NCBI GenBank assembly: GCA_963817575.1
Contig: CAWFOY010000003.1
Location: 1,680 to 65,679, forward strand
Length of the DNA stretch: 64,000 nucleotides
From: an uncultured Gemmatimonadales bacterium
Lineage (GTDB): Bacteria > Gemmatimonadota > Gemmatimonadetes > Gemmatimonadales > GWC2-71-9
Direction: 5' to 3'
Both the position numbers and the translations under genes were made by a program. A model generated the notes under the pieces. The model was not told the DNA's origin and made no database searches. It saw only the letters and a list, made by a program, of their open reading frames with translations. Positions 1-64,000 of this stretch are shown in pieces (the stretch's first letter is position 1; each line of letters opens with the position of its first letter).

Positions 1-820
1 GCGCCACGTCCACCAGGCCGAGGTCGCACTCGACCACGAGGACCTCATCGCCCTCGCCGGCCTGCTGGAGGACCTTGCCGTAGGGGTCGGCCACGAAGCT
101 TCCGCCCCAGAACTCGATCCCGCCGGGCGCGGCCGCGCCCTCGTGCCCCACCCGGTTCGCGGCGACCACGAAGGCGCCGTTGGCGATTGCGTGGCTCCGC
201 TGCATCGTCATCCAGGCGTCCTTCTGCGCCGCGCCGTACTTCGCCTTCTCCGGCGGCAGCCAGCCGATGGCCGTGGGGTAGAACAGGATCTGGGCGCCCT
301 GCAGCGCGGTGAGGCGCGCGCCCTCGGGGTACCACTGGTCCCAGCAGACGAGGACGCCGATCCGGCCGTAGGCGGTGTCCCACGCGCGGAAGCCGAGGTC
401 ACCCGGGGTGAAGTAGAACTTCTCGAAGTACTGCGGGTCGTCCGGAATGTGCATCTTCCGGTACTTGCCGAGGTAGCGGCCGTTGGCGTCGATGACAGCC
501 GCCGTGTTGTGATACAGCCCCTCGGCGCGCTTCTCGAACAGCGACGCGATGATCACGACGTTGAGCTCGTCCGCGAGCTTCCCCAGCGCCTCGGTACTCG
601 GGCCGGGGATGGCCTCCGCGAGCGCGAAGTTCGCGTGGTCCTCGGTCTGGCAGAAGTACTGCGAACGGAAAAGCTCCTGCAGGCAGATGATCTTCGCCCC
701 ACGGCTCGCGGCGGTCCGGATGCCGGCAACGGCCCGGGCCAGGTTGTCCGCCGGATCGGTTGAACAGCGCATCTGGACCAGCCCGACCGGCACCTTCCGC
801 AGCGGGATCTCGTTCGTCAT
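1..820 (-). CDS. aguB: N-carbamoylputrescine amidase-like carbon-nitrogen hydrolase (3' end runs off the window)
   Basis: Absent from the ORF track because it has no stop codon inside the window. Hand translation of the minus strand from ATG 820..818 gives MTNEIPLRKVPVGLVQMRCSTDPADNLARAV..IICLQELF..YRKMHIPDDPQYFEKFYFTPGD..GVLVCWDQWYPEGARL..GGSFVADPYGKVL. This shows the nitrilase-superfamily Glu/Lys/Cys triad in the sequence context typical of AguB. Confidence 0.85.
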   Translation of the reverse strand, partial: MTNEIPLRKVPVGLVQMRCSTDPADNLARAVAGIRTAASRGAKIICLQELFRSQYFCQTEDHANFALAEAIPGPSTEALGKLADELNVVIIASLFEKRAEGLYHNTAAVIDANGRYLGKYRKMHIPDDPQYFEKFYFTPGDLGFRAWDTAYGRIGVLVCWDQWYPEGARLTALQGAQILFYPTAIGWLPPEKAKYGAAQKDAWMTMQRSHAIANGAFVVAANRVGHEGAAAPGGIEFWGGSFVADPYGKVLQQAGEGDEVLVVECDLGLVDVA

Positions 821-918
821 GGCGGGAAAATAGAGGTATAATCCCGCCCTGCAACCTTCCGGGGTCGCTGTACGTCAGATGACGTTGGTTCCCCCCGACA
901 GTTCCGTCCTAATCCGAG

Positions 919-2892
919 GTGAATTCGATGTTGCTTTCGCTCCTTCTCGTCCTGGCCCAGGAGCCGCAGCAGGTGGCGGCCCCTTCGCCCGTCTCCCGCG
1001 TGGAGGTCACGCCTCCTCGCGCCGAAGTGCAGGTCGGCCAGACGCTGCAATTCCAGGCGCGGGCGCTGGATGCGGCGGGCCAGCCGGTGCCTGGCGTACG
1101 GTGGCAGTGGTTCAACGGCGGCAATGGCGGCTCGATGGATTCGACCGGTGTCCTCACCGCCGAATTCATGGGCACGGCACGGGTGGTCGCCGTCGCCCGC
1201 CTCGAGGGGAAGCGGTCGACCATCGGCGAGGCCACGGTCAAGGTGCTGCCGCAGCCCGCTTCGCGGATCGAGCTCGCGGCCGCACCGGCCCGCGTGGTCG
1301 TCGGCTCCCACCTGACGCTGTCCGGGACGCCGTACAGCGTCCAGGGCGATCGCCGCTATGACGCGATCGCGTTCAGCTCCAGTAATCCGAAGGTTGCCGC
1401 CGTGACTGAAGATGGCCGGCTCACGGCCGTGGCCCCCGGCAAGGCGACTATCACGGCGAAGGCGGGAAGCGCCACCGCCACGTACTCGGCGCAGGTCGTG
1501 CCGAACACGATCGCGCGCCTGGCGCTCGAGCCCGCGGCGACGACGGTCCGCACCGGCGATGTGGTGCACTTCAGCGCCAAGGCGACTGATGCCGCCGGCA
1601 AGCCGGTGCAGGACGTCGGCGTGCGGTGGTCCGTGGTCGGCGGCAACGGGGTCGCCCAGGTGGATGAGTCCGGGGCGTTCGTCGCGGAAGTTGCCGGCAG
1701 GTATACCGTCGCGGGAGACGTCGGCGGGAAGTCCGCCGAGGCGATCATCACGGTCGGCCCGAGGAACGCGGGTCGCGGCTTCGAGGTCTTGGGACGGGTG
1801 CCGATCACGGAGCGCGCCGCCGAGGTCTGGGTGCACCAGAACGGGAAGTGCGCCTACATGTCGACCATCGCCGACCGGGTATACGCCATCGACGTGTCGG
1901 ACGGGCACGCCCCGAAGATCGTCGATTCGATGATGACCAACGCCCGCATCGTGAACGACGTGATGACCACGGAGGACGGCAAGTACGGCGTCTTCTCGCG
2001 GGAGGGCGCGTCCGACCGCAAGAACGGCATCGTGGTGTTCGACGCATCCGACGCCTGCCACCCGAAGCCGATCGCCGAGTACACCGAGACCGTCTCGGGC
2101 GGCGTGCATTCGTCCTTCGTCTACAGGGGCCACGTGTACCTCACCGACGACGCCACCGGCTCGATGCGCGTCATCGATATTCGCGATCCGTACAAGCCGC
2201 GCGAGGTGGCGCGGTGGCAGACCGAGCAGGCCCAGCAGGGCCGCTACCTGCACGACGTGATGGTGACCGACGGGCTGGCCTATCTCAGCTACTGGGATGA
2301 CGGGCTGGTGATCCTGGACGTCGGCAACGGCATGAAGGGCGGCAGCCCCGAGAGCCCGAAACTGGTGTCGCAGTTCAAGTACGATCTCGACGCCCTGTAC
2401 GCCCGGGTGGAGCAGTACTGGGGCCTGAGCGCGCGCGGCACCCACACGGCGTGGCGGCACGGCAAGTACGTGTTCATCGGGGACGAGGTCTACGCCTCGC
2501 GGCCGACCAAGGGGCTGGAGGAGGGCAACGACCTGACCTTCGGCCGGATGCAGGTGCTCGACGTGTCCAACATCGAGCAGCCGAAGCTGGTCGCGTGGTA
2601 CGAGCCGACCGACGGCGGCGTACACAACATCTGGGTCGAGGGTGACACGCTCTACATGGGCAACTACCAGGGCGGCGCCCGTGCGGTGGACATCTCAGGC
2701 GAGCTCAAGGGCGACTTGCTCCGTCAGGGTCGTGAGATCGCCTGGACCTTCACCGCGGATGACAAGGGTGCGAAGCCCCGCTCGACGTTCGCCTGGGGCG
2801 CCGTCGTGAAGGACGGAACGATTTATGTCCCGGACATCAATAGCGGGCTGTGGATCCTCCGGCTGGAGCCGAAGGCGGCGGTGACACCATAA
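919..2892 (+). CDS. Secreted protein with N-terminal Ig-like (Big_2-type) repeats and a C-terminal LVIVD-repeat beta-propeller
   Basis: 657-aa ORF. It has a hydrophobic N-terminus and three roughly 90-aa repeats ending in ..AVAPGKATITAKAG-type Big_2 motifs. The C-terminal half carries repeated ..GLVILDVGN.., ..MRVIDIRDP.. and ..MQVLDVSNIEQP.. blades. The start may be ATG 928, which has GAGG 8 nt upstream, rather than GTG 919. Confidence 0.7.
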   Translation: MNSMLLSLLLVLAQEPQQVAAPSPVSRVEVTPPRAEVQVGQTLQFQARALDAAGQPVPGVRWQWFNGGNGGSMDSTGVLTAEFMGTARVVAVARLEGKRSTIGEATVKVLPQPASRIELAAAPARVVVGSHLTLSGTPYSVQGDRRYDAIAFSSSNPKVAAVTEDGRLTAVAPGKATITAKAGSATATYSAQVVPNTIARLALEPAATTVRTGDVVHFSAKATDAAGKPVQDVGVRWSVVGGNGVAQVDESGAFVAEVAGRYTVAGDVGGKSAEAIITVGPRNAGRGFEVLGRVPITERAAEVWVHQNGKCAYMSTIADRVYAIDVSDGHAPKIVDSMMTNARIVNDVMTTEDGKYGVFSREGASDRKNGIVVFDASDACHPKPIAEYTETVSGGVHSSFVYRGHVYLTDDATGSMRVIDIRDPYKPREVARWQTEQAQQGRYLHDVMVTDGLAYLSYWDDGLVILDVGNGMKGGSPESPKLVSQFKYDLDALYARVEQYWGLSARGTHTAWRHGKYVFIGDEVYASRPTKGLEEGNDLTFGRMQVLDVSNIEQPKLVAWYEPTDGGVHNIWVEGDTLYMGNYQGGARAVDISGELKGDLLRQGREIAWTFTADDKGAKPRSTFAWGAVVKDGTIYVPDINSGLWILRLEPKAAVTP

Positions 2893-2893
2893 C

Positions 2894-3009
2894 GGATGGG
2901 CAGATGGGCAGATGGGCAGTCTGATTTCAAAGCAAGCGACCCTCCGGTGACCCCGCCGGAGGGTTGCTCGTTCACGGAGTCAGCTGCCCATCTGCCCATC
3001 TGCCCATCC
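2894..3009. repeat. Nested palindromic element: a perfect 26-bp inverted repeat made of 3 x octamer GATGGGCA, flanking an inner terminator-like hairpin
   Basis: The left arm GGATGGGCAGATGGGCAGATGGGCAG (2894..2919) is the exact reverse complement of CTGCCCATCTGCCCATCTGCCCATCC (2984..3009). The inner hairpin is GCGACCCTCCGG (2936..2947) paired with CCGGAGGGTTGC (2956..2967). The element fills the gap between two convergent stop codons (2890..2892 and 3011..3013). Confidence 0.9.
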
Positions 3010-3010
3010 G

Positions 3011-4690
<1,680 letters not shown>

Positions 4691-4717
4691 AGGGCGGGGA
4701 AGATAGCGGAAAACCGA

Positions 4718-4743
4718 AAGGGCACGCCAGCGGGCGTGCCCTT
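4718..4743 (-). terminator. Rho-independent terminator downstream of the SWIB gene
   Basis: An 11-bp perfect stem AAGGGCACGCC / GGCGTGCCCTT with a 4-nt loop. On the minus strand it is followed by TTTCGGTTTTCC. Confidence 0.6.
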
Positions 4744-4771
4744 CCTCCGGTCCCTGCGGGGAGAACGGGAA

Positions 4772-5131
4772 CTACGACAGGTGCTTGCTGACCATCTTGG
4801 TCATGTCGAACATCGACACCTTCGACTTGCCACCGAAGACCACGCGGAGGTTGTCGTCGGCGTTGATCATGCGGCGCTCCTTGGAATCCTGGAGCCCCTT
4901 CCGCTTGATGTACTGCCACAGCTTCTTGGTGACTTCCGTGCGCGGCAGCGGGCTCGAGCCCACGACCGCCGAGAGGGCAGCCGACGGCTTCATCGGCTTC
5001 ATGAACGCCGCGGACGGCTTCCGCTTGGACGCCTTCTTGACCTTCCGCTTCGCCGTCTTTTTGACCTTCTTCTTCGCGACCTTCTTGGACTTCTTCACGG
5101 CCTTCTTCTTCGCCTTCTTCTTGGTGGCCAT
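4772..5131 (-). CDS. SWIB/MDM2-domain protein with a lysine-rich (histone H1-like) N-terminal tail
   Basis: 119 aa. The first ~40 residues are MATKKKAKKKAVKKSKKVAKKKVKKTAKRKVKKASKRK. The C-terminal part ..LPRTEVTKKLWQYIKRKGLQDSKERRMINADDNLRVVFGG..VSMFDMTKMVSKHL is a typical SWIB fold signature. Confidence 0.8.
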   Translation of the reverse strand: MATKKKAKKKAVKKSKKVAKKKVKKTAKRKVKKASKRKPSAAFMKPMKPSAALSAVVGSSPLPRTEVTKKLWQYIKRKGLQDSKERRMINADDNLRVVFGGKSKVSMFDMTKMVSKHLS

Positions 5132-5451
5132 TAGCTGGTCTCCGTCAGAGGGTGAACGTCAGGATTGCCGCAGGGGAAAGCACCTCACTGCGGCCTCAAG
5201 ATAGTGACTTTTCCCTCTGGCAACAATAGGAAAACGCCCATTTTCCCTCGGAAATGCCCCGTGCGGGACCGACCGGGCGCCCCGCAGGGCCGACCGGGCC
5301 GTCCGGGATACCGTCATTTCTCAGAGGGAAACGGCTCAGCACCGGCGGTCCGGGGCAGCCCCCACGTCCTCGGCGCGCGGTTGAAACCTGCGACCGTTTC
5401 CAGAGGTCAGGTTATCATCCAGTCACCTCGTCAATCCGGGAATCGTGTCCA

Positions 5452-6687
5452 ATGCGCCTCATCCTGCTCTCCGCGCTCCTGGCCGCCGTGCTGGCCGGCA
5501 GCGCTGCCGGCCAGCACGAATCGCCGGCCTCGACCTGCGCCCCCGATGACGCAGGCCTCCAGCTTCCCTCGGGATTCTGCGGGATTCCCTTCGCAACGGG
5601 ACTTGGCCGGGTGCGACACCTGGCCGTCGCCGCGAACGGCGATGTGTTTGTTGCCACGCGCGGGGATTCGGGTGGCGTGATATCTCTGCGTGACGCCGAT
5701 GGCGATGGACGCGCCGAAACGGTGCATCGATTCGGCCCCGGGGGTGGCACGGGGATCGCGCTTTCGCAGGATGCGCTCTACTTCGCATTGAACGACCGCG
5801 TGGTGCGGTGGACGTGGGCCCCGGGGCAACTGGAGCCGGCCGGTGAGCCGGTGACCATCGTCGGGGACCTGCCGACCGCCGGCAATCACGGCGCAAAGTC
5901 GATTGCGCTGGGCCAGGACGGCGCGCTGTACCTCGGCGTCGGGTCCGCCTCGAATAGCTGCCAGGTGGAGAATCGCGTGGACCGTTCCCCGGGGCAGGAC
6001 CCGTGTCCGGAGCTTGCGACCCGGGCCGGGATCTGGCGGTTCGACGCCGCGAAGTCAGGCCAGCGCCAGGGGGACGGGGTGCGCTTCGCCACCGGCCTCA
6101 GGAATCCGACCGCAATCGCGATCCAACCGGCCGGCGGGGCGCTTTATGCGGCGCCTTTCGGCAGGGACCAGCTGAGCGACAACTGGGGATACTCGGACTC
6201 GCTCAACGCGGAACTCCCGTCAGAGGAGTTCGTGGCCGTTGCCAACGGCGATGACTTCGGATGGCCCTACTGCTACAATGATCATCTCCAACGCCGGAAG
6301 GTGTTGGCGCCGGAGTACGGCGGCGACGGCAAGACGGTAGGGCGATGCGCGAAGGCCAAGCGGCCGGCGATCGGATTCCCGGGGCACTGGGCGCCGATGG
6401 CGATCGCCTTCCAGCCGTCGGAGGCCTTCGGCAAGGACTATCTGGGCGGCGCGTTCGTCGCGTTCCACGGCTCGTGGAACCGCGCGCCGCTGCCGCAGGC
6501 CGGCTTCCGGATCGCGTTCGTGCCGTTCCGGGACGGGAAGCCGACTGGGGAGTACTCCACGTTTGCCGCACGCCGGGGTAATCCCCAGGGTCTCCGGGCG
6601 TCCGGCGTGGCGGTCGGCCCGGACGGATCGCTGTACATTTCGGACGAAAACGCGGGTACCATTACGCGCGTCGTGCGCCGGCCCTGA
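5452..6687 (+). CDS. PQQ-dependent sugar (glucose/sorbosone) dehydrogenase-like beta-propeller, secreted
   Basis: The track ORF starts at 5254. The signal peptide MRLILLSALLAAVLAGSAAGQ starts at ATG 5452 in the same frame. The C-terminal region ..GFPGHWAPMAIAF..AFHGSWNRAP..GVAVGPDGSLYISDENAGTITRV is typical of the sorbosone/glucose dehydrogenase family. Confidence 0.7.
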   Translation: MRLILLSALLAAVLAGSAAGQHESPASTCAPDDAGLQLPSGFCGIPFATGLGRVRHLAVAANGDVFVATRGDSGGVISLRDADGDGRAETVHRFGPGGGTGIALSQDALYFALNDRVVRWTWAPGQLEPAGEPVTIVGDLPTAGNHGAKSIALGQDGALYLGVGSASNSCQVENRVDRSPGQDPCPELATRAGIWRFDAAKSGQRQGDGVRFATGLRNPTAIAIQPAGGALYAAPFGRDQLSDNWGYSDSLNAELPSEEFVAVANGDDFGWPYCYNDHLQRRKVLAPEYGGDGKTVGRCAKAKRPAIGFPGHWAPMAIAFQPSEAFGKDYLGGAFVAFHGSWNRAPLPQAGFRIAFVPFRDGKPTGEYSTFAARRGNPQGLRASGVAVGPDGSLYISDENAGTITRVVRRP

Positions 6688-6716
6688 GGCCGCGCGCCAC
6701 TCATCAAGGAGGTCCG

Positions 6717-7277
6717 ATGCAACACTGGAAACGGGGGGCGTTGGTGCTGGCCCTCCTCGCGCCCGCGGTTGCCGGGAGTGCTGGGGCTCAGGCACCGCTC
6801 GACGTCGGTGCCGTCGCCCCCGATTTCGCACTGATCGGTGCGACGAAGGACGGCGTGCTCCGGGACTCGGTTCGCCTGAGCGATTTCCGGGGCGAGACCG
6901 TGGTGCTGGCCTTTTTCTTCAAGGCACGGACCAAGGGCTGAACCATTCAAATGAACGCGTACCGTGATCAGTACGCGACGGTCTTCAACAGCGGTGAAAA
7001 GGTGGTGCTTCTCGCGGTCAGCGCGGACACCCCCGAGGCGTTGCATTCGTGGGCGAGCGATTCGGGATATCCGTTCCGGTTCCTGAGCGATCCCGGCGGC
7101 AGGGTCGGGCAGGCGTACGGCGCCTTCAATGCGAGCTATACCCTCGACAATCGGAACTTGTTCGTGGTTGGGCCGGATGGGAAAATTGCCTTTCGGGCGA
7201 TCCCGTTTCGGGAGGTCGATCCCCAGGCCTACAAGGACCTCGACGCGGCGATCGATGGCCTCGCCGCCAAGCGCTGA
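6717..7277 (+). CDS. Secreted AhpC/TSA (Bcp-like) peroxiredoxin with in-frame TGA at the peroxidatic residue; probable selenocysteine-containing 1-Sec Prx
   Basis: Track ORFs 6717..6941 and 6951..7277 share one frame and are separated by TGA 6939..6941. The joined sequence ..FRGETVVLAFFFKARTKG-U-TIQMNAYRDQY..VVLLAVSAD..NRNLFVVGPDGKI.. is a Prx fold with the TGA at the T-x-x-C position. The protein has no other Cys. There is a strong SD (AAGGAGG) before ATG 6717 and none before ATG 6951. Confidence 0.7.
6956..6977 (+). promoter_or_regulatory. SECIS-like hairpin downstream of the in-frame UGA
   Basis: A perfect 7-bp stem CGCGTAC (6956..6962) / GTACGCG (6971..6977) with an 8-nt loop CGUGAUCA. 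The stem starts 14 nt after the UGA and the loop 21 nt after it. G/GU lies near the 5' side of the loop, as in bacterial SECIS models. Confidence 0.5.
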
Positions 7278-7317
7278 ACCCATTCCGCCGCCGCGCGGGC
7301 GCGCCTAGTTTCCGACG

Positions 7318-7839
7318 ATGCTTGCCCTGCTCAAGCTCCTGCAGGCGCTCGTCAAGGCGCTCCATTCCGAGGGCACGCCCGGTCAGGTCGCAGCCGGGAT
7401 CGCCCTCGGTGCCGCGCTTGGACTCACCCCGCTCATCAATGTCCACAACGCGCTGATCTTCGCGCTCATCCTCGTCCTCAACGTCTCCTTCGGCGGTGCG
7501 ATGCTGGGGTGGCTGTTCTTCACCCCGTTCGGCTTCATGCTCGATCCGCTGTTCGATGTGATCGGCAGGAAGCTCCTCCTCGGGACGCCGGCGCTCACTC
7601 CCCTCTGGACGGCCTGGTACAACACCCCCGGCGTCCCCTACACCAATTTCAACAATTCGGTGGTGCTGGGGAGCTTCCTGGTGTGGCTGATCCTGGCGCT
7701 TCCCATTTTCATCCTCGCCCGAATCGGCGTGGAAAGGTACCGCGCGACCCTCGGCGAGCGGGTCAGGCAGTCCAAGTTTTACAAGGCGGTGACGGCCTCC
7801 AAGGCGTACAACGTGTACCGCCTGTTCCGGCCGGAGTGA
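7318..7839 (+). CDS. Small polytopic membrane protein, TIGR03546/DUF2062-like
   Basis: 173 aa. The sequence ..TPGQVAAGIALGAALGLTPLINVHNALIFALILVLN.. plus further TM segments fits that family. It lies immediately upstream (3-nt gap) of a large anchored protein, the arrangement I recall for the TIGR03546/TIGR03545 pair. The family name is from memory and was not searched. Confidence 0.5.
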   Translation: MLALLKLLQALVKALHSEGTPGQVAAGIALGAALGLTPLINVHNALIFALILVLNVSFGGAMLGWLFFTPFGFMLDPLFDVIGRKLLLGTPALTPLWTAWYNTPGVPYTNFNNSVVLGSFLVWLILALPIFILARIGVERYRATLGERVRQSKFYKAVTASKAYNVYRLFRPE

Positions 7840-7842
7840 GCG

Positions 7843-9669
7843 ATGCGTGTCCGCCTGGTGCGCTGGTCCGGCCTGCTGCCCCTCCTGGGCTTTCTCGTGC
7901 TGATCGGAATCGGCTGGCTCCTCCTCGGTGACTTCATCGTGGAGCAGACCAGCGAGGAAGCGTCCACGGAGCTCCTCGGCACACAGGTAGATGTCGCCTC
8001 GCTGCACATTCGCGAGACCCAATCCGCCGTGGATATCGGCGGGCTCGAGATCGCGGATCCGTTCAACCCGATGCGCAATCTCATCGAGGCGCGCGGCATC
8101 CGGCTCGCGCTCGAGCCCGAGCCGCTGCTCGAGAAGAAGCTGGTCATCCGCCGCCTCACCCTCGAGGACCTCCGGTTTGGCACCGCCCGCCGCAAGGCCG
8201 CGCGGCCTGTCAGGGGCGGGGGCTTCGCACCGCAAACGCTCCGCGCGCTCAACGAATGGCGGGAGCAGTTCGACGTGCCGCTGCTCTCCCTGACACCGAT
8301 CGACACGATCAAGGCGATCGTACTCGACCCTTCCCAGCTATCCACAGTGTCCGCCGCGGAGGCGCTGCGCACCCGGGCGGATTCCACGAAACAGGCGCTC
8401 GAGGCGCAATGGGCCGCGATCAACGTCTCGGGGATCGTGGATAGTGCAAACGCCATCGCAAAGCGGCTCGAGGGGGCCACGACGACCCAGCTCGGCCTCG
8501 ACGGGACGCGCAGGGCGGTGGCCGATGTGCAGCACGCGATCGCGCTGGTGGATGGCACCGAGAAGCAGGTTCGGGGACTCTCGGACGGCGTGCAGCTGGG
8601 CGTTCGCGGCCTCGCCGAGGGCGTGGAATCGGTGAACGAGGCCCGGCAACGTGACTACGCGTTCGTGCGGGGGCTCATGAAACTGCCATCGCTCGAGGGC
8701 CCGGCGATCGGCGGCGCCTTCTTCGGGAAGGTGAGCATCGATCGCTTCCAGCGCGCGGTGTACTGGGCCGAGCTGGCGCAGAAATACCTGCCGCCCGGCT
8801 TGAAGCCGCAGGCCCAGGCCGGACCGAAACGGCTGCGCATGGACGGCACGACGGTTCGCTTCCCCCTCGAGAAGCATTGGCCGCCCTTCCTCCTCCAGGC
8901 CGGCGACCTGAGCTTCAGCCTTGCCAGCGGCGTGGCAAAGGGCTCGTATGCGCTCGAGGTGCGCAACGTCACTACGACACCGGCCCTCCTCGGCCACCCC
9001 ACCACGTTCACGGCGTCCCGTTCCGCTCCGGGAACGTCGTTGCCGTTGATCGACGTGCGGGGCTTGCTCGATCATACCCGCGCGACGCCACGCGACCAGG
9101 TGCGCGCGGCACTGGCCCGGGTCCCTCTCCCGGCGTTCGACCTGCCGGGCCTCCCCTTCCGGGTCGAGCCGGGGCAGGGCAGCATGCGCTTCGACTTCAC
9201 GCTCGTAGGGCGTGACGTCGACGCCCGCTGGAACATCCGGTCTACGGAGGTCCGCTGGCCTGTGGATTCCTCCCGCGCCCGCACGCTGACCGATATGGAG
9301 TCCCTCGTCGGCCGGGTGCTGCAGGGGCTTGGCACGCTCGAGGTCGAGGCACGGCTCATCGGGCCGCTGGCGCATCCGAGGCTGTCGGTGCACTCCAATC
9401 TCGACGATGCCGTCGCAGCCCGCCTGCGCGGCCTGCTCGGGGAGGCGGTCGCCGCCGGCGAGCGGATGGCCCGTGCCAAGGTGGACAGTGTTGTGAATGC
9501 CCAGATTCAGCCGGTGCTCGCGCAAGTCGGCACGATCACCGCCGAGGCGGAGCGCAGGGTTCCCGCGGCCCAGGGGCAGCTGGGACAGGCGAGGGCGGTC
9601 CTCGAGGATCGGCTCAGGACCCTCACGGCCGGCCTGGGCGGCCAGCTCAAGCTGCCTGGCCTGCCCTAG
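7843..9669 (+). CDS. N-terminally anchored large protein, TIGR03545 / AsmA-DUF748-like
   Basis: 608 aa with a single N-terminal TM segment (LLPLLGFLVLIGIGWLLLG). The rest is soluble and Ala/Leu/Arg-rich. It is paired with the preceding small membrane protein. Confidence 0.45.
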   Translation: MRVRLVRWSGLLPLLGFLVLIGIGWLLLGDFIVEQTSEEASTELLGTQVDVASLHIRETQSAVDIGGLEIADPFNPMRNLIEARGIRLALEPEPLLEKKLVIRRLTLEDLRFGTARRKAARPVRGGGFAPQTLRALNEWREQFDVPLLSLTPIDTIKAIVLDPSQLSTVSAAEALRTRADSTKQALEAQWAAINVSGIVDSANAIAKRLEGATTTQLGLDGTRRAVADVQHAIALVDGTEKQVRGLSDGVQLGVRGLAEGVESVNEARQRDYAFVRGLMKLPSLEGPAIGGAFFGKVSIDRFQRAVYWAELAQKYLPPGLKPQAQAGPKRLRMDGTTVRFPLEKHWPPFLLQAGDLSFSLASGVAKGSYALEVRNVTTTPALLGHPTTFTASRSAPGTSLPLIDVRGLLDHTRATPRDQVRAALARVPLPAFDLPGLPFRVEPGQGSMRFDFTLVGRDVDARWNIRSTEVRWPVDSSRARTLTDMESLVGRVLQGLGTLEVEARLIGPLAHPRLSVHSNLDDAVAARLRGLLGEAVAAGERMARAKVDSVVNAQIQPVLAQVGTITAEAERRVPAAQGQLGQARAVLEDRLRTLTAGLGGQLKLPGLP

Positions 9670-9737
9670 CGATCCCTTCGCAAGGAGCCCGGTCCGGCGT
9701 AGATTGACGGGACTTCCACTTCTCCAGTCGAGGCGTA

Positions 9738-10844
9738 ATGCGAATCGGAGTACCGGCGGAAACGGCGGCGCAAGAGCGCCGTGTGGCCCTCATCCCGGAC
9801 GCGGTCACGAAACTCAAGGCGGCCGGCTGTGACATCCTCGTGCAGCGCGGCGCGGGTGACTCCGCATTCTTTCCCGATGCGGCGTACGCGGCCGCCGGCG
9901 CGACCCTGGTTGGCGCGTCCGAAGCGCTGGGCGCTGACCTCGTCCTCAAGGTGCAGCGGCCCTCTCTCGAGGAGGCGGCCCAGCTCCGCGAAGGCGCGGC
10001 GCTCATCGCACTCCTCTCGCCCGCGGCAGGTGGCGACCTCTTCGACCTGCTGGCGCGCCGCCGGGTGACGGCGTTCGCCATGGAGCTGGTGCCGCGGACC
10101 ACCAAGGCCCAATCGATGGACGTGCTCTCGTCTCAAGCCACTATCGCCGGCTACAAGGCGGTGCTGCTCGGCGCCGCGGCGATGGGCCGCATCCTGCCGA
10201 TGCTGACGACCGCAGCCGGCACCCTGCCTCCGGCCCGGGTCTTCGTCGTGGGCGCGGGAGTCGCCGGCCTCCAGGCCATCGCGACCGCGCGCCGCCTCGG
10301 TGGCCTCGTTTCGGCGTTCGATGTGCGGTCCGTCGTGAAGGAGCAGGTCCAGAGCCTCGGCGCCAGCTTCGTGGAGCTCGCCGCCGTCGAGGGTGAGGGA
10401 GCGGGTGGTTACGCGAAGGAGCTGGCAGAGGAGCAACAGCGACGGGTGCTCGAAGCGGTCGGGGCGCACGCCGCCGGCCAGGACCTGGTGATTACCACGG
10501 CACAGATTCCCGGCCGGCCCGCGCCGCGCCTGCTCTCGGGCGAGGCCGTCCGCGCCATGAAGCCCGGCTCCGTGATCGTGGATCTTGCGGCTGAGTCCGG
10601 CGGCAACTGTGAGCTCACCCGCGCCGGGGAGCCGGTCATCGTCAATGGGGTCACTGTGCTAGGCCCGATCAACCTCCCGGCGAGCGTGCCGCAGCACGCG
10701 AGCCAGATGTACAGCCGGAACGTCCTGACGTTCGTCCAGTACGCCCTCAAGGACGGCGCGCTCAACGTGGACCTGGCCGACGCAATTACCGGCCCGATGT
10801 GCGTCACGCACGCGGGCGAACTCCGCACCCAGAAGGCGGCCTGA
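9738..10844 (+). CDS. pntAA: NAD(P) transhydrogenase subunit alpha part 1 (dI, NAD(H)-binding)
   Basis: 368 aa. MRIGVPAETAAQERRVALIPDAVTKLKAAGCDILVQRGAG.. and the Rossmann motif VFVVGAGVAGLQAIATARRLG are classic PntAA / alanine dehydrogenase-like features. Confidence 0.92.
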   Translation: MRIGVPAETAAQERRVALIPDAVTKLKAAGCDILVQRGAGDSAFFPDAAYAAAGATLVGASEALGADLVLKVQRPSLEEAAQLREGAALIALLSPAAGGDLFDLLARRRVTAFAMELVPRTTKAQSMDVLSSQATIAGYKAVLLGAAAMGRILPMLTTAAGTLPPARVFVVGAGVAGLQAIATARRLGGLVSAFDVRSVVKEQVQSLGASFVELAAVEGEGAGGYAKELAEEQQRRVLEAVGAHAAGQDLVITTAQIPGRPAPRLLSGEAVRAMKPGSVIVDLAAESGGNCELTRAGEPVIVNGVTVLGPINLPASVPQHASQMYSRNVLTFVQYALKDGALNVDLADAITGPMCVTHAGELRTQKAA

Positions 10845-10846
10845 GC

Positions 10847-11137
10847 ATGGAAGCCCTGATTTTGAGCATCGTCATCTTCACACTCGCCACGTTCCTCGGC
10901 GTCGAGCTGATCAACCGGGTTCCGACCACGCTGCATACGCCCCTCATGTCGGGCGCCAATGCGATCAGCGGCATCACCATTGTGGGCGCGCTCGTCGTGG
11001 CCGGTGGCGGGCACGGCTGGATCTCATGGGGCTTCGGCTTCGGGGCGGTGGTGCTCGCCATGATGAATGTCGTCGGAGGGTACGCAGTGACCGACCGCAT
11101 GCTGCAGATGTTCACGAAGAAGCCGGAGGCGAAGTAA
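10847..11137 (+). CDS. pntAB: NAD(P) transhydrogenase subunit alpha part 2 (membrane, dII)
   Basis: The start is taken at ATG 10847 (MEALILSIVIFTLATFLGVELINRVPTTLHTPLMSGANAISGITIVGA..VTDRMLQMF). The track ORF start at 10799 would overlap pntAA. Confidence 0.9.
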   Translation: MEALILSIVIFTLATFLGVELINRVPTTLHTPLMSGANAISGITIVGALVVAGGGHGWISWGFGFGAVVLAMMNVVGGYAVTDRMLQMFTKKPEAK

Positions 11138-12522
11138 TGCCATCCGGTCTCACCGAACTGCTCTACCTCGTTGCTGCCGTCCTGTTCATCATCGGCCTCA
11201 AGCGGCTCTCCAGCCCGCTCACGGCCCGGCGCGGGAATCTCGTGTCCGGCGTCGGGATGCTCATCGCCATCGCTGTCACCCTCCTGAACCGCCACATCCT
11301 GTCCTTCGAGGTGATCCTGGCCGGCGTGGTGGTCGGCTCCGCGCTTGGCTGGTGGATGGCGCGCACGGTCCACATGACCGCGATGCCCCAGATGGTCGCG
11401 CTCCTCAACGGATTCGGCGGAGGCGCGTCGCTCTTCGTCGGGGGGGCGGAGTTCCTCAAGGTAGAACTCGCCGGCGGAACCGCGCCCATGGACGTGGCCA
11501 TCACAACGCAATTGAGCCTGCTCATCGGCGCCGTCACCCTGACCGGGAGCATCATCGCGTGGGCCAAGCTGCAGGAGGTCATGACCGGCCGCCCGATCAC
11601 GTTCCCGATGCAGAAGGTCGTGAATGCAGTCTGGTTCCTGGCGATCGCTGCACTCGCCATCTACCAGATTCTCACGCCGGAACAGCTCCTGTGGCCCTTC
11701 TACCTCGTGATCGGCCTCTCGCTCGTGCTGGGTGTATTGCTGGTGATTCCGATCGGCGGCGCCGACATGCCGGTCGTCATCTCGCTCCTCAACTCCTATT
11801 CCGGCATTGCCGCGGCGATGACCGGGTTCGTCATACACAACGACGTGCTGATCATTGCGGGCGCGCTGGTCGGCTCGTCCGGAATCATCCTCAGCCAGAT
11901 CATGTGCAAGGCGATGAATCGCTCGTTGACCAACGTCCTGTTCGGAGCGTTCGGCGGCGGCACGGCCTCGGGCAAGTCCGCCGCCGGCCTGACCGTGCGC
12001 CAGGTGACGGTCGAGGACGCCGCCATGCAGATCGCCTACGCCCAGTTCATGGTGGTGGTCCCTGGCTACGGGCTCGCGGTGGCCCAGGCCCAGCATGCGG
12101 TGCGGGAGCTCGCCGACCTGGTCGAGCGGCGGGGTGGGGAAGTGAAGTACGCGATCCACCCCGTGGCGGGGCGCATGCCCGGGCACATGAACGTGCTGCT
12201 CGCCGAGGCCAACGTGCCATATGAGAAGCTCTGCGAGATGGACCAGATCAACGATGAGTTCCAGCGGGCCGACGTGGCGCTGGTGGTCGGCGCCAATGAT
12301 GTCGTCAACCCCGCGGCACGGACCGATGCCGGCAGCCCCATCTACGGCATGCCAATTCTCAATGCCGATCAGGCGAAGAGCACGATCGTTCTGAAGCGGA
12401 GCATGAACGCGGGCTTCGCCGGGATCGAGAACGAGCTGTTCTACAGCCCGAAGACCGCGATGCTGTTCGGCGACGCCAAGCAGACGCTGACGAGGCTGGT
12501 GGCGGAGGTGAAGGTCGTTTAG
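11137..12522 (+). CDS. pntB: NAD(P) transhydrogenase subunit beta (dII+dIII)
   Basis: ATG 11137 overlaps the TAA of pntAB (TAATG). MPSGLTELLYLVAAVLFIIGLKRLSSPLTARRGN.. and the C-terminal dIII VVPGYGLAVAQAQH..KYAIHPVAGRMPGHMNVLLAEANVPY..GANDVVNPAA are diagnostic. Confidence 0.92.
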   Translation: MPSGLTELLYLVAAVLFIIGLKRLSSPLTARRGNLVSGVGMLIAIAVTLLNRHILSFEVILAGVVVGSALGWWMARTVHMTAMPQMVALLNGFGGGASLFVGGAEFLKVELAGGTAPMDVAITTQLSLLIGAVTLTGSIIAWAKLQEVMTGRPITFPMQKVVNAVWFLAIAALAIYQILTPEQLLWPFYLVIGLSLVLGVLLVIPIGGADMPVVISLLNSYSGIAAAMTGFVIHNDVLIIAGALVGSSGIILSQIMCKAMNRSLTNVLFGAFGGGTASGKSAAGLTVRQVTVEDAAMQIAYAQFMVVVPGYGLAVAQAQHAVRELADLVERRGGEVKYAIHPVAGRMPGHMNVLLAEANVPYEKLCEMDQINDEFQRADVALVVGANDVVNPAARTDAGSPIYGMPILNADQAKSTIVLKRSMNAGFAGIENELFYSPKTAMLFGDAKQTLTRLVAEVKVV

Positions 12523-12538
12523 GCCTGGGAGGCCGCAG

Positions 12539-12850
12539 ATGACGTACCTGGGTTTGATCGAGGTCTACGTCTTCATCCTGGCGGGATTCGTGGGGTTCAT
12601 GGTCATCACCCGCGTCCCGCCCCTGCTCCACACCCCGCTCATGTCCGCCACCAACGCGATCTCCGCCATCTCCCTGGTGGGGTCGTTGGTGGCGGCCGGG
12701 GCCGACCGGAACCAGGTCAGCACCATCCTCGGCTTCGTCGCCGTCATTTCGGCCACCATCAACGCGGTCGGCGGATTCATCATCACCGACCGGATGCTGA
12801 AGATGTTCCGCCGGAAGCCGGGCCCGGGGGCGGGAGACCAGTCATCATGA
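12539..12850 (+). CDS. pntAB: Second copy of NAD(P) transhydrogenase alpha part 2 (paralogue)
   Basis: 103 aa. ..RVPPLLHTPLMSATNAISAISLVGS..ITDRMLKMF.. is clearly paralogous to 10847..11137. A GGGAGG SD lies upstream. Confidence 0.88.
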   Translation: MTYLGLIEVYVFILAGFVGFMVITRVPPLLHTPLMSATNAISAISLVGSLVAAGADRNQVSTILGFVAVISATINAVGGFIITDRMLKMFRRKPGPGAGDQSS

Positions 12851-14241
12851 CGCCCCGTGAGCTGCTGGTCCAGGCGACCTACCTCACAGCGTCGATTCTT
12901 TTCATCCTCGGGCTCCGCAGCCTGACTCGCGCCGACAGCGCGCGGCGGGGCATGCAGCAGGCTGCGCTCGGGATGGTGATCGCCGTCTGCGGGACCCTCC
13001 TCCACCACGAGATCGTGTCCTACCGCTGGATCCTCGCGGGCCTGGTGATCGGGTCGATCATCGGATACCCGCTGGGAACAATGGTGCCGATGACCGCGAT
13101 GCCGCAGCGGATCGCGATTTCGCACGTGTTCGGCGCACTGGCCGCCACCCTCGTCGGGATCGCGGAGTATTACACCCACCTCCGCGACGGGGTCGCGATT
13201 TCGTCCCCGCTGATGGCGGCCCTGGGATTCGAGGTCGTGTTCGGTGCGCTGACCGTGAGTGGAAGCTTCATGGCGTTCAGCAAGCTCCAGGAGCTCATCA
13301 GCGGCCGGCCACACACCTATCGCGGCCAGAACGTGATGAACATCTCCCTGTTCGTCGCGACCCTCGGGGTATTCGGCTACCTCCTGGTGAACCCCGGTGA
13401 CGCCCGGCTGTTCTACCTGATGGTCGGCATGGCATTCCTGTTCGGATTCCTGCTCGTGCTTCCCATCGGCGGAGCGGACATGCCGGTCGTCATCTCACTC
13501 ATGAATTCCTACGCGGGACTCGCGTCCTCCGCCACGGGATTCGCGATCGGCAACAACGTGCTGATCATCGCGGGCGCGCTGGACGGTGCCTCCGGCTTCA
13601 TCCTGTCCATGGTGATGAGCAAGGCGATGAATCGCTCCTTCGGCAACGTGCTGTTCGGCGCGTTCGGAAGCGCGGCCGCCGGCGGGTCGGCTCAAAGCGT
13701 GGAGGGGCTCTCGGTCAAGGCGATCTCGGTCGAGGACGCGGCCATGCAGCTGGCGTATGCCCGCATGGTTATCGTCGTGCCCGGGTACGGGCTGGCCGTG
13801 GCGCAGGCCCAGCACGTCGTGCGGGAGCTGGCCGATCTGATCGAGAAGCGCGGTGGGGAGGTGAAGTACGCAATCCACCCGGTCGCGGGCCGAATGCCGG
13901 GGCACATGAACGTCCTGCTCGCCGAGGCGAATGTTCCGTACGACCGGCTGGTGGAAATGGACGAGATCAACAGCCAGTTCCCGCAGGCCGATGTCGCGCT
14001 GGTGGTGGGGGCGAACGATGTCGTGAATCCCGCCGCACGGAACGACGCTTCGAGCCCGATCTATGGCATGCCGATCCTGAACGTCGATCAGGCGAAGGGG
14101 ATCATCGTGCTCAAGCGGAGCATGAATCCCGGCTTTGCCGGCATCGAGAACCAGCTGTTCTACAACGAAAAGACCTCGATGCTTTTCGGGGATGCGAAGC
14201 AGTCGCTGACGAAGCTCGTGGCGGAGGTCAAAGGACTTTAG
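12847..14241 (+). CDS. pntB: Second copy of NAD(P) transhydrogenase subunit beta (paralogue)
   Basis: 464 aa with an ATGA overlap onto the preceding gene. Its dIII region is nearly identical in motif content to the first pntB (VVPGYGLAVAQAQHVVRELADLIEKRGGEVKYAIHPVAGRMPGHMNVLLAEANVPY..). Confidence 0.9.
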   Translation: MTPRELLVQATYLTASILFILGLRSLTRADSARRGMQQAALGMVIAVCGTLLHHEIVSYRWILAGLVIGSIIGYPLGTMVPMTAMPQRIAISHVFGALAATLVGIAEYYTHLRDGVAISSPLMAALGFEVVFGALTVSGSFMAFSKLQELISGRPHTYRGQNVMNISLFVATLGVFGYLLVNPGDARLFYLMVGMAFLFGFLLVLPIGGADMPVVISLMNSYAGLASSATGFAIGNNVLIIAGALDGASGFILSMVMSKAMNRSFGNVLFGAFGSAAAGGSAQSVEGLSVKAISVEDAAMQLAYARMVIVVPGYGLAVAQAQHVVRELADLIEKRGGEVKYAIHPVAGRMPGHMNVLLAEANVPYDRLVEMDEINSQFPQADVALVVGANDVVNPAARNDASSPIYGMPILNVDQAKGIIVLKRSMNPGFAGIENQLFYNEKTSMLFGDAKQSLTKLVAEVKGL

Positions 14242-14285
14242 GACGGCACGACGGCACGACGGTCCGTAGGTCCGTCGGCCCGTCC
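14241..14285. repeat. Octamer-repeat hairpin between convergent genes (probable bidirectional terminator)
   Basis: GGACGGCAC GACGGCAC GACGG is followed directly by TCCGTAGG TCCGTCGG CCCGTCC. The arms are imperfect reverse complements built from 8-nt tandem units. The element fills the gap between stops at 14239..14241 and 14288..14290. Confidence 0.7.
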
Positions 14286-14287
14286 CC

Positions 14288-14866
14288 TTACTCTGCCCAC
14301 CTTCGCACGTCCGCGATACCCGCCGTCCGGCTGATCCGCTCCTGCGCCTCCCGGTAGTTGCGCAAGAAGTCCTCCTGCCATGCCTCGGGCATGTTCGCCC
14401 GGAAGTACTCCGCGTTCATGATCTCCCCGTCGGGCCTCTCGTGGGTCTCGACGATTTCCCCCAGGAAGAGGGTCGAGGGTCCCGCATCCATCGTGTTGAG
14501 CACCCGGCATTCGAACGCCGCGAAACAGTCCGTCAGGATCGGCACCCCAAGGCTGCCGATCCGGTGCGGAACTCCCGTCAGTTTATCCGGGATGCTCCGT
14601 CCGCTCACGAAACCGAGTCGATGCACCAGGTCAAACTGGCCCCGGTGGAGCAGGTGGGCGCCGAAGCGACCGCTCTTCCAGATCAGGTCATGGCTCAGGT
14701 GCCACTTGTGGACGTACACCGACAGCCGCGGGTGTTCGGGAGAAATCGAGGCCCGGATGGCGCTGTCGAGGATCATGCCGTTGGTCCGCCCTCCGTGGGC
14801 GGAGGTCACGGCCACGAGGGGGCCGGCGAGCCGACGCAGCAGCTCGTACGCGGTGGAGGTGAGCAT
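14288..14866 (-). CDS. Flavin reductase-like (FMN-binding split-barrel) domain protein
   Basis: 192 aa. ..LAGPLVAVTSAHGGRTNGMILDSAI..GAHLL..FAAFECRVLNTMDAGPSTLFLGEIV.. resembles the flavin reductase / HpaC-like fold. Confidence 0.6.
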   Translation of the reverse strand: MLTSTAYELLRRLAGPLVAVTSAHGGRTNGMILDSAIRASISPEHPRLSVYVHKWHLSHDLIWKSGRFGAHLLHRGQFDLVHRLGFVSGRSIPDKLTGVPHRIGSLGVPILTDCFAAFECRVLNTMDAGPSTLFLGEIVETHERPDGEIMNAEYFRANMPEAWQEDFLRNYREAQERISRTAGIADVRRWAE

Positions 14867-15131
14867 GGGCCGGAATGTAGGCGGCGGCCGGGAATCCGGC
14901 CAATCCAGGGTGCAATTCGGGGCCGCTGGCGCGTCTCTCGGTTACTGGGGAACGAACAACGGGGTCGGAAGGTTGCAGGGTGATGGGGCGTTCGAGGCGT
15001 CCCACGGGCAAGTTGTTGCCCGGTGCGACGTTGCCAGAATGACAGGCATCTGGATGAGTCTGGGGGTCGAACGGGAGCCGATTGGCCGACACTACCGCAA
15101 CTCGTTCGAACCGATGATGTTAGCTAAGCTG

Positions 15132-15160
15132 TTGATTTTCGGTAGCTTAGCGGTTAAGTT
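15132..15160 (+). promoter_or_regulatory. Candidate sigma70-type promoter for the sigma-factor gene
   Basis: TTGATT (15132..15137), a 17-nt spacer, then TAAGTT (15155..15160). It lies in the only AT-rich patch of a 370-nt intergenic region, about 75 nt upstream of the GTG start. Confidence 0.35.
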
Positions 15161-15236
15161 TCTCGACTGTTTTTGGGGCGGTCCCCGCGACCGCAGCAGG
15201 TATACAGTGACGGGGTTTCCTGAGGAGGTCTGAACG

Positions 15237-16130
15237 GTGACTGTCAAGCCTCGCCAGAAGCGTCGTGCGGTTCGTCCCGCACAGATTGCGAAGGCGGTCG
15301 ACGAGGGACGCGAGTCTCTCGACCTCTACCTCGACGAGATCAGCCGCGTCCCCCTCCTCAACCGTGAGGAGGAGATGGAGCTCGCCCGGAAGGCCTTCCG
15401 CGGCAGCGTGGCGGCCCAGGAAAAGTTGGCGCGTCACAACGTGCGGTTCGTCGTTTCCGTGGCAAAGAAGTTCCAGAATCGCGGCGTGCCGCTGGTCGAT
15501 CTCATCGGTGAAGGCAACCTCGGCCTGATGACGGCGGCCCGGAAGTTCGATCCGGACCGCGGCGTCAAGTTCATCTCGTATGCGGTCTGGTGGATCCGCC
15601 AGGCGGTCCAGGCGGCCATCGCGCGCCACGGCCGTCCGGTGCGCGTGCCGCTCAACCGTACCGCCGACCTCAGCCGGCTGGGCCGCACCACGACGCTCCT
15701 CAAGGAGCGCCTCGGCCGGATGCCGACTACCGAGGAGCTGGCCCGGGCGACCGGCCTCACCGTGGAGGCCGTGCGTAGCCTGAGCGCGCTCAATACCGAG
15801 GCGGTCCGGCTCGATCACCCCACGCGGGATGGCGATGGCAACGAGCGGATGGAGCGCTTCGCCATGGCCGAGCAGGAAGGCACGGATTCCGCCACGATGA
15901 TGAACAGCCAGACCAGCGACATCGAGGCGGCGTTGTCGGTTCTCCCGCCGCGGGACGCCAAGGTGCTGCGCCTCTATTTCGGGCTGGATGATGGAAACAG
16001 CCGCACGCTGGAGGAGATCGGCCGCATGATGGGCGTTACCCGCGAGCGGATCCGCCAGCTTCGCGATCGTGCGCTGCTGCGCCTGCGTGAGGGCGAAACC
16101 GGCGAGCGGCTGCGGGACCTGGTCGCCTAG
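15237..16130 (+). CDS. RNA polymerase sigma factor, sigma-70 family (RpoD/RpoS-like, regions 1.2-4)
   Basis: 297 aa. YLDEISRVPLLNREEEMELAR.., ..NVRFVVSVAKKFQNRGVPLVDLIGEGNLGLMTAARKFDPDRGVKFISYAVWWIRQAV.. and the region 4 motif ..TLEEIGRMMGVTRERIRQLRDRAL are present. GAGGAGG lies 9 nt before GTG 15237. Confidence 0.9.
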   Translation: MTVKPRQKRRAVRPAQIAKAVDEGRESLDLYLDEISRVPLLNREEEMELARKAFRGSVAAQEKLARHNVRFVVSVAKKFQNRGVPLVDLIGEGNLGLMTAARKFDPDRGVKFISYAVWWIRQAVQAAIARHGRPVRVPLNRTADLSRLGRTTTLLKERLGRMPTTEELARATGLTVEAVRSLSALNTEAVRLDHPTRDGDGNERMERFAMAEQEGTDSATMMNSQTSDIEAALSVLPPRDAKVLRLYFGLDDGNSRTLEEIGRMMGVTRERIRQLRDRALLRLREGETGERLRDLVA

Positions 16131-16166
16131 CGGCGTCCACCGACCGGCCGTCGAGGCCGCGCAAGG

Positions 16167-16207
16167 AAGCGACCCTCCGGTAGGCCTACCGGAGGGTCGC
16201 TTTGCTT
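16167..16207. terminator. Bidirectional terminator hairpin between the sigma-factor gene and acnA
   Basis: A 36-nt perfect palindrome AAGCGACCCTCCGGTAGG|CCTACCGGAGGGTCGCTT followed by TTGCT. It shares the core GCGACCCTCCGG with the hairpin at 2936..2967. Confidence 0.7.
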
Positions 16208-16216
16208 ATGGGGCGC

Positions 16217-18994
16217 TCAGGCCGTGCCGGCGAACATCCTCAGGACGCGCTGCAGGATCCCGCCGTGCCGGTAGTAGTCCAGTTCGACCTGGCTGTTGAG
16301 CCGGGCGATCGCCTCGAAGCGCTTGACGCTGCCGTCCTCGCCGGTCGCGACGACCTGCACCCGGCCGCCCGGTGCCAGCCCCTCCGCAATCCCCGTAAGG
16401 GTGAACGTCTCCCGGCCGGTCAGGCCGAGGGACGCGCGGTTCTGGCCGGGCATGTAGACAAGCGGCAGCACGCCCATGCCGACCAGGTTGCTCCGGTGAA
16501 TGCGCTCGAAGCTCTCCGCGATGACGGCCTTCACGCCGAGCAGGACGGTGCCCTTGGCCGCCCAGTCCCGGCTGGATCCGGTTCCATACTCCTTGCCCGC
16601 CAGCACGACCAGCGGCGTGCCTTCGGCGATGTACCGCATGGCCGCATCGTAGATGGAGAGGACCTCGCCGGACGGGAAATGGACGGTCCAGTTGCCTTCC
16701 TTGTCGGGCACCAGGGCGTTCTTGATTCGCACGTTTCCGAACGTCCCCCGCATCATCACCTCGTGATTTCCGCGCCGGGCGCCGAACGTATTCCAGTTGG
16801 GCTGATCGACGCCATGCTCCTTGAGGTACCGGGCGGCGGGGCCGTTCTTGGGGATGGCACCGGCGGGCGAGATGTGGTCGGTGGTGACCGAATCGCCCAG
16901 GGCGGCGAGCACACGGGCGCCAGTGATGTCGGCGAGCGGAGCAGGGCTGGGAGCCAGCGACTGGAAGAAGGGCGGCTCCTGCACGTAGGTGCTCGCTGCG
17001 TCCCAGGCGTACCGGCTGTCCTTCGGTACCCGCAGCGCCTGCCAGGCCTCATCGCCGTCGAACACCTTCCCGTATTGCTCCGTGAACTTCTCCGGCTTGA
17101 GGGCGCTCGCCATTGTTGCGGCGATTTCCTGTGGGCTCGGCCAGATGTCCTTGAGGAACACCGGTTCACCCTGGTCCGAGATGCCGAGCGGCTCCGTCGC
17201 CAGGTCGGCGTTGACGCGCCCGATGAGCGCGAACGCCACCACCAGCATTGGCGAGGCCAGGTAATTGGCCCGGACCTGGGGGTGGATGCGAGCCTCGAAA
17301 TTCCGGTTGCCCGAAAGCACTGCCGCCACGACCAGAGAGTGCTCGTCGATGGCGCGGGCCACCTCATCGGGCAACGGCCCGCTGTTGCCGATGCACGTCG
17401 TGCAGCCGTAGCCGACGGTCTGGAATCCGAGCCGGTCGAGGTACTCCGTCAGGCCTGACGTGTTGAGGTAATCGGTGACGACCCGCGAACCCGGCGCCAG
17501 GCTCGTCTTGACCCAGGGACGGGTTTTCAGGCCCCGTTCGACCGCCTTCTTCGCCAGGAGTCCGGCTCCGATCATGACGGACGGATTCGAGGTGTTGGTG
17601 CACGAGGTGATGGCGGCGATGACGGCCGCGCCGTCGTGGATCTCGTGATGCTCGCCGTTCAGCACGAGCGGGACGGTCGGCGCCGGGGCGATCGTCGTCG
17701 CGGTCTGCCCACCCTCGCCCATCCACCGGGAATAATCAGCCTGGGCCAGCTCGCGCCGGGTCGAAGGCACGGTCGCCTGCATCAGGTCCGGCAGGCTCAC
17801 GGCGAAGTTCCGCTTGAGTTCCCGAAGCGGCACGAGATCCTGCGGGCGCTTCGGGCCGGCGAGGCTCGGCTCGATGGTCGCGAGGTCGAGCTCGAGAGTG
17901 CTGGTGAATTCCGGATCCGGGGTCGCATCGGTGCGGAAGAGCCCCTGCTCCTTGCAGTAGCGCTCCACCCGATCGACAATGGCGCGATCGCGGCCGGTGC
18001 GCTCGAGGTACCGAAGCGTCTCCTGGTCGATGGGGAAGAAACCGATCGTGGCGCCGTACTCCGGGGCCATGTTGCCGATCGTGGCGCGGTCGGCGAGGCT
18101 CAGGCTCGAGAGGCCCGGGCCGTAGAACTCCACGAACTTGTCCACCACGCCCTTCTTCCGGAGCATCTGCGTGGTGCGCAGCACGAGGTCGGTGGCCGTG
18201 GTGCCGACGGGCAGCGTGCCGGTCAATTTCATGCCGACAACATCCGGCGCCAGCATGAAATACGGCTGCCCCAGCATCACCGCCTCCGCCTCGATGCCGC
18301 CGACGCCCCAGCCCACCACGCCAAGCCCGTTGATCATGGTCGTGTGGGAATCGGTGCCCACCAGCGTGTCGGGGTAAGCGGTCAACTCGCCGTGCTGTTC
18401 GCGGAGCTGCACGCCCGGGGAGAGGTATTCGAGGTTCACCTGGTGGACGATGCCCATGCCCGGCGGCACGACCCGGAAATTCCGGAACGCGCCCTGGGCG
18501 AACTTCAGCAGCTGGTAGCGCTCCAGGTTGCGCTCGAACTCGAGGTCGACATTCTGCCGGAACGCCCGCGGCGTGCCGTAGTAATCCACCTGAACCGAGT
18601 GATCGATCACGAGGTCGCACGGCACGACGGGGTTGATCCGGTCAGGGTCGCCCTTCATCCGGGCCATCGCATCGCGCATGGCGGCGAGGTCCACGACACA
18701 CGGGACGCCGGTGAAATCCTGCAGCACCACCCGGGCCGGCATGAATGGGAATTCGGCGCGCTCCGCCTCCACGGATTTCCAGCCCGCGAGATTCCGGACG
18801 TGGTCGTCCGTCACGATCCCGCGACCCGAGAACCGCAGGGCATTCTCCAGCAGAACACGGATGGAAAACGGGAGCCGATCGAGATCGGCGAGCCCTTGCC
18901 TCGCCAGCTCGGCCAGGCGATAGATGGTAACCGATCGGCGGTCCAGCGTGATGGCGCCGCGGGCGCCGAAGGGATCGAGGGATGGGGAAGTCAT
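16217..18994 (-). CDS. acnA: Aconitate hydratase A
   Basis: About 925 aa. ..[21 protein letters not shown].., ..[25 protein letters not shown].., ..[13 protein letters not shown].., ..[12 protein letters not shown].. and ..[16 protein letters not shown].. are present. The start is placed at ATG 18994 (MTSPSLDPF..); the track start at 19045 would overlap the divergent neighbour. Confidence 0.93.
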
Positions 18995-19032
18995 GATGCA
19001 TTCACCGGAGACGAGAACAGATCGGCGGAAGC

Positions 19033-19356
19033 GTGAATAATACATCCTCCAGCGCCGGTGGCGGGAGACGCGCGCCCTACGCCATCACGCGGCGCGACGA
19101 TGGTATCTGGATCGAATGGGAGCGGGGCCAGGGGGAACGACACATTCCGGCCCGCCGGCTCCGGCTGGCGTGCCCCTGCGCCGCCTGCGTGGAAGAAATG
19201 AGCGGCCGGGCCCTGCTCGACCCCGACACGGTACCGGCGGATGTCCGGCCGGTGCAGGCGTCCCTCGTGGGCGCCTACGGACTCCGGATCACCTGGAGCG
19301 ACGGCCACGGAACTGGGATCTACCCCTTCGAACGACTCCGAGCGCTGGTGGAGTGA
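19033..19356 (+). CDS. DUF971 (gamma-butyrobetaine hydroxylase N-terminal-like) small protein
   Basis: 107 aa. ..[57 protein letters not shown] is the typical DUF971 pattern. Confidence 0.7.
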
Positions 19357-19475
19357 CCGGACGGCGGAGTTCACGGGCGGGGATGGCGCGGTGGCCGGAC
19401 GGGTGGTATTCTCGGGTCCGTCCTTCACGGCGCCCCACCCCCGGGGGGCCGGTGTTCCCCCGAGGTTCATCCCGG

Positions 19476-19769
19476 ATGATTCCTGGCCTCCGTTACTGGA
19501 TCCTGATCTGGTACGGCTTTCTCCTCGTGGGTCTCCTCGGCATGGCATGGTCCATCCACGACAACATTCAGGTGCGCTGGCGGCACCTGGATGAGCTCTT
19601 CCGTGCTATCGGCACGGCGGCCGTGGCCACCGGGATGCTTCTCCTCCTGTACGGCCTGGCCACCCGGCTGGGGCAGATGCTTCTGGTTCTCGCGCTGGGA
19701 CTGTTTGTCAGCGCGTTCGTCTATGGCCGTAGGAAGCGCGGCCCACCTCCGGCAGCGCCTGCCCCCTAG
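19476..19769 (+). CDS. Small membrane protein (3 predicted TM segments), unknown function
   Basis: An internal ATG 19476 in the track ORF 19116..19769 gives MIPGLRYWILIWYGFLLVGLLGMAWS..AVATGMLLLLYGLA..LLVLALGLFVSAFVYG. The upstream part of the ORF is Arg/Pro-rich and looks non-coding. Confidence 0.45.
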   Translation: MIPGLRYWILIWYGFLLVGLLGMAWSIHDNIQVRWRHLDELFRAIGTAAVATGMLLLLYGLATRLGQMLLVLALGLFVSAFVYGRRKRGPPPAAPAP

Positions 19770-19834
19770 CAGGCCCCTTGCGCCGGTTCCCGGCAGGGCC
19801 GAAGTTGCCGGAAACCGGACGGAACCAGGCCTCG

Positions 19835-20350
19835 ATGATCCACCACCACCATTCCAGCCCGCGGGAAGGTGTCACGGCCGGTCTCCTCGGCGCCGCGACG
19901 GTCGCCCTGGTTTTCCTGGTCCGCGACGTGGTGCGGGGCGTCCCCCTGTTGACCCCCAGCGTGCTGGGTCAGGTCATCGCGCTCGGCGAGTCGTATCCCG
20001 TGACGGACAGGGCCCGGATCGGCCCCGCGCTCGCTTACACCGGCATTCACCTCATCGCGTTCGTCCTTTTCGGGCTGCTGCTCGCGGGACTCGTCCGGCT
20101 GGCGGTCACGCAGCCGGCGTTCCGCTTCGCCCTGATGATCCTCTTCGTCGCGTTCGAAGTGTTCTTCGCCGGCGTGGCATTCATGCTGCACGAATCCACG
20201 CGCGAGCTCTTTCCGCTGGGCCTCATCCTCGTAGCGAATGCAATGGCTGCGGTGGTGATGGGCCTCTACATGTGGCGTCACCACCCCGCCCTGCGCCGGG
20301 CGATGCGGCGCGATCCTCTCGGTATGAACCCTCCGGAAGGCCACCGATGA
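19835..20350 (+). CDS. 4-TM membrane protein with an N-terminal His4 run (MIHHHHSSPREGV..), unknown function
   Basis: 171 aa from ATG 19835 with four clear hydrophobic helices. The C-terminal motif is WRHHPALRRAMRRDP. It is a tandem paralogue of the next gene. Confidence 0.6.
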   Translation: MIHHHHSSPREGVTAGLLGAATVALVFLVRDVVRGVPLLTPSVLGQVIALGESYPVTDRARIGPALAYTGIHLIAFVLFGLLLAGLVRLAVTQPAFRFALMILFVAFEVFFAGVAFMLHESTRELFPLGLILVANAMAAVVMGLYMWRHHPALRRAMRRDPLGMNPPEGHR

Positions 20351-20862
20351 CTCATCATCACCACTCAAGTCCCAAAGAAGGCGTCATCGCCGGGCTGCTG
20401 GGCGCCGGTGCGGTGGCGCTGCTGTTCCTGATTCGCGACGTGATCCAGGGCGTCCCGTTCCTGACTCCAAGCGTGCTGGGCCAGGTCATTACGCTCGGCG
20501 TATCGACGCCGGTCACCGACCGCGCACTTCCTGGCGCGGTGCTGGCCTATACCGGTCTTCACCTCGTCGTTTTCATCGTGTTCGGACTCCTGCTGGCGGG
20601 TTTCGTGCGGGTCGCGACGACGCAACCCTCATTCCGGTTCGCGATGGTGGTGCTCTTCATCTTCTTCGAGTTCTTCTTTGCAGGACTTGCCTACATGCTG
20701 CACGAGTCCACCCGGGCCCTCTTTCCGCTCGGACTGGTGCTCCTCGCGAACCTGGTAGCGGCGATCGTCATGATGACCTACCTCTGGCGGCATCACCCGG
20801 CGCTGCGCCGCGCGGTCCGGCGGGACCCCTTCGGCATGGGGACATCAGGCGGGCATCACTGA
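20347..20862 (+). CDS. 4-TM membrane protein with an N-terminal His4 run (MTHHHHSSPKEGV..), paralogue of 19835..20350
   Basis: 171 aa with an ATGA overlap onto the previous gene. It is collinear with its paralogue over the full length and roughly two-thirds identical by eye. Confidence 0.6.
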   Translation: MTHHHHSSPKEGVIAGLLGAGAVALLFLIRDVIQGVPFLTPSVLGQVITLGVSTPVTDRALPGAVLAYTGLHLVVFIVFGLLLAGFVRVATTQPSFRFAMVVLFIFFEFFFAGLAYMLHESTRALFPLGLVLLANLVAAIVMMTYLWRHHPALRRAVRRDPFGMGTSGGHH

Positions 20863-20936
20863 GGCGCCAACCGCCCCAATTCACGCCCCGGCCCTGCCGG
20901 GGTTACTTTTTCCCCACTCCCTGACCCACGGTCTCG

Positions 20937-23465
20937 GTGCCCAGACTCCCAGCCCGCGCGGCGCTCGCCGCCACCTTCCTGCTTGCCGCCGCGCCACTCC
21001 GCGCGCAGCTCGAGCCGCCCTCCACGGGCGGCGCTGCCGCGCTGGAGCACGCCCTCCGTATGCTTGGCCACACCAAGCGGGTGCTGGTGATCGGCGCCCA
21101 CCCGGACGACGAGGACACCGAGCTCATCACCCTGCTCGTCCGGGGAATGGGCACGGAAACCGCGTACCTGTCTCTTAATCGTGGGGAAGGGGGCCAGAAC
21201 CTCATCGGTCCGGAGCTGGGCGACGCGCTGGGCGTGCTTCGGACCGAGGAGCTGCTCAGCGCCCGCCGCCTGGACGGGGCCCGGCAGTTCTTCACCCGCG
21301 CGTTCGACTTCGGGTATTCCAAGACGCTCGATGACACCTGGGCCCACTGGCCGAGGGATTCCGTGCTCAAGGACGTCGTCCGCGTCATCCGCGCGTTCCA
21401 GCCGCAGATCGTCGTGTCGATCTTCACCGGGACGCCCCGTGACGGCCACGGCCAGCACCAGGCTGCGGGCTGGGCCGCGCTCAATGCCTTCGACGCCGCG
21501 GCCGATTCCTCGCGGTTCCCCGAGCTGGCACGCGAGGAGGGGCTCGGGCCCTGGAGGCCGCTCAAGCTTTTTCGGACGACGCGGTTTGATACGACGGCTA
21601 CCACCCTCACGCTGCAATCGGGCGTCCTGGACCCTGCGGTCGGCCAGTCGTACCACCAGGTCGCCATGCGGGGGCGGAGCCGCCATCGCTCGCAGGACAT
21701 GGGCGTGCTGCAGCGGCCGGGCCCCTCGGTCACCCGGCTCGCGCTGGTCGCCGACCGGACCGGGCGCGGTGGTGGCGGGCTGTGGGACGGAATCGACACG
21801 CTCGTCCCGCTGGGTAGTCTGGACGACGCGGCCACACCAGCGGCCCTCGCGGCCCTTGATGGCGCCATCGCGCGTGATCGCGCGGCCGGACGGCACCCAC
21901 CCGCATCGATCGTCGATTATCGCGCCCGGGTGAACGAGGCCCAGGTGCTGGACCGGCGGCTCGTACTGGATGCGATCGCCGCGGACGGCCGGGTGACGAC
22001 GGGCCAGGAACTCGAGGTGGCCGTCTCGCTCTGGAATGCGGGGGAGGCGCCGGTGGACGCCCGCCTCGGACTGGAGGGCGTGGCGACCGCGGCGACCGAG
22101 CCCGTGCGCGTGGCCCCGGGGGAAATGGTGACGCGGACGCTGGTCGTCACCATCCCGGCGGATGCGTCGAGCGAGCCGTACCACCTTCGGCTCCCTCGCG
22201 CCGGATGGCTCTACCGTTGGAACGGCGCCGCTGATCGCGGTGCGGCCACCGAGCCGCCGCTTTTGACCGCCGTGGCCAGGGTCGATGGTGGAGTGATCGT
22301 GCGGCGGGAGGTGACCTACCGCTGGAACGATCAGGCGAGCGGCGAGAAACGGGAGCCGATGCTCGTCGTTCCCCGGGTGGGGGTGGCGCTCGACCGCGAC
22401 CTGATTGTCCACTCCCTCGACTCACGCGAGCCGCACTCCTTGACCGTGACGCTGGTGCACGGGGGACGCGACACGACCCAGGGGGAGCTTCGCCTGGAGG
22501 TGCCTGCGGGGTGGCCGGCACCGGTTCCACAGCGCTTCCGGCTGACGCGGGAGGACGAGCGCGCCACCTTCACGTTCCGCCTGGTGGTGCCGGCCGGACT
22601 TCGCGCGGGCTCTGCCGAGGTCCGCGCCGTCGCGGTCATCGCCGGCGGCACCCACTACGACACCGGGCTGCAGGAGATCACCTACGATCATATCCGGCGG
22701 CGCGCGATCACCCGCCCCGCGGTCGCGACCGTCCGCCTGCTTCCGCTGACGCTCCCCACCTTGTCGCTGGTCGGCTATGTGCGTGGCGCGGCGGATCGCG
22801 TCCCCGAGGCCCTGCGCGACCTGAGCATCCCGCTGGTCGAATTGTCGGCCGACTCCCTCGAGCGGGGCGATCTCAGCCGCTACTCCGCGATCGTGATCGG
22901 CCCGCGCGCCTACGAGACGATGCCGGCCCTCACGGCCCAGAACGACCGCATTCTCGAGTTCGCCAGGCGCGGCGGCCTGGTACTCGTTCAATACCAGCAA
23001 TACACCTATTTCCAGGGACGGTTTGCACCGTATGCGCTGGCGGTGGGCGGGCAGCCCCTGCCCACGGACCTTACCAGGCTGCCGCAGGCGGGCACCACCC
23101 GGGGCAGCCCCTTGCCGGACCGGCACGACCGGGTGGCGGACGAGCTGGCGCCGGTACGGATTACCGATCCGGCGAATCCGGTCGTGCGGAGCCCGAATGC
23201 AATCGGGTCGACCGATTGGGACGGCTGGGTGCAGGAGCGCGGACTCTATTTCGCCAGGGAGTGGGACGCCTCTTTCCGTCCCGTGCTCGAGATGCATGAT
23301 CCGGGAGAGCCGCCCCTCCAGGGCGGGCTGCTGGTCGCGCGCTACGGCAAGGGGACCTACGTGTACACCGGTCTGAGCTTCTTCCGCGAGCTTCCCGCCG
23401 GCGTGCCGGGGGCCTTCCGGCTGTTTGCCAACCTGCTCGGTCTGGGCGCGGCTCCCGCTCCCTGA
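20937..23465 (+). CDS. Large secreted PIG-L/LmbE-family deacetylase domain protein
   Basis: 842 aa with a signal peptide. The N-terminal ..VLVIGAHPDDEDTELITLLV..YLSLNRGEGGQN..EELLSARRLDG..FDFGYSK..RDGHGQHQA is the LmbE/PIG-L zinc deacetylase signature. It has a long C-terminal extension. Confidence 0.75.
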   Translation: MPRLPARAALAATFLLAAAPLRAQLEPPSTGGAAALEHALRMLGHTKRVLVIGAHPDDEDTELITLLVRGMGTETAYLSLNRGEGGQNLIGPELGDALGVLRTEELLSARRLDGARQFFTRAFDFGYSKTLDDTWAHWPRDSVLKDVVRVIRAFQPQIVVSIFTGTPRDGHGQHQAAGWAALNAFDAAADSSRFPELAREEGLGPWRPLKLFRTTRFDTTATTLTLQSGVLDPAVGQSYHQVAMRGRSRHRSQDMGVLQRPGPSVTRLALVADRTGRGGGGLWDGIDTLVPLGSLDDAATPAALAALDGAIARDRAAGRHPPASIVDYRARVNEAQVLDRRLVLDAIAADGRVTTGQELEVAVSLWNAGEAPVDARLGLEGVATAATEPVRVAPGEMVTRTLVVTIPADASSEPYHLRLPRAGWLYRWNGAADRGAATEPPLLTAVARVDGGVIVRREVTYRWNDQASGEKREPMLVVPRVGVALDRDLIVHSLDSREPHSLTVTLVHGGRDTTQGELRLEVPAGWPAPVPQRFRLTREDERATFTFRLVVPAGLRAGSAEVRAVAVIAGGTHYDTGLQEITYDHIRRRAITRPAVATVRLLPLTLPTLSLVGYVRGAADRVPEALRDLSIPLVELSADSLERGDLSRYSAIVIGPRAYETMPALTAQNDRILEFARRGGLVLVQYQQYTYFQGRFAPYALAVGGQPLPTDLTRLPQAGTTRGSPLPDRHDRVADELAPVRITDPANPVVRSPNAIGSTDWDGWVQERGLYFAREWDASFRPVLEMHDPGEPPLQGGLLVARYGKGTYVYTGLSFFRELPAGVPGAFRLFANLLGLGAAPAP

Positions 23466-24541
23466 TGCCTCGGCTCATCCGCCGCTGCGCCCTGACGGCA
23501 TTCGCGGGTCTCTTCCTCCACGGTACGGGGTGCGTGGCGGATCGTCGCACACCGGTCGTCGTCTATTCGCCGCACGGACGGGACCAGCTGAAGCTGCTCG
23601 AGGCGGCCTTCGAGGCGGAGCATCCCGAGGTAGACGTCAGATGGCTCGACATGGGGAGCCAGGAAATCCTGGACCGGCTTCGTTTCGAGCGGGTGAACAC
23701 GCAGGCAGACGTGTGGTTCGGCGGGCCGACCACCATCTTCGCGCGGAGCCTGCACGACTCACTGCTGCAACCGTATCGGCCCTCCTGGGCGGGAGCCGTC
23801 GGCCCGGACGGCGTCGGGCCGGACGACATGTACTGGCCGGTCTACCGCACCCCGGCGGTCATCGCTTACAACAGCGTGGCGGTGCCCGATTCCGAGGCCC
23901 CGGCCGACTGGGACGACGTGCTCGCCCCGCGGTGGCACGGCAAGATCCTGATCCGGGATCCGATGGCGAGCGGCACCATGCGCGCGATCTGGGGATTCAT
24001 CATCGAGCGCAGCCTCCAGGCCACCGGAGACACGACAGCGGCGATGGCGTGGCTCCGGCGGCTCGATGGCAGCACGAAGACCTATGCCCTCAACCCGGCC
24101 ATTCTCGACCAGAAACTCGCGCGCCAGGAGGGGCTGGTGACGCTCTGGGATCTGCCGGACATTCTCATCAGTCAGGGGAAGGGCCTGCCGTTCGGCTGGC
24201 GATTCCCCACGAGTGGCACGGTCGTCATCGATGATGCGATCGGTCTCGTGCGCGACGCGCGCCACGTGGAGGCCGCGAAAGCCTTCATTGACTTCGTCGG
24301 GGAGCCGCCGGCACTCCTGCTCGCGGCGCGTCGTGTGTATCGGCTGCCCGCGCGGCTGGACCTGCCGGACGATTCCCTGCCTCCGTGGGTGGCGGAGGTG
24401 GAGCGCACCATGGTCGTGGCGCCGATGGACTGGGAGCTGCTCGCGCGGGAAGGTCCGGCGTGGATGGGGTACTGGGACCAGCATGTGCGCGGGACGGGAA
24501 AGTACCTGACCCGCCGGCCCGCTGACCCGCCGACCCGCTGA
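23465..24541 (+). CDS. ABC transporter periplasmic substrate-binding lipoprotein (Fe3+/FbpA-type family 1 SBP)
   Basis: 358 aa. A lipobox-like ..LHGTGC is followed by ..VVVYSPHGRDQLKLLEAAFEAEHPEVDVRWLDMGSQEILDRL..ADVWFGG.. It is the first gene of an SBP-ATPase-permease set. Confidence 0.7.
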   Translation: MPRLIRRCALTAFAGLFLHGTGCVADRRTPVVVYSPHGRDQLKLLEAAFEAEHPEVDVRWLDMGSQEILDRLRFERVNTQADVWFGGPTTIFARSLHDSLLQPYRPSWAGAVGPDGVGPDDMYWPVYRTPAVIAYNSVAVPDSEAPADWDDVLAPRWHGKILIRDPMASGTMRAIWGFIIERSLQATGDTTAAMAWLRRLDGSTKTYALNPAILDQKLARQEGLVTLWDLPDILISQGKGLPFGWRFPTSGTVVIDDAIGLVRDARHVEAAKAFIDFVGEPPALLLAARRVYRLPARLDLPDDSLPPWVAEVERTMVVAPMDWELLAREGPAWMGYWDQHVRGTGKYLTRRPADPPTR

Positions 24542-24547
24542 GGTTTT

Positions 24548-25600
24548 ATGGCCTTTCTCCAGCTGGACGGGCTGACCAAGACTTTCACGGGGCATCGCGC
24601 GGTGGACGGGCTGTCGCTCTCGCTCGCGCGCGGGGAGGTGCTCGCCCTGCTCGGGCCAAGCGGAAGCGGGAAGACGACAACCCTGCGGCTCCTGGCGGGA
24701 TTCGAGACGCCCGACGCCGGGCGGGTGGTCGTGGACGGCGAGGATGTGACGGCGACGCCGCCGGTCCGTCGCCGGTTCGGCATGGTCTTCCAGCACTACG
24801 CGCTCTTCCCTCACCTCGACGTCGGAGAGAATGTTGCGTTCGGTCTCGAGAGCCTCGGTGTGCGCGGGGCCGCCCTGGCGGCGCGGGTTGCCGCCGCGCT
24901 CGCACTCGTCGACCTCACCGGATTCGAGCGCCGGCGGGTTGACCAGCTCTCCGGCGGGCAGCAGCAGCGGGTAGCTCTGGCGCGCGCGCTGGCCCCCGAG
25001 CCCCGCGTGCTGCTGCTCGATGAGCCGCTCTCCAACCTGGATCCGGCGCTCCGCGAGCGGACCCGGCGGGAGCTGCGCGGACTGATTCGCCGGGTGGGAA
25101 TCACCGCCGTGATCGTCACTCACGAGCAGGAGGACGCGTTCGATGTCGGAGACCGCGTAGCAGTGCTCCGCGGAGGCCAGTTGATCCAGGTCGGCACCCC
25201 CGATGAGCTCTACGCCAATCCCCGGACGGCCTTCGTGGCGGCCTTCATCGGGCGAGCGAGCGAGATTCCCGCGCGGCTCCTCGCGGCGGATGCCGTCGAG
25301 GTGGAGGGGATCCGGTGGCCGGTGCCGTGGCCGGGCCCGGAGGTCGTCCGGGCCGGCCAGTCGGTTGTCGTGCTGGCGCGGCCGGAGTCCCTCAGGCTCG
25401 GCCCTGAGGACAACGGGCGGGTGCGCGGAATCGTGACCGGGCGCCGCTTCATCGGTCCGACCGCGCATTTCACGGTGCGGACCGATGGCGGCGCCGTCGT
25501 GGAGGTCGCGGCGCTCGCGGGCGCGGCCCGCGAAGGCGACCGGGTGGGGATTGAACCGGCCGGTTCCGGCCTGCATCTCTTTCCCGCGGACGCCTCGTGA
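24548..25600 (+). CDS. ABC transporter ATP-binding protein (FbpC/PotA-like, with C-terminal regulatory domain)
   Basis: Walker A GPSGSGKTT, Q-loop, LSGGQQQRVALARAL, and Walker B LLLDEPLSNLD. Confidence 0.9.
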   Translation: MAFLQLDGLTKTFTGHRAVDGLSLSLARGEVLALLGPSGSGKTTTLRLLAGFETPDAGRVVVDGEDVTATPPVRRRFGMVFQHYALFPHLDVGENVAFGLESLGVRGAALAARVAAALALVDLTGFERRRVDQLSGGQQQRVALARALAPEPRVLLLDEPLSNLDPALRERTRRELRGLIRRVGITAVIVTHEQEDAFDVGDRVAVLRGGQLIQVGTPDELYANPRTAFVAAFIGRASEIPARLLAADAVEVEGIRWPVPWPGPEVVRAGQSVVVLARPESLRLGPEDNGRVRGIVTGRRFIGPTAHFTVRTDGGAVVEVAALAGAAREGDRVGIEPAGSGLHLFPADAS

Positions 25601-27249
25601 AGGGCAGCGCGCGCCTCTGGGCCTGGCTCCTCGTTGCCGGGCTCGCCTGGCTGGTGGTCTACCCGCTGATGCTGGTCATGGTGGACGGCCTCCGGGAGCC
25701 AGGGGAGTGGACGCTGCAGCACGTGGACCGGTTCATCAGCCGCCCCGGCGAATGGCAGGCGCTCTGGGCCAGCCTCTGGCTTTCGCTCGCCAGCGTCGTG
25801 CTGTCGGCGGCCATCGGCGTGCCGCTCGCCTTCCTCTTCGAGCGGGTCGACTTCCCGGGGCGCGTATTCCTGGGGATTCTCGTCGCTCTCCCGGCGGTCC
25901 TGCCGCCGCTCGTGGGCGTCATCGCCTTCCTGTTCCTGTACGGCGAGACCGGCTTCACCGCACGGTTCGTCCAGTGGCTGCTGCGACTGGACGAGCCACC
26001 CTGGCGACTGGCCGGACCCGGGGCGATCCTCCTCGTCCACGCGTACTCGATGTACGTCTATTTCTTCCTCTTCTGCCGTGCCGGCCTCGCCCGGCTCGAC
26101 GGATCGATGCTGGAGGCGGCGCAGGCGCTGGGCGCCGGCCGGTGGCGGACTCTCCGAAGCGTCGTGCTGCCGCATCTGCGGCCTGCGCTGGCGGGCGCCT
26201 CCCTCCTCACATTCATGACTTCCCTCGCCTCCTTCAGCGCGCCGTACATTTTCGGAGGCGGCTACAAGGTGATGACGACGCAGATCGTCTTCACCCGCCT
26301 GAACGGCGACGACCGCCTGGCGATGGTCGAAACCGCGGCGCTGTCACTTCTGGCTCTCGGGGCGCTCTGGGCGTTCCGCCGGGCCGATCCAGGCGGCGCG
26401 CTCGCGGCGGTCGGCAAAGGGACGGCTCCGGCTCTGGCGCGGGTGGGGAGCCCGGGAACGCGGCGCGCCATCGCGGCCCTCGCCTGGGTCCTCGCAGGCG
26501 TCCTGCTGCTTCCGCACCTGACGCTGCTCGTCGTGTCGTTCGTTCCGACCGGCACGTGGACCACGGAACCGATTCCGCCGGCGTACTCGCTGGCCAACTA
26601 TCTTGCCCTGTTTCAGGAGCCCGAGCGATTCCGCCCGCTGGCCAATAGTCTCTGGATGGCGACGCTCGCCACCGGCGTCGCGGCGGCGGTGGCCCTGGGT
26701 GCCGCCTTCCTGGTGGTCCGCCGTCGGGTTGCCACCGGCCGGCTGATCGAGGCGCTCATCGGTCTGCCCTGGGCGGTGCCTGGAACGGTGTTCGCGATCG
26801 CCCTCGCCGCACTCTTCAGCGTCCACGACCCGCTCCGGCTTCGCTTCGTCCTCGTGGGCACGCTCTGGATCCTTCCCCTGGCCTATCTCGTAAGGATCCT
26901 GCCGATCACAGGACGCGCCATATTCGCCGGGTTCCGGCAACTCGATCCTTCGCTCGAAGAAGCCGCGGCCTCGCTTGGGGCCGACCGGCGGCGAACGCTC
27001 CGCCGCGTTGTGCTGCCTGCGCTCCGGCCCGCCCTCGCGGCGGGCGCGACGCTCGCATTCGTCACCGCGCTCGGAGACTTCGTCACGTCCATCATGCTCT
27101 ACACCTACGAGACCCGGCCCATCTCCCTCGAAATCCTCGCGAGCCTGCGCCAGGGTGATGTCGGCGTGGCTGCCGCGAATGGAGTCTTCCTGATGCTGGC
27201 CAGCGCCGTGGTCTTCGCGCTGGGTGCGCGGCGGGAGGTGCGGGGGTGA
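25597..27249 (+). CDS. ABC transporter permease, fused two-domain (FbpB-like)
   Basis: 550 aa with a GTGA overlap. It has two repeats, each carrying the EAA-type loop (..MLEAAQALGAGRWRTLRSVVLP.. and ..LEEAAASLGADRRRTLRRVVLP..). Confidence 0.88.
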   Translation: MKGSARLWAWLLVAGLAWLVVYPLMLVMVDGLREPGEWTLQHVDRFISRPGEWQALWASLWLSLASVVLSAAIGVPLAFLFERVDFPGRVFLGILVALPAVLPPLVGVIAFLFLYGETGFTARFVQWLLRLDEPPWRLAGPGAILLVHAYSMYVYFFLFCRAGLARLDGSMLEAAQALGAGRWRTLRSVVLPHLRPALAGASLLTFMTSLASFSAPYIFGGGYKVMTTQIVFTRLNGDDRLAMVETAALSLLALGALWAFRRADPGGALAAVGKGTAPALARVGSPGTRRAIAALAWVLAGVLLLPHLTLLVVSFVPTGTWTTEPIPPAYSLANYLALFQEPERFRPLANSLWMATLATGVAAAVALGAAFLVVRRRVATGRLIEALIGLPWAVPGTVFAIALAALFSVHDPLRLRFVLVGTLWILPLAYLVRILPITGRAIFAGFRQLDPSLEEAAASLGADRRRTLRRVVLPALRPALAAGATLAFVTALGDFVTSIMLYTYETRPISLEILASLRQGDVGVAAANGVFLMLASAVVFALGARREVRG

Positions 27250-28460
27250 GCGCTCCGGCCCAGCACTCCCGCGATGACTTCCATCGCCTGTTCGCGCTCA
27301 TCACCGCCAACTGCGTGGACATGATCGGCTTCGCGATGGTGCTCCCGCTGCTGCCGTTCTACGCGTTGAACCTGCAGGCGAGCCCGCGGACGATCGGCTG
27401 GATCATCGCCTCTTTTTCGATCGCGCAGCTGGTGTCGGCGCCGTTGTGGGGGCGGGTCTCCGACCGCTACGGCCGACGGCCGGCGCTCCTGATCGGCCTT
27501 ACCGCCTCGGCCGCCGCGTATGTGGTCTTCGGGCTGGCCGAGAGCGTTTGGCTGCTGTTTCTGTCCCGTATCGTGCAGGGCGCAGGCGGCGGCACCACGG
27601 GCGTGGCCCAGGCATATGTGGCGGATACGATTCCGGCTGCCGGACGGGCCCGGGCCCTCGGCTGGCTATCCGCCGCCACTTCGCTCGGCGTGATGATCGG
27701 CCCCGTCATCGGATCGCTTGCCGCCCACTGGGGCCGCGCGGCGCCGGGCTTCGTCGCCGCCGCGCTCTGCTTGTCCAACGTCGTGTACGCCTGGCGGTAC
27801 CTGCCGGAGTCCCGCAAGCCGGGAAGCCAGGGACCGGCGCCCGCCCGCCGTCCGGTCTGGCACGCGGCGTGGACCGTCGTGCGGACGCCGGGCAGCGACG
27901 TTTCGAAGCTCATCTGGATTTACGGAGTAGGGATGCTCGGCTTCACCTGCCTGACCGCGGTGCTTCCGTTGTTTCTGGGCGCCGAATTCGGCGTGAACGA
28001 GAAGACCATCGGGTACTTCTTTCTGTACGTCGGCGCCCTCTCGCTCGTGATGCGGTCGCTTCTGCTCGGCCCGATCGTCGACCGGATCGGCGAGCTCTGG
28101 GCGATGCGCGCGGGCTGTGCCTTCATGATCCTTGGCCTGGCTGCCTACCCCTTCGCACCAACCTTGTGGTCGCTCGCGATCGTCATCCCGTTCGTGCCCA
28201 TCGGGACGGCACTGCTCTTCCCATCCACCACGGCGCTGATGTCGAAGGCCTCACAGAAGGCCGAATTGGGCACCACCATGGGAGTCGCCCAGACCTTCGC
28301 GGGGCTGGCCCGCGTCGCGGCGCCGATTCTGGCCACGCGGGCCTTTCAGGACTACGGGCACGCCTGGCCCTTTTATCTTGCAGCGGCCACGGTCGCCCTG
28401 GTCAGTGTCCTCGCGTTCCGCCTGGGCCACGTGACCGAGGCCGTGCCGACGGCCGCCTAG
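27246..28460 (+). CDS. MFS transporter
   Basis: 404 aa, about 12 TM segments, with the MFS motif A ..GRVSDRYGRRPALLIGL... GTGA overlap with the permease gene. Confidence 0.85.
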   Translation: MSAPAQHSRDDFHRLFALITANCVDMIGFAMVLPLLPFYALNLQASPRTIGWIIASFSIAQLVSAPLWGRVSDRYGRRPALLIGLTASAAAYVVFGLAESVWLLFLSRIVQGAGGGTTGVAQAYVADTIPAAGRARALGWLSAATSLGVMIGPVIGSLAAHWGRAAPGFVAAALCLSNVVYAWRYLPESRKPGSQGPAPARRPVWHAAWTVVRTPGSDVSKLIWIYGVGMLGFTCLTAVLPLFLGAEFGVNEKTIGYFFLYVGALSLVMRSLLLGPIVDRIGELWAMRAGCAFMILGLAAYPFAPTLWSLAIVIPFVPIGTALLFPSTTALMSKASQKAELGTTMGVAQTFAGLARVAAPILATRAFQDYGHAWPFYLAAATVALVSVLAFRLGHVTEAVPTAA

Positions 28461-28472
28461 CAAGGAATCTTC

Positions 28473-30188
28473 GTGCCGAGACTCCAGCTCCCCGACAGCC
28501 CGGCCGGCTTCGCCGAAGCCACCTGGGAAGACCTGCGCCCGTACTTCGAGACCCTCGCCACGATGCCGGTGGCGGAGGGCGAGGTCGAGGCATGGCTGGG
28601 CGAGTGGTCTCGCCTCGAGGAGCTGGTGACGGAGGCCGCCGGGCTGGCGATGATCGCCTACACCGCGGACACCGGGGACGCCGCCAAGGAGGCCGCCCAT
28701 CTTCGCTTCTCGTCGGAGATCTTCCCGGTCATGGAGGAGCAGGGCGTCCGCCTCGCGCGCCGGCTGCTGGACTTCGGCTACACGCGGCCCGATCTGGACG
28801 TGGTCCTCCGCCGGTTCAGGACCCAGATCGAGATCTTCCGGGAGGAGAGCGTTCCGTTGTTCGCCGAACTGGAGGAGTTGTCGGCGCGTTATCAGCGACT
28901 CACGGGCGGCATCACGGTGGAGTGGGAGGGCGAGCGGAAGACGGTGCCGCAGCTGCTGCCCTACCTGAAGCAACCGGACCGCGCGGTGCGCGAGCGGGCG
29001 TTCCGGGCCATCAGCGCGCCGTATGTCGACCTTCGCGCCGACCTCGCCGGGATCTTCGACGAGATGTACATGCGGCGGCAGCGCGTCGCGGCCCAGGCTG
29101 GCCTGGCGGATTTCGAGGCGTATGCCTTCCGCGCCAAGTGCCGGTTCGACTACACGCCGGCGGACTGCACCAGGTTCCACGAGGCGGTGGAGGCCGCCGT
29201 CGTACCCGCAGTGGGCCGCATCCATGAGCGGCGGCGCCAGCGACTCGGCCTCGAGCGGCTTCGGCCGTGGGACCTGGACGTGGATCCCTCGGGCCGGCCT
29301 CCGATCCGCCCTTTCACGACGGCGGACGAACTGGCGCGCAAGAGCGCCGACGTCTTCCGAGCCGTCGCTCCGGAGCTCGGCGACCAGTTCGACACGATGC
29401 GCGGGGAGCGGCTGCTCGACCTCGAGAGCCGGAAGGGCAAGGCTCCGGGCGGCTATTGCGAGACGCTGCACGCGAGAGGGCGACCCTACATCCACATGAA
29501 CGCCGTGGGACTTGTGGACGACGTCATGACGCTGCTGCACGAGGCGGGGCATGCCTTCCACGCGTTCGCGGCTCATCCTCAGCCGTTCATCTGGCAGCGC
29601 CATGTCGGCTCGGAGGCCGCGGAGCTGGCGTCGATGACGATGGAATTGCTCGCGGCTCCGAGGCTGGATGGGCCGGGCGGGCTGTTCACCCCCGAGGCGC
29701 TCCGGCTCGCGCGCATCGAGCACCTGGAGGACGTGCTGGTGACCCTCACGCACGTGGCCTCTGTGGACGCCTTTCAGCGCTGGATTTACACCAGCGGGGA
29801 AGGGCATGACCCGGAGGCGCGCGACCAGGCGTGGCTCCGGATTCGCCGCCGATTCGAAGGGGTGGTCGACTGGAGCGGACTGGAGCGAGAGCGGGTGGCC
29901 CGGTGGTACCGCCAGCTACACGTATTCCTGTACCCGTTCTACTACATCGAGTACGGACTGGCCCAGCTCGGGGCGCTGCAGATCTGGCGGCGGAGCCGCG
30001 AGGACCACCCTGCCGCGGTGCGCTCGTATCGCGCGGCGCTGGCCCTCGGGTCCACCACTTCGTTGCCGGAGATGTTTGGGGTGGCCGGGGCCCGGTTTAC
30101 CGTCGATGCCGACGTCGTGGCGGACCTCGTCGCCCTGGTGGAGGAGGAGCTCGAACGGCTGCACGCCGGTGCACCCGTGGTTGCATAA
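28473..30188 (+). CDS. M3-family oligoendopeptidase (PepF-like)
   Basis: 571 aa with the zinc motif ..TLLHEAGHAFHAF.. and overall PepF-like length and organisation. Confidence 0.8.
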   Translation: MPRLQLPDSPAGFAEATWEDLRPYFETLATMPVAEGEVEAWLGEWSRLEELVTEAAGLAMIAYTADTGDAAKEAAHLRFSSEIFPVMEEQGVRLARRLLDFGYTRPDLDVVLRRFRTQIEIFREESVPLFAELEELSARYQRLTGGITVEWEGERKTVPQLLPYLKQPDRAVRERAFRAISAPYVDLRADLAGIFDEMYMRRQRVAAQAGLADFEAYAFRAKCRFDYTPADCTRFHEAVEAAVVPAVGRIHERRRQRLGLERLRPWDLDVDPSGRPPIRPFTTADELARKSADVFRAVAPELGDQFDTMRGERLLDLESRKGKAPGGYCETLHARGRPYIHMNAVGLVDDVMTLLHEAGHAFHAFAAHPQPFIWQRHVGSEAAELASMTMELLAAPRLDGPGGLFTPEALRLARIEHLEDVLVTLTHVASVDAFQRWIYTSGEGHDPEARDQAWLRIRRRFEGVVDWSGLERERVARWYRQLHVFLYPFYYIEYGLAQLGALQIWRRSREDHPAAVRSYRAALALGSTTSLPEMFGVAGARFTVDADVVADLVALVEEELERLHAGAPVVA

Positions 30189-30277
30189 CGGGACCCGCCG
30201 GGCAAGATTCCCCCGGTTCCCGCGCCGGCGGCCGGTAGGGCCGCGAGGCGAGCAGGTCCCATGGGCGGAGTTCGTGG

Positions 30278-30496
30278 ATGGCGAAAGAAGAAGGCATTGA
30301 GATGGAAGGGGTGGTTACCGAAGTTCTCCCCGACCGCAACTACCGGGTGCTGCTCGAGAACGGTCACTCGATCCTGGCGTACGCCGCCGGAAAGATGAGC
30401 AAGTTCAAGATCCGTGTACTCGAGGGCGACCGGGTCAGCGTCGTGCTTTCGCCCTATGATCTCACCCGGGGCCGGGTCATCTACCGCCACAAGTAG
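30278..30496 (+). CDS. infA: Translation initiation factor IF-1
   Basis: 72 aa: [72 protein letters not shown]. Confidence 0.95.
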
Positions 30497-30543
30497 GCTG
30501 CTTCGCGCCATTCCATGGGACCCCGTCCGGGTCCTGGCAACGA

Positions 30544-30573
30544 GAACGGGCCGCTCTTTCGAGCGGCCCGTTC
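30544..30573. terminator. Bidirectional terminator between infA and the cold-shock gene
   Basis: A perfect 13-bp stem GAACGGGCCGCTC / GAGCGGCCCGTTC with loop TTTC. Confidence 0.7.
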
Positions 30574-30594
30574 GCGTTCCGACGTGAGGCGGTC

Positions 30595-30807
30595 TTACTT
30601 GACCTTGGTGACGTTCTCAGCGGCCGGGCCCTTGGCACCCTGCACGATGTCGAACTCGACCTTGTCGCCCTCGGAAAGGCTGCGGAACCCATCGGCCTTG
30701 ATGGCGGTGTGATGGACGAAGCAGTCCTTTTCACCGTTTTCGGGGGTGATGAACCCAAAGCCCTTCGCGTCGTTGAACCACTTCACCGTGCCGGTCGTGC
30801 GTGCCAT
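30595..30807 (-). CDS. Cold-shock protein (CspA family)
   Basis: From the internal ATG 30807: [69 protein letters not shown]1 (KGFGFI) and RNP2 (VFVHH-like) motifs are present. Confidence 0.93.
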
Positions 30808-30978
30808 GGAACCAAACTCCGTTGTTGTGTGCATACGTCGGGGTTCGGTCTGGCCGCCCCACCGACTCCGTCATGGGAGCGAGCCTATCTCGCGCCATGA
30901 CAAACCAAAACCCGGAACGACTTGCCCGGGATATTTGCTCAAATCGCGCGGCAAATGTTGCACTCGCAGGCAGTTAAG

Positions 30979-32742
30979 TCAAGAGGACCCCCCGGAACCC
31001 CCCTTCCGCCACCACCGGGCGGCCGCCTTGGCCCACTCGCCGCTTCGTTCCCGGAGGCGCCGTCCCGTCGCCCGGTTGAGGGCTTGGAGGAATTCGGCGG
31101 CGGAGGGGTACCGGGCCTCCACTTCGTTCCGAAGGGCCCGCTCCAGGACGGCGTTCAGCTCCGGGCCCACCTCTGGACGCCGGGCCAGCAGGGCAGGGCG
31201 GCGATCCGCCGTCTGGCGCGCCAGGACCTGCTCCACCGTCGCGCCCGGGAACGGGCGTTCACCGAGCAGCGCGAAGTACGCCACGGCCGCCAGGCTGTAG
31301 AGATCGGAGCGCTGGTCCACCCGCTCGCCGAGGAGCTGCTCCGGGCTGGCAAACTGCGGGGTGCCGCTCTGGCTCGTAGCGCCGCCGAAACGGCCCTCCC
31401 CACGCAAGGCCAGCGCCAGCCCGAAGTCGGTGATCCGCAGTGTGCCGTCAGGCTCCAACAGCAGGTTTTCCGGCTTGATGTCGCGGTGGACCAGGCCCAT
31501 GCCGTGGGCGTGGGTCAGCGCCGACAATGCCTCGCGGAGGATGCGGAGCACGGCCTCCAGGGGCAGGGGCCCGTCCCGTTCCACGAGCTGGGCCAGGTTC
31601 GGGCCCTTCACGAAGGCCATCGTGTACCACAGCAGGCCGGCCCGTCCGGCGATGTCATAGATGTCCACGATGTTCGGATGACGAAGTCGGGCGGCCATCT
31701 GCGCCTCGCGGCGGAAGCGCTCGACCACGGACGGCTCGGTCGTGAGTTGCGGGTGCAGGATCTTGAGTGCGACCTCGCGCTCCAGGTGAAGGTCCCGCAC
31801 TCGGTACACCCGACCGAAGCCGCCGGTGCCCAGCGGGCCGAGCAGCTCGTAGTCGTCGCCGAGCGCGCGCCGGAGCCGCTTTTCCCAATGCTCGCTCGCT
31901 TCGAACGGGGCATCCTGCCCGGGGGTTATGCCCGGCGTCTCGTAGGTGCCGGCGTCCGACGTGAAGTCCTCCAGCATCTCTCCGGGGGTCAGGTAGCGGT
32001 CATCCGCGACCCGTTGCAGCGCCCGGAGGAGGATGCGATCGAGGGCGCGCGGGCAGTTGGGCCGGAGCTCGGAGGGGCGCCGGACGAGCGTCGAGTCCAG
32101 GGGGGGCGCCTGACCCGTGACGGAGAAGTACAGGATGGCACCTGCCGTGTAGACATCGCTCGCAGGATCGCCCGGCTCGCCTCCACGAACCTCCGGCGCC
32201 AGGAATTCCAGGCCCGTGGGAGTCTCGGTCGAAGGGATGGCGGGGAGGGTGTAGCTGCAGAACCGGAGGTCGGTGATCGTTCCGCGCCCGGACGGGCCGA
32301 GCAGCAGCGATTGTGGAACGATGCGCCGGACGATGATTCCGCGGGCGTGTGCGTGGTCCAGGGCGGTGAGGATATCCCGCGCCAGGGCGTGGACGGTTGG
32401 AATGGGGCGCGGCCCGCGCTGGACGGCGTCGGCCGCGCTCTCCCCCTCGATCCAACTCCCCACCCGGAAGGCGATGTCGCCGATGACGCCCGCGTCGTAC
32501 ACATGCCGGATGGCCGGGTGATCCAGCTGGCCGAGGGCCTCGGCCTCGCGCAGGAACCAGGCGCGGACGGTACTGTCGGGGTAGAAATTGACGCGGAGGC
32601 TCACCCGGCGGCGGAGGACGAGATCCCACGCCTGGAACAACACGCGCTCCCTCGAGGAGGCCACGGTCCGGTCGATGCGGTAGCGCGCGCCCAGCGCCTG
32701 GGCGGCGCGCTCGGCGTAGAGGCCGGGATCGGTGGCGGTCAT
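30979..32742 (-). CDS. Cytoplasmic tandem kinase: N-terminal degenerate (pseudo)kinase domain plus C-terminal canonical Ser/Thr kinase domain
   Basis: 587 aa. The C-terminal half has GTGGFGRVY, VALKIL, HRDIKPENLLL, DFG and SPE motifs. The N-terminal half aligns as a kinase fold but lacks the G-loop, carries VSLRV instead of VAxK, IVRRIVPQSLLL instead of HRDxKxxN, and DLR instead of DFG. No TM or known sensor domain is present. Confidence 0.85.
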   Translation of the reverse strand: MTATDPGLYAERAAQALGARYRIDRTVASSRERVLFQAWDLVLRRRVSLRVNFYPDSTVRAWFLREAEALGQLDHPAIRHVYDAGVIGDIAFRVGSWIEGESAADAVQRGPRPIPTVHALARDILTALDHAHARGIIVRRIVPQSLLLGPSGRGTITDLRFCSYTLPAIPSTETPTGLEFLAPEVRGGEPGDPASDVYTAGAILYFSVTGQAPPLDSTLVRRPSELRPNCPRALDRILLRALQRVADDRYLTPGEMLEDFTSDAGTYETPGITPGQDAPFEASEHWEKRLRRALGDDYELLGPLGTGGFGRVYRVRDLHLEREVALKILHPQLTTEPSVVERFRREAQMAARLRHPNIVDIYDIAGRAGLLWYTMAFVKGPNLAQLVERDGPLPLEAVLRILREALSALTHAHGMGLVHRDIKPENLLLEPDGTLRITDFGLALALRGEGRFGGATSQSGTPQFASPEQLLGERVDQRSDLYSLAAVAYFALLGERPFPGATVEQVLARQTADRRPALLARRPEVGPELNAVLERALRNEVEARYPSAAEFLQALNRATGRRLRERSGEWAKAAARWWRKGGSGGSS

Positions 32743-32761
32743 CGTGGGAGGTGCAGTGGAA

Positions 32762-33304
32762 TCAGCGCAGCGCCCGCCGGCGCTCGACGAGAATGGGCTG
32801 GCCGCAGGTATCGTCGCTGCACCAGCGTCGCACGTGGCCTGGGGTTGAATCCACGAAGTACAGCGAGCAGGTGGGCGCGGCGCATTGCCGTACCTGGGTG
32901 GCGGGGTCGGCGAGGGTCTTGGCCGCGCTCCGGACGATCGCGTCGGTGGCCGTCGGGGCGTGACTCGGAGCGAAAACCAGCCGCCATTCTCCGCGCACGC
33001 GCGTGAGCTGATGGTGGCCGTTGGCCGTCGCGAGGACCCGGTTGATGTCCTGAATGCACGAGGAAGGAGGCTGGCGTCCGGCCGCGAGCGCTTCCGCCAG
33101 GCTGAGCAGCATGACTCGCAGGGCCACCACGTCAGTGAACGCGATGTTGTCCGCGTCCGAGGCGATCTTCTCCGCCTTGGTCCACCGATGGTAGGCCGGC
33201 GCGTCCATCAGCCGGTCGGTCACGGCGGCGACGCGGTCCCGCGCGGTATTGATGAAGTCGATCCAGACCGCATCGCCGAGCAGGAGAAACTCAGGATCTC
33301 CCAT
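32762..33304 (-). CDS. CGNR zinc-finger / ABATE-domain protein
   Basis: 180 aa. The C-terminal ..CAAPTCSLYFVDSTPGHVRRWCSDDTCGQ.. matches the C-x4-C..F.D.S..RRWCS...CG(N) zinc-finger pattern. The N-terminal ..FINT.. is ABATE-like. Confidence 0.75.
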   Translation of the reverse strand: MGDPEFLLLGDAVWIDFINTARDRVAAVTDRLMDAPAYHRWTKAEKIASDADNIAFTDVVALRVMLLSLAEALAAGRQPPSSCIQDINRVLATANGHHQLTRVRGEWRLVFAPSHAPTATDAIVRSAAKTLADPATQVRQCAAPTCSLYFVDSTPGHVRRWCSDDTCGQPILVERRRALR

Positions 33305-33318
33305 CGCGCCCCCCGCTC

Positions 33319-34659
33319 CTAGAAGTCGCCGGCGATTTCGGCGAGGTCGCGGCCGCCACGCTTGGCCTTGTACAGCGCGGCATCGGCCGCGGCGAGCAGG
33401 CTGCTCACGGTCGTGCCGTGGCGAGGTGCCTCCGCGACGCCGAAACTGAGCGTCTGGCGCCCGAAATCCGGATGCGACCGCTCCACCTCGGCGATGCTGG
33501 CCTGGACCCGGCCCACGAAAACCATCGCCTCCTGCGGCGTCGTCATGGGGAGGACGACGAGGAACTCATCGCCACCCAGCCGGCCGACGACGTCGAGGGT
33601 ACGGCACTGCTGGCGGAGGATGTTGGCCAGGATCACGAGCAGGCGGTCGCCTGAGGGATGACCCATCGAGTCGTTGACGTGCTTGAAGCGATCGAGATCG
33701 AGCAGCACGATGGACGTATGAAGCTGGTGCCGGGTCGCGCGGGAGAGTTCCGCGGCCAGGCGCTCCTCGAGCGCCCTGCGATTGTAGAGCTGCGTGAGCT
33801 CGTCGGTGTTGGCGGCGCTCTGCAGCTGCTCCACGAGGTGCGCATTCTTGAGGGCGATCGCCGCGGCGAAGGAGAGCGTGCCGGCGAGATCGAGCTCGGC
33901 GGGTCCGTACGCCTTGCCGCTGATGCGCGGGCCGAGCAGCAGTGTCGCCATCCGCTCCGGGCCCGCGTCGAGCGGCACGACTACTTCGGTCAGCGGCATG
34001 ACGACGGAGGCGAGTGCGACGTCCTCGCAGCCGCTGGCGGCACTGCCCAGGGGCAGTGCGGCATCGAGCTCTGCCCGCGGCATCGGCCCCGGCCGGATGC
34101 GGTCATCCAGCGAGCGGAACACCTTCGGCTCATAGGTCGCATCGGCGGGCCGGAAGAGGCACGCCCACCAGGCGAAGAACACTTCGGCCATGAAATCGAG
34201 GATGAGCTGCTCGGTCTCTTCGGAGGAGTGCACCGACGAGAGCAATCGCGCCACCTGGCGCAGTGCCCGCAGCTGGAAGGCGGCATCGTCCAGGGCGGCC
34301 TGGCGCTCGAGCAGGATGCTGCGCAGCTCGAGGACCACGGAGAGCCCGTGCGCAAGCGGAAGGGCGATCTCCCGAAGCCGCGGCGCCAGCGGCGGTTCGG
34401 TCGAGATGATGACTTCGGTCTGGCCACTCTTGAGGCGTGCGACCTCGATGGCCTCCACGAAGCCCCCGGCCGGCCCTACGCGAGGGATGGCCCCGGTCGG
34501 CGAATGGATCGTGAACCAGATCTGCTCGGATTGGAATCGGCCCACCAGCGCGTCACGGCACCGCTCGAAGAGTTCGGCGTCGGTCCGGGAGAGTCGGCAC
34601 GCTGCGGCGAAGGCGCTCGGCAGGGTGTGCAGCGTCACGGAACCAGAGGGGAGACCCAT
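33319..34659 (-). CDS. Diguanylate cyclase (GGDEF) with an N-terminal GAF-like sensory region
   Basis: 446 aa. ..DELTQLYNRRALEERL..VLLDLDRFKHVNDSMGHPSGDRLL..RTLDVVGRLGGDEFLVVL.. shows an intact GGDEF motif and an RxxD I-site at the canonical spacing. Confidence 0.88.
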   Translation of the reverse strand: MGLPSGSVTLHTLPSAFAAACRLSRTDAELFERCRDALVGRFQSEQIWFTIHSPTGAIPRVGPAGGFVEAIEVARLKSGQTEVIISTEPPLAPRLREIALPLAHGLSVVLELRSILLERQAALDDAAFQLRALRQVARLLSSVHSSEETEQLILDFMAEVFFAWWACLFRPADATYEPKVFRSLDDRIRPGPMPRAELDAALPLGSAASGCEDVALASVVMPLTEVVVPLDAGPERMATLLLGPRISGKAYGPAELDLAGTLSFAAAIALKNAHLVEQLQSAANTDELTQLYNRRALEERLAAELSRATRHQLHTSIVLLDLDRFKHVNDSMGHPSGDRLLVILANILRQQCRTLDVVGRLGGDEFLVVLPMTTPQEAMVFVGRVQASIAEVERSHPDFGRQTLSFGVAEAPRHGTTVSSLLAAADAALYKAKRGGRDLAEIAGDF

Positions 34660-34728
34660 GCCCCAAGATAGCGTCCAACGGCTTTCTTGCCAACGCGTTG
34701 CACGCTTGCGACAGGAACGGATGGAGGC

Positions 34729-35340
34729 TCAGCCGCCCTCGAGAACCGCACGCAATTCGGCATTCAGAAGCTGAAGCTCCCGCAGCATCTCTTTCCGGGG
34801 CCATTCGGGGCGCCCGGTGAGGTGCTCGGTGACCGTCCCGAACCACCAAAGTGTGTCCGCGGGCGTCCCGGCCGGATCGGCGTGGAGGTATTCGGCCCCC
34901 AGGCGCCTGACAATGCGAATGGCAGCCCCGCAGGCGTGGATCTCATCGGCGGCGCAGATGTCGAGCGCGCGCGGATCGGCCTCGGCGAGCTGCACGAGGA
35001 ACTCCTGCTTGCACGCCCGCCACGAGCGCACCCGACCTAGCGGGTCGTGTCGTGGCTCCAGGACCTCGCGCGCGGTGGCCAGCACGATCGGGCCGAACTT
35101 TTCCGACACCTTGGCCTCCAGCACCCGCCGCGGTCCCGGCGGCGTCTCCTCGAGCACGCGATGCAGGATGCCGGCGACGATCGTGAGGTCATCACACCCA
35201 TAGCGGGCCAGGATGATCGCGATGTTGGCGGGATGGGCCAGATAGGCCATCGTCATGCCCGGACGATCGACCGTCCCGTAGTACTTGGCGGCGAACGCGA
35301 GAGCGTGGTTGATCCGGTCGCTGTAGCCGTGCACCGTCAT
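34729..35340 (-). CDS. SpoT/Mesh1-like HD-domain protein with a degenerate HD dyad (HR)
   Basis: 203 aa. ..INHALAFAAKYYGTVDR..AYLAHPANIAIILARYGCDDLTIVAGILHRVLEETP..KFGPIVLATAREV.. aligns to the (p)ppGpp-hydrolase HD fold, but the LLHDxxED motif reads ILHRVLEE. Confidence 0.55.
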   Translation of the reverse strand: MTVHGYSDRINHALAFAAKYYGTVDRPGMTMAYLAHPANIAIILARYGCDDLTIVAGILHRVLEETPPGPRRVLEAKVSEKFGPIVLATAREVLEPRHDPLGRVRSWRACKQEFLVQLAEADPRALDICAADEIHACGAAIRIVRRLGAEYLHADPAGTPADTLWWFGTVTEHLTGRPEWPRKEMLRELQLLNAELRAVLEGG

Positions 35341-35347
35341 GCGGTCC

Positions 35348-35983
35348 TCACGGAAGTCCGAGGAGCTTGTGCGTCTGGAGGCTCAGGCGCCAGCGGGGGT
35401 GGGTCAGGCAGTAGTCAATTGCCAGTCGCGTATTCTGCTCGCGTTCGGGACCGTCCATCGGCTGCAGAAAGAAATGCCGAAAGTCGAGCTCGGTGAATCG
35501 CTCCGGCTCCGCTCCTCCCTGCGGGTATACCAGCTTGAGCTCGTGACCGCGCCGAAGGACGAGCGGCGCGCCCGCCTTCGGGCTCACGCAGATCCAGTCC
35601 AGCCCAGCCGGCGCCGCCTGCGTGCCGTTGGTTTCAACGGCGACCTCGAAACCCTCGCCGTGCAGCGCCGCGACCAGCGGGGCATCGAGCTGCAGCAGCG
35701 GCTCGCCCCCGGTGCAGACCACGAGGGGCCGTCCGGTCGTCGATGCCGGCCACGCGGCGCGGATTGCACGGGCCAGTGCCGCAGCCGACGGGAACTTGCC
35801 GCCTCCCGGGCCGTCGGTCCCCACGAATTCGGTGTCGCAGAACTGACAGATCGCGGCGGCCCGATCCGCTTCGCGGCCGGTCCACAGGTTGCAGCCGGCG
35901 AATCGGCAGAACACCGCCGGACGGCCGGTCTGGGCGCCTTCGCCCTGCAGGGTGTAGTAGATCTCCTTGACCGCGTAGGTCAT
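35348..35983 (-). CDS. queE: 7-carboxy-7-deazaguanine synthase (radical SAM)
   Basis: 211 aa: [53 protein letters not shown].. is the QueE signature. Confidence 0.9.
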
Positions 35984-36672
35984 CGCGCGACGTACCTCGC
36001 CGGATCGTCGAGCCCGAGCTCGCGAAATCCCTTGAGCCGGAGCTGGCAGGCGTCACACTCACCACACGCCGCCCCGTCCCCGGCGGGATCGTAGCAACTG
36101 CGGGTGTCGCCGTAATCGACACCGAGTGCGAGGCCGCGCGCGATGATCTCTCGCTTGGTCATCTGAATCAATGGAGCATGGATCCGCAGAGGGCGCCCTT
36201 CAGCCGATGCCTTGGTGGCGAGGTTCGCCATCCGCTCGAACGCCTCGATATACTCCGGCCGGCAATCGGGATAGCCGCTGTAGTCGAGCGCGTTGACGCC
36301 GATGAAGACGTCCTGCGCACCGAGGACCTCTGCCCACGCGAGCGCGTACGCCAGAAAGATGGTATTCCGCGCCGGCACATAGGTGATGGGGATGCCTTCC
36401 GCCAGGGCCTTCGCGCTCCGCCCCTTGGGGACTGGGAGGTCGGCCGTCAGCGCCGAGCCCCCGAACGCGCGGAGATCGATCTCCGCGACGAGATGCCGGA
36501 CCGCGCCGAGGCGTCGCGCCACCGCGGCGGCCGCCGCGAGCTCACCTTCGTGGCGCTGTCCATACCGGAAGCTCAGCGCGAAGGGCGAAAACCCCTCGTC
36601 CCGCGCGATCGCCAGAGTCGTCGCGGAATCGAGACCCCCGCTCAACAGAACAACGGCCGGCCTGTCCGTCAT
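35980..36672 (-). CDS. queC: 7-cyano-7-deazaguanine (preQ0) synthase
   Basis: [32 protein letters not shown].. plus the C-terminal Zn cluster ..[16 protein letters not shown]... The start is at ATG 36672 (alternative 36687). The stop overlaps the queE start (ATGA). Confidence 0.92.
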
Positions 36673-36693
36673 GCCGGAAACATACATGGCGGC

Positions 36694-38073
36694 TCAGCGG
36701 CCGAGCACGTGGCGGAACGCACTCTCGACCGTTGGATGGCGGAACCGAAAGCCCAGGCGCTGCAGCCGTGAGGGGAGGACGCGTTGGCTCGCGAGCAGGG
36801 TCTCGTCGGCGAGCTCCCCGAAGAGGGCTCGGAGCGCGAAGGCGGGCGCCGGGACGACCGAGGGACGGCTCAACACGCGGCCCAGCGTCGCGACGAATTC
36901 CCGGTTCTGGACCGGCTCCGGGGCCGTCGCGTTCACCGGTCCGGCCAACCGGTGATCGAAGAGTGCCTCGTGAATTGCATCGACGGCGTCGTCGATCGAA
37001 ATCCAGCTCATCCACTGCCGGCCGGATCCGATGGGGCCGCCCGCACCGAGGAGAAATGGCGGCAGCATCCGGGCGAGCGCACCGCCCGCCGGGCTCAGCA
37101 CAATGCCGAATCGCAAATGCACGATCCGGATGCCTGCCTCCGCGGCCGGCGCCGTTGCGCCCTCCCACTCGCGTCCGACCTCCGCGAGAAAGCCGTCCTT
37201 GACGGGGCTGTCCTCGTCGAGGAGCTCGTCGCCCCTGTCACCGTAGATGCCGACCGCCGAGGCGGTAATCAGGACCTCCGGGCGCTGGCGCAGGCGGGCG
37301 ACTGCTTCGGCGATCGCCCTGCTCCCGCGCGTCCGGCTCTCGCGGATTCGGCGTTTGCGTTCCGCGGTCCATCGCCCACCCGCGATGTTCTCCCCCGCCA
37401 GGTGGACCACCGCGTCCACCCCTTCCATCGCGGCCAGGTCCACTCGGCCCGTCGAAGGATCCCAGCCGATCTCTCCCGCGGCGGCGGCGCGCCGCACCAA
37501 CGGCCGCACGGCGTGGCCGCCGGACCGCAGGAATGCGCGTGCCTGGGTCCCGATGAGCCCGCCGGCGCCGGAGAGGGCCACGGTTCGCCGCGGACCGCTG
37601 GCGTGCCGTTGATGGGAATACAGATCCGCCGTCGTGACGTCGTGGCGGTACCGGAAGGTGCGTTCGAGCTCGCGGCCGAGGTAGCCGCCCCCGAGCATGG
37701 CCCCGGCCTCCCCGAAAGGAGGTACGTATTCGACTCGATCCCGCATCGAAGATCGACCCGGGCCAAGGGCCTCGAACTGATGGTGGTGCCGCCACTGGGC
37801 GAAGGGCCCGTCGACCTGCTCGTCCACGAACGCCTGCCCTGGCACGACTTCCCGATAGACCAGCACCCACTTCACGCGCACCGGGCCGATGGGCACCTCG
37901 AGCACGACCCGCCCGCCTTCGGCGAGGGCACCCGGGCGCTCGAGCAGGCGAATCTGGGACCATGGCGGCAGGAGCCGCTCGAGCGCGCCTTCCCGGGCGT
38001 GCCACTCGTAGGCAGCCTCGGAGCCGACCGGGAGGTCGGTTGCCCGGGAGAAGATCTCGGGGGAGCTGGTCAG
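36694..38073 (-). CDS. SRPBCC domain fused to a YfcH/TIGR01777-type NAD-dependent epimerase-like (SDR, DUF1731) protein; start codon uncertain
   Basis: The SDR part is ..VALSGAGGLIGTQARAFLRSGGHAV..VVHLAGENIAGGRWT..RIRESR..GSGRQWMSWISIDD... The conserved SRPBCC N-terminus (..FSRATDLPVGSEAAYEWHAREGALERLLPPWSQIRLLE..) lies upstream of the first canonical start (GTG 37905). The 5' end is placed at CTG 38073 (see findings); the minimal version is 36694..37905. Confidence 0.7.
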   Translation of the reverse strand: MTSSPEIFSRATDLPVGSEAAYEWHAREGALERLLPPWSQIRLLERPGALAEGGRVVLEVPIGPVRVKWVLVYREVVPGQAFVDEQVDGPFAQWRHHHQFEALGPGRSSMRDRVEYVPPFGEAGAMLGGGYLGRELERTFRYRHDVTTADLYSHQRHASGPRRTVALSGAGGLIGTQARAFLRSGGHAVRPLVRRAAAAGEIGWDPSTGRVDLAAMEGVDAVVHLAGENIAGGRWTAERKRRIRESRTRGSRAIAEAVARLRQRPEVLITASAVGIYGDRGDELLDEDSPVKDGFLAEVGREWEGATAPAAEAGIRIVHLRFGIVLSPAGGALARMLPPFLLGAGGPIGSGRQWMSWISIDDAVDAIHEALFDHRLAGPVNATAPEPVQNREFVATLGRVLSRPSVVPAPAFALRALFGELADETLLASQRVLPSRLQRLGFRFRHPTVESAFRHVLGR

Positions 38074-38915
38074 CTGACCGTGAACTCCTCTACCATCCCG
38101 TGAACGAAATGCGGCTTGCCGTCGACCGCGTCAGGAACGAAGCAGATCAGGGCATACTTGCCCGGCGACAGGTCCACGGGGAAGGACGCGCTGATCCCTG
38201 TGGCGATGGCGGAGACCCCGCCAATCGGGGTCGCGGGCGGCGGGCCCTTCATGCCACCATCGACCCACTCGGGAAACGACAGGGCGGTGGCGCCCTCGGC
38301 GAGACGTACCAGCACCACCTCATGGGGCTGGCCTGCCTGATTCACTACGTGGATCTGGTGCGCGCCAGCGGTCAGCGGAGCGGAGAGCCCGAATGCGTAA
38401 TCGGTCAGGACCATCTCGACGTCCCCGGTCGGATTTCCCCCCACCGCGCCTTCTGCAACCACGTCGAAGCTCGCGATCATCCCCTTGGCCAGGTGGGGCA
38501 TGCCATCCGAGCCAGGGATAAAGCAGACCATCGCGTGCGGGCCGGCCTCGAGCCGGAGCGTTACCGAAGGATCCGGCAGTCCCGGCGCCGACGGGTTCGG
38601 CCCACCGGCGGGGATTGCCCATGCCGGAAGCGGGCCGCCGGCCTGCAATGCCGAGGTGAAATCGGCGAAGCTCTTGCCGCCCTCGAGCCGGAAGAGCTGG
38701 ATGTGATGCATTTCCTTGCCGGCATTGACCATTCTGACCGTGGTCAGGCCGGCCGGGATGGAGGTGGAAGGCAGCTTGAACCCATACTCCTCGGTGACGA
38801 CGGTGAACACGTTGGGGCTGGTTTCAGTTGACCCGGCCGCCGCCGATTTCTCGGCGGGGCGGCAGGCAAGCACGGCGAGGAGCACGAGCGGTAGTCCAGG
38901 GTCGAACCGGCGCAT
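38070..38915 (-). CDS. Lipoprotein with two cupredoxin-like (type-1 copper ligand pattern) domains
   Basis: From ATG 38915: MRRFDPGLPLVLLAVLAC (lipobox). Two repeats each carry a His..Cys..His..Met set: ..GKEMHHIQL..MVCFIPGSDGMPHLAKGM.. and ..GQPHEVVL..LICFVPDAVDGKPHFVHGM... Confidence 0.6.
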   Translation of the reverse strand: MRRFDPGLPLVLLAVLACRPAEKSAAAGSTETSPNVFTVVTEEYGFKLPSTSIPAGLTTVRMVNAGKEMHHIQLFRLEGGKSFADFTSALQAGGPLPAWAIPAGGPNPSAPGLPDPSVTLRLEAGPHAMVCFIPGSDGMPHLAKGMIASFDVVAEGAVGGNPTGDVEMVLTDYAFGLSAPLTAGAHQIHVVNQAGQPHEVVLVRLAEGATALSFPEWVDGGMKGPPPATPIGGVSAIATGISASFPVDLSPGKYALICFVPDAVDGKPHFVHGMVEEFTVS

Positions 38916-39051
38916 GGGAATCTCCACAGGGGCTGGAATTAATGGCGACACAATTCTCGCACCGGAGGGGCGCCCGCGCCAGCCACGTTCTTACCGCGGG
39001 CCCATGGCGGGCGTATGTTACGGCCGTCTACCGCACGCAGGAGAGATCCTG

Positions 39052-40956
39052 ATGGTCCGAACTCACCGTGCCGGCCTGCTGCTGGCCTGGCTCGCCCTCT
39101 CGCCCATCGGATTACGGGCTCAAGGTTGGACCGAATCGCCGTTCCGGCCGCTCGACCTGCCGACGCCCAACAGCGTCCGGAACGGGGCAGGCCGTCCCGG
39201 CGCGGGCTACTGGCAGCAGGAAGTGGACTATCGCATCGAGGCGGCTCTCGATCCGGCGGCCAACCTCCTGCGGGGCTCTGCGCGCATCACCTACCGCAAT
39301 CGGTCGCCCGACTCCCTCCCGTATCTCTGGATGCACCTCGAGCAGAACATGTGCGCTCCGGGGAGCATCACCAACCAGCTCGATCAGCCGCCGCTCGTAT
39401 TCCTGGGGTCCACCTTCGACTTCTCCTGCAAGGGATTCGCCGGTGGGCTCGTGCTGGAGCGGATCGCGGCGGGTGGCTCCCCGCTCGAGCACACTACTTA
39501 CGGCACGACGATGCGGGTGGACCTGCCGCGGCCAATTCCGCCAGGGGCCACGTTCGAATTCGAGGTGGCCTGGCGGTTCCCTGTGCCGCCCTACGGCGGA
39601 GGCCGGATGGGTCACGACGGCACCCTCTATCAGGTTGCACAGTGGTATCCGCGACTCGCGGTCTACGACGACCTGCGGGGCTGGAATCACGAGCCGTACA
39701 TCGGGGCCGGCGAGTTCTACCTCGAGTACGGCCGGTTCGACGTGGCTCTCACCCTTCCGGCCACGTACATCGTCGGCGCCACAGGAACGCTGGAGAATCC
39801 GGCCGAGGTGCTGACGGCCGCGCAGCGCGAGCGCCTCTCACGGGCAGGGGCATCCAGCGAGCCGGTCGCGGTGGTCCGGCGCGATGAAGCGGGCAGGGCG
39901 TCGCAGACTCGGCCAACCGCCAGCGGAACGCTCACCTGGCGCTGGAGCGCGGACAGCGTCCGCGATTTTGCGTTTGCGGCGAGTCCGGACTTTCAATGGG
40001 ATGCGGTGGGGTGGGACGGGATCCTGGTGCAGACCCTGTACCGTCCCCAGGCGACGCTTTGGGCGGAGGCTGCCCGGATGACCCGGGATGCGATGCGCTA
40101 CTACAGCGAAAAGTGGCACCGGTATCCCTATCCCCAATTCACGAGCGTCGAGGGTCCGATCGAAGGCATGGAGTATCCGATGATCACCTTCGATCCTGCC
40201 GGGCCGGCCCGGGAGGACCTCCACTGGGTCCTTGCCCACGAGCTGGGCCACCAGTGGGTCCCGATGCTCGTGGGGTCCAACGAGCGGCTCTATCCGTGGA
40301 TGGACGAAGGGTTCAACACGTTCATTGACCTCGCGAACGCAGCCCTCTACTTCAAGGGCACCGCGTACGGCGACTCGATCGAGGTCCACCCTCTCCACCT
40401 CTACCCGGACCACGCCGCGCCCGGCACCGAGCAACCGCTCATCACCGCGCCCGTCGAGGTCAAGGATCTGTTCTGGGTCGGCTATCAGAAGCCCGCGCTG
40501 ATGATGCAGTTGCTCCGCCACGAAGTCCTCGGCCCGGAGCGGTTCGATCATGCGTTCCGGGAGTACCTCTCGGCGTGGGCGTTCAGGCATCCAGGCCCCG
40601 CAGACTTCTTCCGGCTCATGCGGGACGCTTCGGGGATGGACCTCGACTGGTTCTGGCGGAGCTGGGTGTTGGGTACTGAGCGTCTCGATCAGGCGGTCGA
40701 GCGGATCGCTCCGGAGTCCGGAGGCGTCACCGCGATCGTGCTCGTCAACCGGGGCACGATGGTGATGCCGGCCGAGCTCCGGCTGGAGTATCGTGATGGC
40801 AAGGCCGACACGATCCGGCTCCCGGTCGAGATGTGGAATCAGGGCCCCCGATTCACCTACCGGGTGCGGAGCGGACGGCCCGTCGTGGCGGCGGAGCTCG
40901 ATCCGCGCCGGGCGCTGCCCGATGTGGACCGCTCCAACAATGCCCTGAGGCCCTGA
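39052..40956 (+). CDS. M1-family zinc metallopeptidase (aminopeptidase N-like), secreted
   Basis: ATG 39052 is preceded by AGGAGA. It has a signal peptide MVRTHRAGLLLAWLALSPIGLRAQG, the zinc motif VLAHELGHQW followed by WMDEGFNTF (HExxH-18-E). The track ORF's upstream extension overlaps the divergent gene. Confidence 0.85.
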   Translation: MVRTHRAGLLLAWLALSPIGLRAQGWTESPFRPLDLPTPNSVRNGAGRPGAGYWQQEVDYRIEAALDPAANLLRGSARITYRNRSPDSLPYLWMHLEQNMCAPGSITNQLDQPPLVFLGSTFDFSCKGFAGGLVLERIAAGGSPLEHTTYGTTMRVDLPRPIPPGATFEFEVAWRFPVPPYGGGRMGHDGTLYQVAQWYPRLAVYDDLRGWNHEPYIGAGEFYLEYGRFDVALTLPATYIVGATGTLENPAEVLTAAQRERLSRAGASSEPVAVVRRDEAGRASQTRPTASGTLTWRWSADSVRDFAFAASPDFQWDAVGWDGILVQTLYRPQATLWAEAARMTRDAMRYYSEKWHRYPYPQFTSVEGPIEGMEYPMITFDPAGPAREDLHWVLAHELGHQWVPMLVGSNERLYPWMDEGFNTFIDLANAALYFKGTAYGDSIEVHPLHLYPDHAAPGTEQPLITAPVEVKDLFWVGYQKPALMMQLLRHEVLGPERFDHAFREYLSAWAFRHPGPADFFRLMRDASGMDLDWFWRSWVLGTERLDQAVERIAPESGGVTAIVLVNRGTMVMPAELRLEYRDGKADTIRLPVEMWNQGPRFTYRVRSGRPVVAAELDPRRALPDVDRSNNALRP

Positions 40957-40979
40957 CGCGATGCACACACGGGACCGGA

Positions 40980-41390
40980 GTGGTCGTGGCTGAGTCCGAC
41001 CGCCTGCGAGACTTCCTCGCGCGCCACGGGGCCTCCCCTCGGGTGGTGGCGGGAGGGCTCGAGGTGCTGCTCAGAGGTTGGGAGCAGACGGTGACGGCCG
41101 TAGAGGCCGGATACGCGCTGACGCTCGACGATTACCTGAGCGATGTGGATGGCCGGCAACTGCTGGCACAGGCCCTCGAAGTCGCCTCCGCCGACCAGGC
41201 GGCCCAGGTCGCGGCTCGGCTCGCGGCGCTCGATGAGCGGATGCGGGCGGCGGTGGAGCCGGTCCGCCGCTGCGTCTGGGGCCATATCGTCGAAGAGGAA
41301 GAGGGCTGGACGCCCGAACGGAACTGGTGGTACTACGCGCGCCCGAGGCGAGGGACCCCGGCGTTCCTGGAGGAGTTCGGCCGGGACTAG
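40980..41390 (+). CDS. Hypothetical protein
   Basis: About 136 aa from GTG 40980 (start uncertain). Codon usage looks coding, but I recognise no family. Its TAG stop and the convergent M50 gene's stop share the palindrome CTAG (41387..41390). Confidence 0.4.
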   Translation: MVVAESDRLRDFLARHGASPRVVAGGLEVLLRGWEQTVTAVEAGYALTLDDYLSDVDGRQLLAQALEVASADQAAQVAARLAALDERMRAAVEPVRRCVWGHIVEEEEGWTPERNWWYYARPRRGTPAFLEEFGRD

Positions 41391-42505
41391 GACTGGCGGG
41401 AGGCGACCGGTGACGCCCGCCGGACGAGCAGCAGGTCGGAGATGTTGTCCGTCGTCAGCAATCCGACAAGGGTGCCGGACCCATCCACGACGGGCAGCGC
41501 GGGAAGGCCGCTCTGGCGGAGCCGCTCCAGCGCATCGGCGAACGGGAGGCCCGGGGCGACAGGCGTCACCGGGCGCGTCACCGCCTGATCCACGATCGAT
41601 CCCGGCCCGCGCTCGGCAAGCCCCCGGATCAGATTCTCACGCGTCAGTATCCCCTCAACCTTCCCCCAGTTGTCCACCACCGGAAACTCCCGCTGCTCCC
41701 CCTCGAGCAGCGCGTTGACCGCCTCCTGCAGCGTCGCGTGGGCGGGGAGCGAGCGGAACCGGGTGATCATCATCCTGCTGACGTCGAGCCCCCGGCCGGC
41801 CAGCTTCGTCTCGACCGCGGCGGCCTCCCCGCCGGCCCCGAAAAACACGAAGACGGCGATCAGCACCAGGAAGGCGTTGGGTGCGAGCCCCCACGCCGCG
41901 AAGAAGCCGAGCCCCCAGAGTCCCAGGCCCACGGCCAGGAGCTGGCCGATGTTGGCGGCCACCCGGGTGGCCCGGGCGAGGCCCAGCCGCATCGCGAGGA
42001 GCGCACGAAGCACCCGTCCGCCATCCATCGGGAAGGCCGGGAGCATGTTGAACAGCAGCAGGACGACATTCACCCACATGATCTTCTGCAGGAGCCCGCT
42101 GGCGGCCGGGTCGAGCTGCTCGGGCGAGAGTGGCGTCCCGGTCAGCCGGAGGGCGCCATACAATCCAAGTGCGATTGCGAGGGTCACCGCCGGTCCTGCG
42201 AGCGCGATGAGCAGTTCCTGCTTCGGCTCCTCGGGGATGCGCTCCAGCCGGGCGAGGCCGCCAATGGGAAGGAGGATGACGTCCGGCGTGCGCACGCCGA
42301 AGCGCCGGGCCATCAGGATGTGCCCGAATTCGTGGAGCACGACGCAGGTGAAGAGCGCCAGGAGGAAAATGGTTCCGCGGAGCGCCAGCGAGGCACCTCC
42401 GCGCGCCCAGGCTTCCCAGGCGTACCAGACGAGGAGCAGCACGAAGGTGGCGTGCACCTTGATGTCGGTTTCGCCCACCCGGCCGATGCGATACGACCAC
42501 TTCAT
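41387..42505 (-). CDS. Site-2 (M50) family membrane metalloprotease with a C-terminal CBS pair
   Basis: 372 aa. It has HEFGH in TM (..CVVLHEFGHILMARRFG..), a second motif ..NMLPAFPMDGGRVL.., and two CBS-like repeats at the C-terminus. Confidence 0.85.
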   Translation of the reverse strand: MKWSYRIGRVGETDIKVHATFVLLLVWYAWEAWARGGASLALRGTIFLLALFTCVVLHEFGHILMARRFGVRTPDVILLPIGGLARLERIPEEPKQELLIALAGPAVTLAIALGLYGALRLTGTPLSPEQLDPAASGLLQKIMWVNVVLLLFNMLPAFPMDGGRVLRALLAMRLGLARATRVAANIGQLLAVGLGLWGLGFFAAWGLAPNAFLVLIAVFVFFGAGGEAAAVETKLAGRGLDVSRMMITRFRSLPAHATLQEAVNALLEGEQREFPVVDNWGKVEGILTRENLIRGLAERGPGSIVDQAVTRPVTPVAPGLPFADALERLRQSGLPALPVVDGSGTLVGLLTTDNISDLLLVRRASPVASRQS

Positions 42506-42705
42506 TGGGACCCGTCCCGACGGGGGATACCGGTAATCTGGACTGGTCGGGCGCCCGAGGGCAGGCCATCGGTGTCTTTCGGGCGCCTCAGTGATCGGTT
42601 AACATTGACGCCGTCAACCTCTGCCGGAGTCACGACATCACCACAGTTACTCCCCCGAGCGCGCCTCCCGCCTGGACGGTCAAGGACGCCGAGAAGCTGT
42701 ACAAC

Positions 42706-44561
42706 ATGAACGGCTGGGGCCTCGGCTTCTTCCGCATCAACCCGGAAGGGCATGTCACCGTCCACGCCGACGGCAATCCAAAGCGGGGGCTGGATCTCTA
42801 CCAGCTCGCGATGGACCTGCATGCCCAGGGTGTCGGCCTGCCGCTGCTCCTCCGGTTCTCGGACATCTTGCGTGCACGCATCAACAACCTCGCCGGGGTT
42901 TTTCGGGAGGCGATCGGGGAGTTCGGCTACACCGGCGCGTATACGACGGTCTACCCGATCAAGGTCAACCAACAGCGGCATGTGGTGCAGGAGATCGTGG
43001 AGTTCGGCGCCGATCACGACGTGGGGCTGGAGTGCGGGAGCAAGCCGGAGCTTCAGGCCGTGCTGGGCCTGCACGAAAGCACGAAGCACGTCATCGTCTG
43101 CAATGGATACAAGGACGAGGAGTTCATGCGGCTGGCCCTCATGGGCCAGAAGCTCGGGCACCAGGTGTTCCTCGTGATGGAGCAGCTGCACGAGCTCGAT
43201 GTCCTGCTCGCGGTGGCCGAGGACATGGGCGTGGAACCGACGATCGGGGTGCGGATCAAGCTGGCTACGGAAGGCTCGGGCCGGTGGGCCAAGAGCGGGG
43301 GGAAAAGTCGAAGTTCGGGCTGAACGCGGTGGAGCTGATGCGGCTGCTCGACAAGCTCGAACGGCTCGGCCGGAAGGACATGCTCCGGCTGGTTCACTTT
43401 CATCTTGGGAGCCAGATCACCGATATCCGCCACGTCAAAGCGGCGCTCGAGGAGATCGGCCGGTATTACGCGGAGCTTCGCGGGATGGGCTTCGGCCTGA
43501 CTCACGTGGACGTCGGCGGCGGGCTGGGGGTGGATTACGACGGCTCGCGCTCGACCCGGCCGGCGAGTGTGAACTACACCATGCGGGAGTACGCCAACGA
43601 CGTCGTCTACACGATCGGCAACGTGTGTCGCGAACACGACCTGGCGATGCCGCACCTGATCTCGGAATCCGGCCGCGCCCTCACGGCGCACCACTCACTG
43701 CTGCTCGTGAACGTGATCGATGTCGAGAGCCAGGTCGAGCCGGTGCCGCCGACACTCGGGGCGGATCCGCATCCCCTCCTGCGTGAAATGGCGGAGAACC
43801 TCGAATCGCTCACCCCGGACCGGGTGGACGAGGCCTTCCACGACGCACTCTTTGCCAAGGAGCGGACTAACGAGTACTTCGCCAGCGGTGCCTTCACGCT
43901 CCGCGACAAGGCGGACGCGGAGCAACTCTACCTGTGCACCCTGACGGCGATCCAGGAACTCCTTGGGGAGGACCGGGCCGGCAATCCCGAGATCATGGCC
44001 CATATCGACGCGACGCTCGTGGACCGGTATTTCTGCAACTTCTCCCTCTTTCAGTCGCTCCCCGACAACTGGGCGATCGACCAGCTCTTTCCGATCATGC
44101 CGATCCACCGGCTCAACGAGCGTCCGTCGCGCCGGGGCACGATGCAGGACGTGACCTGCGACTCGGACGGCGTGATTGACCGCTTCGCAGGCGGCCGGAA
44201 GGGCAAGCCCTCCCTCGAGCTGCATCCGTATCTCGAGAACGAGCCCTACATTCTCGGCATCTTCCTGACGGGAGCGTACCAGGAAATCCTGGGGGACCTG
44301 CACAACCTCTTCGGCGACACGAACGCCGTCCACGTGCGGATGACCGAGCAGGGGTACGAAGTGACCGACCTGGTGCACGGGGACACCGTGACCGAGGTTC
44401 TGAACTACGTGCAGTTCCACGCGACGGACCTGCTGGCCACCTGGCGCCGCAAGGTCGGGGCGGCCAAGGACCTGAGCCGTCAGGAGGCGAACATGTTCAT
44501 CGCCGAGTACGTGGCCGGGCTGGAGGGGTACACGTACCTCGAGGGTCAGGTCCAGGAGTAA
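42706..44561 (+). pseudogene. speA: Biosynthetic arginine decarboxylase, interrupted by an apparent 1-nt deletion in a G6 run (pseudogene or assembly error)
   Basis: Track ORFs 42706..43323 (frame 1) and 43032..44561 (frame 0) together give a full SpeA: ..GWGLGFFRINPEGHV..YPIKVNQQRHVV..GSGRWAKSGG | EKSKFGLNAVEL..HFHLGSQI..GGGLGVDYDG... The join is at GGGGGGAAAAG (43297..43307). The conserved ..WTVKDAEKLY.. lies upstream of ATG 42706 with no canonical start. Confidence 0.8.
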
Positions 44562-44585
44562 TGGTCGCGCCGACTCAGGAGCGAA

Positions 44586-45872
44586 TCACTTCCGCTCGTT
44601 GATCGGCACGAACGGCCGCGCGTCCTTCCCGGTGAAGATCTGGCGGGGCCGGGCGATCTTCTGATCCTTGTCGGTGATCATCTCCTCCCACTGCGCCAGC
44701 CAGCCGGGGGTCCGTCCGAGCGTGAAGAGGACGGTGAAATATTCGGTCGGATACCCCATGGCCTGGTAAATCAGTCCCGAGTAGAAATCCACGTTGGGAT
44801 ACAATTTCCGCTTGATGAAGTACTCGTCGGACAGGGCGATGCGCTCCAGCTCGACGGCGATCTCGAGCTTTGGATTGAGCCCGGTCTCCGCGAACACCCC
44901 ATCCGCCACCCGCTTGATCAGCTTGGCCCGGGGATCATACGACTTATAGACCCGGTGCCCGAAGCCCATCAGCCGGCCCTCGCCCGCCTTGACCTTCTCG
45001 ATGAACGCGGGGATGTGCTTCTTGTCGCCGATCTCGTCCAGCATATGGAGCACGGCTTCGTTGGCGCCGCCGTGGAGCGGGCCGTACAGTGCCGCGATGC
45101 CGGCGGAGATGGCGCTGAAGGGGTCCACGCCCGAGGATCCCACGGCCCGCACCGCGCTGGTCGAGCAGTTCTGCTCGTGGTCGGCGTGGAGGATGAGGAG
45201 GATCTCGAGCGCCCGCTGGAGGACCGCATTCGGCTTGTGCTGGCCGCCGATGCTGAACGTCATGTTGACGTAATTGCCGATGTAGTCGAGGTCGTTCCGC
45301 GGGAACTCGTAGGGGAGGCCGCGCGAATGCCGGAAGCAGAACGCGGCGAGCGTCGGCAGCTTGGCCATCAGACGCACCCGCTGGATGTAGCGGTTGGCCG
45401 GGTCGTGCACGTGTCTGGCGTCGGGGTAGAAGGTCGAGAGAGCGCCGGCGACGCCGAGCAGCATGCCCATCGGGTGGGCGTCGTAGCGGAACCCCTCGAG
45501 GAACTTGATGATGTTGGTGTGGACGTAGGTATGGTACATGATGTCGTGCGTCCACTTGTCGAGCTGCGCCGCCGTGGGGAGCTCGCCTTCGCAGAGCAGG
45601 TACGCGACCTCGAGGAAGCTCGCCCGATCCGCCAGCTCCTCGATCGGATAGCCGCGGTAGCGCAGGATGCCCTTGTCACCGTCGATGAAGGTGATGGCGC
45701 TCCGGCAGGCCGCCGTATTCATGAAGGCCGGATCATACGTCATCAGGCCGAAGTCGTCGTCGGAGGTCTTGATCTGGCGGAGATCCATCGCGCGGATCGT
45801 GCCGTCGGCGACGGGAAGCTCGTAATTCTTGCCGGTCCGGTTATCGGTAACTGTGAGGGACTCTTTGGACAC
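44586..45872 (-). CDS. gltA: Citrate synthase (type II, hexameric-type)
   Basis: 428 aa from GTG 45872, with GAGGA 7 nt upstream. MSKESLTVTDNRTGKNYELPV.., ..LILHADHEQNCSTS.., ..GPLHGGANE.. and ..GFGHRVYK..DPR.. are present. The 170-aa N-terminal extension in the track ORF is Arg/Ser/Pro-rich and looks non-coding. Confidence 0.93.
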   Translation of the reverse strand: MSKESLTVTDNRTGKNYELPVADGTIRAMDLRQIKTSDDDFGLMTYDPAFMNTAACRSAITFIDGDKGILRYRGYPIEELADRASFLEVAYLLCEGELPTAAQLDKWTHDIMYHTYVHTNIIKFLEGFRYDAHPMGMLLGVAGALSTFYPDARHVHDPANRYIQRVRLMAKLPTLAAFCFRHSRGLPYEFPRNDLDYIGNYVNMTFSIGGQHKPNAVLQRALEILLILHADHEQNCSTSAVRAVGSSGVDPFSAISAGIAALYGPLHGGANEAVLHMLDEIGDKKHIPAFIEKVKAGEGRLMGFGHRVYKSYDPRAKLIKRVADGVFAETGLNPKLEIAVELERIALSDEYFIKRKLYPNVDFYSGLIYQAMGYPTEYFTVLFTLGRTPGWLAQWEEMITDKDQKIARPRQIFTGKDARPFVPINERK

Positions 45873-45966
45873 GACGCGGTCCTCATGCGGGAGAAGGCGG
45901 CTGGATGTCGGGGAGGATAATAGCCGCCTTTTCCTTGCGCTCAATCCCCGGTATCGTTCGTCAGCG

Positions 45967-46875
45967 ATGACGCGTCCCTCTCCAACTCTCGGCGAGCGCG
46001 CGCGGGGCGCCCTCCTCGGGCTCGCCGCCGGCAACGCGCTGGGAGTGCCAACGGAATTCCTGGGTTCTTCCGACGCCATTCGGGCGGCGTTTCCCGACGG
46101 CGTCCGCGACATTCCGCCGGTGCGCCAGGCGGATTCGCCGTTCGACGACGACACGGCGATGACGCTTTTGCTCGCCGAGGAACTGCTGGAGCCCCAGCTG
46201 AGCCTTGAGCGGCTGGCCGGCCGCTGGATCGAGTGGATGGATTCGGATGGACGGGGCATCGGCGTCCAGACACGGTCCGCCCTGAACCACATCCGGACCC
46301 ACGGCTCGCCGCCGGCCGGCTCGGGTGGAATCGCGGGGAACGGCGCCGTGATGCGCTGCCTCCCGGTGGCGCTCGCCACCCTGGGGTCGCCTGCGAATCT
46401 CGTGAGCGGCAGTTATCACACCGCCGCCATCACCCATCCCGACGACCGGTGCACCTGGGGCGCCGTGGCCGTCAACGTGGCCGCCGCGGAGCTGCTCAAG
46501 GGCCGGCGTGACTTCCTCGCCGACGTGCTTGAAGTGCTTCGCATCAATGAGGCCCCTCCGGTGCTGTTGGACGCGGTCCGACGGGTACCCCTCGAGCGGC
46601 GCGAAGAGCTGCCGCTGACCGGCCCGGAGCCCGGATACGTGGTGCATTGTGTCGAGATCGGGCTCTGGTTCGCCTGGCACGAGCCGAATCTGGAGCGCGG
46701 CCTCATCTGGCTGGCGAACGCCGGAGGCGATACCGATACGAATGCCGCGGTGGCCGGTGCCCTGATGGGCGCGCGGGATGGCGAGCCGGCGATCCCCGCC
46801 CGGTGGATCGCCGCGCTGCCGCAGGTGGAGCGGTTGCGTGAGCTGGCCACCCGGCTCGTGGGGCAGGCCGCATGA
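45967..46875 (+). CDS. ADP-ribosylglycohydrolase family protein
   Basis: From ATG 45967: MTRPSPTLGERARGALLGLAAGNALGVPTEF..FDDDTAMTL..GGDTDTNAAVAGALMGARDG... Confidence 0.8.
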   Translation: MTRPSPTLGERARGALLGLAAGNALGVPTEFLGSSDAIRAAFPDGVRDIPPVRQADSPFDDDTAMTLLLAEELLEPQLSLERLAGRWIEWMDSDGRGIGVQTRSALNHIRTHGSPPAGSGGIAGNGAVMRCLPVALATLGSPANLVSGSYHTAAITHPDDRCTWGAVAVNVAAAELLKGRRDFLADVLEVLRINEAPPVLLDAVRRVPLERREELPLTGPEPGYVVHCVEIGLWFAWHEPNLERGLIWLANAGGDTDTNAAVAGALMGARDGEPAIPARWIAALPQVERLRELATRLVGQAA

Positions 46876-47351
46876 CGACGCTTCGGCCGGCCACGCAGGC
46901 CGATCAGGGGCCCGTGCGGGAACTGCTCGCGACCGCGGGACTTCCGGTTGAGGGTCTGGAGGACTTCTTCCCGGCCGGTTATGCGGTGGCGGAAGTCGAC
47001 GGCCGTGTGGTCGCCGCGACCGGCATTGAAATCCACGGTGAGGACGGACTTCTCCGTTCGGCGATCGTCGCCCCGGAATGGCAGGGCAAGGGGATTGGCC
47101 GGCTGCTTGCCGAGGAACGGCTCAGCTGGGCCTCCCGACACGCCCTGCGGGCTGTTTACCTGTTGACCACGACGGCGGCCGGCTACTTCCCGCGTGTGGG
47201 CTTCCGTCCCATCCGGCGGGAGGACGTCCCGGCGGGGATTCAGACCTCCCGGGAGTTCACCTCCACCTGTCCCTCCAGCGCCGCCGTCATGCGCTTGATA
47301 CTCGATCCTTACTCCTCTTCCCCACACAGCCGGAAGGCCTCGATCACATGA
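46872..47351 (+). CDS. GNAT-family N-acetyltransferase (ArsN2/ArgA-like)
   Basis: 159 aa with an ATGA overlap. It has the acetyl-CoA motif ..VAPEWQGKGIGRLL.. and the C-terminal ..REFTSTCPSSAAVM.. seen in ArsN2-type enzymes (from memory). Confidence 0.65.
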   Translation: MTTLRPATQADQGPVRELLATAGLPVEGLEDFFPAGYAVAEVDGRVVAATGIEIHGEDGLLRSAIVAPEWQGKGIGRLLAEERLSWASRHALRAVYLLTTTAAGYFPRVGFRPIRREDVPAGIQTSREFTSTCPSSAAVMRLILDPYSSSPHSRKASIT

Positions 47352-48898
47352 AACGAATTCTTTTCCTGCTCGCCGCCCTGGGCGCGGTGCCTGCCGCCGC
47401 TCAGACCGCCGCCCCGTCCGTCTCGCGGGCTGCCGTGGACACCACCGGCGCCGGGGCCCTCGTGGACCAGGCAATGAATCACTCCGAAGTGATGCAGAAC
47501 CTCGAGTACCTCGGCGACATGATCGGGCCGCGGCTCACCGGCTCGCCCGCGATGGAGCGGGCCAACCACTGGACCGCCGACCGTTTCAAGGCGTACGGGC
47601 TGACCGCGACGCTCGAGCCCTGGCAGTACGGCGTCTCCTGGGAGCGCGGTCCCGCCACCTTCCGCATTACCGCACCGTTCCAGCGGAACCTCGTGGGACA
47701 CAGCTGGGCGTGGACCGCAGGAACCAGGGGCAAGACCGTGGGAGGGCCGGTGGTGCTCGTAGATGCCTCCACGCCGGAAAGCCTCGCGGCCAACCTCCCG
47801 AAGGTGAAGGGGGCCTGGCTCCTGCTGCGGCCGGCGTCCTCGATCTGGAATCCCGATGGCCCTGCGATGACCGCTGCCGACTCCGCGGTGCAGCGCGCCG
47901 ACCAGGAGAAGCGGATGGCTGCCGCCCGGGCGGCCAACGCCGATTCCAGTGAGGCCGCGCGGAATGCGAGGCGACAGTTCAACACTGACCGGCCCTACCT
48001 GCTGAAGCAGGCAGGGGCGCTCGGCGTGCTGACCGACGGCGGCAAGGAACACGCGTTGATGACGATGAGCGGGTCGGCCAATAACGTCTCGCCGCTGCCG
48101 AACATCGTGATCGCGCACGAGGACTACGCGCTGTTCGACCGGCTCATTCGCCGGGGCACCACGCCGCGGCTGGAGGGGCGGGTGGAGAATACGCTCGGCT
48201 CAAAGCCGGTGACCCAATGGAATACCGTCGGCGAGATTCGGGGCAGCGAACTGCCGGGCCAGGTGGTCATCCTGGGTGCGCACCTCGACAGCTGGGACCT
48301 CGGTACCGGGGTCACTGACAATGGCACTGGATCGATGGTCGTGCTCGAGGCCGCCCGCGTCATCGCCCAGAGCGGGCTCAAGCCCAGGCGGACGATCCGC
48401 TTCATCCTGTTCAGCGGCGAGGAGCAGGGGCTGCTCGGGTCGCGCGCGTACGCCGCCGCGCATGCCGCCGAGGCGGACAGCATTCAGGCCGTGCTCGTGC
48501 TCGACAACGGCACCGGGATGATCACCGGTCAGGCGCTGCAGGGCCGCAAGGACGACGAGCAGCTCTGGAAGGACTTGCTGGTGCCGGTCACTTCCCTCGG
48601 CGCCACGAAGGTGCGCGATGCGAACAAGGGTGGGACCGACCATCTGTCATTCATTCCCTACGGGGTGCCCGGTTGGAATTTCGACCAGGAGACGCGTGGG
48701 TACAATCACACGCATCACTCACAGGTGGACACGTACGATCACGCCGTCGGCAGCGACTTGATGCAGGCGTCCGCCGTGATGGCGGTGACGGCGCTGGAGC
48801 TGGCGAACCTGCCGGAGCTCTTGCCGAGGGGCGCCAAGCGGCCCGTGACCGCCCCGACTGTGTCGAAGCCGAGCCCGGGGCTGGATAAGGTGAAGTAA
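47348..48898 (+). CDS. M28-family aminopeptidase with PA domain, secreted
   Basis: From ATG 47348 (ATGA overlap): MKRILFLLAALGAVPAAAQ.. is followed by ..ILGAHLDSWDLGTGVTDNGTGSMVVLEAARV..FILFSGEEQGLLGSRAY..GGTDH... Confidence 0.85.
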   Translation: MKRILFLLAALGAVPAAAQTAAPSVSRAAVDTTGAGALVDQAMNHSEVMQNLEYLGDMIGPRLTGSPAMERANHWTADRFKAYGLTATLEPWQYGVSWERGPATFRITAPFQRNLVGHSWAWTAGTRGKTVGGPVVLVDASTPESLAANLPKVKGAWLLLRPASSIWNPDGPAMTAADSAVQRADQEKRMAAARAANADSSEAARNARRQFNTDRPYLLKQAGALGVLTDGGKEHALMTMSGSANNVSPLPNIVIAHEDYALFDRLIRRGTTPRLEGRVENTLGSKPVTQWNTVGEIRGSELPGQVVILGAHLDSWDLGTGVTDNGTGSMVVLEAARVIAQSGLKPRRTIRFILFSGEEQGLLGSRAYAAAHAAEADSIQAVLVLDNGTGMITGQALQGRKDDEQLWKDLLVPVTSLGATKVRDANKGGTDHLSFIPYGVPGWNFDQETRGYNHTHHSQVDTYDHAVGSDLMQASAVMAVTALELANLPELLPRGAKRPVTAPTVSKPSPGLDKVK

Positions 48899-48917
48899 CC
48901 AGCCACACCTGAATGCT

Positions 48918-48951
48918 GAGAAGGGGGCTCCGGTTCAGGGGCCCCCTTCTC
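48918..48951. terminator. Bidirectional terminator hairpin between the M28 peptidase gene and queF
   Basis: GAGAAGGGGGC (48918..48928) pairs with GCCCCCTTCTC (48941..48951) around a 12-nt loop. Confidence 0.6.
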
Positions 48952-49019
48952 GATTCCAGGTCGACTCAGCGATGGCGGCGGTTCTTGCGGGATCCGGAGG
49001 AGTCGCCTCGAGAGAGGCG

Positions 49020-49409
49020 TCAGGCGGCCGGGAGGCGCACCGTGCAGGTGGTCAGGAACCCGCCGCGGATGTTGTACGCGGTCGTCACCTCGAGCCATTT
49101 CGCGGCGAGCACCCGCTGCAGGTCCTCGGCGATCTTCGCCGTCGCGTGTTCCTGGTAAATCCCGACGTTGCGATAGCTTACCACGTAGTATTTCAGGGAC
49201 CTGAGCTCGACGCACCGGCCGGCAGGAACGTAGCGGATCGTCAGCCGGGCGAAGTCGGGAAGCCCGCTGTAGGGGCAGACGGCGGAAAACTCCTCCGTCT
49301 CGGTGAGGATCTGCTGCTCCGGACCGTCATAGGGGAACGTCTCGAGCACCCCGGTCTCGACGTGCTCGGGTCCGACGAACGGCAGGTGGCGGCGTTCGGG
49401 TGTTGGCAT
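49020..49409 (-). CDS. queF: NADPH-dependent 7-cyano-7-deazaguanine reductase (type I QueF)
   Basis: 129 aa. ..EEFSAVCPYSGLPDFARLTIRYVP..CVELRSLKYYVVSYRNVGIYQEH.. is the QueF catalytic Cys and QueF motif. Confidence 0.9.
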   Translation of the reverse strand: MPTPERRHLPFVGPEHVETGVLETFPYDGPEQQILTETEEFSAVCPYSGLPDFARLTIRYVPAGRCVELRSLKYYVVSYRNVGIYQEHATAKIAEDLQRVLAAKWLEVTTAYNIRGGFLTTCTVRLPAA

Positions 49410-49416
49410 GGGGTCT

Positions 49417-49537
49417 GGATGGTCGGATGGGCGGATGGGCAGCGGGGCAGCGAGTGTCCCGGCCGGCGCCGCGTGGGTCGGTCGGGGAATCTAACCCCCC
49501 ATCCGATCGGACCGCCCATCTGCCCATCTGCCCATCC
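49417..49537. repeat. Second copy of the GATGGGC(A/G) octamer-array palindromic element
   Basis: The left arm GGATGGTCGGATGGGCGGATGGGCAG (49417..49442) is an imperfect reverse complement of CCGCCCATCTGCCCATCTGCCCATCC (49512..49537). It uses the same octamer as 2894..3009 and lies between the acyl-CoA dehydrogenase stop and the queF start. Confidence 0.85.
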
Positions 49538-49544
49538 ACCCTCC

Positions 49545-51401
49545 CTACATCCCCCGGACAATCCCCTCTTCCAGCCACGCGTACTGCTTGCCCACAACGT
49601 GCTGCGCCACGGCGTAGTTGGCGCGGTCGTCGTTGTCGAAGATCGCCGCGAACCGGTCCTCGATCCGCCGGCGGGAATTCCGCGCGAAGAGATCAGCCAG
49701 CTCGATGGGCGTGCGGTCCCCGGGGTTTCGGGTGACCATCCACTGCGCCCGGGACACCGTCGCGGAAATGGCGAACAGCTCGGCCCCGATCTCGACCAGG
49801 CGCCCGAGGACGGCCTGCCGTTTTTCGAGTTTGGGGCCGAATCGGATCATGGCGTGGAAGAGCGCACGCGCCAGCTTCCGCGAGCGCCGTTCAACGTAGC
49901 GCAGGTGGCGGGTAAGGGGGCCGAACTCGCCGTAGCCGAAGCGCCCCCGGAGTCCGATCCACAGCTTCGGGTACCAGATCGCGTAGAACCCCGCGGCCTT
50001 GAAGAGCGCCTTCAGCTTGGTCCCTGCGGCGGCCTTCGGGTCGATGAGCGGTCCTGCCACGTCGAGATGCGTGTCCACCGCCTCCCGGGCGATGAACAAG
50101 CGCATGATCTCGCTCGACCCCTCGAAGATCAGGTTGATGCGGAAGTCCCGCATCATCCGCTCCACGGGATCGGGGCGTTCGCCACGGCTCCGGAGGCTGT
50201 CAGCCGTCTCGTAGCCTCGACCGCCCTTGATCTGCAGGGTGTCGTCCACGATACGCCAGCCGATCTCCGTATTCCACATCTTGGCAATCGCTGCCTCGAG
50301 GCGGATATCCGCGTTGCCGCGGTCGGCCAGCAGGGAGGCCAGCTCGCTCACCGCTTCCATCGCGAAGGTGTCGGCCGCCATCCGCCCGAGCTTCTGGGCC
50401 ACCGCGTCATGCTTCACAATCGGCTGGCCCCACTGCACGCGCTCGGCCGCCCAGCGCCGCGCGATCTGCAGCGCCCGCTTGGCGCCGGCCGTCGCCGACG
50501 CGGGCAGCGTCAGGCGACCGGTGTTCAGCGTTACCAGCGCGAGCTTGAGTCCCTTGCCCTCGCCCCAGATGAGGTTCTCGACCGGCACGGCCACGTTCGT
50601 GAAGCGAATGACCCCGTTTTCAATGGCCTTGAGCCCCATGAAGTCGAGCCGGTTCACCACCTCGACCCCGGGCCAGTCGGTCTCGACGATGAAGGCGGAG
50701 ATCTTCTTGCCCGTCCGCGCCATCACCACCATGAGCTCGGCGATGGTCCCGTTGGTGCACCAGAGCTTCTCGCCATTGAGGATGTAATGCCGCCCGTCGG
50801 GCGTGAGCTCGGCGACGGTGGCGAGCCCGGCCGGGTCCGAGCCGACATTCGCCTCCGTCAGCGCGAATGCCGAGATGGTACCTCTGGCCAACCGGGGCAG
50901 GTACTTCTTCTTCTGCTCGGCGGAGCCGAACAACTTGAGGGGAACCGGTACGCCGATGGACTGAGCTGCCGAGAGGAGGGCGGTGATGCTGCCGTCCTGG
51001 CTCGTGACCAGGCCGATGGCTTTGGTGTAATTCAACTGGCTCAACCCCAGCCCGCCGTATTCCCGATCGATCTTGATGCCGAAGGCTCCCATCTGGCGGA
51101 GCTCCTCGATCACCTCCGGTGGGATCTTGCCTTCCCGGTCGATCTTGTCGCTGTCGACCTTCTCCCGCATGAAGGTCTCGAGCCGCTCCAGGAAGGGCCG
51201 GGCGCGCTCGACGTCGGCGGGTTCCGGCTCGGGGTAGGGATGGATCAGGTCCAGCCGGAACGAGCCCTCGAACAGCTCGCGCACGAAGCTCGGGGCCTGC
51301 CACTCCTTCTCGCGGGCCGCTTCGGCAACCTCGCGAGCTTCCTGCTCGGTCGTTTTCGGGACCGGACCGAAGTTGGTCGGCTGGGTGATCGTGGTCGTCA
51401 T
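49545..51401 (-). CDS. Long-chain-type acyl-CoA dehydrogenase
   Basis: 618 aa from ATG 51401 ([16 protein letters not shown]..). ..[24 protein letters not shown].. and ..IFEGSSEIM.. are present. It has the extended C-terminal domain found in about 600-aa ACADs. Confidence 0.85.
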
Positions 51402-51423
51402 ATATCGAGTATCTCGATGAAGG

Positions 51424-52071
51424 TCAGGCGCGAATTCTGCCGCGGGTGCCGCGCAGCACGAGGTCGATGACGTGGCGCTTCCTGGCCTGCAGGAAGGCCG
51501 GCGCCGAGGGGTCGATGCCGAGGGCACGGAGCATCGTGGCGGAATGCACCAGGGGGAACCAGCAGAGGCCGATCACGCTGAGCAGGAGCTGCGCGGCGTC
51601 ATCGGTGCGCGACGGGTCCAGGGCCAGCTCCGCGCTCATGGCCGCGAGGGCCTCGCGGGCGGCTTCCACATGAGGTGGCACGTCGTGCAGGTGCCGGCCG
51701 CCGGTGAGGGCTTCCCACTCGATGAGCCGGACGAAATTGGGATTCGCGGTGATGAAGTCGAAATACTCGGAGACCACGCCGGCCAGCACCGTCTCGGGCG
51801 CCTCGCCGCTCGCCAACGCCCGCTCACGGCCGCTCCGGACGGCGGCACGCACCGCGCCGAAACATCGCTCGAGGACCGCCCGGTACAGATCCGTCTTCGA
51901 GCCAAAAAAGTATCCAGGCGTGCCGCGGGACACGCCTGCGGCGGTTCCCACCTCGTTCAGGCTGGTGGCGTCGTATCCCTTTTCCGCAAATAACCGTTCG
52001 GCCGCGTCGAGGACGGCCTCGCGCGTGCGGTTGCCATTGCGTTCGAGGATGCTTGCAGGAGTAACGGCCAC
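51424..52071 (-). CDS. TetR/AcrR-family transcriptional regulator
   Basis: The HTH is ..[48 protein letters not shown]... The start is placed at GTG 52071. The track start at ATG 52131 would put the palindrome at 52084..52107 inside the CDS. Confidence 0.8.
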
Positions 52072-52083
52072 GTTCCACCCCGT

Positions 52084-52107
52084 AACTTGCTTGTTGTATA
52101 GCAAGTT
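52084..52107. promoter_or_regulatory. Candidate TetR operator (perfect 8-bp inverted repeat)
   Basis: AACTTGCT-tgttgtat-AGCAAGTT, just upstream of the proposed TetR start, in a locally AT-richer patch. Confidence 0.45.
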
Positions 52108-52165
52108 GGGGTCTGGTACGCCCGGAGTCAAGCGGGAAAGCGGGAGTCGAGATTGAGGCGAATTA

Positions 52166-52263
52166 GGCCGACGGGTCGGGTCGGCCCCTCCCGTCGGACG
52201 CCCAAACCACTCCCAACCGCCGCCCCGTCGGACGCCGACGTCCGGGGCCGATCCCGACCCGTC
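52166..52263. repeat. GC-rich palindromic intergenic element with internal direct repeats
   Basis: GGCCGACGGGTCGGGTCGGCCCC (52166..52188) faces GGGGCCGATCCCGACCCGTC (52244..52263). Inside lie two copies of CCCGTCGGACGCC (52190.. and 52224..). Confidence 0.7.
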
Positions 52264-52303
52264 ACGTGAGCTTCGGACTGACCCGCGTTCCCGCCTTCCC
52301 CGC

Positions 52304-53491
52304 TTACCCGCCTTCCCGCCTTCTTACCAACGACGCCGGCTTCGCGGCATCAAACCCGAATCGCTTCCGGACTTCATCCACTGCGGTCGTCAGTTGCCGG
52401 AGGCGGGTGCGCTCCGGGGCTTCGAACAGGTCGGCCGCCTGGGACTCCACCAGGTTCGTCGCGGCCACCCCGATGAGCCGCACGCCCTTGCCTCGGCGGC
52501 GCACTTCGGGAAACGCCGCCCGTAGCAGGTCCCGGGCGGCGGTGAGCAGGTCGTGATCGAGGTCGGTCGGCGCGGAAAACGTGCGACTCCTTGTGATGGT
52601 GACGAAGTCGCCGTGGCGGAGCTTGAGCGTGACCGTCCGCGCGGAGATGCCCTCCTCCCGCATTTGGCCGGCGACCCGCGCCGTCAGGAGGGTCAGCACT
52701 CGCTCGAGGTAGGCCAGGTCGGTCGCATCCTTCGACAGCGTGGTCTCCCGGCTGACCGACTTCGTGGCGCGCTGCCCCCGGAGCACCCGCCCGCCGTATC
52801 CATGCGCGCGGAGCTTCAGCCCCTTCGCGGTGTCCCCGATCAGTCGCTCCAGCTCCTCCCGTGTGCGGTCCTGCACCTGCGCGACTTCAGTCAGACCCAG
52901 GGAAGCGAGCCGCGCAGCGGTGCGCGGACCGATGCCCGGCAACGCATTGAGGGGAAGCCCCGCCAGGAACCCTTCTTCCCACCCTTCCCGCACCTCCATC
53001 AGGCCCCTTGGCTTCGCATGGTCCGACGCGAGCTTCGCCACCATCCGGTTCGGACCGATTCCAATGCTGCAGTTGAGGCCTGTCCTGGATCCCACCGTGT
53101 CCCGAATCCGCTCGGCCACGGGGAGCAGCGAGTGCGGGTAGAGCCGATCTGTGCCGGAGAAGTCGAGGTAGGCCTCGTCGAGCGACGCCATCACGACGAC
53201 AGGCGAAAATTCTTCCAGTACCGTCCGGACCGCCTGGGACGCGCGGCCGTATTCCTTGAACGCCCCCTGAAAAAACGTCGCGCCGGGACACCTTCGCACG
53301 GCTTCTGCGATCGGCATTCCGGCGCGCACGCCGAATTTCCTTGCCCCATACGAGGCGGACTGCACGACACCCCGCTGATCCCGCCGGCCCCCAACCACGA
53401 GCAGCTCGATGTCCCGGAGCTCGGGATGAACCTGCCGGCACACCTCGACGAAGAACGCGTCGAGGTCCACGTGAATGATGCGGCTCGTCAG
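52304..53491 (-). CDS. dinB: DNA polymerase IV (Y-family); start codon non-canonical or uncertain
   Basis: ..IIHVDLDAFFVEVCRQ..GVVQSASYGARKFGV..SLDEAYLD.. and ..PGIGPRTAARL.. are present. The track start GTG 53470 falls inside the conserved IIHVDxDxFF motif. The 5' end is placed at CTG 53491 (see findings). Confidence 0.88.
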   Translation of the reverse strand: MTSRIIHVDLDAFFVEVCRQVHPELRDIELLVVGGRRDQRGVVQSASYGARKFGVRAGMPIAEAVRRCPGATFFQGAFKEYGRASQAVRTVLEEFSPVVVMASLDEAYLDFSGTDRLYPHSLLPVAERIRDTVGSRTGLNCSIGIGPNRMVAKLASDHAKPRGLMEVREGWEEGFLAGLPLNALPGIGPRTAARLASLGLTEVAQVQDRTREELERLIGDTAKGLKLRAHGYGGRVLRGQRATKSVSRETTLSKDATDLAYLERVLTLLTARVAGQMREEGISARTVTLKLRHGDFVTITRSRTFSAPTDLDHDLLTAARDLLRAAFPEVRRRGKGVRLIGVAATNLVESQAADLFEAPERTRLRQLTTAVDEVRKRFGFDAAKPASLVRRREGG

Positions 53492-54513
53492 GGCAACTCC
53501 ACCACGGCAATCGACGCGCCCTTCACCGGCTGGGAAGCATTGGCTCCCGCCGCGAAGTTCAGGTTGGCCAGATACGCCTTCTTGCCCACCAGCTTGAGTT
53601 CGGCCGGGAAGCGCAGTGCGTTCCCCGGACCCGTCATCGTGTATGCCGGTCGATACGTCGAATCGGGCATTCCGCCGCCGGGCGAACTGAAGGCCACAAC
53701 CGTGATGTCACCCGCGGGGCTCACGCGCACGAGGGAGTTCCGGAAGTTGGCATCGATCCAGAGATTGTCGTCGCCGTCCACCACCACGCCGTCGGCGCCG
53801 ATCAGCCGCGCGTCCTTTACGAAGGTTGCGACGGCACCCGGCTTGTAGTCCGGACCGACCGCCAGGCGAGTCACCTCGCCGGTCCCCGTGTTCACCGTGT
53901 ACAACGCGCCCTTGGAGTCGAATCCGATACCGTTGACCGTGAAGTCACGGACCGGCATCGTGGTATCGGCGGACTTCGGCGAGTATGCGCTCGCAAAGAC
54001 GACCGCCGGGCCGCCCTGCGGTGGCGCGTGATAGACATTTTCCGTATTGCCGCCCCCAACCCACAGATGGCCGGCCCGGTCGAACGCCAACCCGTTCGCT
54101 CCCTTCGCGCCGGTGACGAACGGCGTCGCGTCCTTGGCGGGGTTGAAATCTCCGGTCCCGAGCCGGCTCGCGTTCACGCGATAGACGATCCCAGCCTCCG
54201 GCACTGCGGCATACAGGTTCCCTTCCGCGTCCGTCACCAAACCCAGAATCCAGGTTCCCGGCGCGACCGGCAGCCGGCCGACTGCCACCGGTGTCGGAGC
54301 CGCGGGATCGACCCGGTAGATCGTCCCATCTTTCCAGTCGGCCACGTACAGCTGGCCGCCATGCGCGGCGATCCCCTCGATGGCGGATGAGCTGTCGCCA
54401 ATCGTGGCGAGAATGTCGACTCGCACGCCGGCAGCGGGCGGCGCCTCGGGCTGCTTCTCGGCACACGCGCCGACAAGAATCAGGAGGGCGGGGAGGAGGG
54501 GACGGTACGTCAT
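53488..54513 (-). CDS. SMP-30/gluconolactonase/LRE-like (NHL-type) beta-propeller lipoprotein
   Basis: 341 aa. It has a lipobox ..LILVGAC and repeated ..G(N/A)LYVA / ..GIVYRV / ..GLAFD..G.LWV / ..GIGFDSKGALYTV / ..DGVVVDGDDNLWI blades. Confidence 0.65.
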   Translation of the reverse strand: MTYRPLLPALLILVGACAEKQPEAPPAAGVRVDILATIGDSSSAIEGIAAHGGQLYVADWKDGTIYRVDPAAPTPVAVGRLPVAPGTWILGLVTDAEGNLYAAVPEAGIVYRVNASRLGTGDFNPAKDATPFVTGAKGANGLAFDRAGHLWVGGGNTENVYHAPPQGGPAVVFASAYSPKSADTTMPVRDFTVNGIGFDSKGALYTVNTGTGEVTRLAVGPDYKPGAVATFVKDARLIGADGVVVDGDDNLWIDANFRNSLVRVSPAGDITVVAFSSPGGGMPDSTYRPAYTMTGPGNALRFPAELKLVGKKAYLANLNFAAGANASQPVKGASIAVVELP

Positions 54514-54527
54514 GGTGCGTGACTCCT

Positions 54528-55589
54528 CTACACGAGGTGAATCGCGGTGGCCTTCATGCTCACGATGACCTCGGCGCCCTGCGCGATGCCCAGCGCATCA
54601 CAGGAGGCCGAAGTCACAGCAGCGGTCAGGAGGTGACCGGCGTCGAGATGAACATAGGTCAGCGGTCCCAGCCGTTCCACGTGCCGCACGACGGCGGCGA
54701 AGTGGTTGCGCGCCGAGGTCGGCTGCAGGTCGCGGCTCAGCAGCAGGTCCTCGGAACGGAGCACGGCGTGGGCCGGCCCCTCTCGCTCCGCGATGACCTC
54801 GAAGACGAGTGGCCCACTCGTGAACCGCGCGGCGAACGGCGTGCCGTCGCCCTCCGCCAGGCGCTCCACCGTCCCGCTCAGCACCGTGCCGGTCCCGATG
54901 AATCTGGCCACGAATGCGGAGTTGGGGTACCGGAACACCTCATCCGGCCGTCCCTGCTGGGCGATCCGTCCGTCTGCGAGCACCGCCACCAGGTCGCCTA
55001 GCCGCAGCGCCTCGTCGAAGTCATGGGTCACCTGCAGTGTGGTGATGTGCTCCCGCTCGTGCAACGCCCGCAGCTCACGCCGGAGCATGTGGCGCGTCGT
55101 CGGGTCCACTGCGGCGAACGGCTCGTCGAGGAGGAGGATGCTGGGCCGCGGGGCGAGCGCCCGCGCGAGTGCGACCCGCTGGGTCTCGCCTCCGCTCAGG
55201 CCGGAAATGCCCCGGTCGAGGAGGCTTGAAATCCCCAGCAGCTCGGCCAGCTCCGACACCCGCTGACGCTGGGCGTCAGGGCCGAGCGGCCCGCGGACGA
55301 GCCCATAGCGGATGTTCTCCCGCACGCTCAGCTGCGGGAAGAGGTAGTACCTCTGGTACACGAAGCCGATCCCCCGTCGCTCCGGAGGGAGATCGGTCAC
55401 GTCCTCGCCGTGGAGGCCGATCCTGCCGGCGCGGATCGGGTTGTGGCCCGCGACGGTCTCGAGCAAGGTGGTCTTGCCCGAACCAGTCGGGCCGATGATC
55501 AGCCCATATCCGCCGGTCGGCACCTCGAACGAGATGTCCCGCAGATCGAATTCCCCGACCCGAACCGCAAGTCCCTCGAGGCGGATCAT
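54528..55589 (-). CDS. ABC transporter ATP-binding protein with a C-terminal TOBE/Mop domain (molybdate/tungstate/sulfate type)
   Basis: From ATG 55589 (ATGA overlap with the permease stop): MIRLEGLAVRV..GPTGSGKTTLLE..LSGGETQRVALARAL..LLLDEPFAAVD... The C-terminal ..LTYVHLDAG..LTAAVTSASCDALGIAQGAEVIVSMKATAIHL is TOBE-like. Confidence 0.8.
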   Translation of the reverse strand: MIRLEGLAVRVGEFDLRDISFEVPTGGYGLIIGPTGSGKTTLLETVAGHNPIRAGRIGLHGEDVTDLPPERRGIGFVYQRYYLFPQLSVRENIRYGLVRGPLGPDAQRQRVSELAELLGISSLLDRGISGLSGGETQRVALARALAPRPSILLLDEPFAAVDPTTRHMLRRELRALHEREHITTLQVTHDFDEALRLGDLVAVLADGRIAQQGRPDEVFRYPNSAFVARFIGTGTVLSGTVERLAEGDGTPFAARFTSGPLVFEVIAEREGPAHAVLRSEDLLLSRDLQPTSARNHFAAVVRHVERLGPLTYVHLDAGHLLTAAVTSASCDALGIAQGAEVIVSMKATAIHLV

Positions 55590-56404
55590 CGCGGCTCCGC
55601 GGGCTGCAACCACCGCACTAGCCCGAAGACGGCAAGGGCGACCAGGAGCAGGACAAGCGCCGCCGGCACCGCGGCCGGCAGCCCCTGGGTGGTGAACCGG
55701 TCGTAGATCAGGATGCTCGCGACCTTCGGATTGTACGTGAGAATGACGATCGCGCCGAACTCGCTCACGCTGCGGGCCCAGGCCAGGATTGCGCCGGCCA
55801 GGATACCACGTCCCGCCAGGGGAAGGGTGATCCGGCGGAAGGCGAGCCAGGGGGTATCGCCGAGGGTGCGCGCGACCCGCTCGAGCCGCGGGTCCACTCC
55901 CGCGAACGCCTCGCGCGCGCCGCTCACCAGGAGGGGTGCGGAGACGAACAGCATCGCCGCGACGATCCCCGGGGCGTGGCTCACCACCTCGAGGCCGATG
56001 CTGGCCAGCGCCCCACCGACGGTCGAGCGCCGGCCGAGGAAGAGGAGCAATGCGATGCCGGCGACCGGATGAGGGATCACGACCGGCAGCTCGACGAGCG
56101 CCTGGATCAGGCGGCGTCCACGGAACCGGCGGCGGGCAAGGAGGTAGGCGAGCGGCAGTCCGAACACCGCCGCCAGCAGCGTCGCGACCGACGCGGCGGC
56201 AACGGTCAGGGCAATCGAGGCCTGCAGCTCCGGATCGCGAAACCCTTCCGCCAGGCTCCCCGGGGTGGCCAGGAACAGGAGGCGCAGCAGCGGTCCGACC
56301 ACGAACAGCACCAGCACGGCGCCGAGGGCGGCCAGACCGAGGCGCTGCCAGGGCAGGCGGGGGCCGTGACGCGGCACCGTTCCGGGACTAAGTTGCTCGG
56401 TCAT
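55586..56404 (-). CDS. ABC transporter permease (CysTW/ModB family)
   Basis: 272 aa with 6 TM segments and the EAA-like loop ..GAREAFAGVDPRLERVARTLG... Confidence 0.8.
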   Translation of the reverse strand: MTEQLSPGTVPRHGPRLPWQRLGLAALGAVLVLFVVGPLLRLLFLATPGSLAEGFRDPELQASIALTVAAASVATLLAAVFGLPLAYLLARRRFRGRRLIQALVELPVVIPHPVAGIALLLFLGRRSTVGGALASIGLEVVSHAPGIVAAMLFVSAPLLVSGAREAFAGVDPRLERVARTLGDTPWLAFRRITLPLAGRGILAGAILAWARSVSEFGAIVILTYNPKVASILIYDRFTTQGLPAAVPAALVLLLVALAVFGLVRWLQPAEPR

Positions 56405-56484
56405 CGCTCGCGCGTAGGGTATGCCTGTCCCGTGCGGGCGTCAACGTGCCGGCGCCGCCGGCCGCAACGGGGAGGGGGCGCGCC

Positions 56485-56985
56485 ATGCAGCTCGGCAAGG
56501 CGATTCAGGACGCGATGAATGACCAGATCCAGAAGGAGATGGCATCGGCCTATCTCTATCTCGCGCTGTCATCCTACCTCACTGCGTCGAATTACGATGG
56601 CGCCGCTTCGTGGATGCGCATCCAGGCACGCGAAGAGATCGGACACGCCCTCAAGTTCATCACCTTCGTGGAGGACCGTGGCGGGCGGGCATTGCTGAGG
56701 GGCATCGCCGAGCCCCCGGCGGAATTCCCGTCGTTGCTCGCGGCCTTCGAGGCAGCGGCCGAGCATGAGGCCATGGTCTCGGCCAGCATTCACCGGCTCT
56801 TCGAGCTTGCCGCGAAGGAAAAGGACTGGGCGGCCCAGGCCCTGCTCCAGTGGTTCATCACCGAGCAGGTCGAGGAGGAGAAGACCAGCAAGCGGATAGT
56901 AGACACCCTCCGCCTGATCGGAAACAACACCTCCGGGCTCTACATGTTCGACCGCGAGCTAGGCCGCCGGGGGCAGGAGGGCTGA
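56485..56985 (+). CDS. Ferritin (non-haem, Ftn-like)
   Basis: From ATG 56485: MQLGKAIQDAMNDQIQKEMASAYLYLALSSYL..QAREEIGHALKF..EHEAMVSASI..WFITEQVEEE. Ferroxidase-centre Glu/His residues are present. Confidence 0.85.
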   Translation: MQLGKAIQDAMNDQIQKEMASAYLYLALSSYLTASNYDGAASWMRIQAREEIGHALKFITFVEDRGGRALLRGIAEPPAEFPSLLAAFEAAAEHEAMVSASIHRLFELAAKEKDWAAQALLQWFITEQVEEEKTSKRIVDTLRLIGNNTSGLYMFDRELGRRGQEG

Positions 56986-57075
56986 CACAGGCTGTGGCGC
57001 GGCCGCCGCGATCCGGCGTGGCGGCCGTGCACGGATCGTCAGCCAAAAGGGACTATCTCCGCGTCGTTACGGTTC

Positions 57076-57104
57076 TTGCTGCTGCGCACACCGCTTGCTA
57101 CTAT
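57076..57104 (+). promoter_or_regulatory. Candidate sigma70-type promoter upstream of the S8 protease gene
   Basis: TTGCTG (57076..57081), a 17-nt spacer, then TACTAT (57099..57104). This would give a roughly 160-nt leader. Confidence 0.35.
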
Positions 57105-57269
57105 ATGCGTCGGCGGCTTCCGCCGCGCACTTCCCATCCGCAATCCCGAAGAAACCGGCAGTTCCGAATCACGGCGTTCCCCCGGACCACGCCACTGCGT
57201 GGCCCGTTCGTGTGTAGTGCTGGCGTTCAACCCTTCTTTCGCCGGTCTGGCTGGAAAGGAAGCACCGAG

Positions 57270-58589
57270 ATGGATGCACGCCGTTTCGCGCTGGTTGGAG
57301 TCGCGGTCGCCCTGGCGGCCTGCAGTGAGCCCGTGAGTGAGCCGTCGGATGCCGGTGATGCCGCGCCGGCCGTTTCGCTTTCCCAAGGGAGGTCGGGCAA
57401 CGATGAAGTGATGGCCGGCCAGGTGATCGTCGGCCTGCGCGACATGGCCCAGGCGGACGCGGTGGCCCGAGCCCACGGATTGGCGCTGGGTCAGCGTGGC
57501 CTGCGTGGCGACTGGTTAGTGATGCAGGGCGCCGCCGCGGGCACCGAGCGGGCCAAGGCTGCCGAGTTAGCGGCCGACAGCCGGGTGCGGTATGCGGAGC
57601 CGAATTACCTCCGCCAGCCCACGGCTATCAACCCGAACCTCTGGGCGTTTTACAATCCGGGTGGCCTCAACATGCGGTACACCAAGGGGCAGAGTTCGGG
57701 CCAGTTCATCCCGTCTTCCTATGCGTCGATCGCCGATGCGGACGAAGACAATGTCGAGGGATACGCGGCCGGCGGCGCCGACGTGGTCATCGGCAGCATC
57801 GACACCGGCGTGGACCTGTTCCATCCGGAGTTCACCGGCCGCCTCATCGCCGGCAAGGACTGGTACAACAACGACAACGATCCCGCTGACGACAACGGCC
57901 ATGGCAGCCACACCACGGGCACGATGGCCGGTTCGACGGTCGGCGTCGCCGGCGTCTCCGGTGCTGCCTCGCACGTGAAGGTCTACGTTCAGAAGGTCTG
58001 CGGGCGCCGCGGCTGCCCCACCTCGGCGATCGTGAGCGCCATCTATGCCGCCGCCGATCAGCCCGGCCTGGTCGCGATGAATCTGTCGCTGGGTGGCAGC
58101 AGCGAATCCCAGGCGGAGAAGGACGCGATCCTGTACGCCACCGGGAAGAACGTCCTCGTCATCGCCTCGGCGGGCAATAGCGGCAGTGGCACGGTGGCCT
58201 GTCCTGCATGCGACCCCAACGCCATCTCGGTCGCGGCGACGACCTGGAAAGACGAGAAGGCCTCCTACAGCCAGTACGGTCCGGGCCTGGATATCTCCGC
58301 CCCGGGTGGCACCTGCTACTCGAACACCACGCCGGAAGGCTGCATCTACAGCGCCTACAAGGGCGGCACCTACGCCTGGCTGCAGGGCACCTCGATGGCG
58401 GCACCGCAAGTGACCGGGACCGCGGCGATCGTGGCTTCCAAGACCGGCCTCCGCGGTGCGGCGCTGAGGTCTCGGCTGGAAAGCACGGCGGATGACAAGG
58501 GCGCGTCCGGTTACGACCCGACCTTCGGCAACGGGCGTCTCAACAGCTATCGGGCTGTAACGAATTCGACACTCCCTTCGCCCCAGTAA
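57270..58589 (+). CDS. S8 (subtilisin-family) serine protease lipoprotein with an inhibitor-I9-like propeptide
   Basis: From ATG 57270: MDARRFALVGVAVALAAC... The catalytic triad contexts are ..VIGSIDTGVD.., ..DNGHGSHTTGT.. and ..GTSMAAPQVTG... Confidence 0.88.
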   Translation: MDARRFALVGVAVALAACSEPVSEPSDAGDAAPAVSLSQGRSGNDEVMAGQVIVGLRDMAQADAVARAHGLALGQRGLRGDWLVMQGAAAGTERAKAAELAADSRVRYAEPNYLRQPTAINPNLWAFYNPGGLNMRYTKGQSSGQFIPSSYASIADADEDNVEGYAAGGADVVIGSIDTGVDLFHPEFTGRLIAGKDWYNNDNDPADDNGHGSHTTGTMAGSTVGVAGVSGAASHVKVYVQKVCGRRGCPTSAIVSAIYAAADQPGLVAMNLSLGGSSESQAEKDAILYATGKNVLVIASAGNSGSGTVACPACDPNAISVAATTWKDEKASYSQYGPGLDISAPGGTCYSNTTPEGCIYSAYKGGTYAWLQGTSMAAPQVTGTAAIVASKTGLRGAALRSRLESTADDKGASGYDPTFGNGRLNSYRAVTNSTLPSPQ

Positions 58590-58612
58590 CTCGGTGAATG
58601 TCACGGACTGAG

Positions 58613-58646
58613 ACGAGGCGGCCCTCATCGGCCGCCTCGTTCTTTT
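58613..58646 (+). terminator. Rho-independent terminator after the S8 protease gene
   Basis: ACGAGGCGGCC (58613..58623) and GGCCGCCTCGT (58630..58640) with loop CTCATC, followed by TCTTTT. Confidence 0.7.
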
Positions 58647-58700
58647 CCCCCTCTGCCGGTTCCCGTTGAGGTCGGCTGCCGCTACATTCGTTCCGACCTC

Positions 58701-59588
58701 ATGAACATCTCCTTCGTTGGACTCGGCGCCATCGGCGCCCCGATGGCCAGCCACATCGCGCGTGCACACTCCCTCACGGTGTGGAACCGGACCCGGAGTC
58801 GCGCGGAGGAGTTCGCGGCCACCAACCGCTGCACGGTCGCCAATACCCCCCGGGAGGCAGCGGCCAGCGCGGACGTCCTGATCACCTGTCTCCCGACCTC
58901 GGCCGAGGTGGCCGGCCTACTGGACGGGCCCGATGGGTTCCTTGCGGGCCTCCGGCCAGGCACCCTGTTTCTCGACTGCACCTCCGGCGATCCGGCCACC
59001 ACCCGGCGGATCGGCGCGACGCTGGCTGAAAAGGGCATCGAGTTCGCCGATGCGCCGGTGAGCGGCGGCACCAATGGCGCCATGGCCGGGACCCTGACGG
59101 TCATGGTCGGCGGCGCCGAGGAGACCTTCCTCAGGGCGCGTCCGATCCTCGAGTGCTTCGGCCGGCGGGTGGAGCACCTGGGCCCCCTCGGCGCGGGCCA
59201 CGCGATGAAGGCGGTCAACAACGCGCTGCTCGCGGTGAACGTGCTGGCGGTGGGCGAGGGACTGGTGGCACTGGTCAAGAGCGGGATCCCTGCCCGGAAG
59301 GCGGTCGAGGTACTCAACGCCTCGAGCGGGCGATCTTTCGTCAGCGAATACCTCGTGCCGCAGCGCGTGCTCACCCGGCTCTGGCCGCTCACCTTCAGGG
59401 TGGCCCTGCTCGACAAGGACGCGCGCATCGCCGCGGACTTTCTTGACGAGGCCGGCGTGTCCGGCCCCATTCTCCACCTGGCCTCGGCGCGGATGCATCA
59501 GGCCCGCCTGGCTCTGGGCGACGCCGCGGATTACCTGGAACCGATCCGGCTCATCGAGCAGGAAGCCGGGGTGGAGCTGCACGAGTGA
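58701..59588 (+). CDS. NAD(P)-dependent 3-hydroxyisobutyrate / beta-hydroxyacid dehydrogenase family oxidoreductase
   Basis: MNISFVGLGAIGAPMASHI.., ..DAPVSGG..GA.AGTLTVMVGG.. and ..GAGHAMKAVNN.. are present. Confidence 0.85.
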   Translation: MNISFVGLGAIGAPMASHIARAHSLTVWNRTRSRAEEFAATNRCTVANTPREAAASADVLITCLPTSAEVAGLLDGPDGFLAGLRPGTLFLDCTSGDPATTRRIGATLAEKGIEFADAPVSGGTNGAMAGTLTVMVGGAEETFLRARPILECFGRRVEHLGPLGAGHAMKAVNNALLAVNVLAVGEGLVALVKSGIPARKAVEVLNASSGRSFVSEYLVPQRVLTRLWPLTFRVALLDKDARIAADFLDEAGVSGPILHLASARMHQARLALGDAADYLEPIRLIEQEAGVELHE

Positions 59589-60079
59589 CAAGGACTCCGG
59601 CGGAAGACCCCACTTCCATCAATCCGTGGGGCTCCACGCGGCTGGCCGAAGCCGAGGTGCTGCTGGCCGGCGGAGTGGTGGTCCGGGGAGAAGTGCACAC
59701 GCAGGCCCTGTCGCCGCACCACGAGGGCCCCGAATCGGTCGAGGAATTCCTCAATCGCGACCAGCCGTTCTTTGCGCTCACCCAGGCGGATGGCGGCGTC
59801 CTGTTCGTGGCCAAGGCGCAGGCGGCGGTCGTCTCGTGCGCGCCCGAGGGCGATCTGATGGATCCCGCCCGCGCGTCGGCCGCCAAGCTCCTGCGGCTGG
59901 AGGTGACGCTCCGCGACGGCACCGAGATCGCCGGCTCCACGAGCGTGGAGCTGCCCCCGACCCGCGCCCGGGCGATCGACTTCCTGAATCTTCCCGAGCC
60001 CTTCTTCACTCTCTGGGACGAAGTGCGCACGCGCCACGTGAATCGGGCGTGGATCCGCATCGTTCGCCCGCTGGAATAG
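59585..60079 (+). CDS. Hypothetical protein with an internal two-fold repeat, translationally coupled between the dehydrogenase and the PilT-like ATPase
   Basis: 164 aa with a GTGA overlap. Its two modules end ..VEEFLNRDQPFFALTQADGGVLFVAKAQAAVV and ..AIDFLNLPEPFFTLWDEVRTRHVNRAWIRIVRPL. I do not recognise the family. Confidence 0.5.
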   Translation: MTRTPAEDPTSINPWGSTRLAEAEVLLAGGVVVRGEVHTQALSPHHEGPESVEEFLNRDQPFFALTQADGGVLFVAKAQAAVVSCAPEGDLMDPARASAAKLLRLEVTLRDGTEIAGSTSVELPPTRARAIDFLNLPEPFFTLWDEVRTRHVNRAWIRIVRPLE

Positions 60080-60085
60080 CACGCC

Positions 60086-61531
60086 GTGGCCCGACTCGAT
60101 CGTTTCATCCAGGTCCTGCACGAACACGCCGCGGACGGGCTGCAGCTCTCGGCCGGCAAGCCGGCCACGCTGCTCGTCCGCGGCACCCTTCGTCCGATCA
60201 TGAAGGAGGCGCTGACGGGACCCCAGGTCTTCGGCCTCGTGCAGGAGATCGCCCCGCCTGCCATGGCGCCCGTCCTCACGCCCAAGGCGGAGCTCACATT
60301 CTCCTACGTGTCGCCGAGCGGTGCGGTCGAGGTGGAGCTGCGGCCGGACTCGGGCGGGCCCGGCGCCACCATCCGACGGAAGGCAGGCGCCGTGACCGCC
60401 ACTCCGGCTGCCGTACCGGTGGCTCGTGACCTGTCCGAGGCGCGGGCCTCGCTCGAGCGGCTGCTGCGCGCGCTGGTCATCGCCGAAGGCTCGGACCTCC
60501 ACCTTCGCACGGGCCAGCCGCCGATCCACCGCATGAGCGGCACGCTGGTGCGGCTGGACGCGCCGGCCCTGGAGGCAGGCCCGCTCGAGGCGATGCTGCG
60601 GAGCGTGATGTTGGACGCCGACTTCGCCAAGTGGGCCGAGGAGGGCGACGCGGACTGGGCGTTCGAGATCGCCGGGGTGGCGAGATTCCGGTGCAATTCG
60701 GGTCGCGACCGCTTCGGCCCGATGGCAGTTTTCCGGGTCATTCCCTCGGAAGTTCTCACCTGCGAGCAGCTCGGCGTCACGAAGGAAGTGCAGGCGCTCT
60801 GCCACCTCACGAAGGGTCTTGTCGTGGTCACCGGTCCGACCGGATGCGGAAAATCCACCACACTGGCTGCGCTGGTGGATTTGATGAACCGGACCCGCAC
60901 TGACCACATCATCACGATCGAGGACCCGGTCGAATTCGTGCACGAGAGCAAGAAGTGTCTTGTGACCCAGCGCCAGGTCGGGCTCCATACCCGGTCCTTC
61001 AAGCAGGCGCTCCGCGCCGCCCTTCGCGAGGATCCGGACATCATCCTCGTTGGCGAGATGCGCGATCTGGAGACGGTTTCCATCGCCATCGAGACCGCGG
61101 AAACGGGCCACCTCGTATTTGGCACCCTCCACACCACCACCGCAGTCTCGACCATCGACCGCATCATCGATCAGTTCCCGACGGACCGGCAGGCGCAGGT
61201 CCGGGTGATGCTCTCGGAATCGCTTCGCGGGGTGATCGCCCAGGTGCTCTGTAAGAAGAAGGGTGGGGGACGGGTGGCGGCGCGCGAAGTCCTCCTGACG
61301 ATTCCGGCCGTTTCGAACCTGATCCGCGAGGGGAAGTCCTTCCAGATTCCCTCGATCATGCAGACCAACCGGAAGCTCGGGATGCTCACGCTGAACGACT
61401 CGCTCCTCGACCTGGTCGAACAGGGACTGATCGAAGCGAAGGAGGCCTACCTCAAGTCCTCCGACAAGACCGCCCTCGTCACGTCGCTCAAGGCCAAGCG
61501 CCTCGACACGAGCTTCCTCGGCGAGGGATGA
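60086..61531 (+). CDS. pilT: PilT-family type IV pilus retraction ATPase with an extra N-terminal PilT-N-like domain
   Basis: 481 aa. The core carries ..GSDLHLRTGQPPIHRMSG.., Walker A GPTGCGKSTT, ..IITIEDPVEF.., ..REDPDIILVGEMRD.., ..TGHLVFGTLHT... The first ~125 aa (..ADGLQLSAGKPATLLVRGTLRPI..) resemble a second, degenerate copy of the N-terminal domain. Confidence 0.85.
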   Translation: MARLDRFIQVLHEHAADGLQLSAGKPATLLVRGTLRPIMKEALTGPQVFGLVQEIAPPAMAPVLTPKAELTFSYVSPSGAVEVELRPDSGGPGATIRRKAGAVTATPAAVPVARDLSEARASLERLLRALVIAEGSDLHLRTGQPPIHRMSGTLVRLDAPALEAGPLEAMLRSVMLDADFAKWAEEGDADWAFEIAGVARFRCNSGRDRFGPMAVFRVIPSEVLTCEQLGVTKEVQALCHLTKGLVVVTGPTGCGKSTTLAALVDLMNRTRTDHIITIEDPVEFVHESKKCLVTQRQVGLHTRSFKQALRAALREDPDIILVGEMRDLETVSIAIETAETGHLVFGTLHTTTAVSTIDRIIDQFPTDRQAQVRVMLSESLRGVIAQVLCKKKGGGRVAAREVLLTIPAVSNLIREGKSFQIPSIMQTNRKLGMLTLNDSLLDLVEQGLIEAKEAYLKSSDKTALVTSLKAKRLDTSFLGEG

Positions 61532-62307
61532 CCCTGGCAACCGGGGCCGCCCCGCTCCTCGTTCTCGTCGCGCCGCAGGACATCGTGAACATCGCGAGCG
61601 CCGTCCGGCTCGCGAAGAACTTCGCACTTGGCGGGATCCGCCTGGTCCGGCCGGAGGTCTTCGATCCGTGGCGGATCGAGGGCATCGCGCACAACACCGC
61701 CGACGTGGTCGAGCGGATCGAGCTGTGCGACTCGCTGGACCAGGCCCTGCGTGACACCGTGTACAGCGTCGCGCTCACCGCCCGCGGGCGGGCGGCCAAG
61801 CGCACCGTGCTCGAACCGCGGGAAGCCGCCGGGCAGCTCCTGGCGCACGCCGAAGCGGGGCCGGTGGCGATGGTGTTCGGGCGGGAAGACAAGGGGCTCG
61901 CGAACGACGAGCTGGATTTCTGCCGTGCCCTGGTGTCCATCCCCACGAGCCCGGAGTACACGTCGCTCAACCTGGCGCAGGCCGTCGGCATCATGGCGTA
62001 CGAGACCTGGCGGGCACGCATCGGGGCCGACATTCCGGTGAAGCCGCCCCGCCGCCAGGCCGCGCCGGCGGAGGCCGATCAGCTCGAGTGGCTGTTCACC
62101 GACTGGAACAAGGCGCTCTGGGCCATCGATTTCTTCAAGACCCGCCGCCACGAACAGGTGATGCGGTCCTTCCGGGAAATTGTGTTTCGCGCGGGGCTCG
62201 ACGGCCGCGAGGCCTCGCTGCTTCGCGCGATGGGCATCGAGGTGCGCCGGTTTCTGGAGCGGAAGGGCGTCGTGGAAGGGAAGGACAAGGACGCGAGCGA
62301 ACCGTGA
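61528..62307 (+). CDS. SpoU/TrmH-class RNA 2'-O-methyltransferase (TrmJ-like)
   Basis: 259 aa with an ATGA overlap. ..VAMVFGREDKGLANDEL..ALVSIPTSPEYTSLNLAQAVGIMAYE.. is the SPOUT knot motif. Confidence 0.8.
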   Translation: MTLATGAAPLLVLVAPQDIVNIASAVRLAKNFALGGIRLVRPEVFDPWRIEGIAHNTADVVERIELCDSLDQALRDTVYSVALTARGRAAKRTVLEPREAAGQLLAHAEAGPVAMVFGREDKGLANDELDFCRALVSIPTSPEYTSLNLAQAVGIMAYETWRARIGADIPVKPPRRQAAPAEADQLEWLFTDWNKALWAIDFFKTRRHEQVMRSFREIVFRAGLDGREASLLRAMGIEVRRFLERKGVVEGKDKDASEP

Positions 62308-62503
62308 TACGGGCCGCCGTACCACGGTTCTGGCTCACCGTGCCGCTCGGAACCGTCCGCAGTCGCTGGCTCGCGGCCCGCTCGGTGGCGAGTTCGAATG
62401 GGAGACGAGGCGAGCCGGGCAGTGCCGCACAATTCCGGCGCCGCTTCCGCGAATCCCCGCCCTCTCCGTAGATTCCCGGAACCCTCTACCCCCGGAGCCT
62501 CGA

Positions 62504-62992
62504 TTGGGGCGATCCACCGCGTACTGGTCGGGCAACCGATACCTGAATCCCTCGGACGAGCCGCTCGCGCGCGCGCCGCTCAAGGACCTCCCCCCCGCCG
62601 TCGCCGCGCGCTTCCGCGCGGTCCGGGACGGGCTCAAGGCCATCCCCGGCGTGGTGGAGCACGTCAAGTTCCTGGGCGCGCAGTGGCGCTGGGCATGGGA
62701 ATTCACCTACGGAGCGCGGAAGCTGTGCTGGCTGCACGTCATGCAGGAGAGCGTCAGCTGCACCTTCACCGTCTCCGATTCCGAGGAGCGGAAGGCGACC
62801 GCCGCCGTGCGCATGCCGGCGCTGATCCTCCACGCCATCGAGCAAGCCCAGCGGACCGGCCCCGTCCGGTGGTGTTGGCTGGAGTTCAATGATCGTCGCG
62901 CCGCGGATGCGCTGATCAGCTTTGCGCGGAAAAAGGCGGAGTGGATGCGGCTCGAGGCGCCGGGTGGACAGCTGCGCCGCTCGATCGGGTGA
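62504..62992 (+). CDS. Hypothetical protein (DUF3788-like?)
   Basis: The coding-looking part is ..LKDLPPAVAARFRAVRDGLKAIPGVVEHVKFLGAQWRWAWEFTYGARKLCWLHVMQESVSCTFTV... The start is uncertain (TTG 62504 proposed). The track start at 62180 would overlap trmJ. Confidence 0.4.
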   Translation: MGRSTAYWSGNRYLNPSDEPLARAPLKDLPPAVAARFRAVRDGLKAIPGVVEHVKFLGAQWRWAWEFTYGARKLCWLHVMQESVSCTFTVSDSEERKATAAVRMPALILHAIEQAQRTGPVRWCWLEFNDRRAADALISFARKKAEWMRLEAPGGQLRRSIG

Positions 62993-63000
62993 CCCCAGGG

Positions 63001-63028
63001 TTGAGATTCATCGTCGCCCGGCTATAAT
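63001..63028 (+). promoter_or_regulatory. Candidate sigma70-type promoter upstream of the ACIII operon
   Basis: TTGAGA (63001..63006), a 16-nt spacer, then TATAAT (63023..63028). Confidence 0.4.
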
Positions 63029-63077
63029 TGTCGCGCGCGAACGGCGATCCGGTTCCCTCCCTGTGACTTGCGCTTTC

Positions 63078-63091
63078 GTGAATTAATTCAC
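63078..63091. promoter_or_regulatory. Perfect 14-bp palindrome resembling a CRP/FNR-family site
   Basis: GTGAATTAATTCAC. With flanks it reads cGTGA-N6-TCACa, against the CRP-type consensus TGTGA-N6-TCACA. It lies 43 nt upstream of the actA ATG. Confidence 0.4.
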
Positions 63092-63133
63092 AAGCGGACG
63101 GGATCAGTCTCCTCTCAGTGATGGTGACGGCTC

Positions 63134-63727
63134 ATGCGTAAGCTGGTCTTCGTCCTCGGCGGGGCCCTGATCCTCGTCCTGGCCGCTGTGGCGCTCTCGC
63201 GAGATGCTCAGGCGAGCCGGCAGGCGGCTCCGGCGGCGAACGACTCCCTCCTTGCCCCGGTGCTGTCCGCGTCCGATACGGGCCGTTTGAAGGGTCCGAT
63301 CCAACCAATCTTCTTCCGCCACGACATCCACGCGGGCCAGTTCAAGATCAATTGCCAGTACTGCCACTACTCGGTCTCGGTCTCCTCGGAACCCGGGATC
63401 CCGAGCATGGCGACATGCATGAACTGCCACCTCGTCATCGGCGGCACCGACTCGACCGCCCAGCGCGAGATCAAGAAGGTGCGCGACGCCTCCAACAACA
63501 AGCAGCCGGTCGAGTGGGTGCGCGTCCATTACCTGGCCCGTCACGCGCACTTCCCTCACATGCGGCATGTGAAGGTCATGGGGCCGAATGCCTGCGGCAC
63601 CTGCCACGGCGACGTCGCCCGCATGCCCCAGGTGTTCCAGGTGAACAACGTGAGAAACATGGGGTTCTGCATCAACTGCCACCTGGAGCGGGGCGTGTCG
63701 CGCGACTGCTCCGTGTGTCATTACTAG
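63134..63727 (+). CDS. actA: Alternative Complex III pentahaem cytochrome c subunit ActA
   Basis: 197 aa with an N-terminal TM anchor and five CxxCH motifs (CQYCH, CMNCH, CGTCH, CINCH, CSVCH). It is followed directly by an ActB-like gene. Confidence 0.8.
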   Translation: MRKLVFVLGGALILVLAAVALSRDAQASRQAAPAANDSLLAPVLSASDTGRLKGPIQPIFFRHDIHAGQFKINCQYCHYSVSVSSEPGIPSMATCMNCHLVIGGTDSTAQREIKKVRDASNNKQPVEWVRVHYLARHAHFPHMRHVKVMGPNACGTCHGDVARMPQVFQVNNVRNMGFCINCHLERGVSRDCSVCHY

Positions 63728-63746
63728 CCCAGCCTTCGAGGCCCTG

Positions 63747-64000
63747 ATGGACGACATCGAAACCCAAGGCATGGACCGCCGGCGCTTCCTGACCGTCCTC
63801 GGCGTGACCGGGGCGGGGACGGCGGCGCTGTCGGGCTGCTCCACTGGCCGGGTTGAGAAACTGATCCCGTACCTGGTGCAGTCTGAAGACCAGGTGCCGG
63901 GCATCGCCACGATCTACGCGAGCACCTGCACCGAATGCGCCGCGGGCTGCGGCCTCCACGTTCGGACCCGCGAAGGGCGGGCGGTCAAGCTCGAAGGCAA
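63747..64000 (+). CDS. actB: Alternative Complex III molybdopterin-oxidoreductase-like Fe-S subunit ActB (5' part only, runs off the window)
   Basis: Absent from the track because it has no stop in the window. Hand translation from ATG 63747 gives MDDIETQGMDRRRFLTVLGVTGAGTAALSGC..IYASTCTECAAGCGLHVRTREGRAVKLEG. This shows a twin-arginine signal and an N-terminal Cys cluster. Confidence 0.75.
   Translation, partial: MDDIETQGMDRRRFLTVLGVTGAGTAALSGCSTGRVEKLIPYLVQSEDQVPGIATIYASTCTECAAGCGLHVRTREGRAVKLEG

What the first reader, a model, noticed from the sequence alone, without database searches (positions are those of the whole stretch)
6717..7277. Peroxiredoxin with in-frame TGA exactly at the catalytic Cys position plus a SECIS-like hairpin: probable selenoprotein (1-Sec Prx)
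ORFs 6717..6941 and 6951..7277 are in the same frame and separated only by TGA (6939..6941) and three sense codons. Joined, they give a 186-residue signal-peptide-bearing AhpC/TSA/Bcp-type protein. The TGA sits where the family has its peroxidatic Cys (..VVLAFFFKARTKG-[TGA]-TIQMNAYRD.., the T-x-x-C motif).

The rest of the protein contains no cysteine at all. A truncated or split product would therefore have no redox centre. The first ATG has a strong SD (AAGGAGG), while the ATG at 6951 has none.

A perfect 7-bp stem starts 14 nt after the UGA (CGCGTAC 6956..6962 / GTACGCG 6971..6977) with an 8-nt loop CGUGAUCA. The UGA-to-loop distance (21 nt) and the G/GU near the loop start fit the geometry used for bacterial SECIS elements. 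Sec-containing Prx-like proteins are known in bacteria. That such a gene is present in this genome, and would be mis-split by ordinary gene callers, is the point of interest.
Basis: partly seen in the sequence, partly recalled or inferred. Interest (0 to 1): 0.75.

Follow-up and report, generated by a model that had tools for sequence, protein, structure and literature searches.

The report
Exported selenocysteine peroxiredoxin of Gemmatimonadales
The apparent stop codon inside this peroxiredoxin gene almost certainly encodes selenocysteine. The same TGA and the same downstream RNA hairpin recur in more than 150 distinct relatives from soil Gemmatimonadales, so this is a real gene of a known kind that public annotation routinely splits in two.

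Summary

- **The gene.** Window 6717..7277 is one 186-codon AhpC/TSA gene. Its only redox residue is encoded by TGA 6939-6941, which aligns with the peroxidatic Cys of M. tuberculosis AhpE and of about 100 Cys-type homologues.
- **Conservation of the TGA.** 163 related loci carry TGA at this codon (156 distinct 150-nt segments). They include all 80 species-representative genomes returned by the genome scan, nearly all labelled Gemmatimonadales.
- **The hairpin.** The hairpin 14 nt downstream (6956-6977) is invariant at synonymous sites in the TGA forms: GCG TAC CGT GAT CAG TAC. The same sites vary in Cys forms. Its closing pair covaries (C:G 66, U:A 60, G:C 3, A:U 1, U:G 1), with at least 7 independent C:G/U:A switches.
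- **The protein.** It is an AhpE-like 1-Sec peroxiredoxin with a signal peptide, so it is probably periplasmic.
- **Likely reductant.** In 72% of Sec loci a TlpA-like thioredoxin and CcdA lie directly downstream. The window itself does not have them.
- **New detail.** Sec forms always have Phe or Tyr where peroxiredoxins have the motif Pro.
- **Untested.** selA, selB, selC and selD were not in the 64 kb window or in any fetched locus, and the whole genome could not be searched.

This is a new member of a known kind and of moderate interest.

The parts
6706..6712 (+). Shine-Dalgarno AAGGAGG, 4 nt before the start codon
   Evidence: Read directly from the sequence.
6717..7277 (+). Complete selenoprotein gene of 186 codons plus the stop TGA 7275-7277. 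It encodes an AhpE-like 1-Sec peroxiredoxin.
   Evidence: One frame. Pfam AhpC-TSA 93.6 bits. AlphaFold2 model with pLDDT 89.5, whose best PDB match is M. tuberculosis AhpE.
6717..6788 (+). Predicted Sec-type signal peptide, residues 1-24: K5/R6 n-region, hydrophobic core, then A-G-A before Q25
   Evidence: Judged by eye from the sequence; no signal-peptide predictor was available. pLDDT is about 50 over residues 1-20. Orthologues have equivalent N-termini ending in A-x-A/Q. Periplasmic TlpA and CcdA genes lie next to the gene in most orthologous loci.
6918..6920 (+). Phe68 (TTC), at the position of the Pro in the peroxiredoxin PxxxTxxC motif
   Evidence: This position is F (100) or Y (55) in all 155 Sec forms. 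It is P in 102 of 105 Cys forms.
6930..6932 (+). Thr72, the active-site Thr of the TxxU motif
   Evidence: Aligned with the Thr of TGIC in AhpE. Thr in 97% of Sec forms.
6939..6941 (+). UGA read as selenocysteine 75, the peroxidatic residue
   Evidence: Aligns with the peroxidatic Cys of AhpE and with Cys in 104 of 120 homologues. TGA in 163 related loci.
6942..6955 (+). 14-nt spacer between the UGA and the hairpin (ACC AUU CAA AUG AA). The Gln codon is the otherwise rare CAA.
   Evidence: CAA in 132 of 156 Sec forms, against CAG in all 9 Cys forms. Alignment A3.
6956..6977 (+). SECIS-type hairpin: 7-bp stem (6956-6962 / 6971-6977) and 8-nt loop CGUGAUCA (6963-6970)
   Evidence: Six stem pairs are invariant in 134 distinct sequences. 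The closing pair is CG 66 / UA 60 / GC 3 / AU 1 / UG 1. RNAalifold predicts the same helix. Synonymous sites are frozen in Sec forms only. Hairpin energy is -9.4 kcal/mol.
7152..7154 (+). Arg146, the conserved active-site Arg of peroxiredoxins
   Evidence: Invariant in alignments A1 and A2. Aligned with the Arg in the 'nrgtf' segment of AhpE.

Best explanation
Window 6717-7277 is a single gene for an exported 1-Sec peroxiredoxin of the AhpE-like type.

**Translation (inferred).** During translation, SelB carrying Sec-tRNA(Sec) binds the 22-nt hairpin that begins 14 nt after UGA 6939-6941. It recognises the stem and the loop, including the near-invariant G-U at loop positions 2-3. Selenocysteine is inserted instead of termination.

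**Export (inferred).** The full-length protein is exported through its N-terminal signal peptide.

**Catalysis (inferred).** In the periplasm the selenolate of Sec75, held by Thr72 and Arg146, reduces a peroxide and becomes a selenenic acid. There is no second Cys or Sec, so an external thiol protein must regenerate it. The most likely route is a TlpA-like WCPxC thioredoxin fed by the membrane electron carrier CcdA. These two genes lie directly downstream in most orthologous loci. In this genome they must be encoded elsewhere.

**Shown here:** the gene structure, the family and fold, UGA at the catalytic column, conservation of the UGA, the RNA-level constraint and covariation, and the gene neighbourhoods.

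**Not shown:** Sec insertion itself, export, peroxidase activity and the reductant.
For: **Family and catalytic position**
- Pfam AhpC-TSA at 1.1e-26.
- The UGA aligns with the peroxidatic Cys of AhpE and with Cys in 104 of 120 homologues.
- The AlphaFold2 model has pLDDT 89.5. Its best PDB matches are M. tuberculosis AhpE, a 1-Cys peroxiredoxin, at 33-36% identity and TM-score 0.81-0.87 normalised by target length.

**Conservation of the TGA**
- TGA is present in all 80 best genome loci, each from a different GTDB species.
- TGA is present in 78 of the 80 best metagenome loci, even though the query was a Cys-form alignment.
- In total there are 163 TGA loci with 156 distinct 150-nt segments. 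Their nucleotide p-distance reaches 0.42, median 0.28.

**Coding constraint on both sides**
- Upstream codons keep their amino acids while synonymous sites vary, for example Val GTC 102 / GTG 45 and Ala GCG 86 / GCC 67.

**RNA-level constraint specific to TGA forms**
- In Sec forms: Ala GCG 156/156, Tyr TAC 156/156, Arg CGT 154/156, Asp GAT 152/156, Gln CAG 156/156.
- In the 9 distinct Cys forms the same sites vary: GCG/GCC, TAC/TAT, CGC/CGG/CGT, GAC/GAT, CAG/CAA.

**Covariation**
- The closing pair is paired in 131 of 134 sequences, in five pair types.
- There are at least 7 independent C:G/U:A switches on a neighbour-joining tree.

**No reassignment of TGA**
- TGA ends 29 of 47 genes in the window, including this one.

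**Context**
- A TlpA-like gene (WCPxC motif) and ccdA lie convergently downstream in 81 of 112 Sec loci that have enough flank.
- Sec-containing peroxiredoxins with a TxxU motif are an experimentally established bacterial selenoprotein family (PMC13188914, PMC5029168).
Against: - selA, selB, selD and tRNA-Sec were not found in the 64 kb window.
- They were also absent from the fetched loci. tblastn with E. coli SelA, SelB and SelD covered the 85 loci held at that point, and ARAGORN scanned 60 of them. They are unlikely to be linked to this gene, and the whole genome could not be searched.
- The hairpin alone is not statistically unusual in this one GC-rich sequence.
- About half of the Cys forms can also form most of the stem, because the codons for A-Y...Y-A are nearly self-complementary. 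The stem by itself is therefore not diagnostic. The frozen loop and synonymous sites are.
- No Rfam family matches.
- One low-coverage contig (L004, 1.6x) has TTA instead of TGA.
- This window lacks the tlpA/ccdA neighbours, so the reductant is inferred from other genomes.
Confidence: 0.92

Rival explanations
1. The gene is decaying or is a sequencing artefact. A nonsense mutation or base-call error turned TGC into TGA, and no full-length protein is made.
For: The same window contains a probable indel artefact or frameshift in speA, next to a G6A4 run. The assembly is therefore not error-free. Gene callers split the gene.
Against: TGA is present in 163 loci from independent assemblies and species. 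Amino-acid conservation continues on both sides of it, with free synonymous change. A pseudogene would not keep Thr72, Arg146 and a frozen hairpin across sequences that differ by up to 42% at the nucleotide level.
Confidence: 0.01
2. The UGA is read through by something other than selenocysteine, for example near-cognate Trp or Cys insertion stimulated by the hairpin. Alternatively, two separate polypeptides (1-74 and 79-186) are made and assemble.
For: The Sec machinery was not observed in the sequence available. ATG 6951 exists, and Met79 is conserved.
Against: - Met79 is also conserved in the unsplit Cys forms, so it is an internal residue.
- No SD-like purine run is visible in the 15 nt before 6951.
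- Trp, or no residue at all, at the peroxidatic position would give an enzyme with no redox centre, because the protein has no Cys.
- The geometry matches what is described for bacterial SECIS elements: a hairpin starting 14 nt after the UGA, 21 nt to the loop, and G-U early in the loop. This comparison rests on my own knowledge of E. coli fdhF and the bSECISearch model.
- Hairpin-stimulated non-Sec read-through of UGA is not an established bacterial mechanism.
Confidence: 0.04
3. The conserved inverted repeat is not a SECIS. It is a by-product of the conserved peptide AYRDQYA, or a DNA-level protein-binding site.
For: The arms are encoded by Ala-Tyr and Tyr-Ala codons. With GC-rich codon choice these are almost self-complementary. 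Several Cys forms (L166, L170, the second gene of L173) also form the 6-bp core.
Against: - Cys forms vary at the synonymous sites (Arg CGC/CGG, Asp GAC, Ala GCC, Tyr TAT). TGA forms are frozen on rare codons: CGT 154/156, against 3/102 at another Arg codon of the same genes; GAT 152/156; CAA 132/156.
- The closing pair lies in third positions of two codons and covaries.
- The constraint is tied to the presence of TGA.
Confidence: 0.03

Closest known systems
Sec-containing peroxiredoxin (Prx, PF00578, TxxU), first shown as PrxU of Eubacterium acidaminophilum (Sohling et al. 2001, cited in PMC13188914). Listed in 78 organisms in PMC5029168.
   Same: AhpC/TSA fold. Selenocysteine replaces the peroxidatic Cys in the T-x-x-U motif. 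The UGA is followed by a hairpin within the coding sequence.
   Different: It is not the PrxU equivalog: NCBIfam NF040737 scores 62 bits against a cut-off of 270. It is shorter (186 aa; the PrxU model has 233 positions), AhpE-like rather than AhpC-like, carries a signal peptide, and has F/Y instead of the Pro of the 'PxxxTxxU' motif described for known Sec-Prx (PMC13188914). It occurs in uncultured Gemmatimonadales, found mostly in JGI and ENA metagenomes (many appear to be soil, judged from record names), rather than in anaerobic Firmicutes.
AhpE of Mycobacterium tuberculosis (Rv2238c), a 1-Cys peroxiredoxin (PDB 1xxu, 1xvw, 4x0x)
   Same: It is the best sequence match (5.6e-16) and the best fold match (33-36% identity, rmsd 2.4-2.7 A). 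The catalytic Thr, peroxidatic position and Arg align. Neither protein has a resolving Cys.
   Different: AhpE is cytoplasmic, uses Cys, keeps the motif Pro, and is reduced by mycothiol/mycoredoxin. This protein has Sec and Phe68, is predicted to be exported, and is probably reduced by a TlpA/CcdA route.
Cys-type orthologues in Gemmatimonadota ('peroxiredoxin Q/BCP' in JGI annotation), for example P0004, P0034, P0043
   Same: 50-63% identity. They have the same length, a signal peptide and a single redox residue. The same ccdA/tlpA neighbours are found in 3 of 6 protein look-ups (5 of 11 loci).
   Different: They have TGC instead of TGA, Pro instead of F/Y in the motif, and no frozen synonymous sites in the hairpin region.
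Prx-like thiol:disulfide oxidoreductase selenoproteins (UxxC / UxxU; PMC13188914 table)
   Same: Thioredoxin-fold, PF00578-related selenoproteins.
   Different: Those carry a UxxC or UxxU redox pair. Here the residues after U are T-I-Q and the protein has no Cys at all.

Membership tests
Peroxiredoxin (AhpC/TSA, PF00578) | Domain match above the curated threshold | tested here: met
   93.6 bits against a cut-off of 26, covering model positions 1-123 of 124.
Peroxiredoxin (AhpC/TSA, PF00578) | Thioredoxin-type Prx fold | tested here: met
   AlphaFold2 pLDDT 89.5 and pTM 0.82. The 50 best PDB matches listed (of 747 with E <= 0.001) are all peroxiredoxins, with AhpE best.
Peroxiredoxin (AhpC/TSA, PF00578) | Peroxidatic Cys (or Sec) three residues after the motif Thr (TxxC) | tested here: met
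   T72-K-G-U75 aligns with T-G-I-C of AhpE. The codon is UGA.
Peroxiredoxin (AhpC/TSA, PF00578) | Pro of the PxxxTxxC motif | tested here: not met
   Phe68 in the window. F or Y in all 155 Sec forms; P in 102 of 105 Cys forms.
Peroxiredoxin (AhpC/TSA, PF00578) | Conserved active-site Arg | tested here: met
   Arg146 is invariant in alignments A1 and A2 and aligns with the AhpE Arg.
Peroxiredoxin (AhpC/TSA, PF00578) | Peroxide-reducing activity | not testable with these tools
   Needs an enzyme assay.
Bacterial selenoprotein (SelB/SECIS-dependent UGA recoding) | In-frame UGA aligned with Cys in homologues | tested here: met
   Cys in 104 of 120 protein homologues, and TGC in all 14 Cys-form gene copies found in 12 loci.
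Bacterial selenoprotein (SelB/SECIS-dependent UGA recoding) | UGA conserved among orthologues, with coding constraint on both sides | tested here: met
   163 loci with 156 distinct sequences. Synonymous variation occurs upstream and downstream.
Bacterial selenoprotein (SelB/SECIS-dependent UGA recoding) | Stem-loop shortly after the UGA, conserved as RNA | tested here: met
   A 7-bp stem starting 14 nt after the UGA. Six pairs and the loop are nearly invariant at synonymous sites. The closing pair covaries with at least 7 switches.
Bacterial selenoprotein (SelB/SECIS-dependent UGA recoding) | selA, selB, selD and tRNA-Sec in the same genome | not testable with these tools
   Absent from the 64 kb window. 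Absent from the fetched loci: tblastn over the 85 loci held then, ARAGORN over 60.
Bacterial selenoprotein (SelB/SECIS-dependent UGA recoding) | Selenium in the protein | not testable with these tools
   Needs 75Se labelling or mass spectrometry.
PrxU equivalog (NCBIfam NF040737) | Score above the equivalog cut-off | tested here: not met
   62.3 bits against a cut-off of 270.
AhpE-type 1-Cys peroxiredoxin subfamily | Closest in sequence and fold to AhpE, with no resolving Cys | tested here: met
   AhpE is the best hit in both searches. There is no Cys in the protein. No formal subfamily classification (active-site profile) was run.
Prx-like thiol:disulfide oxidoreductase selenoproteins | UxxC / CxxU / UxxU redox pair | tested here: not met
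   The sequence is G-U-T-I-Q, with no Cys or second UGA.

The most novel reading that the evidence does not exclude
This would be a lineage-wide, previously undescribed selenoprotein clade. Uncultured Gemmatimonadales, seen mostly in what appear to be soil metagenomes, would depend on selenium for a periplasmic peroxide defence. Its active site would be re-tuned for selenium, with the otherwise universal motif Pro obligatorily replaced by Phe or Tyr whenever Cys becomes Sec; this has happened at least 4 times. It would be served by an unusually rigid, order-wide SECIS hairpin and a dedicated CcdA-TlpA electron supply.
Probability: 0.4. Interest if true: 0.6.

Novelty: new member of a known kind. 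Interest (0 to 1): 0.42.

Why it matters
- **Annotation.** ENA, JGI and NCBI records split this gene into a 73-75 aa ORF without a domain and a 108-111 aa 'peroxiredoxin'. Some JGI calls read it through as Trp with the wrong code. At least 160 public loci are affected.
- **Biology.** The gene indicates selenocysteine use across an order of bacteria that recurs in the metagenome scan. The full-text searches found no paper reporting selenoproteins in this phylum. This links selenium availability in their habitat to extracytoplasmic peroxide defence.
- **Enzymology.** The strict coupling of Sec with F/Y, and of Cys with Pro, at the PxxxTxxC position is a natural experiment on what selenium changes in a peroxiredoxin active site.
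- **RNA.** A 20-nt SECIS core invariant across about 40% nucleotide divergence is a clean model for SelB recognition. It is also a simple search pattern for finding these genes.

Tried and rejected
- **Rfam.** The gathering-threshold search of the window and a permissive search of 6880-7060 found no SECIS family, only chance hits at E of 2.5 and above.
- **tRNA-Sec.** ARAGORN found none in the window or in 60 loci.
- **Sec machinery in the window.** Pfam annotation of 48 predicted proteins of the window found no SelA, SelB or SelD.
- **Sec machinery in the loci.** tblastn with E. coli SelA, SelB and SelD against the 85 loci held at that point gave only one GTPase-domain hit. The sequences were written from memory; SelB was later verified as identical to PDB 5lzb.
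- **Source genome.** The exact 108-aa product is not on record in the collection, so the source genome could not be identified.
- **Literature.** Four full-text searches on Gemmatimonadota and selenocysteine found nothing specific. Gemmatimonas aurantiaca T-27 appears only in the full species list of PMC4561486, which is uninformative.
- **Other selenoproteins.** No other in-frame TGA candidate lies in the window. The three other same-frame TGA junctions are ordinary gene ends.
- **'Leu' and 'Trp' homologues.** The Trp forms are TGA translated with code 4. One Leu form is a real TTA in a contig with 1.6x coverage. The other, P0001, could not be traced.
- **A further SelB search.** I considered a whole-database protein search with SelB. 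I rejected it because the ranking would return only relatives of the query organism.

Full report
**1. Observation**

- ATG 6717 follows AAGGAGG (6706-6712).
- The frame runs to TGA 6939-6941, continues through ACC ATT CAA and ATG 6951, and ends at TGA 7275-7277.
- The 186-residue product contains no cysteine.
- CGCGTAC (6956-6962) pairs with GTACGCG (6971-6977) around the loop CGTGATCA. The stem begins 14 nt after the TGA.

Taken alone, the hairpin proves little. The 60-nt fold is no more stable than shuffled sequence (z = -0.08). In this 68% GC window, 35 of 1460 TGA trinucleotides (2.4%) have a perfect stem of at least 7 bp starting 8-20 nt downstream.

**2. Protein family**

- The joined protein matches Pfam AhpC-TSA at 1.1e-26, over the full length of the model.
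- Its best solved relatives are the M. tuberculosis 1-Cys peroxiredoxin AhpE. In that alignment T72-K-G-[UGA] lies over T-G-I-C, and Arg146 lies over the catalytic Arg.
- An AlphaFold2 model (pLDDT 89.5) again finds AhpE first, at 33-36% identity and rmsd about 2.5 A.
- NCBIfam's best model is the selenoprotein PrxU, but at 62 bits against a cut-off of 270. The protein is therefore not a PrxU orthologue.

**3. Relatives: protein search**

A search of the protein collection gave two classes.
- About 100 full-length Cys forms at 50-63% identity. They have one Cys, at the aligned column, in the motif FFP[KR]ARTxGCT.
- A set of 108-111 aa 'peroxiredoxins' at 69-91% identity that begin exactly at Met79.

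The contigs that encode the short proteins show the same split as the window. A 73-75 aa ORF is followed by TGA, three codons and then the 108-aa ORF.

Three 'Trp' forms are TGA translated with code 4 by the gene caller. One 'Leu' form is a TTA in a contig with 1.6x coverage, and its hairpin is intact.

**4. Relatives: DNA scans**

- The scan of one genome per GTDB species found 527 relatives. The best 80, from 80 different species, all carry TGA at this codon. They are nearly all Gemmatimonadales MAGs, with two Longimicrobiales and one labelled Acidobacteria.
- The metagenome scan used a Cys-form alignment as query, yet 78 of its best 80 loci carry TGA.
- In total there are 163 TGA loci with 156 distinct 150-nt segments. 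Their p-distance reaches 0.42, median 0.28.

**5. RNA-level evidence**

Upstream and downstream of the element, amino acids are conserved while synonymous sites vary freely. Both halves are therefore translated in this frame.

| Codon after UGA | Sec forms (156 distinct) | Cys forms (9 distinct) |
|---|---|---|
| +3 Gln | CAA 132, CAG 24 | CAG 9 |
| +6 Ala | GCG 156 | GCG and GCC |
| +7 Tyr | TAC 156 | TAC and TAT |
| +8 Arg | CGT 154 | CGC, CGG, CGT (CGT once) |
| +9 Asp | GAT 152 | GAC and GAT |
| +10 Gln | CAG 156 | CAG, CAA (one Lys AAG) |
| +11 Tyr | TAC 156 | TAC 9 |

CGT and CAA are rare elsewhere in the same genes. At another Arg codon, CGT occurs 3 times out of 102.

The closing pair lies in the third positions of two codons. 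In 134 distinct 60-mers it is C:G 66, U:A 60, G:C 3, A:U 1, U:G 1 and unpaired 3. RNAalifold predicts exactly this helix. On a neighbour-joining tree built without the hairpin columns, at least 7 C:G/U:A switches are needed.

One caveat applies. The 6-bp core can also form in about half of the Cys forms, because the codons for Ala-Tyr...Tyr-Ala are nearly self-complementary. The frozen loop and wobble positions are what distinguish the TGA forms.

**6. Genetic code and Sec machinery**

TGA is the commonest ordinary stop in the window: 29 of 47 Pfam-supported genes, including this one. No selA, selB, selD or tRNA-Sec lies in the window or in the fetched loci. The rest of the genome could not be read. 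This defining feature remains untested.

**7. Context and likely mechanism**

The N-terminus looks like a Sec-type signal peptide: K5/R6, a hydrophobic core, then A-G-A before Q25. It is modelled with low confidence, and orthologues have equivalent N-termini.

Of 112 TGA loci with at least 1.9 kb of downstream sequence:
- 81 have a convergent pair directly after the gene: a TlpA-like thioredoxin (WCPxC motif, with its own hydrophobic N-terminus) and CcdA. The same pair lies next to Cys forms in 3 of 6 protein look-ups (5 of 11 loci).
- 18, including the window, have a different arrangement: ABC-F, SWIB, a GSDH-like gene, Prx, then pntA.
- 13 have neither arrangement.

The window has no ccdA or tlpA homologue in its 64 kb at E < 1e-8.

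The best reading is therefore a periplasmic 1-Sec peroxiredoxin. Its selenenic acid would be reduced by a TlpA-like protein that draws electrons through CcdA. The neighbourhood is shown. The chemistry is inferred.

**8. An unexpected detail**

Seven residues before U lies the position of the motif Pro of PxxxTxxC. It is F (100) or Y (55) in all 155 distinct Sec forms, and P in 102 of 105 Cys forms. The rough tree needs at least 4 Sec/Cys switches.

A 2026 review describes known Sec-peroxiredoxins as keeping PxxxTxxU (PMC13188914). The reason for the coupling seen here is unexplained.

**9. Comparison with what is known, and novelty**

Sec-containing peroxiredoxins (TxxU) are an established bacterial selenoprotein family (PMC13188914). 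They were found in 78 organisms in PMC5029168. A 2026 database lists 57,630 bacterial selenoproteins from 16,621 species (PMC13326102), and this clade may already be in it.

The full-text searches returned no paper reporting selenoproteins in Gemmatimonadota.

I file the gene as a new member of a known kind. Its distinctive features are:
- AhpE-like type and predicted export;
- an altered motif residue;
- an order-wide invariant SECIS core;
- linkage to CcdA and TlpA.

**10. Verdict**

Interest is moderate: a specialist would not be surprised by a Sec-peroxiredoxin. The scale of the mis-annotation, the spread of the TGA form across Gemmatimonadales species and metagenomes, and the Sec/Pro coupling are all worth recording.

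Noticed in passing
window 42706-44561: The arginine decarboxylase gene (speA) is split over two overlapping frames. The Pfam domain breaks at about 43300, next to a GGGGGGAAAA run. This is either an assembly indel, typical of long-read data, or a real frameshift.
   Followed up: partly
window 9738-14241: The transhydrogenase locus has one pntA followed by two tandem copies of the small 4TM subunit plus pntB (about 10848-11137 + 11137-12522, and 12539-12850 + 12847-14241). The related locus L001 has a single copy.
   Followed up: partly
window 7318-9669: A TIGR03546/TIGR03545 gene pair of unknown function lies between the Prx gene and pntA. In related genomes the same pair lies 3-8 kb away, and pntA follows Prx directly in several of them.
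   Followed up: partly
L008 10569-11749 and 80 other loci: A convergent TlpA-like thioredoxin (WCPIC) and ccdA lie directly downstream of the Sec-Prx gene in 81 of 112 loci. The window's synteny class lacks this pair.
   Followed up: yes
window 6918-6920 (Phe68) and all related loci: The Pro of the PxxxTxxC motif is always F or Y in Sec forms and almost always P in Cys forms, despite at least 4 Sec/Cys switches. The cause is unknown.
   Followed up: partly
L004 332-334: A low-coverage ENA contig has TTA (Leu) instead of TGA, with an intact hairpin. Its near-twin L176 has TGA. This is probably a read error or a null allele.
   Followed up: partly
L173 3001-4145: One Cys-form genome has two tandem paralogues of this peroxiredoxin, of 197 and 182 aa.
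   Followed up: no
window 5254-6687: The upstream gene is a GSDH/TrAA12-like beta-propeller, with a weak NCBIfam hit to PVC-type haem-binding proteins. It is conserved next to the Sec-Prx gene in the window's synteny class. One JGI protein (P0025, 270 aa) carries both domains.
   Followed up: no

Follow-up and report, generated by a model that had tools for sequence, protein, structure and literature searches.

Within the window (the whole 64,000-nt stretch of DNA analysed, from a Gemmatimonadales bacterium of soil or sediment), a minus-strand gene encodes a 587-aa protein with two Hanks-type kinase folds, one N-terminal (residues 17–263) and one C-terminal (residues 296–556). Two genes precede it in close series, with intergenic gaps of 14–19 nt in the window, and the three form a putative three-gene unit in which the GGDEF gene comes first:

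30979..32742, minus strand: whole gene of the tandem pseudokinase–kinase protein P0001, 587 aa (maximal ORF)
32762..33304, minus strand: putative regulator with ABATE and zf-CGNR domains, upstream, 19 nt from the kinase start (Pfam)
33319..34659, minus strand: diguanylate cyclase (GGDEF) whose N-terminal region is sensor-like (Pfam GGDEF, E 1.6e-45; synteny)
34665..34693, minus strand: sigma-70-like promoter match just 5' of the GGDEF gene (consensus match only; one occurrence, with 0.3 expected)
30911..30930, minus strand: terminator-like hairpin with a T-run, ~50 nt past the kinase stop (weak; 2 found against 2.0 by chance)

The surroundings include queC, queE, a cspA-like gene (CSD) and infA, and an HD_4 protein is encoded among the upstream genes (Pfam). 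The GGDEF and CGNR genes precede the kinase in nearly all of the close orthologue loci (~80), but these orthologues (80 species) are collinear over the full 12 kb around the gene, which does not lie in a variable island, so that adjacency there carries little functional weight. In a clade with ~40% identity the GGDEF adjacency is absent, and the kinase gene divergently adjoins one encoding a 697-aa FHA-FHA-trypsin protein. Linkage to GGDEF and CGNR was consequently rejected as functional evidence and retained as no more than a lead. Neither the window nor the 80 orthologue flanks contained an FHA-protease homologue, and a Pfam search of the neighbouring genes found no pglX/Y/Z, methyltransferase or other defence genes. 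The kinase gene itself is single-copy, slowly evolving, syntenic and of housekeeping type.

A survey of the architecture in related genomes, as proposed in the original prediction, recovered relatives of the tandem protein, with the fusion kept, from 408 species genomes; of these, the best 80 are all labelled Gemmatimonadota with the exception of one "Bacillota" MAG. Orthologues and full-length homologues are 580–605 aa long and occur in many Gemmatimonadales, while the shorter matches look like fragments, the tandem apparently always being fused. Metagenome runs containing the locus are from freshwater sediment, soil and wetland and are of DNA only; the run search found no RNA runs with the kinase locus.

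The protein comprises an N-terminal helix, the degraded kinase fold, a linker, a second helix at the junction, the canonical kinase domain and a C-terminal tail:

32692..32727, minus strand: N-terminal helix (residues 6–17) before pseudokinase beta1 (AF2 secondary structure)
31954..32694, minus strand: pseudokinase domain (17–263), a degraded Hanks-type fold without alphaG (Pfam, phmmer, NCBIfam, Foldseek)
31897..31953, minus strand: inter-domain linker (264–282), predicted disordered and variable (pLDDT < 50; column counts)
31858..31896, minus strand: junction helix SEHWEKRLRRALG (283–295), nearly invariant from W286 to G295 (AF2; conservation)
31075..31857, minus strand: canonical Ser/Thr kinase domain (296–556; Pfam Pkinase, E 7e-60)
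31339..31428, minus strand: activation segment of the active domain (439–468), with conserved T456, S457, S459 and T461
31003..31044, minus strand: basic amphipathic C-terminal helix (567–580), with conserved W570, A571, A574 and W577

The reading frame and each motif quoted in the original prediction were recovered in place, as was its pairing of a canonical C-terminal kinase with an N-terminal fold aligning over its full length. The C-terminal domain scores 203 bits against Pfam PF00069 (gathering threshold 31.7) and carries every catalytic motif of Hanks-type kinases: GTGGFGRVY at 305–313 (glycine loop 305–310), VALK at 324–327 (K327), the alphaC glutamate E346, HRDIKPENLLL at 419–429 (HRD 419–421, N426), DFG at 439–441 and SPE at 466–468. 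Its activation loop is disordered in the full-length AF2 model, and the four conserved hydroxyl residues listed above are candidate autophosphorylation sites.

The N-terminal half matches kinase domains over its full length in both sequence and structure, as a careful profile alignment had been expected to decide. It is recognised by Pfam Pkinase (PF00069; E 1.8e-12, 47.7 bits, cut-off 31.7), by NCBIfam PknB_PASTA_kin (residues 15–261 on profile positions 3–266, E 7e-35) and by phmmer against the PDB, where StkP (E 5e-21 across 17–263) is followed by PknA, PknB and PknE. An AF2 model of residues 1–292 (pTM 0.80) was matched by Foldseek to Staphylococcus aureus PknB 4eqm (TM 0.71/0.76, rmsd 2.7 Å) and to Mycobacterium tuberculosis PknB 1mru (TM 0.70/0.76). 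The fold retains LDHPAIRHVYD (73–83), LAPEV (181–185) and DVYTAGAILY (196–205), while its catalytic motifs are replaced as follows:

32644..32664, minus strand: VASSRER (27–33) where a GxGxxG glycine-rich loop is expected (motif mapping)
32590..32604, minus strand: VSLRV (47–51), beta3 Lys replaced by R50 (motif mapping against PknB; R50 in 79/79 orthologues)
32299..32334, minus strand: IVRRIVPQSLLL (137–148) replacing HRDxKxxN (motif mapping against PknB)
32263..32271, minus strand: DLR (158–160) replacing DFG (D158 kept in 78/79; R160 invariant)

In IVRRIVPQSLLL the HRD reads VRR, the catalytic Asp being R140, the Lys V142 and the Asn S145. By sequence, a pseudokinase was defined as a domain that lacks one or more of three residues (beta3 Lys, HRD Asp, DFG Asp); two of these are substituted here (R50, R140) and the third is present as D158, and the N-terminal half is a pseudokinase by this sequence definition. 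The initial claim that every catalytic signature had been lost stands for the glycine loop, the beta3 Lys, the HRD Asp and the catalytic-loop Lys and Asn, but not for the DFG Asp (D158) or the alphaC Glu (E66), both of which are kept. The gatekeeper-equivalent residue is Gly95. Helix alphaG, the classical protein-docking helix of kinases, is missing through an 11-residue deletion relative to both PknB and the protein's own C-terminal domain, which shows that some interaction surfaces have been given up by the pseudokinase.

No transmembrane segment was predicted in the 587 residues (highest Kyte–Doolittle 19-residue mean, 0.91), and the Pfam matches are of kinase type only, with no non-kinase family and no PASTA, in line with the earlier view that the protein has neither a membrane anchor nor another sensor domain. 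That the pseudokinase is the sole additional module proved incorrect, since the conserved C-terminal and junction helices are also present. The product is best explained as a cytoplasmic Gemmatimonadota Ser/Thr kinase of Hanks type, bound to the membrane peripherally if at all. The linker is variable with the exception of an SDAGT(F/Y)E motif at its start (262–268), within which T266 is conserved; T269, considered as an FHA docking site, was discarded because the position varies (T 32, S 20, N 17; n=79).

Conservation of the degraded domain approaches that of the active one. Among 79 species-level orthologues, R20, R50, E66, D83, R139, R140 and R160 are each present in 79/79 and D158 in 78/79, and R50, E66, R139, R140, D158 and R160 are invariant also in relatives that are ~40% identical. 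Mean pairwise identity is 0.73 for the N-domain versus 0.81 for the C-domain, and the respective NG86 dN/dS values are 0.215 and 0.177. The degraded domain is thus under purifying selection, which marks it as a functional domain and no mere relic. The N-domain and C-domain clades are sisters in the tree (support 85/70; branch lengths 1.26 and 0.54, respectively), which shows that the tandem originated by intragenic duplication. The unit duplicated in this ancient event was an N-terminal helix plus kinase domain, helix 6–17 corresponding to the junction helix in front of the active domain (AF2: H6–17 and H283–294). The C-terminal copy has kept all catalytic residues and is the enzyme. Missing from the N-terminal copy are the Gly-rich loop, the beta3 Lys and catalytic Asp (both now Arg), the catalytic-loop Lys and Asn and alphaG; since these losses it has been held nearly as constant as the active copy.

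Both halves are closest in sequence and fold to PknB and PknA of M. tuberculosis, StkP of S. pneumoniae and Stk1/PknB of S. aureus, whose catalytic motifs and Thr/Ser-rich activation loop are shared by the C-domain. PknB-type kinases have one kinase domain, a juxtamembrane segment, a TM helix and extracellular PASTA or other sensors, whereas the Gemmatimonadales protein has no TM helix or sensor and has an additional, dead kinase fold ahead of the active one; against the Stk1/PknB PASTA kinase model (NF033483) it scores 384, below the cut-off of 450, and it has neither TM segment nor PASTA.

Pseudokinase–kinase tandems such as JAK, GCN2 and the plant tandem kinases are the textbook case of built-in allosteric control in eukaryotic signalling. 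The order proposed at the outset, pseudokinase before kinase within a single chain that has no TM segment, as in JAK JH2–JH1, was borne out, and the likeness to JAK holds in domain order only. What is common to the protein and to JAK JH2–JH1 or GCN2 is a conserved and presumably regulatory pseudokinase N-terminal to a kinase in one chain. JAKs combine FERM, SH2 and a tyrosine kinase, while the Gemmatimonadales protein has no FERM or SH2, is of Ser/Thr type and has bacterial PknB ancestry; it falls outside the JAK family, with only kinase-type Pfam families and just 16 residues before the first kinase fold. The two tandems do not share ancestry, the Gemmatimonadales one being a duplicated bacterial PknB-like domain. 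JH2, which regulates JH1 in JAK kinases, keeps its Gly-rich loop and binds ATP, while the N-domain described here lacks this loop. The full-length AF2 model has a pTM of 0.49 and a disordered linker, so inter-domain packing is not confident; with this model (pTM 0.49) as query, no JAK pseudokinase–kinase structure was among the top 50 Foldseek PDB matches, and the two-domain model (pTM 0.49) retrieved single-domain matches and, as the sole two-domain match, EGFR-KDD 9p9u at an rmsd of 13 Å. The plant tandem kinases WTK1/Yr15, Sr62 and Pm24 likewise combine a kinase and a pseudokinase within one soluble chain that arose through duplication or fusion, but usually in the order kinase to pseudokinase, and they are fast-evolving immune genes, the opposite of the slow, syntenic Gemmatimonadales gene. 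As immune receptors of eukaryotes, these plant proteins are believed to serve as decoys for, or sensors of, pathogen effectors.

To our knowledge, bacterial pseudokinases are almost unstudied. Those described are stand-alone pseudokinase domains joined to TM, PQQ, COG3899, PAS or transporter modules, and come from Actinobacteria, Proteobacteria and Cyanobacteria (PMC12599244). The families ActPs1–3, GLW, CP1, DYD and DLHK are likewise degraded Hanks folds under constraint, and ActPs1 members often lack alphaG (PMC12599244), matching the absence in the Gemmatimonadales N-domain. In the GLW family HRD becomes GLW, COG3899 accompanies CP1 in every case and ActPs3 is joined to TM segments (PMC12599244); the R/VRR/DLR signature found here matches none of the signatures read from that work, and going by the published descriptions these families differ from the present one in taxa, partners and motifs. 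Fusion to an active kinase is not described for any of these families (PMC12599244), and a review and an atlas of bacterial Ser/Thr kinomes mention neither tandems nor Gemmatimonadota.

In PknB, the back-to-back interface of the N-lobe drives allosteric activation and dimerisation. Its residues R10, L33 and D76 correspond to R20, L43 and D83 of the N-domain, all three of which are present. The C-domain has the L33 and D76 equivalents and D297 at the R10 position. Most bacterial kinase domains carry the L33 and D76 equivalents, so that finding them kept in the N-domain fits the dimerisation idea without being specific evidence for it. We considered D297 as a sign that only the pseudokinase dimerises, and rejected this as the column is acidic in ~15% of the active domains compared. 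A bacterial precedent is provided by the MviN (Rv3910) pseudokinase, which forms a PknB-like back-to-back dimer via L750 and D793 (PMC12599244), the equivalents of L43 and D83.

The reading that we favour, giving it about an even chance, is that the N-domain would act as a non-catalytic, cis-acting regulatory or dimerisation module for the active kinase to which it is fused following intragenic duplication. Based on the retained R20, L43 and D83 interface and the precedents of PknB and MviN, the dead copy would most likely supply the dimerisation or allosteric input that receptor-type kinases obtain from extracellular sensors. This input could set the level of autophosphorylation of the C-domain activation loop (T456, S457, S459, T461), with a net effect that may be either activating (PknB-like) or inhibitory (JAK-like). 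A pure dimerisation role leaves the invariant Arg cluster (R50, R139, R140, R160), together with D158 and E66, unexplained; the position of this cluster at the former active site hints at binding of a ligand or a phospho-residue. Also counting against the favoured reading are the full-length model, with its low-confidence domain packing and no two-domain structure matched by Foldseek, and the loss of alphaG.

It is possible, though on balance rather unlikely, that the pseudokinase serves instead as a docking scaffold that recruits substrates or partners and leaves intrinsic catalysis unchanged. FHA domains bind phospho-Thr, and the distant members (~40% N-domain identity) adjoin the FHA-FHA-trypsin gene, while the close members follow the GGDEF and CGNR genes in nearly all loci (at gaps of 14–19 nt in the window); bacterial pseudokinases such as MviN are moreover known to act as scaffolds (PMC12599244). 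Yet the N-domain keeps its signature residues in both clades even though the gene neighbours change, the 12-kb collinearity of close orthologues leaves adjacency there with little functional weight, the window and the 80 flanks are devoid of FHA-protease homologues, and the helix lost from the N-domain, alphaG, is the one classically used for docking. Candidate partners for such a scaffold are the FHA-FHA-protease by distant members and, at the present locus, the CGNR regulator and the GGDEF cyclase.

We regard as doubtful a role for the N-domain as a sensor or second enzyme, in which an Arg-lined cleft would bind an anionic ligand or phospho-residue or support SelO/SidJ-like chemistry. The invariant R50, R139, R140 and R160 occupy positions lining the phosphate and substrate cleft of kinases, the metal-binding D158 and the alphaC E66 are kept, Gly95 at the gatekeeper position could leave the pocket open, and a diguanylate cyclase and an HD_4 protein are encoded upstream. 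The domain nonetheless lacks a Gly-rich loop for phosphates, a catalytic base and the Asn for a second metal, and the distant clade has the same Arg signature without GGDEF adjacency. The anionic ligands meant here are ATP, GTP or a nucleotide second messenger. A specific version, which we consider improbable, is that the pseudokinase would be a true input domain, its Arg-lined site (with D158 and E66) binding a nucleotide second messenger, such as c-di-GMP from the cyclase encoded two genes upstream, or a phospho-residue, and switching the kinase via an N-lobe interface; if true, this would constitute a convergent bacterial counterpart of the JAK JH2–JH1 switch and would tie second-messenger signalling directly to Ser/Thr phosphorylation.

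The statement that there is no characterised bacterial example of a pseudokinase–kinase tandem was too strong. In Streptomyces coelicolor PglW, residues 195–490 form an atypical kinase domain for which no ATP site is predicted, and an autophosphorylating Hanks domain follows at 530–816 (PMC4365076). PglW (Pgl/BREX type 2) thus has the same order of atypical and active kinase domains in one polypeptide, but is ~1400 aa long, with an N-terminal NERD nuclease-related domain and a long C-terminal region, compared to 587 aa here, and it acts in phage defence with PglX, PglY and PglZ, partners that the Gemmatimonadales kinase lacks. That the protein is a phage-defence tandem kinase of the PglW or MAD6 type is very improbable: although the domain order is identical (PMC4365076), the PADLOC/NCBIfam PglW profile aligns in register over both domains (residues 120–443 on profile positions 318–663) and many PADLOC kinase models match the protein, the scores fall far under the cut-offs for PglW (NF033442; 119 bits against 990) and the MADS kinase MAD6 (NF047741; 256.7 bits against 460), and the PADLOC PD-T4-6 matches are generic kinase-domain matches. 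There is also no NERD domain and no defence gene nearby, and the neighbours (GGDEF, CGNR, CSD, infA) belong to a stable housekeeping neighbourhood (queC, queE, cspA-like, infA) that is collinear in 80 species. Finally, despite the loss of all catalytic signatures but the DFG Asp, the view of the N-terminal half as a decaying, functionless duplication remnant has almost no credibility left and is refuted by the conservation data, given a dN/dS of ~0.2 close to that of the active domain, 73% identity across species-level orthologues, replacement residues that are invariant at ~40% overall identity and a fusion kept in 408 species genomes.

The cis-acting regulatory role favoured above can be approached in a tractable setting, as a small (587 aa), soluble, single-copy and very well conserved protein with no other sensor would make a simple system for the question of what a dead copy does for a live one, and for learning what controls a bacterial Hanks kinase that has no extracellular sensor. 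The pseudokinase–kinase layout recurs in bacteria and is not unique to Gemmatimonadota. At least two kinase-like domains were found in 101/150 best representatives, 44 of the 101 including a copy that lacks a catalytic residue, and many prokaryote-like proteins have two to six kinase-like domains, dead copies being frequent. Among the other tandem families, direct support for a prokaryotic origin came only from P0225 (Planctomycetota) and from the gene context of P0175; the genome scan for P0219 gave single-domain matches only. The literature search on bacterial tandem kinase or pseudokinase proteins returned only plant and animal papers, PglW and kinome surveys without tandems, and the tandem layout is undescribed for this Gemmatimonadota kinase family. 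Bacterial proteins of two to six kinase domains, often with dead copies and arising from many independent duplications, suggest a recurrent and under-described signalling design.

The C-terminal helix of the Gemmatimonadales protein has a hydrophobic moment of 0.8, compared to a protein mean of 0.34 (sd 0.18), in a tail with a charge of +7, and may be a membrane- or partner-binding element.

The maximal open frame on the minus strand at 30979..32742 encodes 587 residues, and all motifs quoted in the original prediction were found at their places in the translated protein. The C-domain (residues 296–556) is a canonical Hanks-type kinase (Pfam Pkinase, E 7e-60) carrying GTGGFG, K327, E346, HRDIKPEN, DFG and SPE. 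The N-terminal half was likewise confirmed as a kinase domain from end to end, with agreement between Pfam (47.7 bits for the N-domain alone; gathering cut-off 31.7), phmmer against the PDB (StkP, E 5e-21 across residues 17–263, then PknA, PknB and PknE), the NCBIfam PknB-type profile (positions 3–266 matching residues 15–261) and superposition of an AF2 model of residues 1–292 (pTM 0.80) on S. aureus and M. tuberculosis PknB (TM 0.76). As had been proposed, no TM segment is predicted (Kyte-Doolittle 19-residue mean peaking at 0.91 across the whole protein), Pfam returned no non-kinase domain, and no further sensor domain is present in the 587 residues.

Mapping of the N-domain on PknB gave the following residue equivalences.

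Catalytic motifs of PknB and their equivalents in the N-domain
Gly-rich loop: present in PknB; VASSRER in the N-domain
beta3 Lys: K40 in PknB; R50 in the N-domain
HRD: H136/R137/D138 in PknB; V138/R139/R140 in the N-domain
Catalytic-loop Lys: K140 in PknB; V142 in the N-domain
Catalytic-loop Asn: N143 in PknB; S145 in the N-domain
DFG: DFG in PknB; DLR in the N-domain

The earlier claim that every catalytic signature has been lost therefore holds for the Gly-rich loop, the beta3 Lys, the HRD motif and the catalytic-loop Lys and Asn, but not for the DFG Asp (D158) or the alphaC Glu (E66), which are kept together with the APE motif. Helix alphaG is gone through an 11-residue deletion, as seen in the alignment and in the secondary structure of the model. 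The protein appears to pair a live kinase fold with a dead one, the latter called dead by its sequence and strongly constrained, replacement residues included.

The gene belongs to a conserved family and is no accident. A search with the N-domain matched >2300 proteins; the best 120 of these are almost all 568–609 aa long, share 63–95% N-domain identity, have both kinase matches and come from Gemmatimonadales wherever the source is named. In a species-level scan (one genome per GTDB species), relatives were encoded in 408 genomes, the best 80 of which carry Gemmatimonadales or Gemmatimonadota labels, save one Bacillota-labelled contig with the same syntenic block. That contig (L072, JBLMWC010000126.1) holds the whole Gemmatimonadales block queC-queE-HD-GGDEF-CGNR-kinase-CSD-infA-M3 at 64–93% identity and is probably mis-binned or mislabelled. 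At locus L003 (Gemmatimonadales bacterium SMAG_U785), identity to the gene of the window reaches 99%. Among 79 species-level orthologues, R20, R50, E66, D83, R139, R140 and R160 occur in all 79 and D158 in 78, and R50, E66, R139, R140, D158 and R160 are invariant even in relatives about 40% identical (P0124 and P0272). Pairwise identity averages 0.73 in the N-domain and 0.81 in the C-domain, and NG86 dN/dS is 0.215 vs 0.177, both rough values with dS near saturation. Selection therefore maintains the N-domain with nearly the strength that it exerts on the C-domain.

The family is a well-conserved, unnamed group of Gemmatimonadota that represents a recurrent but under-described bacterial design, and the pseudokinase-kinase architecture is not unique in bacteria. 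We compared the N-domain by phmmer with 1.84 billion cluster representatives, using a summed-score ranking that enriches for multi-domain proteins, and dissected the best 150 representatives with HMMs built from the N-domain and the C-domain. At least two kinase-like domains (maximum six) were found in 101 of these 150, and in 44 of the 101 at least one domain lacks the beta3 Lys, the HRD Asp or the DFG Asp. Prokaryotic origin is directly supported for P0225 (581 aa), an NCBI Planctomycetota protein with a pseudokinase followed by a kinase, and for P0175, in which an active domain accompanies two degraded domains within a compact, prokaryote-type gene neighbourhood; it is likely for most other multi-kinase representatives. 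Also observed were giant proteins in which four to six kinase-like domains follow one another (P0141, 2573 aa; P0189, 2592 aa; P0168, 2457 aa; P0256, 7165 aa), the leading copies in P0141 and P0189 being degraded and the last two intact.

A characterised bacterial counterpart, which the original prediction was not aware of, has in fact been described: PglW of S. coelicolor has an atypical kinase domain (195–490), for which no ATP site is predicted, and C-terminal to it a Hanks domain (530–816) that autophosphorylates and is needed for phage resistance (PMC4365076). Positions 318–663 of the PADLOC PglW profile align with residues 120–443 in a single stretch, from the C-lobe of the N-domain through the linker into the C-domain, so the tandem layout is common to both proteins. 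Membership of the PglW, MAD6 and PASTA kinase groups was ruled out, with scores below curated cut-offs and their defining domains and neighbours missing. Literature searches for tandem kinases returned, beyond PglW, only plant and animal reports, and neither tandems nor Gemmatimonadota are mentioned in a 2025 bacterial pseudokinase review or in a bacterial STK atlas preprint. The described bacterial pseudokinase families are not fused to an active kinase and, by their descriptions, do not seem to match this protein. Likeness to JAK/GCN2-type proteins is limited to domain order and presumed logic; the proposed pseudokinase-then-kinase order stands, whereas family membership is rejected given the absence of FERM/SH2, the bacterial Ser/Thr kinase ancestry and an independent duplication. 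The finding itself is sound and lends itself to experiment; a JAK-like mechanism is an attractive conjecture.

A maximum-likelihood tree built on 58 kinase-like domains shows the N-domains and the C-domains of the family as monophyletic groups (each 100/100) and as sister clades with moderate support (85/70), the N branch (1.26) being longer than the C branch (0.54). The live and dead folds thus seem, from this phylogeny, to have arisen by duplication. Since a helix precedes each domain (H6–17 and H283–294, AF2 secondary structure) and the clades are sisters, the data fit intragenic duplication of a "helix + kinase" unit before the split between Gemmatimonadales and the P0124/P0272 clade, with later degradation of the first copy. 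For most of the other multi-kinase proteins of the tree, too, domains group by protein, which points to many independent duplications.

We infer that the N-domain is a cis-acting regulatory or dimerisation module. It would supply a dimerisation or allosteric input, which receptor-type bacterial kinases obtain from ligand-driven dimerisation, and this input would control C-domain autophosphorylation at the conserved activation-loop residues T456, S457, S459 and T461. This model is favoured because the N-domain has kept all three residues through which PknB N-lobes meet back to back (R10/L33/D76, here R20/L43/D83), although residues of the L33 and D76 type are what most bacterial kinase domains have; because the MviN pseudokinase dimerises via the equivalent Leu and Asp (PMC12599244); and because the 19-residue disordered linker and conserved helix 283–295 joining the domains could, on a rough estimate from extended length, span either intramolecular N:C or intermolecular N:N pairing. 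The C-domain has D297/L320/D363 at the same positions. The suggested two-domain structure prediction modelled both folds but gave inter-domain geometry without confidence (full-length AF2, pTM 0.49). Dimerisation leaves the invariant Arg cluster of the former active site unexplained, and this cluster may point to a role in sensing a ligand or phospho-residue.

Directly past the last pseudokinase helix, residues 262–268 (window 31939–31959, minus strand) read SDAGT(F/Y)E and are nearly invariant, position 266 being T in 72/79 and S in 6/79 orthologues, while the remaining linker is variable; this motif may serve as a phosphosite or as part of an interface. With a charge of +7, the C-terminal tail is strongly basic, and it contains an amphipathic helix, EWAKAAARWWRK (residues 567–580, window 31003–31044, minus strand; hydrophobic moment 0.8), with W570, A571, A574 and W577 conserved, which could hold the "soluble" kinase at the membrane surface as a peripheral anchor, or serve to bind a partner.

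Read along the minus strand, the genes run epimerase/SRPBCC, queC, queE, HD_4, GGDEF cyclase, ABATE/zf-CGNR, kinase and cold-shock protein; those around the kinase have the following coordinates.

Neighbouring genes
33319..34659, minus strand, GGDEF cyclase
32762..33304, minus strand, ABATE/zf-CGNR
30595..30807, minus strand, cold-shock protein
30278..30496, plus strand, infA, with an M3 peptidase next on the plus strand

Within the GGDEF-CGNR-kinase trio, 14 and 19 nt separate the genes. Upstream of the GGDEF gene there is a promoter-like match (32762–34693, minus strand, from the CGNR gene to this match), and about 50 nt past the kinase stop a terminator-like hairpin, both being consensus matches only and the hairpin count equal to chance expectation. 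The trio order recurs at nearly all of the 80 orthologue loci whose flanks are long enough, where the entire block is collinear, and the trio is absent in the about 40%-identity clade, whose kinase genes adjoin a CN_hydrolase gene and, in divergent orientation, a gene for an FHA-FHA-trypsin protein. As this distant clade has different neighbours, the whole block is collinear and no homologue of the FHA-FHA-trypsin protease was found within the 64-kb window, the context offers leads (c-di-GMP signalling, the CGNR regulator, FHA proteins) and no firm partner. At two loci of the distant clade (L083, 4797–6890, minus strand, and L084), the divergent neighbour is 697 aa long and combines a pair of FHA domains with a possibly membrane-spanning hydrophobic segment in its middle, a coiled region and a protease domain of the trypsin type; it might plausibly partner the kinase there in a phospho-dependent manner. 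The GGDEF cyclase carries RTLD five residues before GGDEF, the usual I-site spacing. At locus L001 (5495–5797), public annotation calls an opposite-strand ORF of 100 aa where tblastn detects a homologue of the CGNR protein (48% identity), so the CGNR gene was apparently overlooked there. Just downstream of the kinase, the cold-shock gene and infA converge tail to tail, with products 87–100% identical across orthologue loci, and the antisense ORF 29942..30511 of the mechanical ORF list is a shadow of infA.
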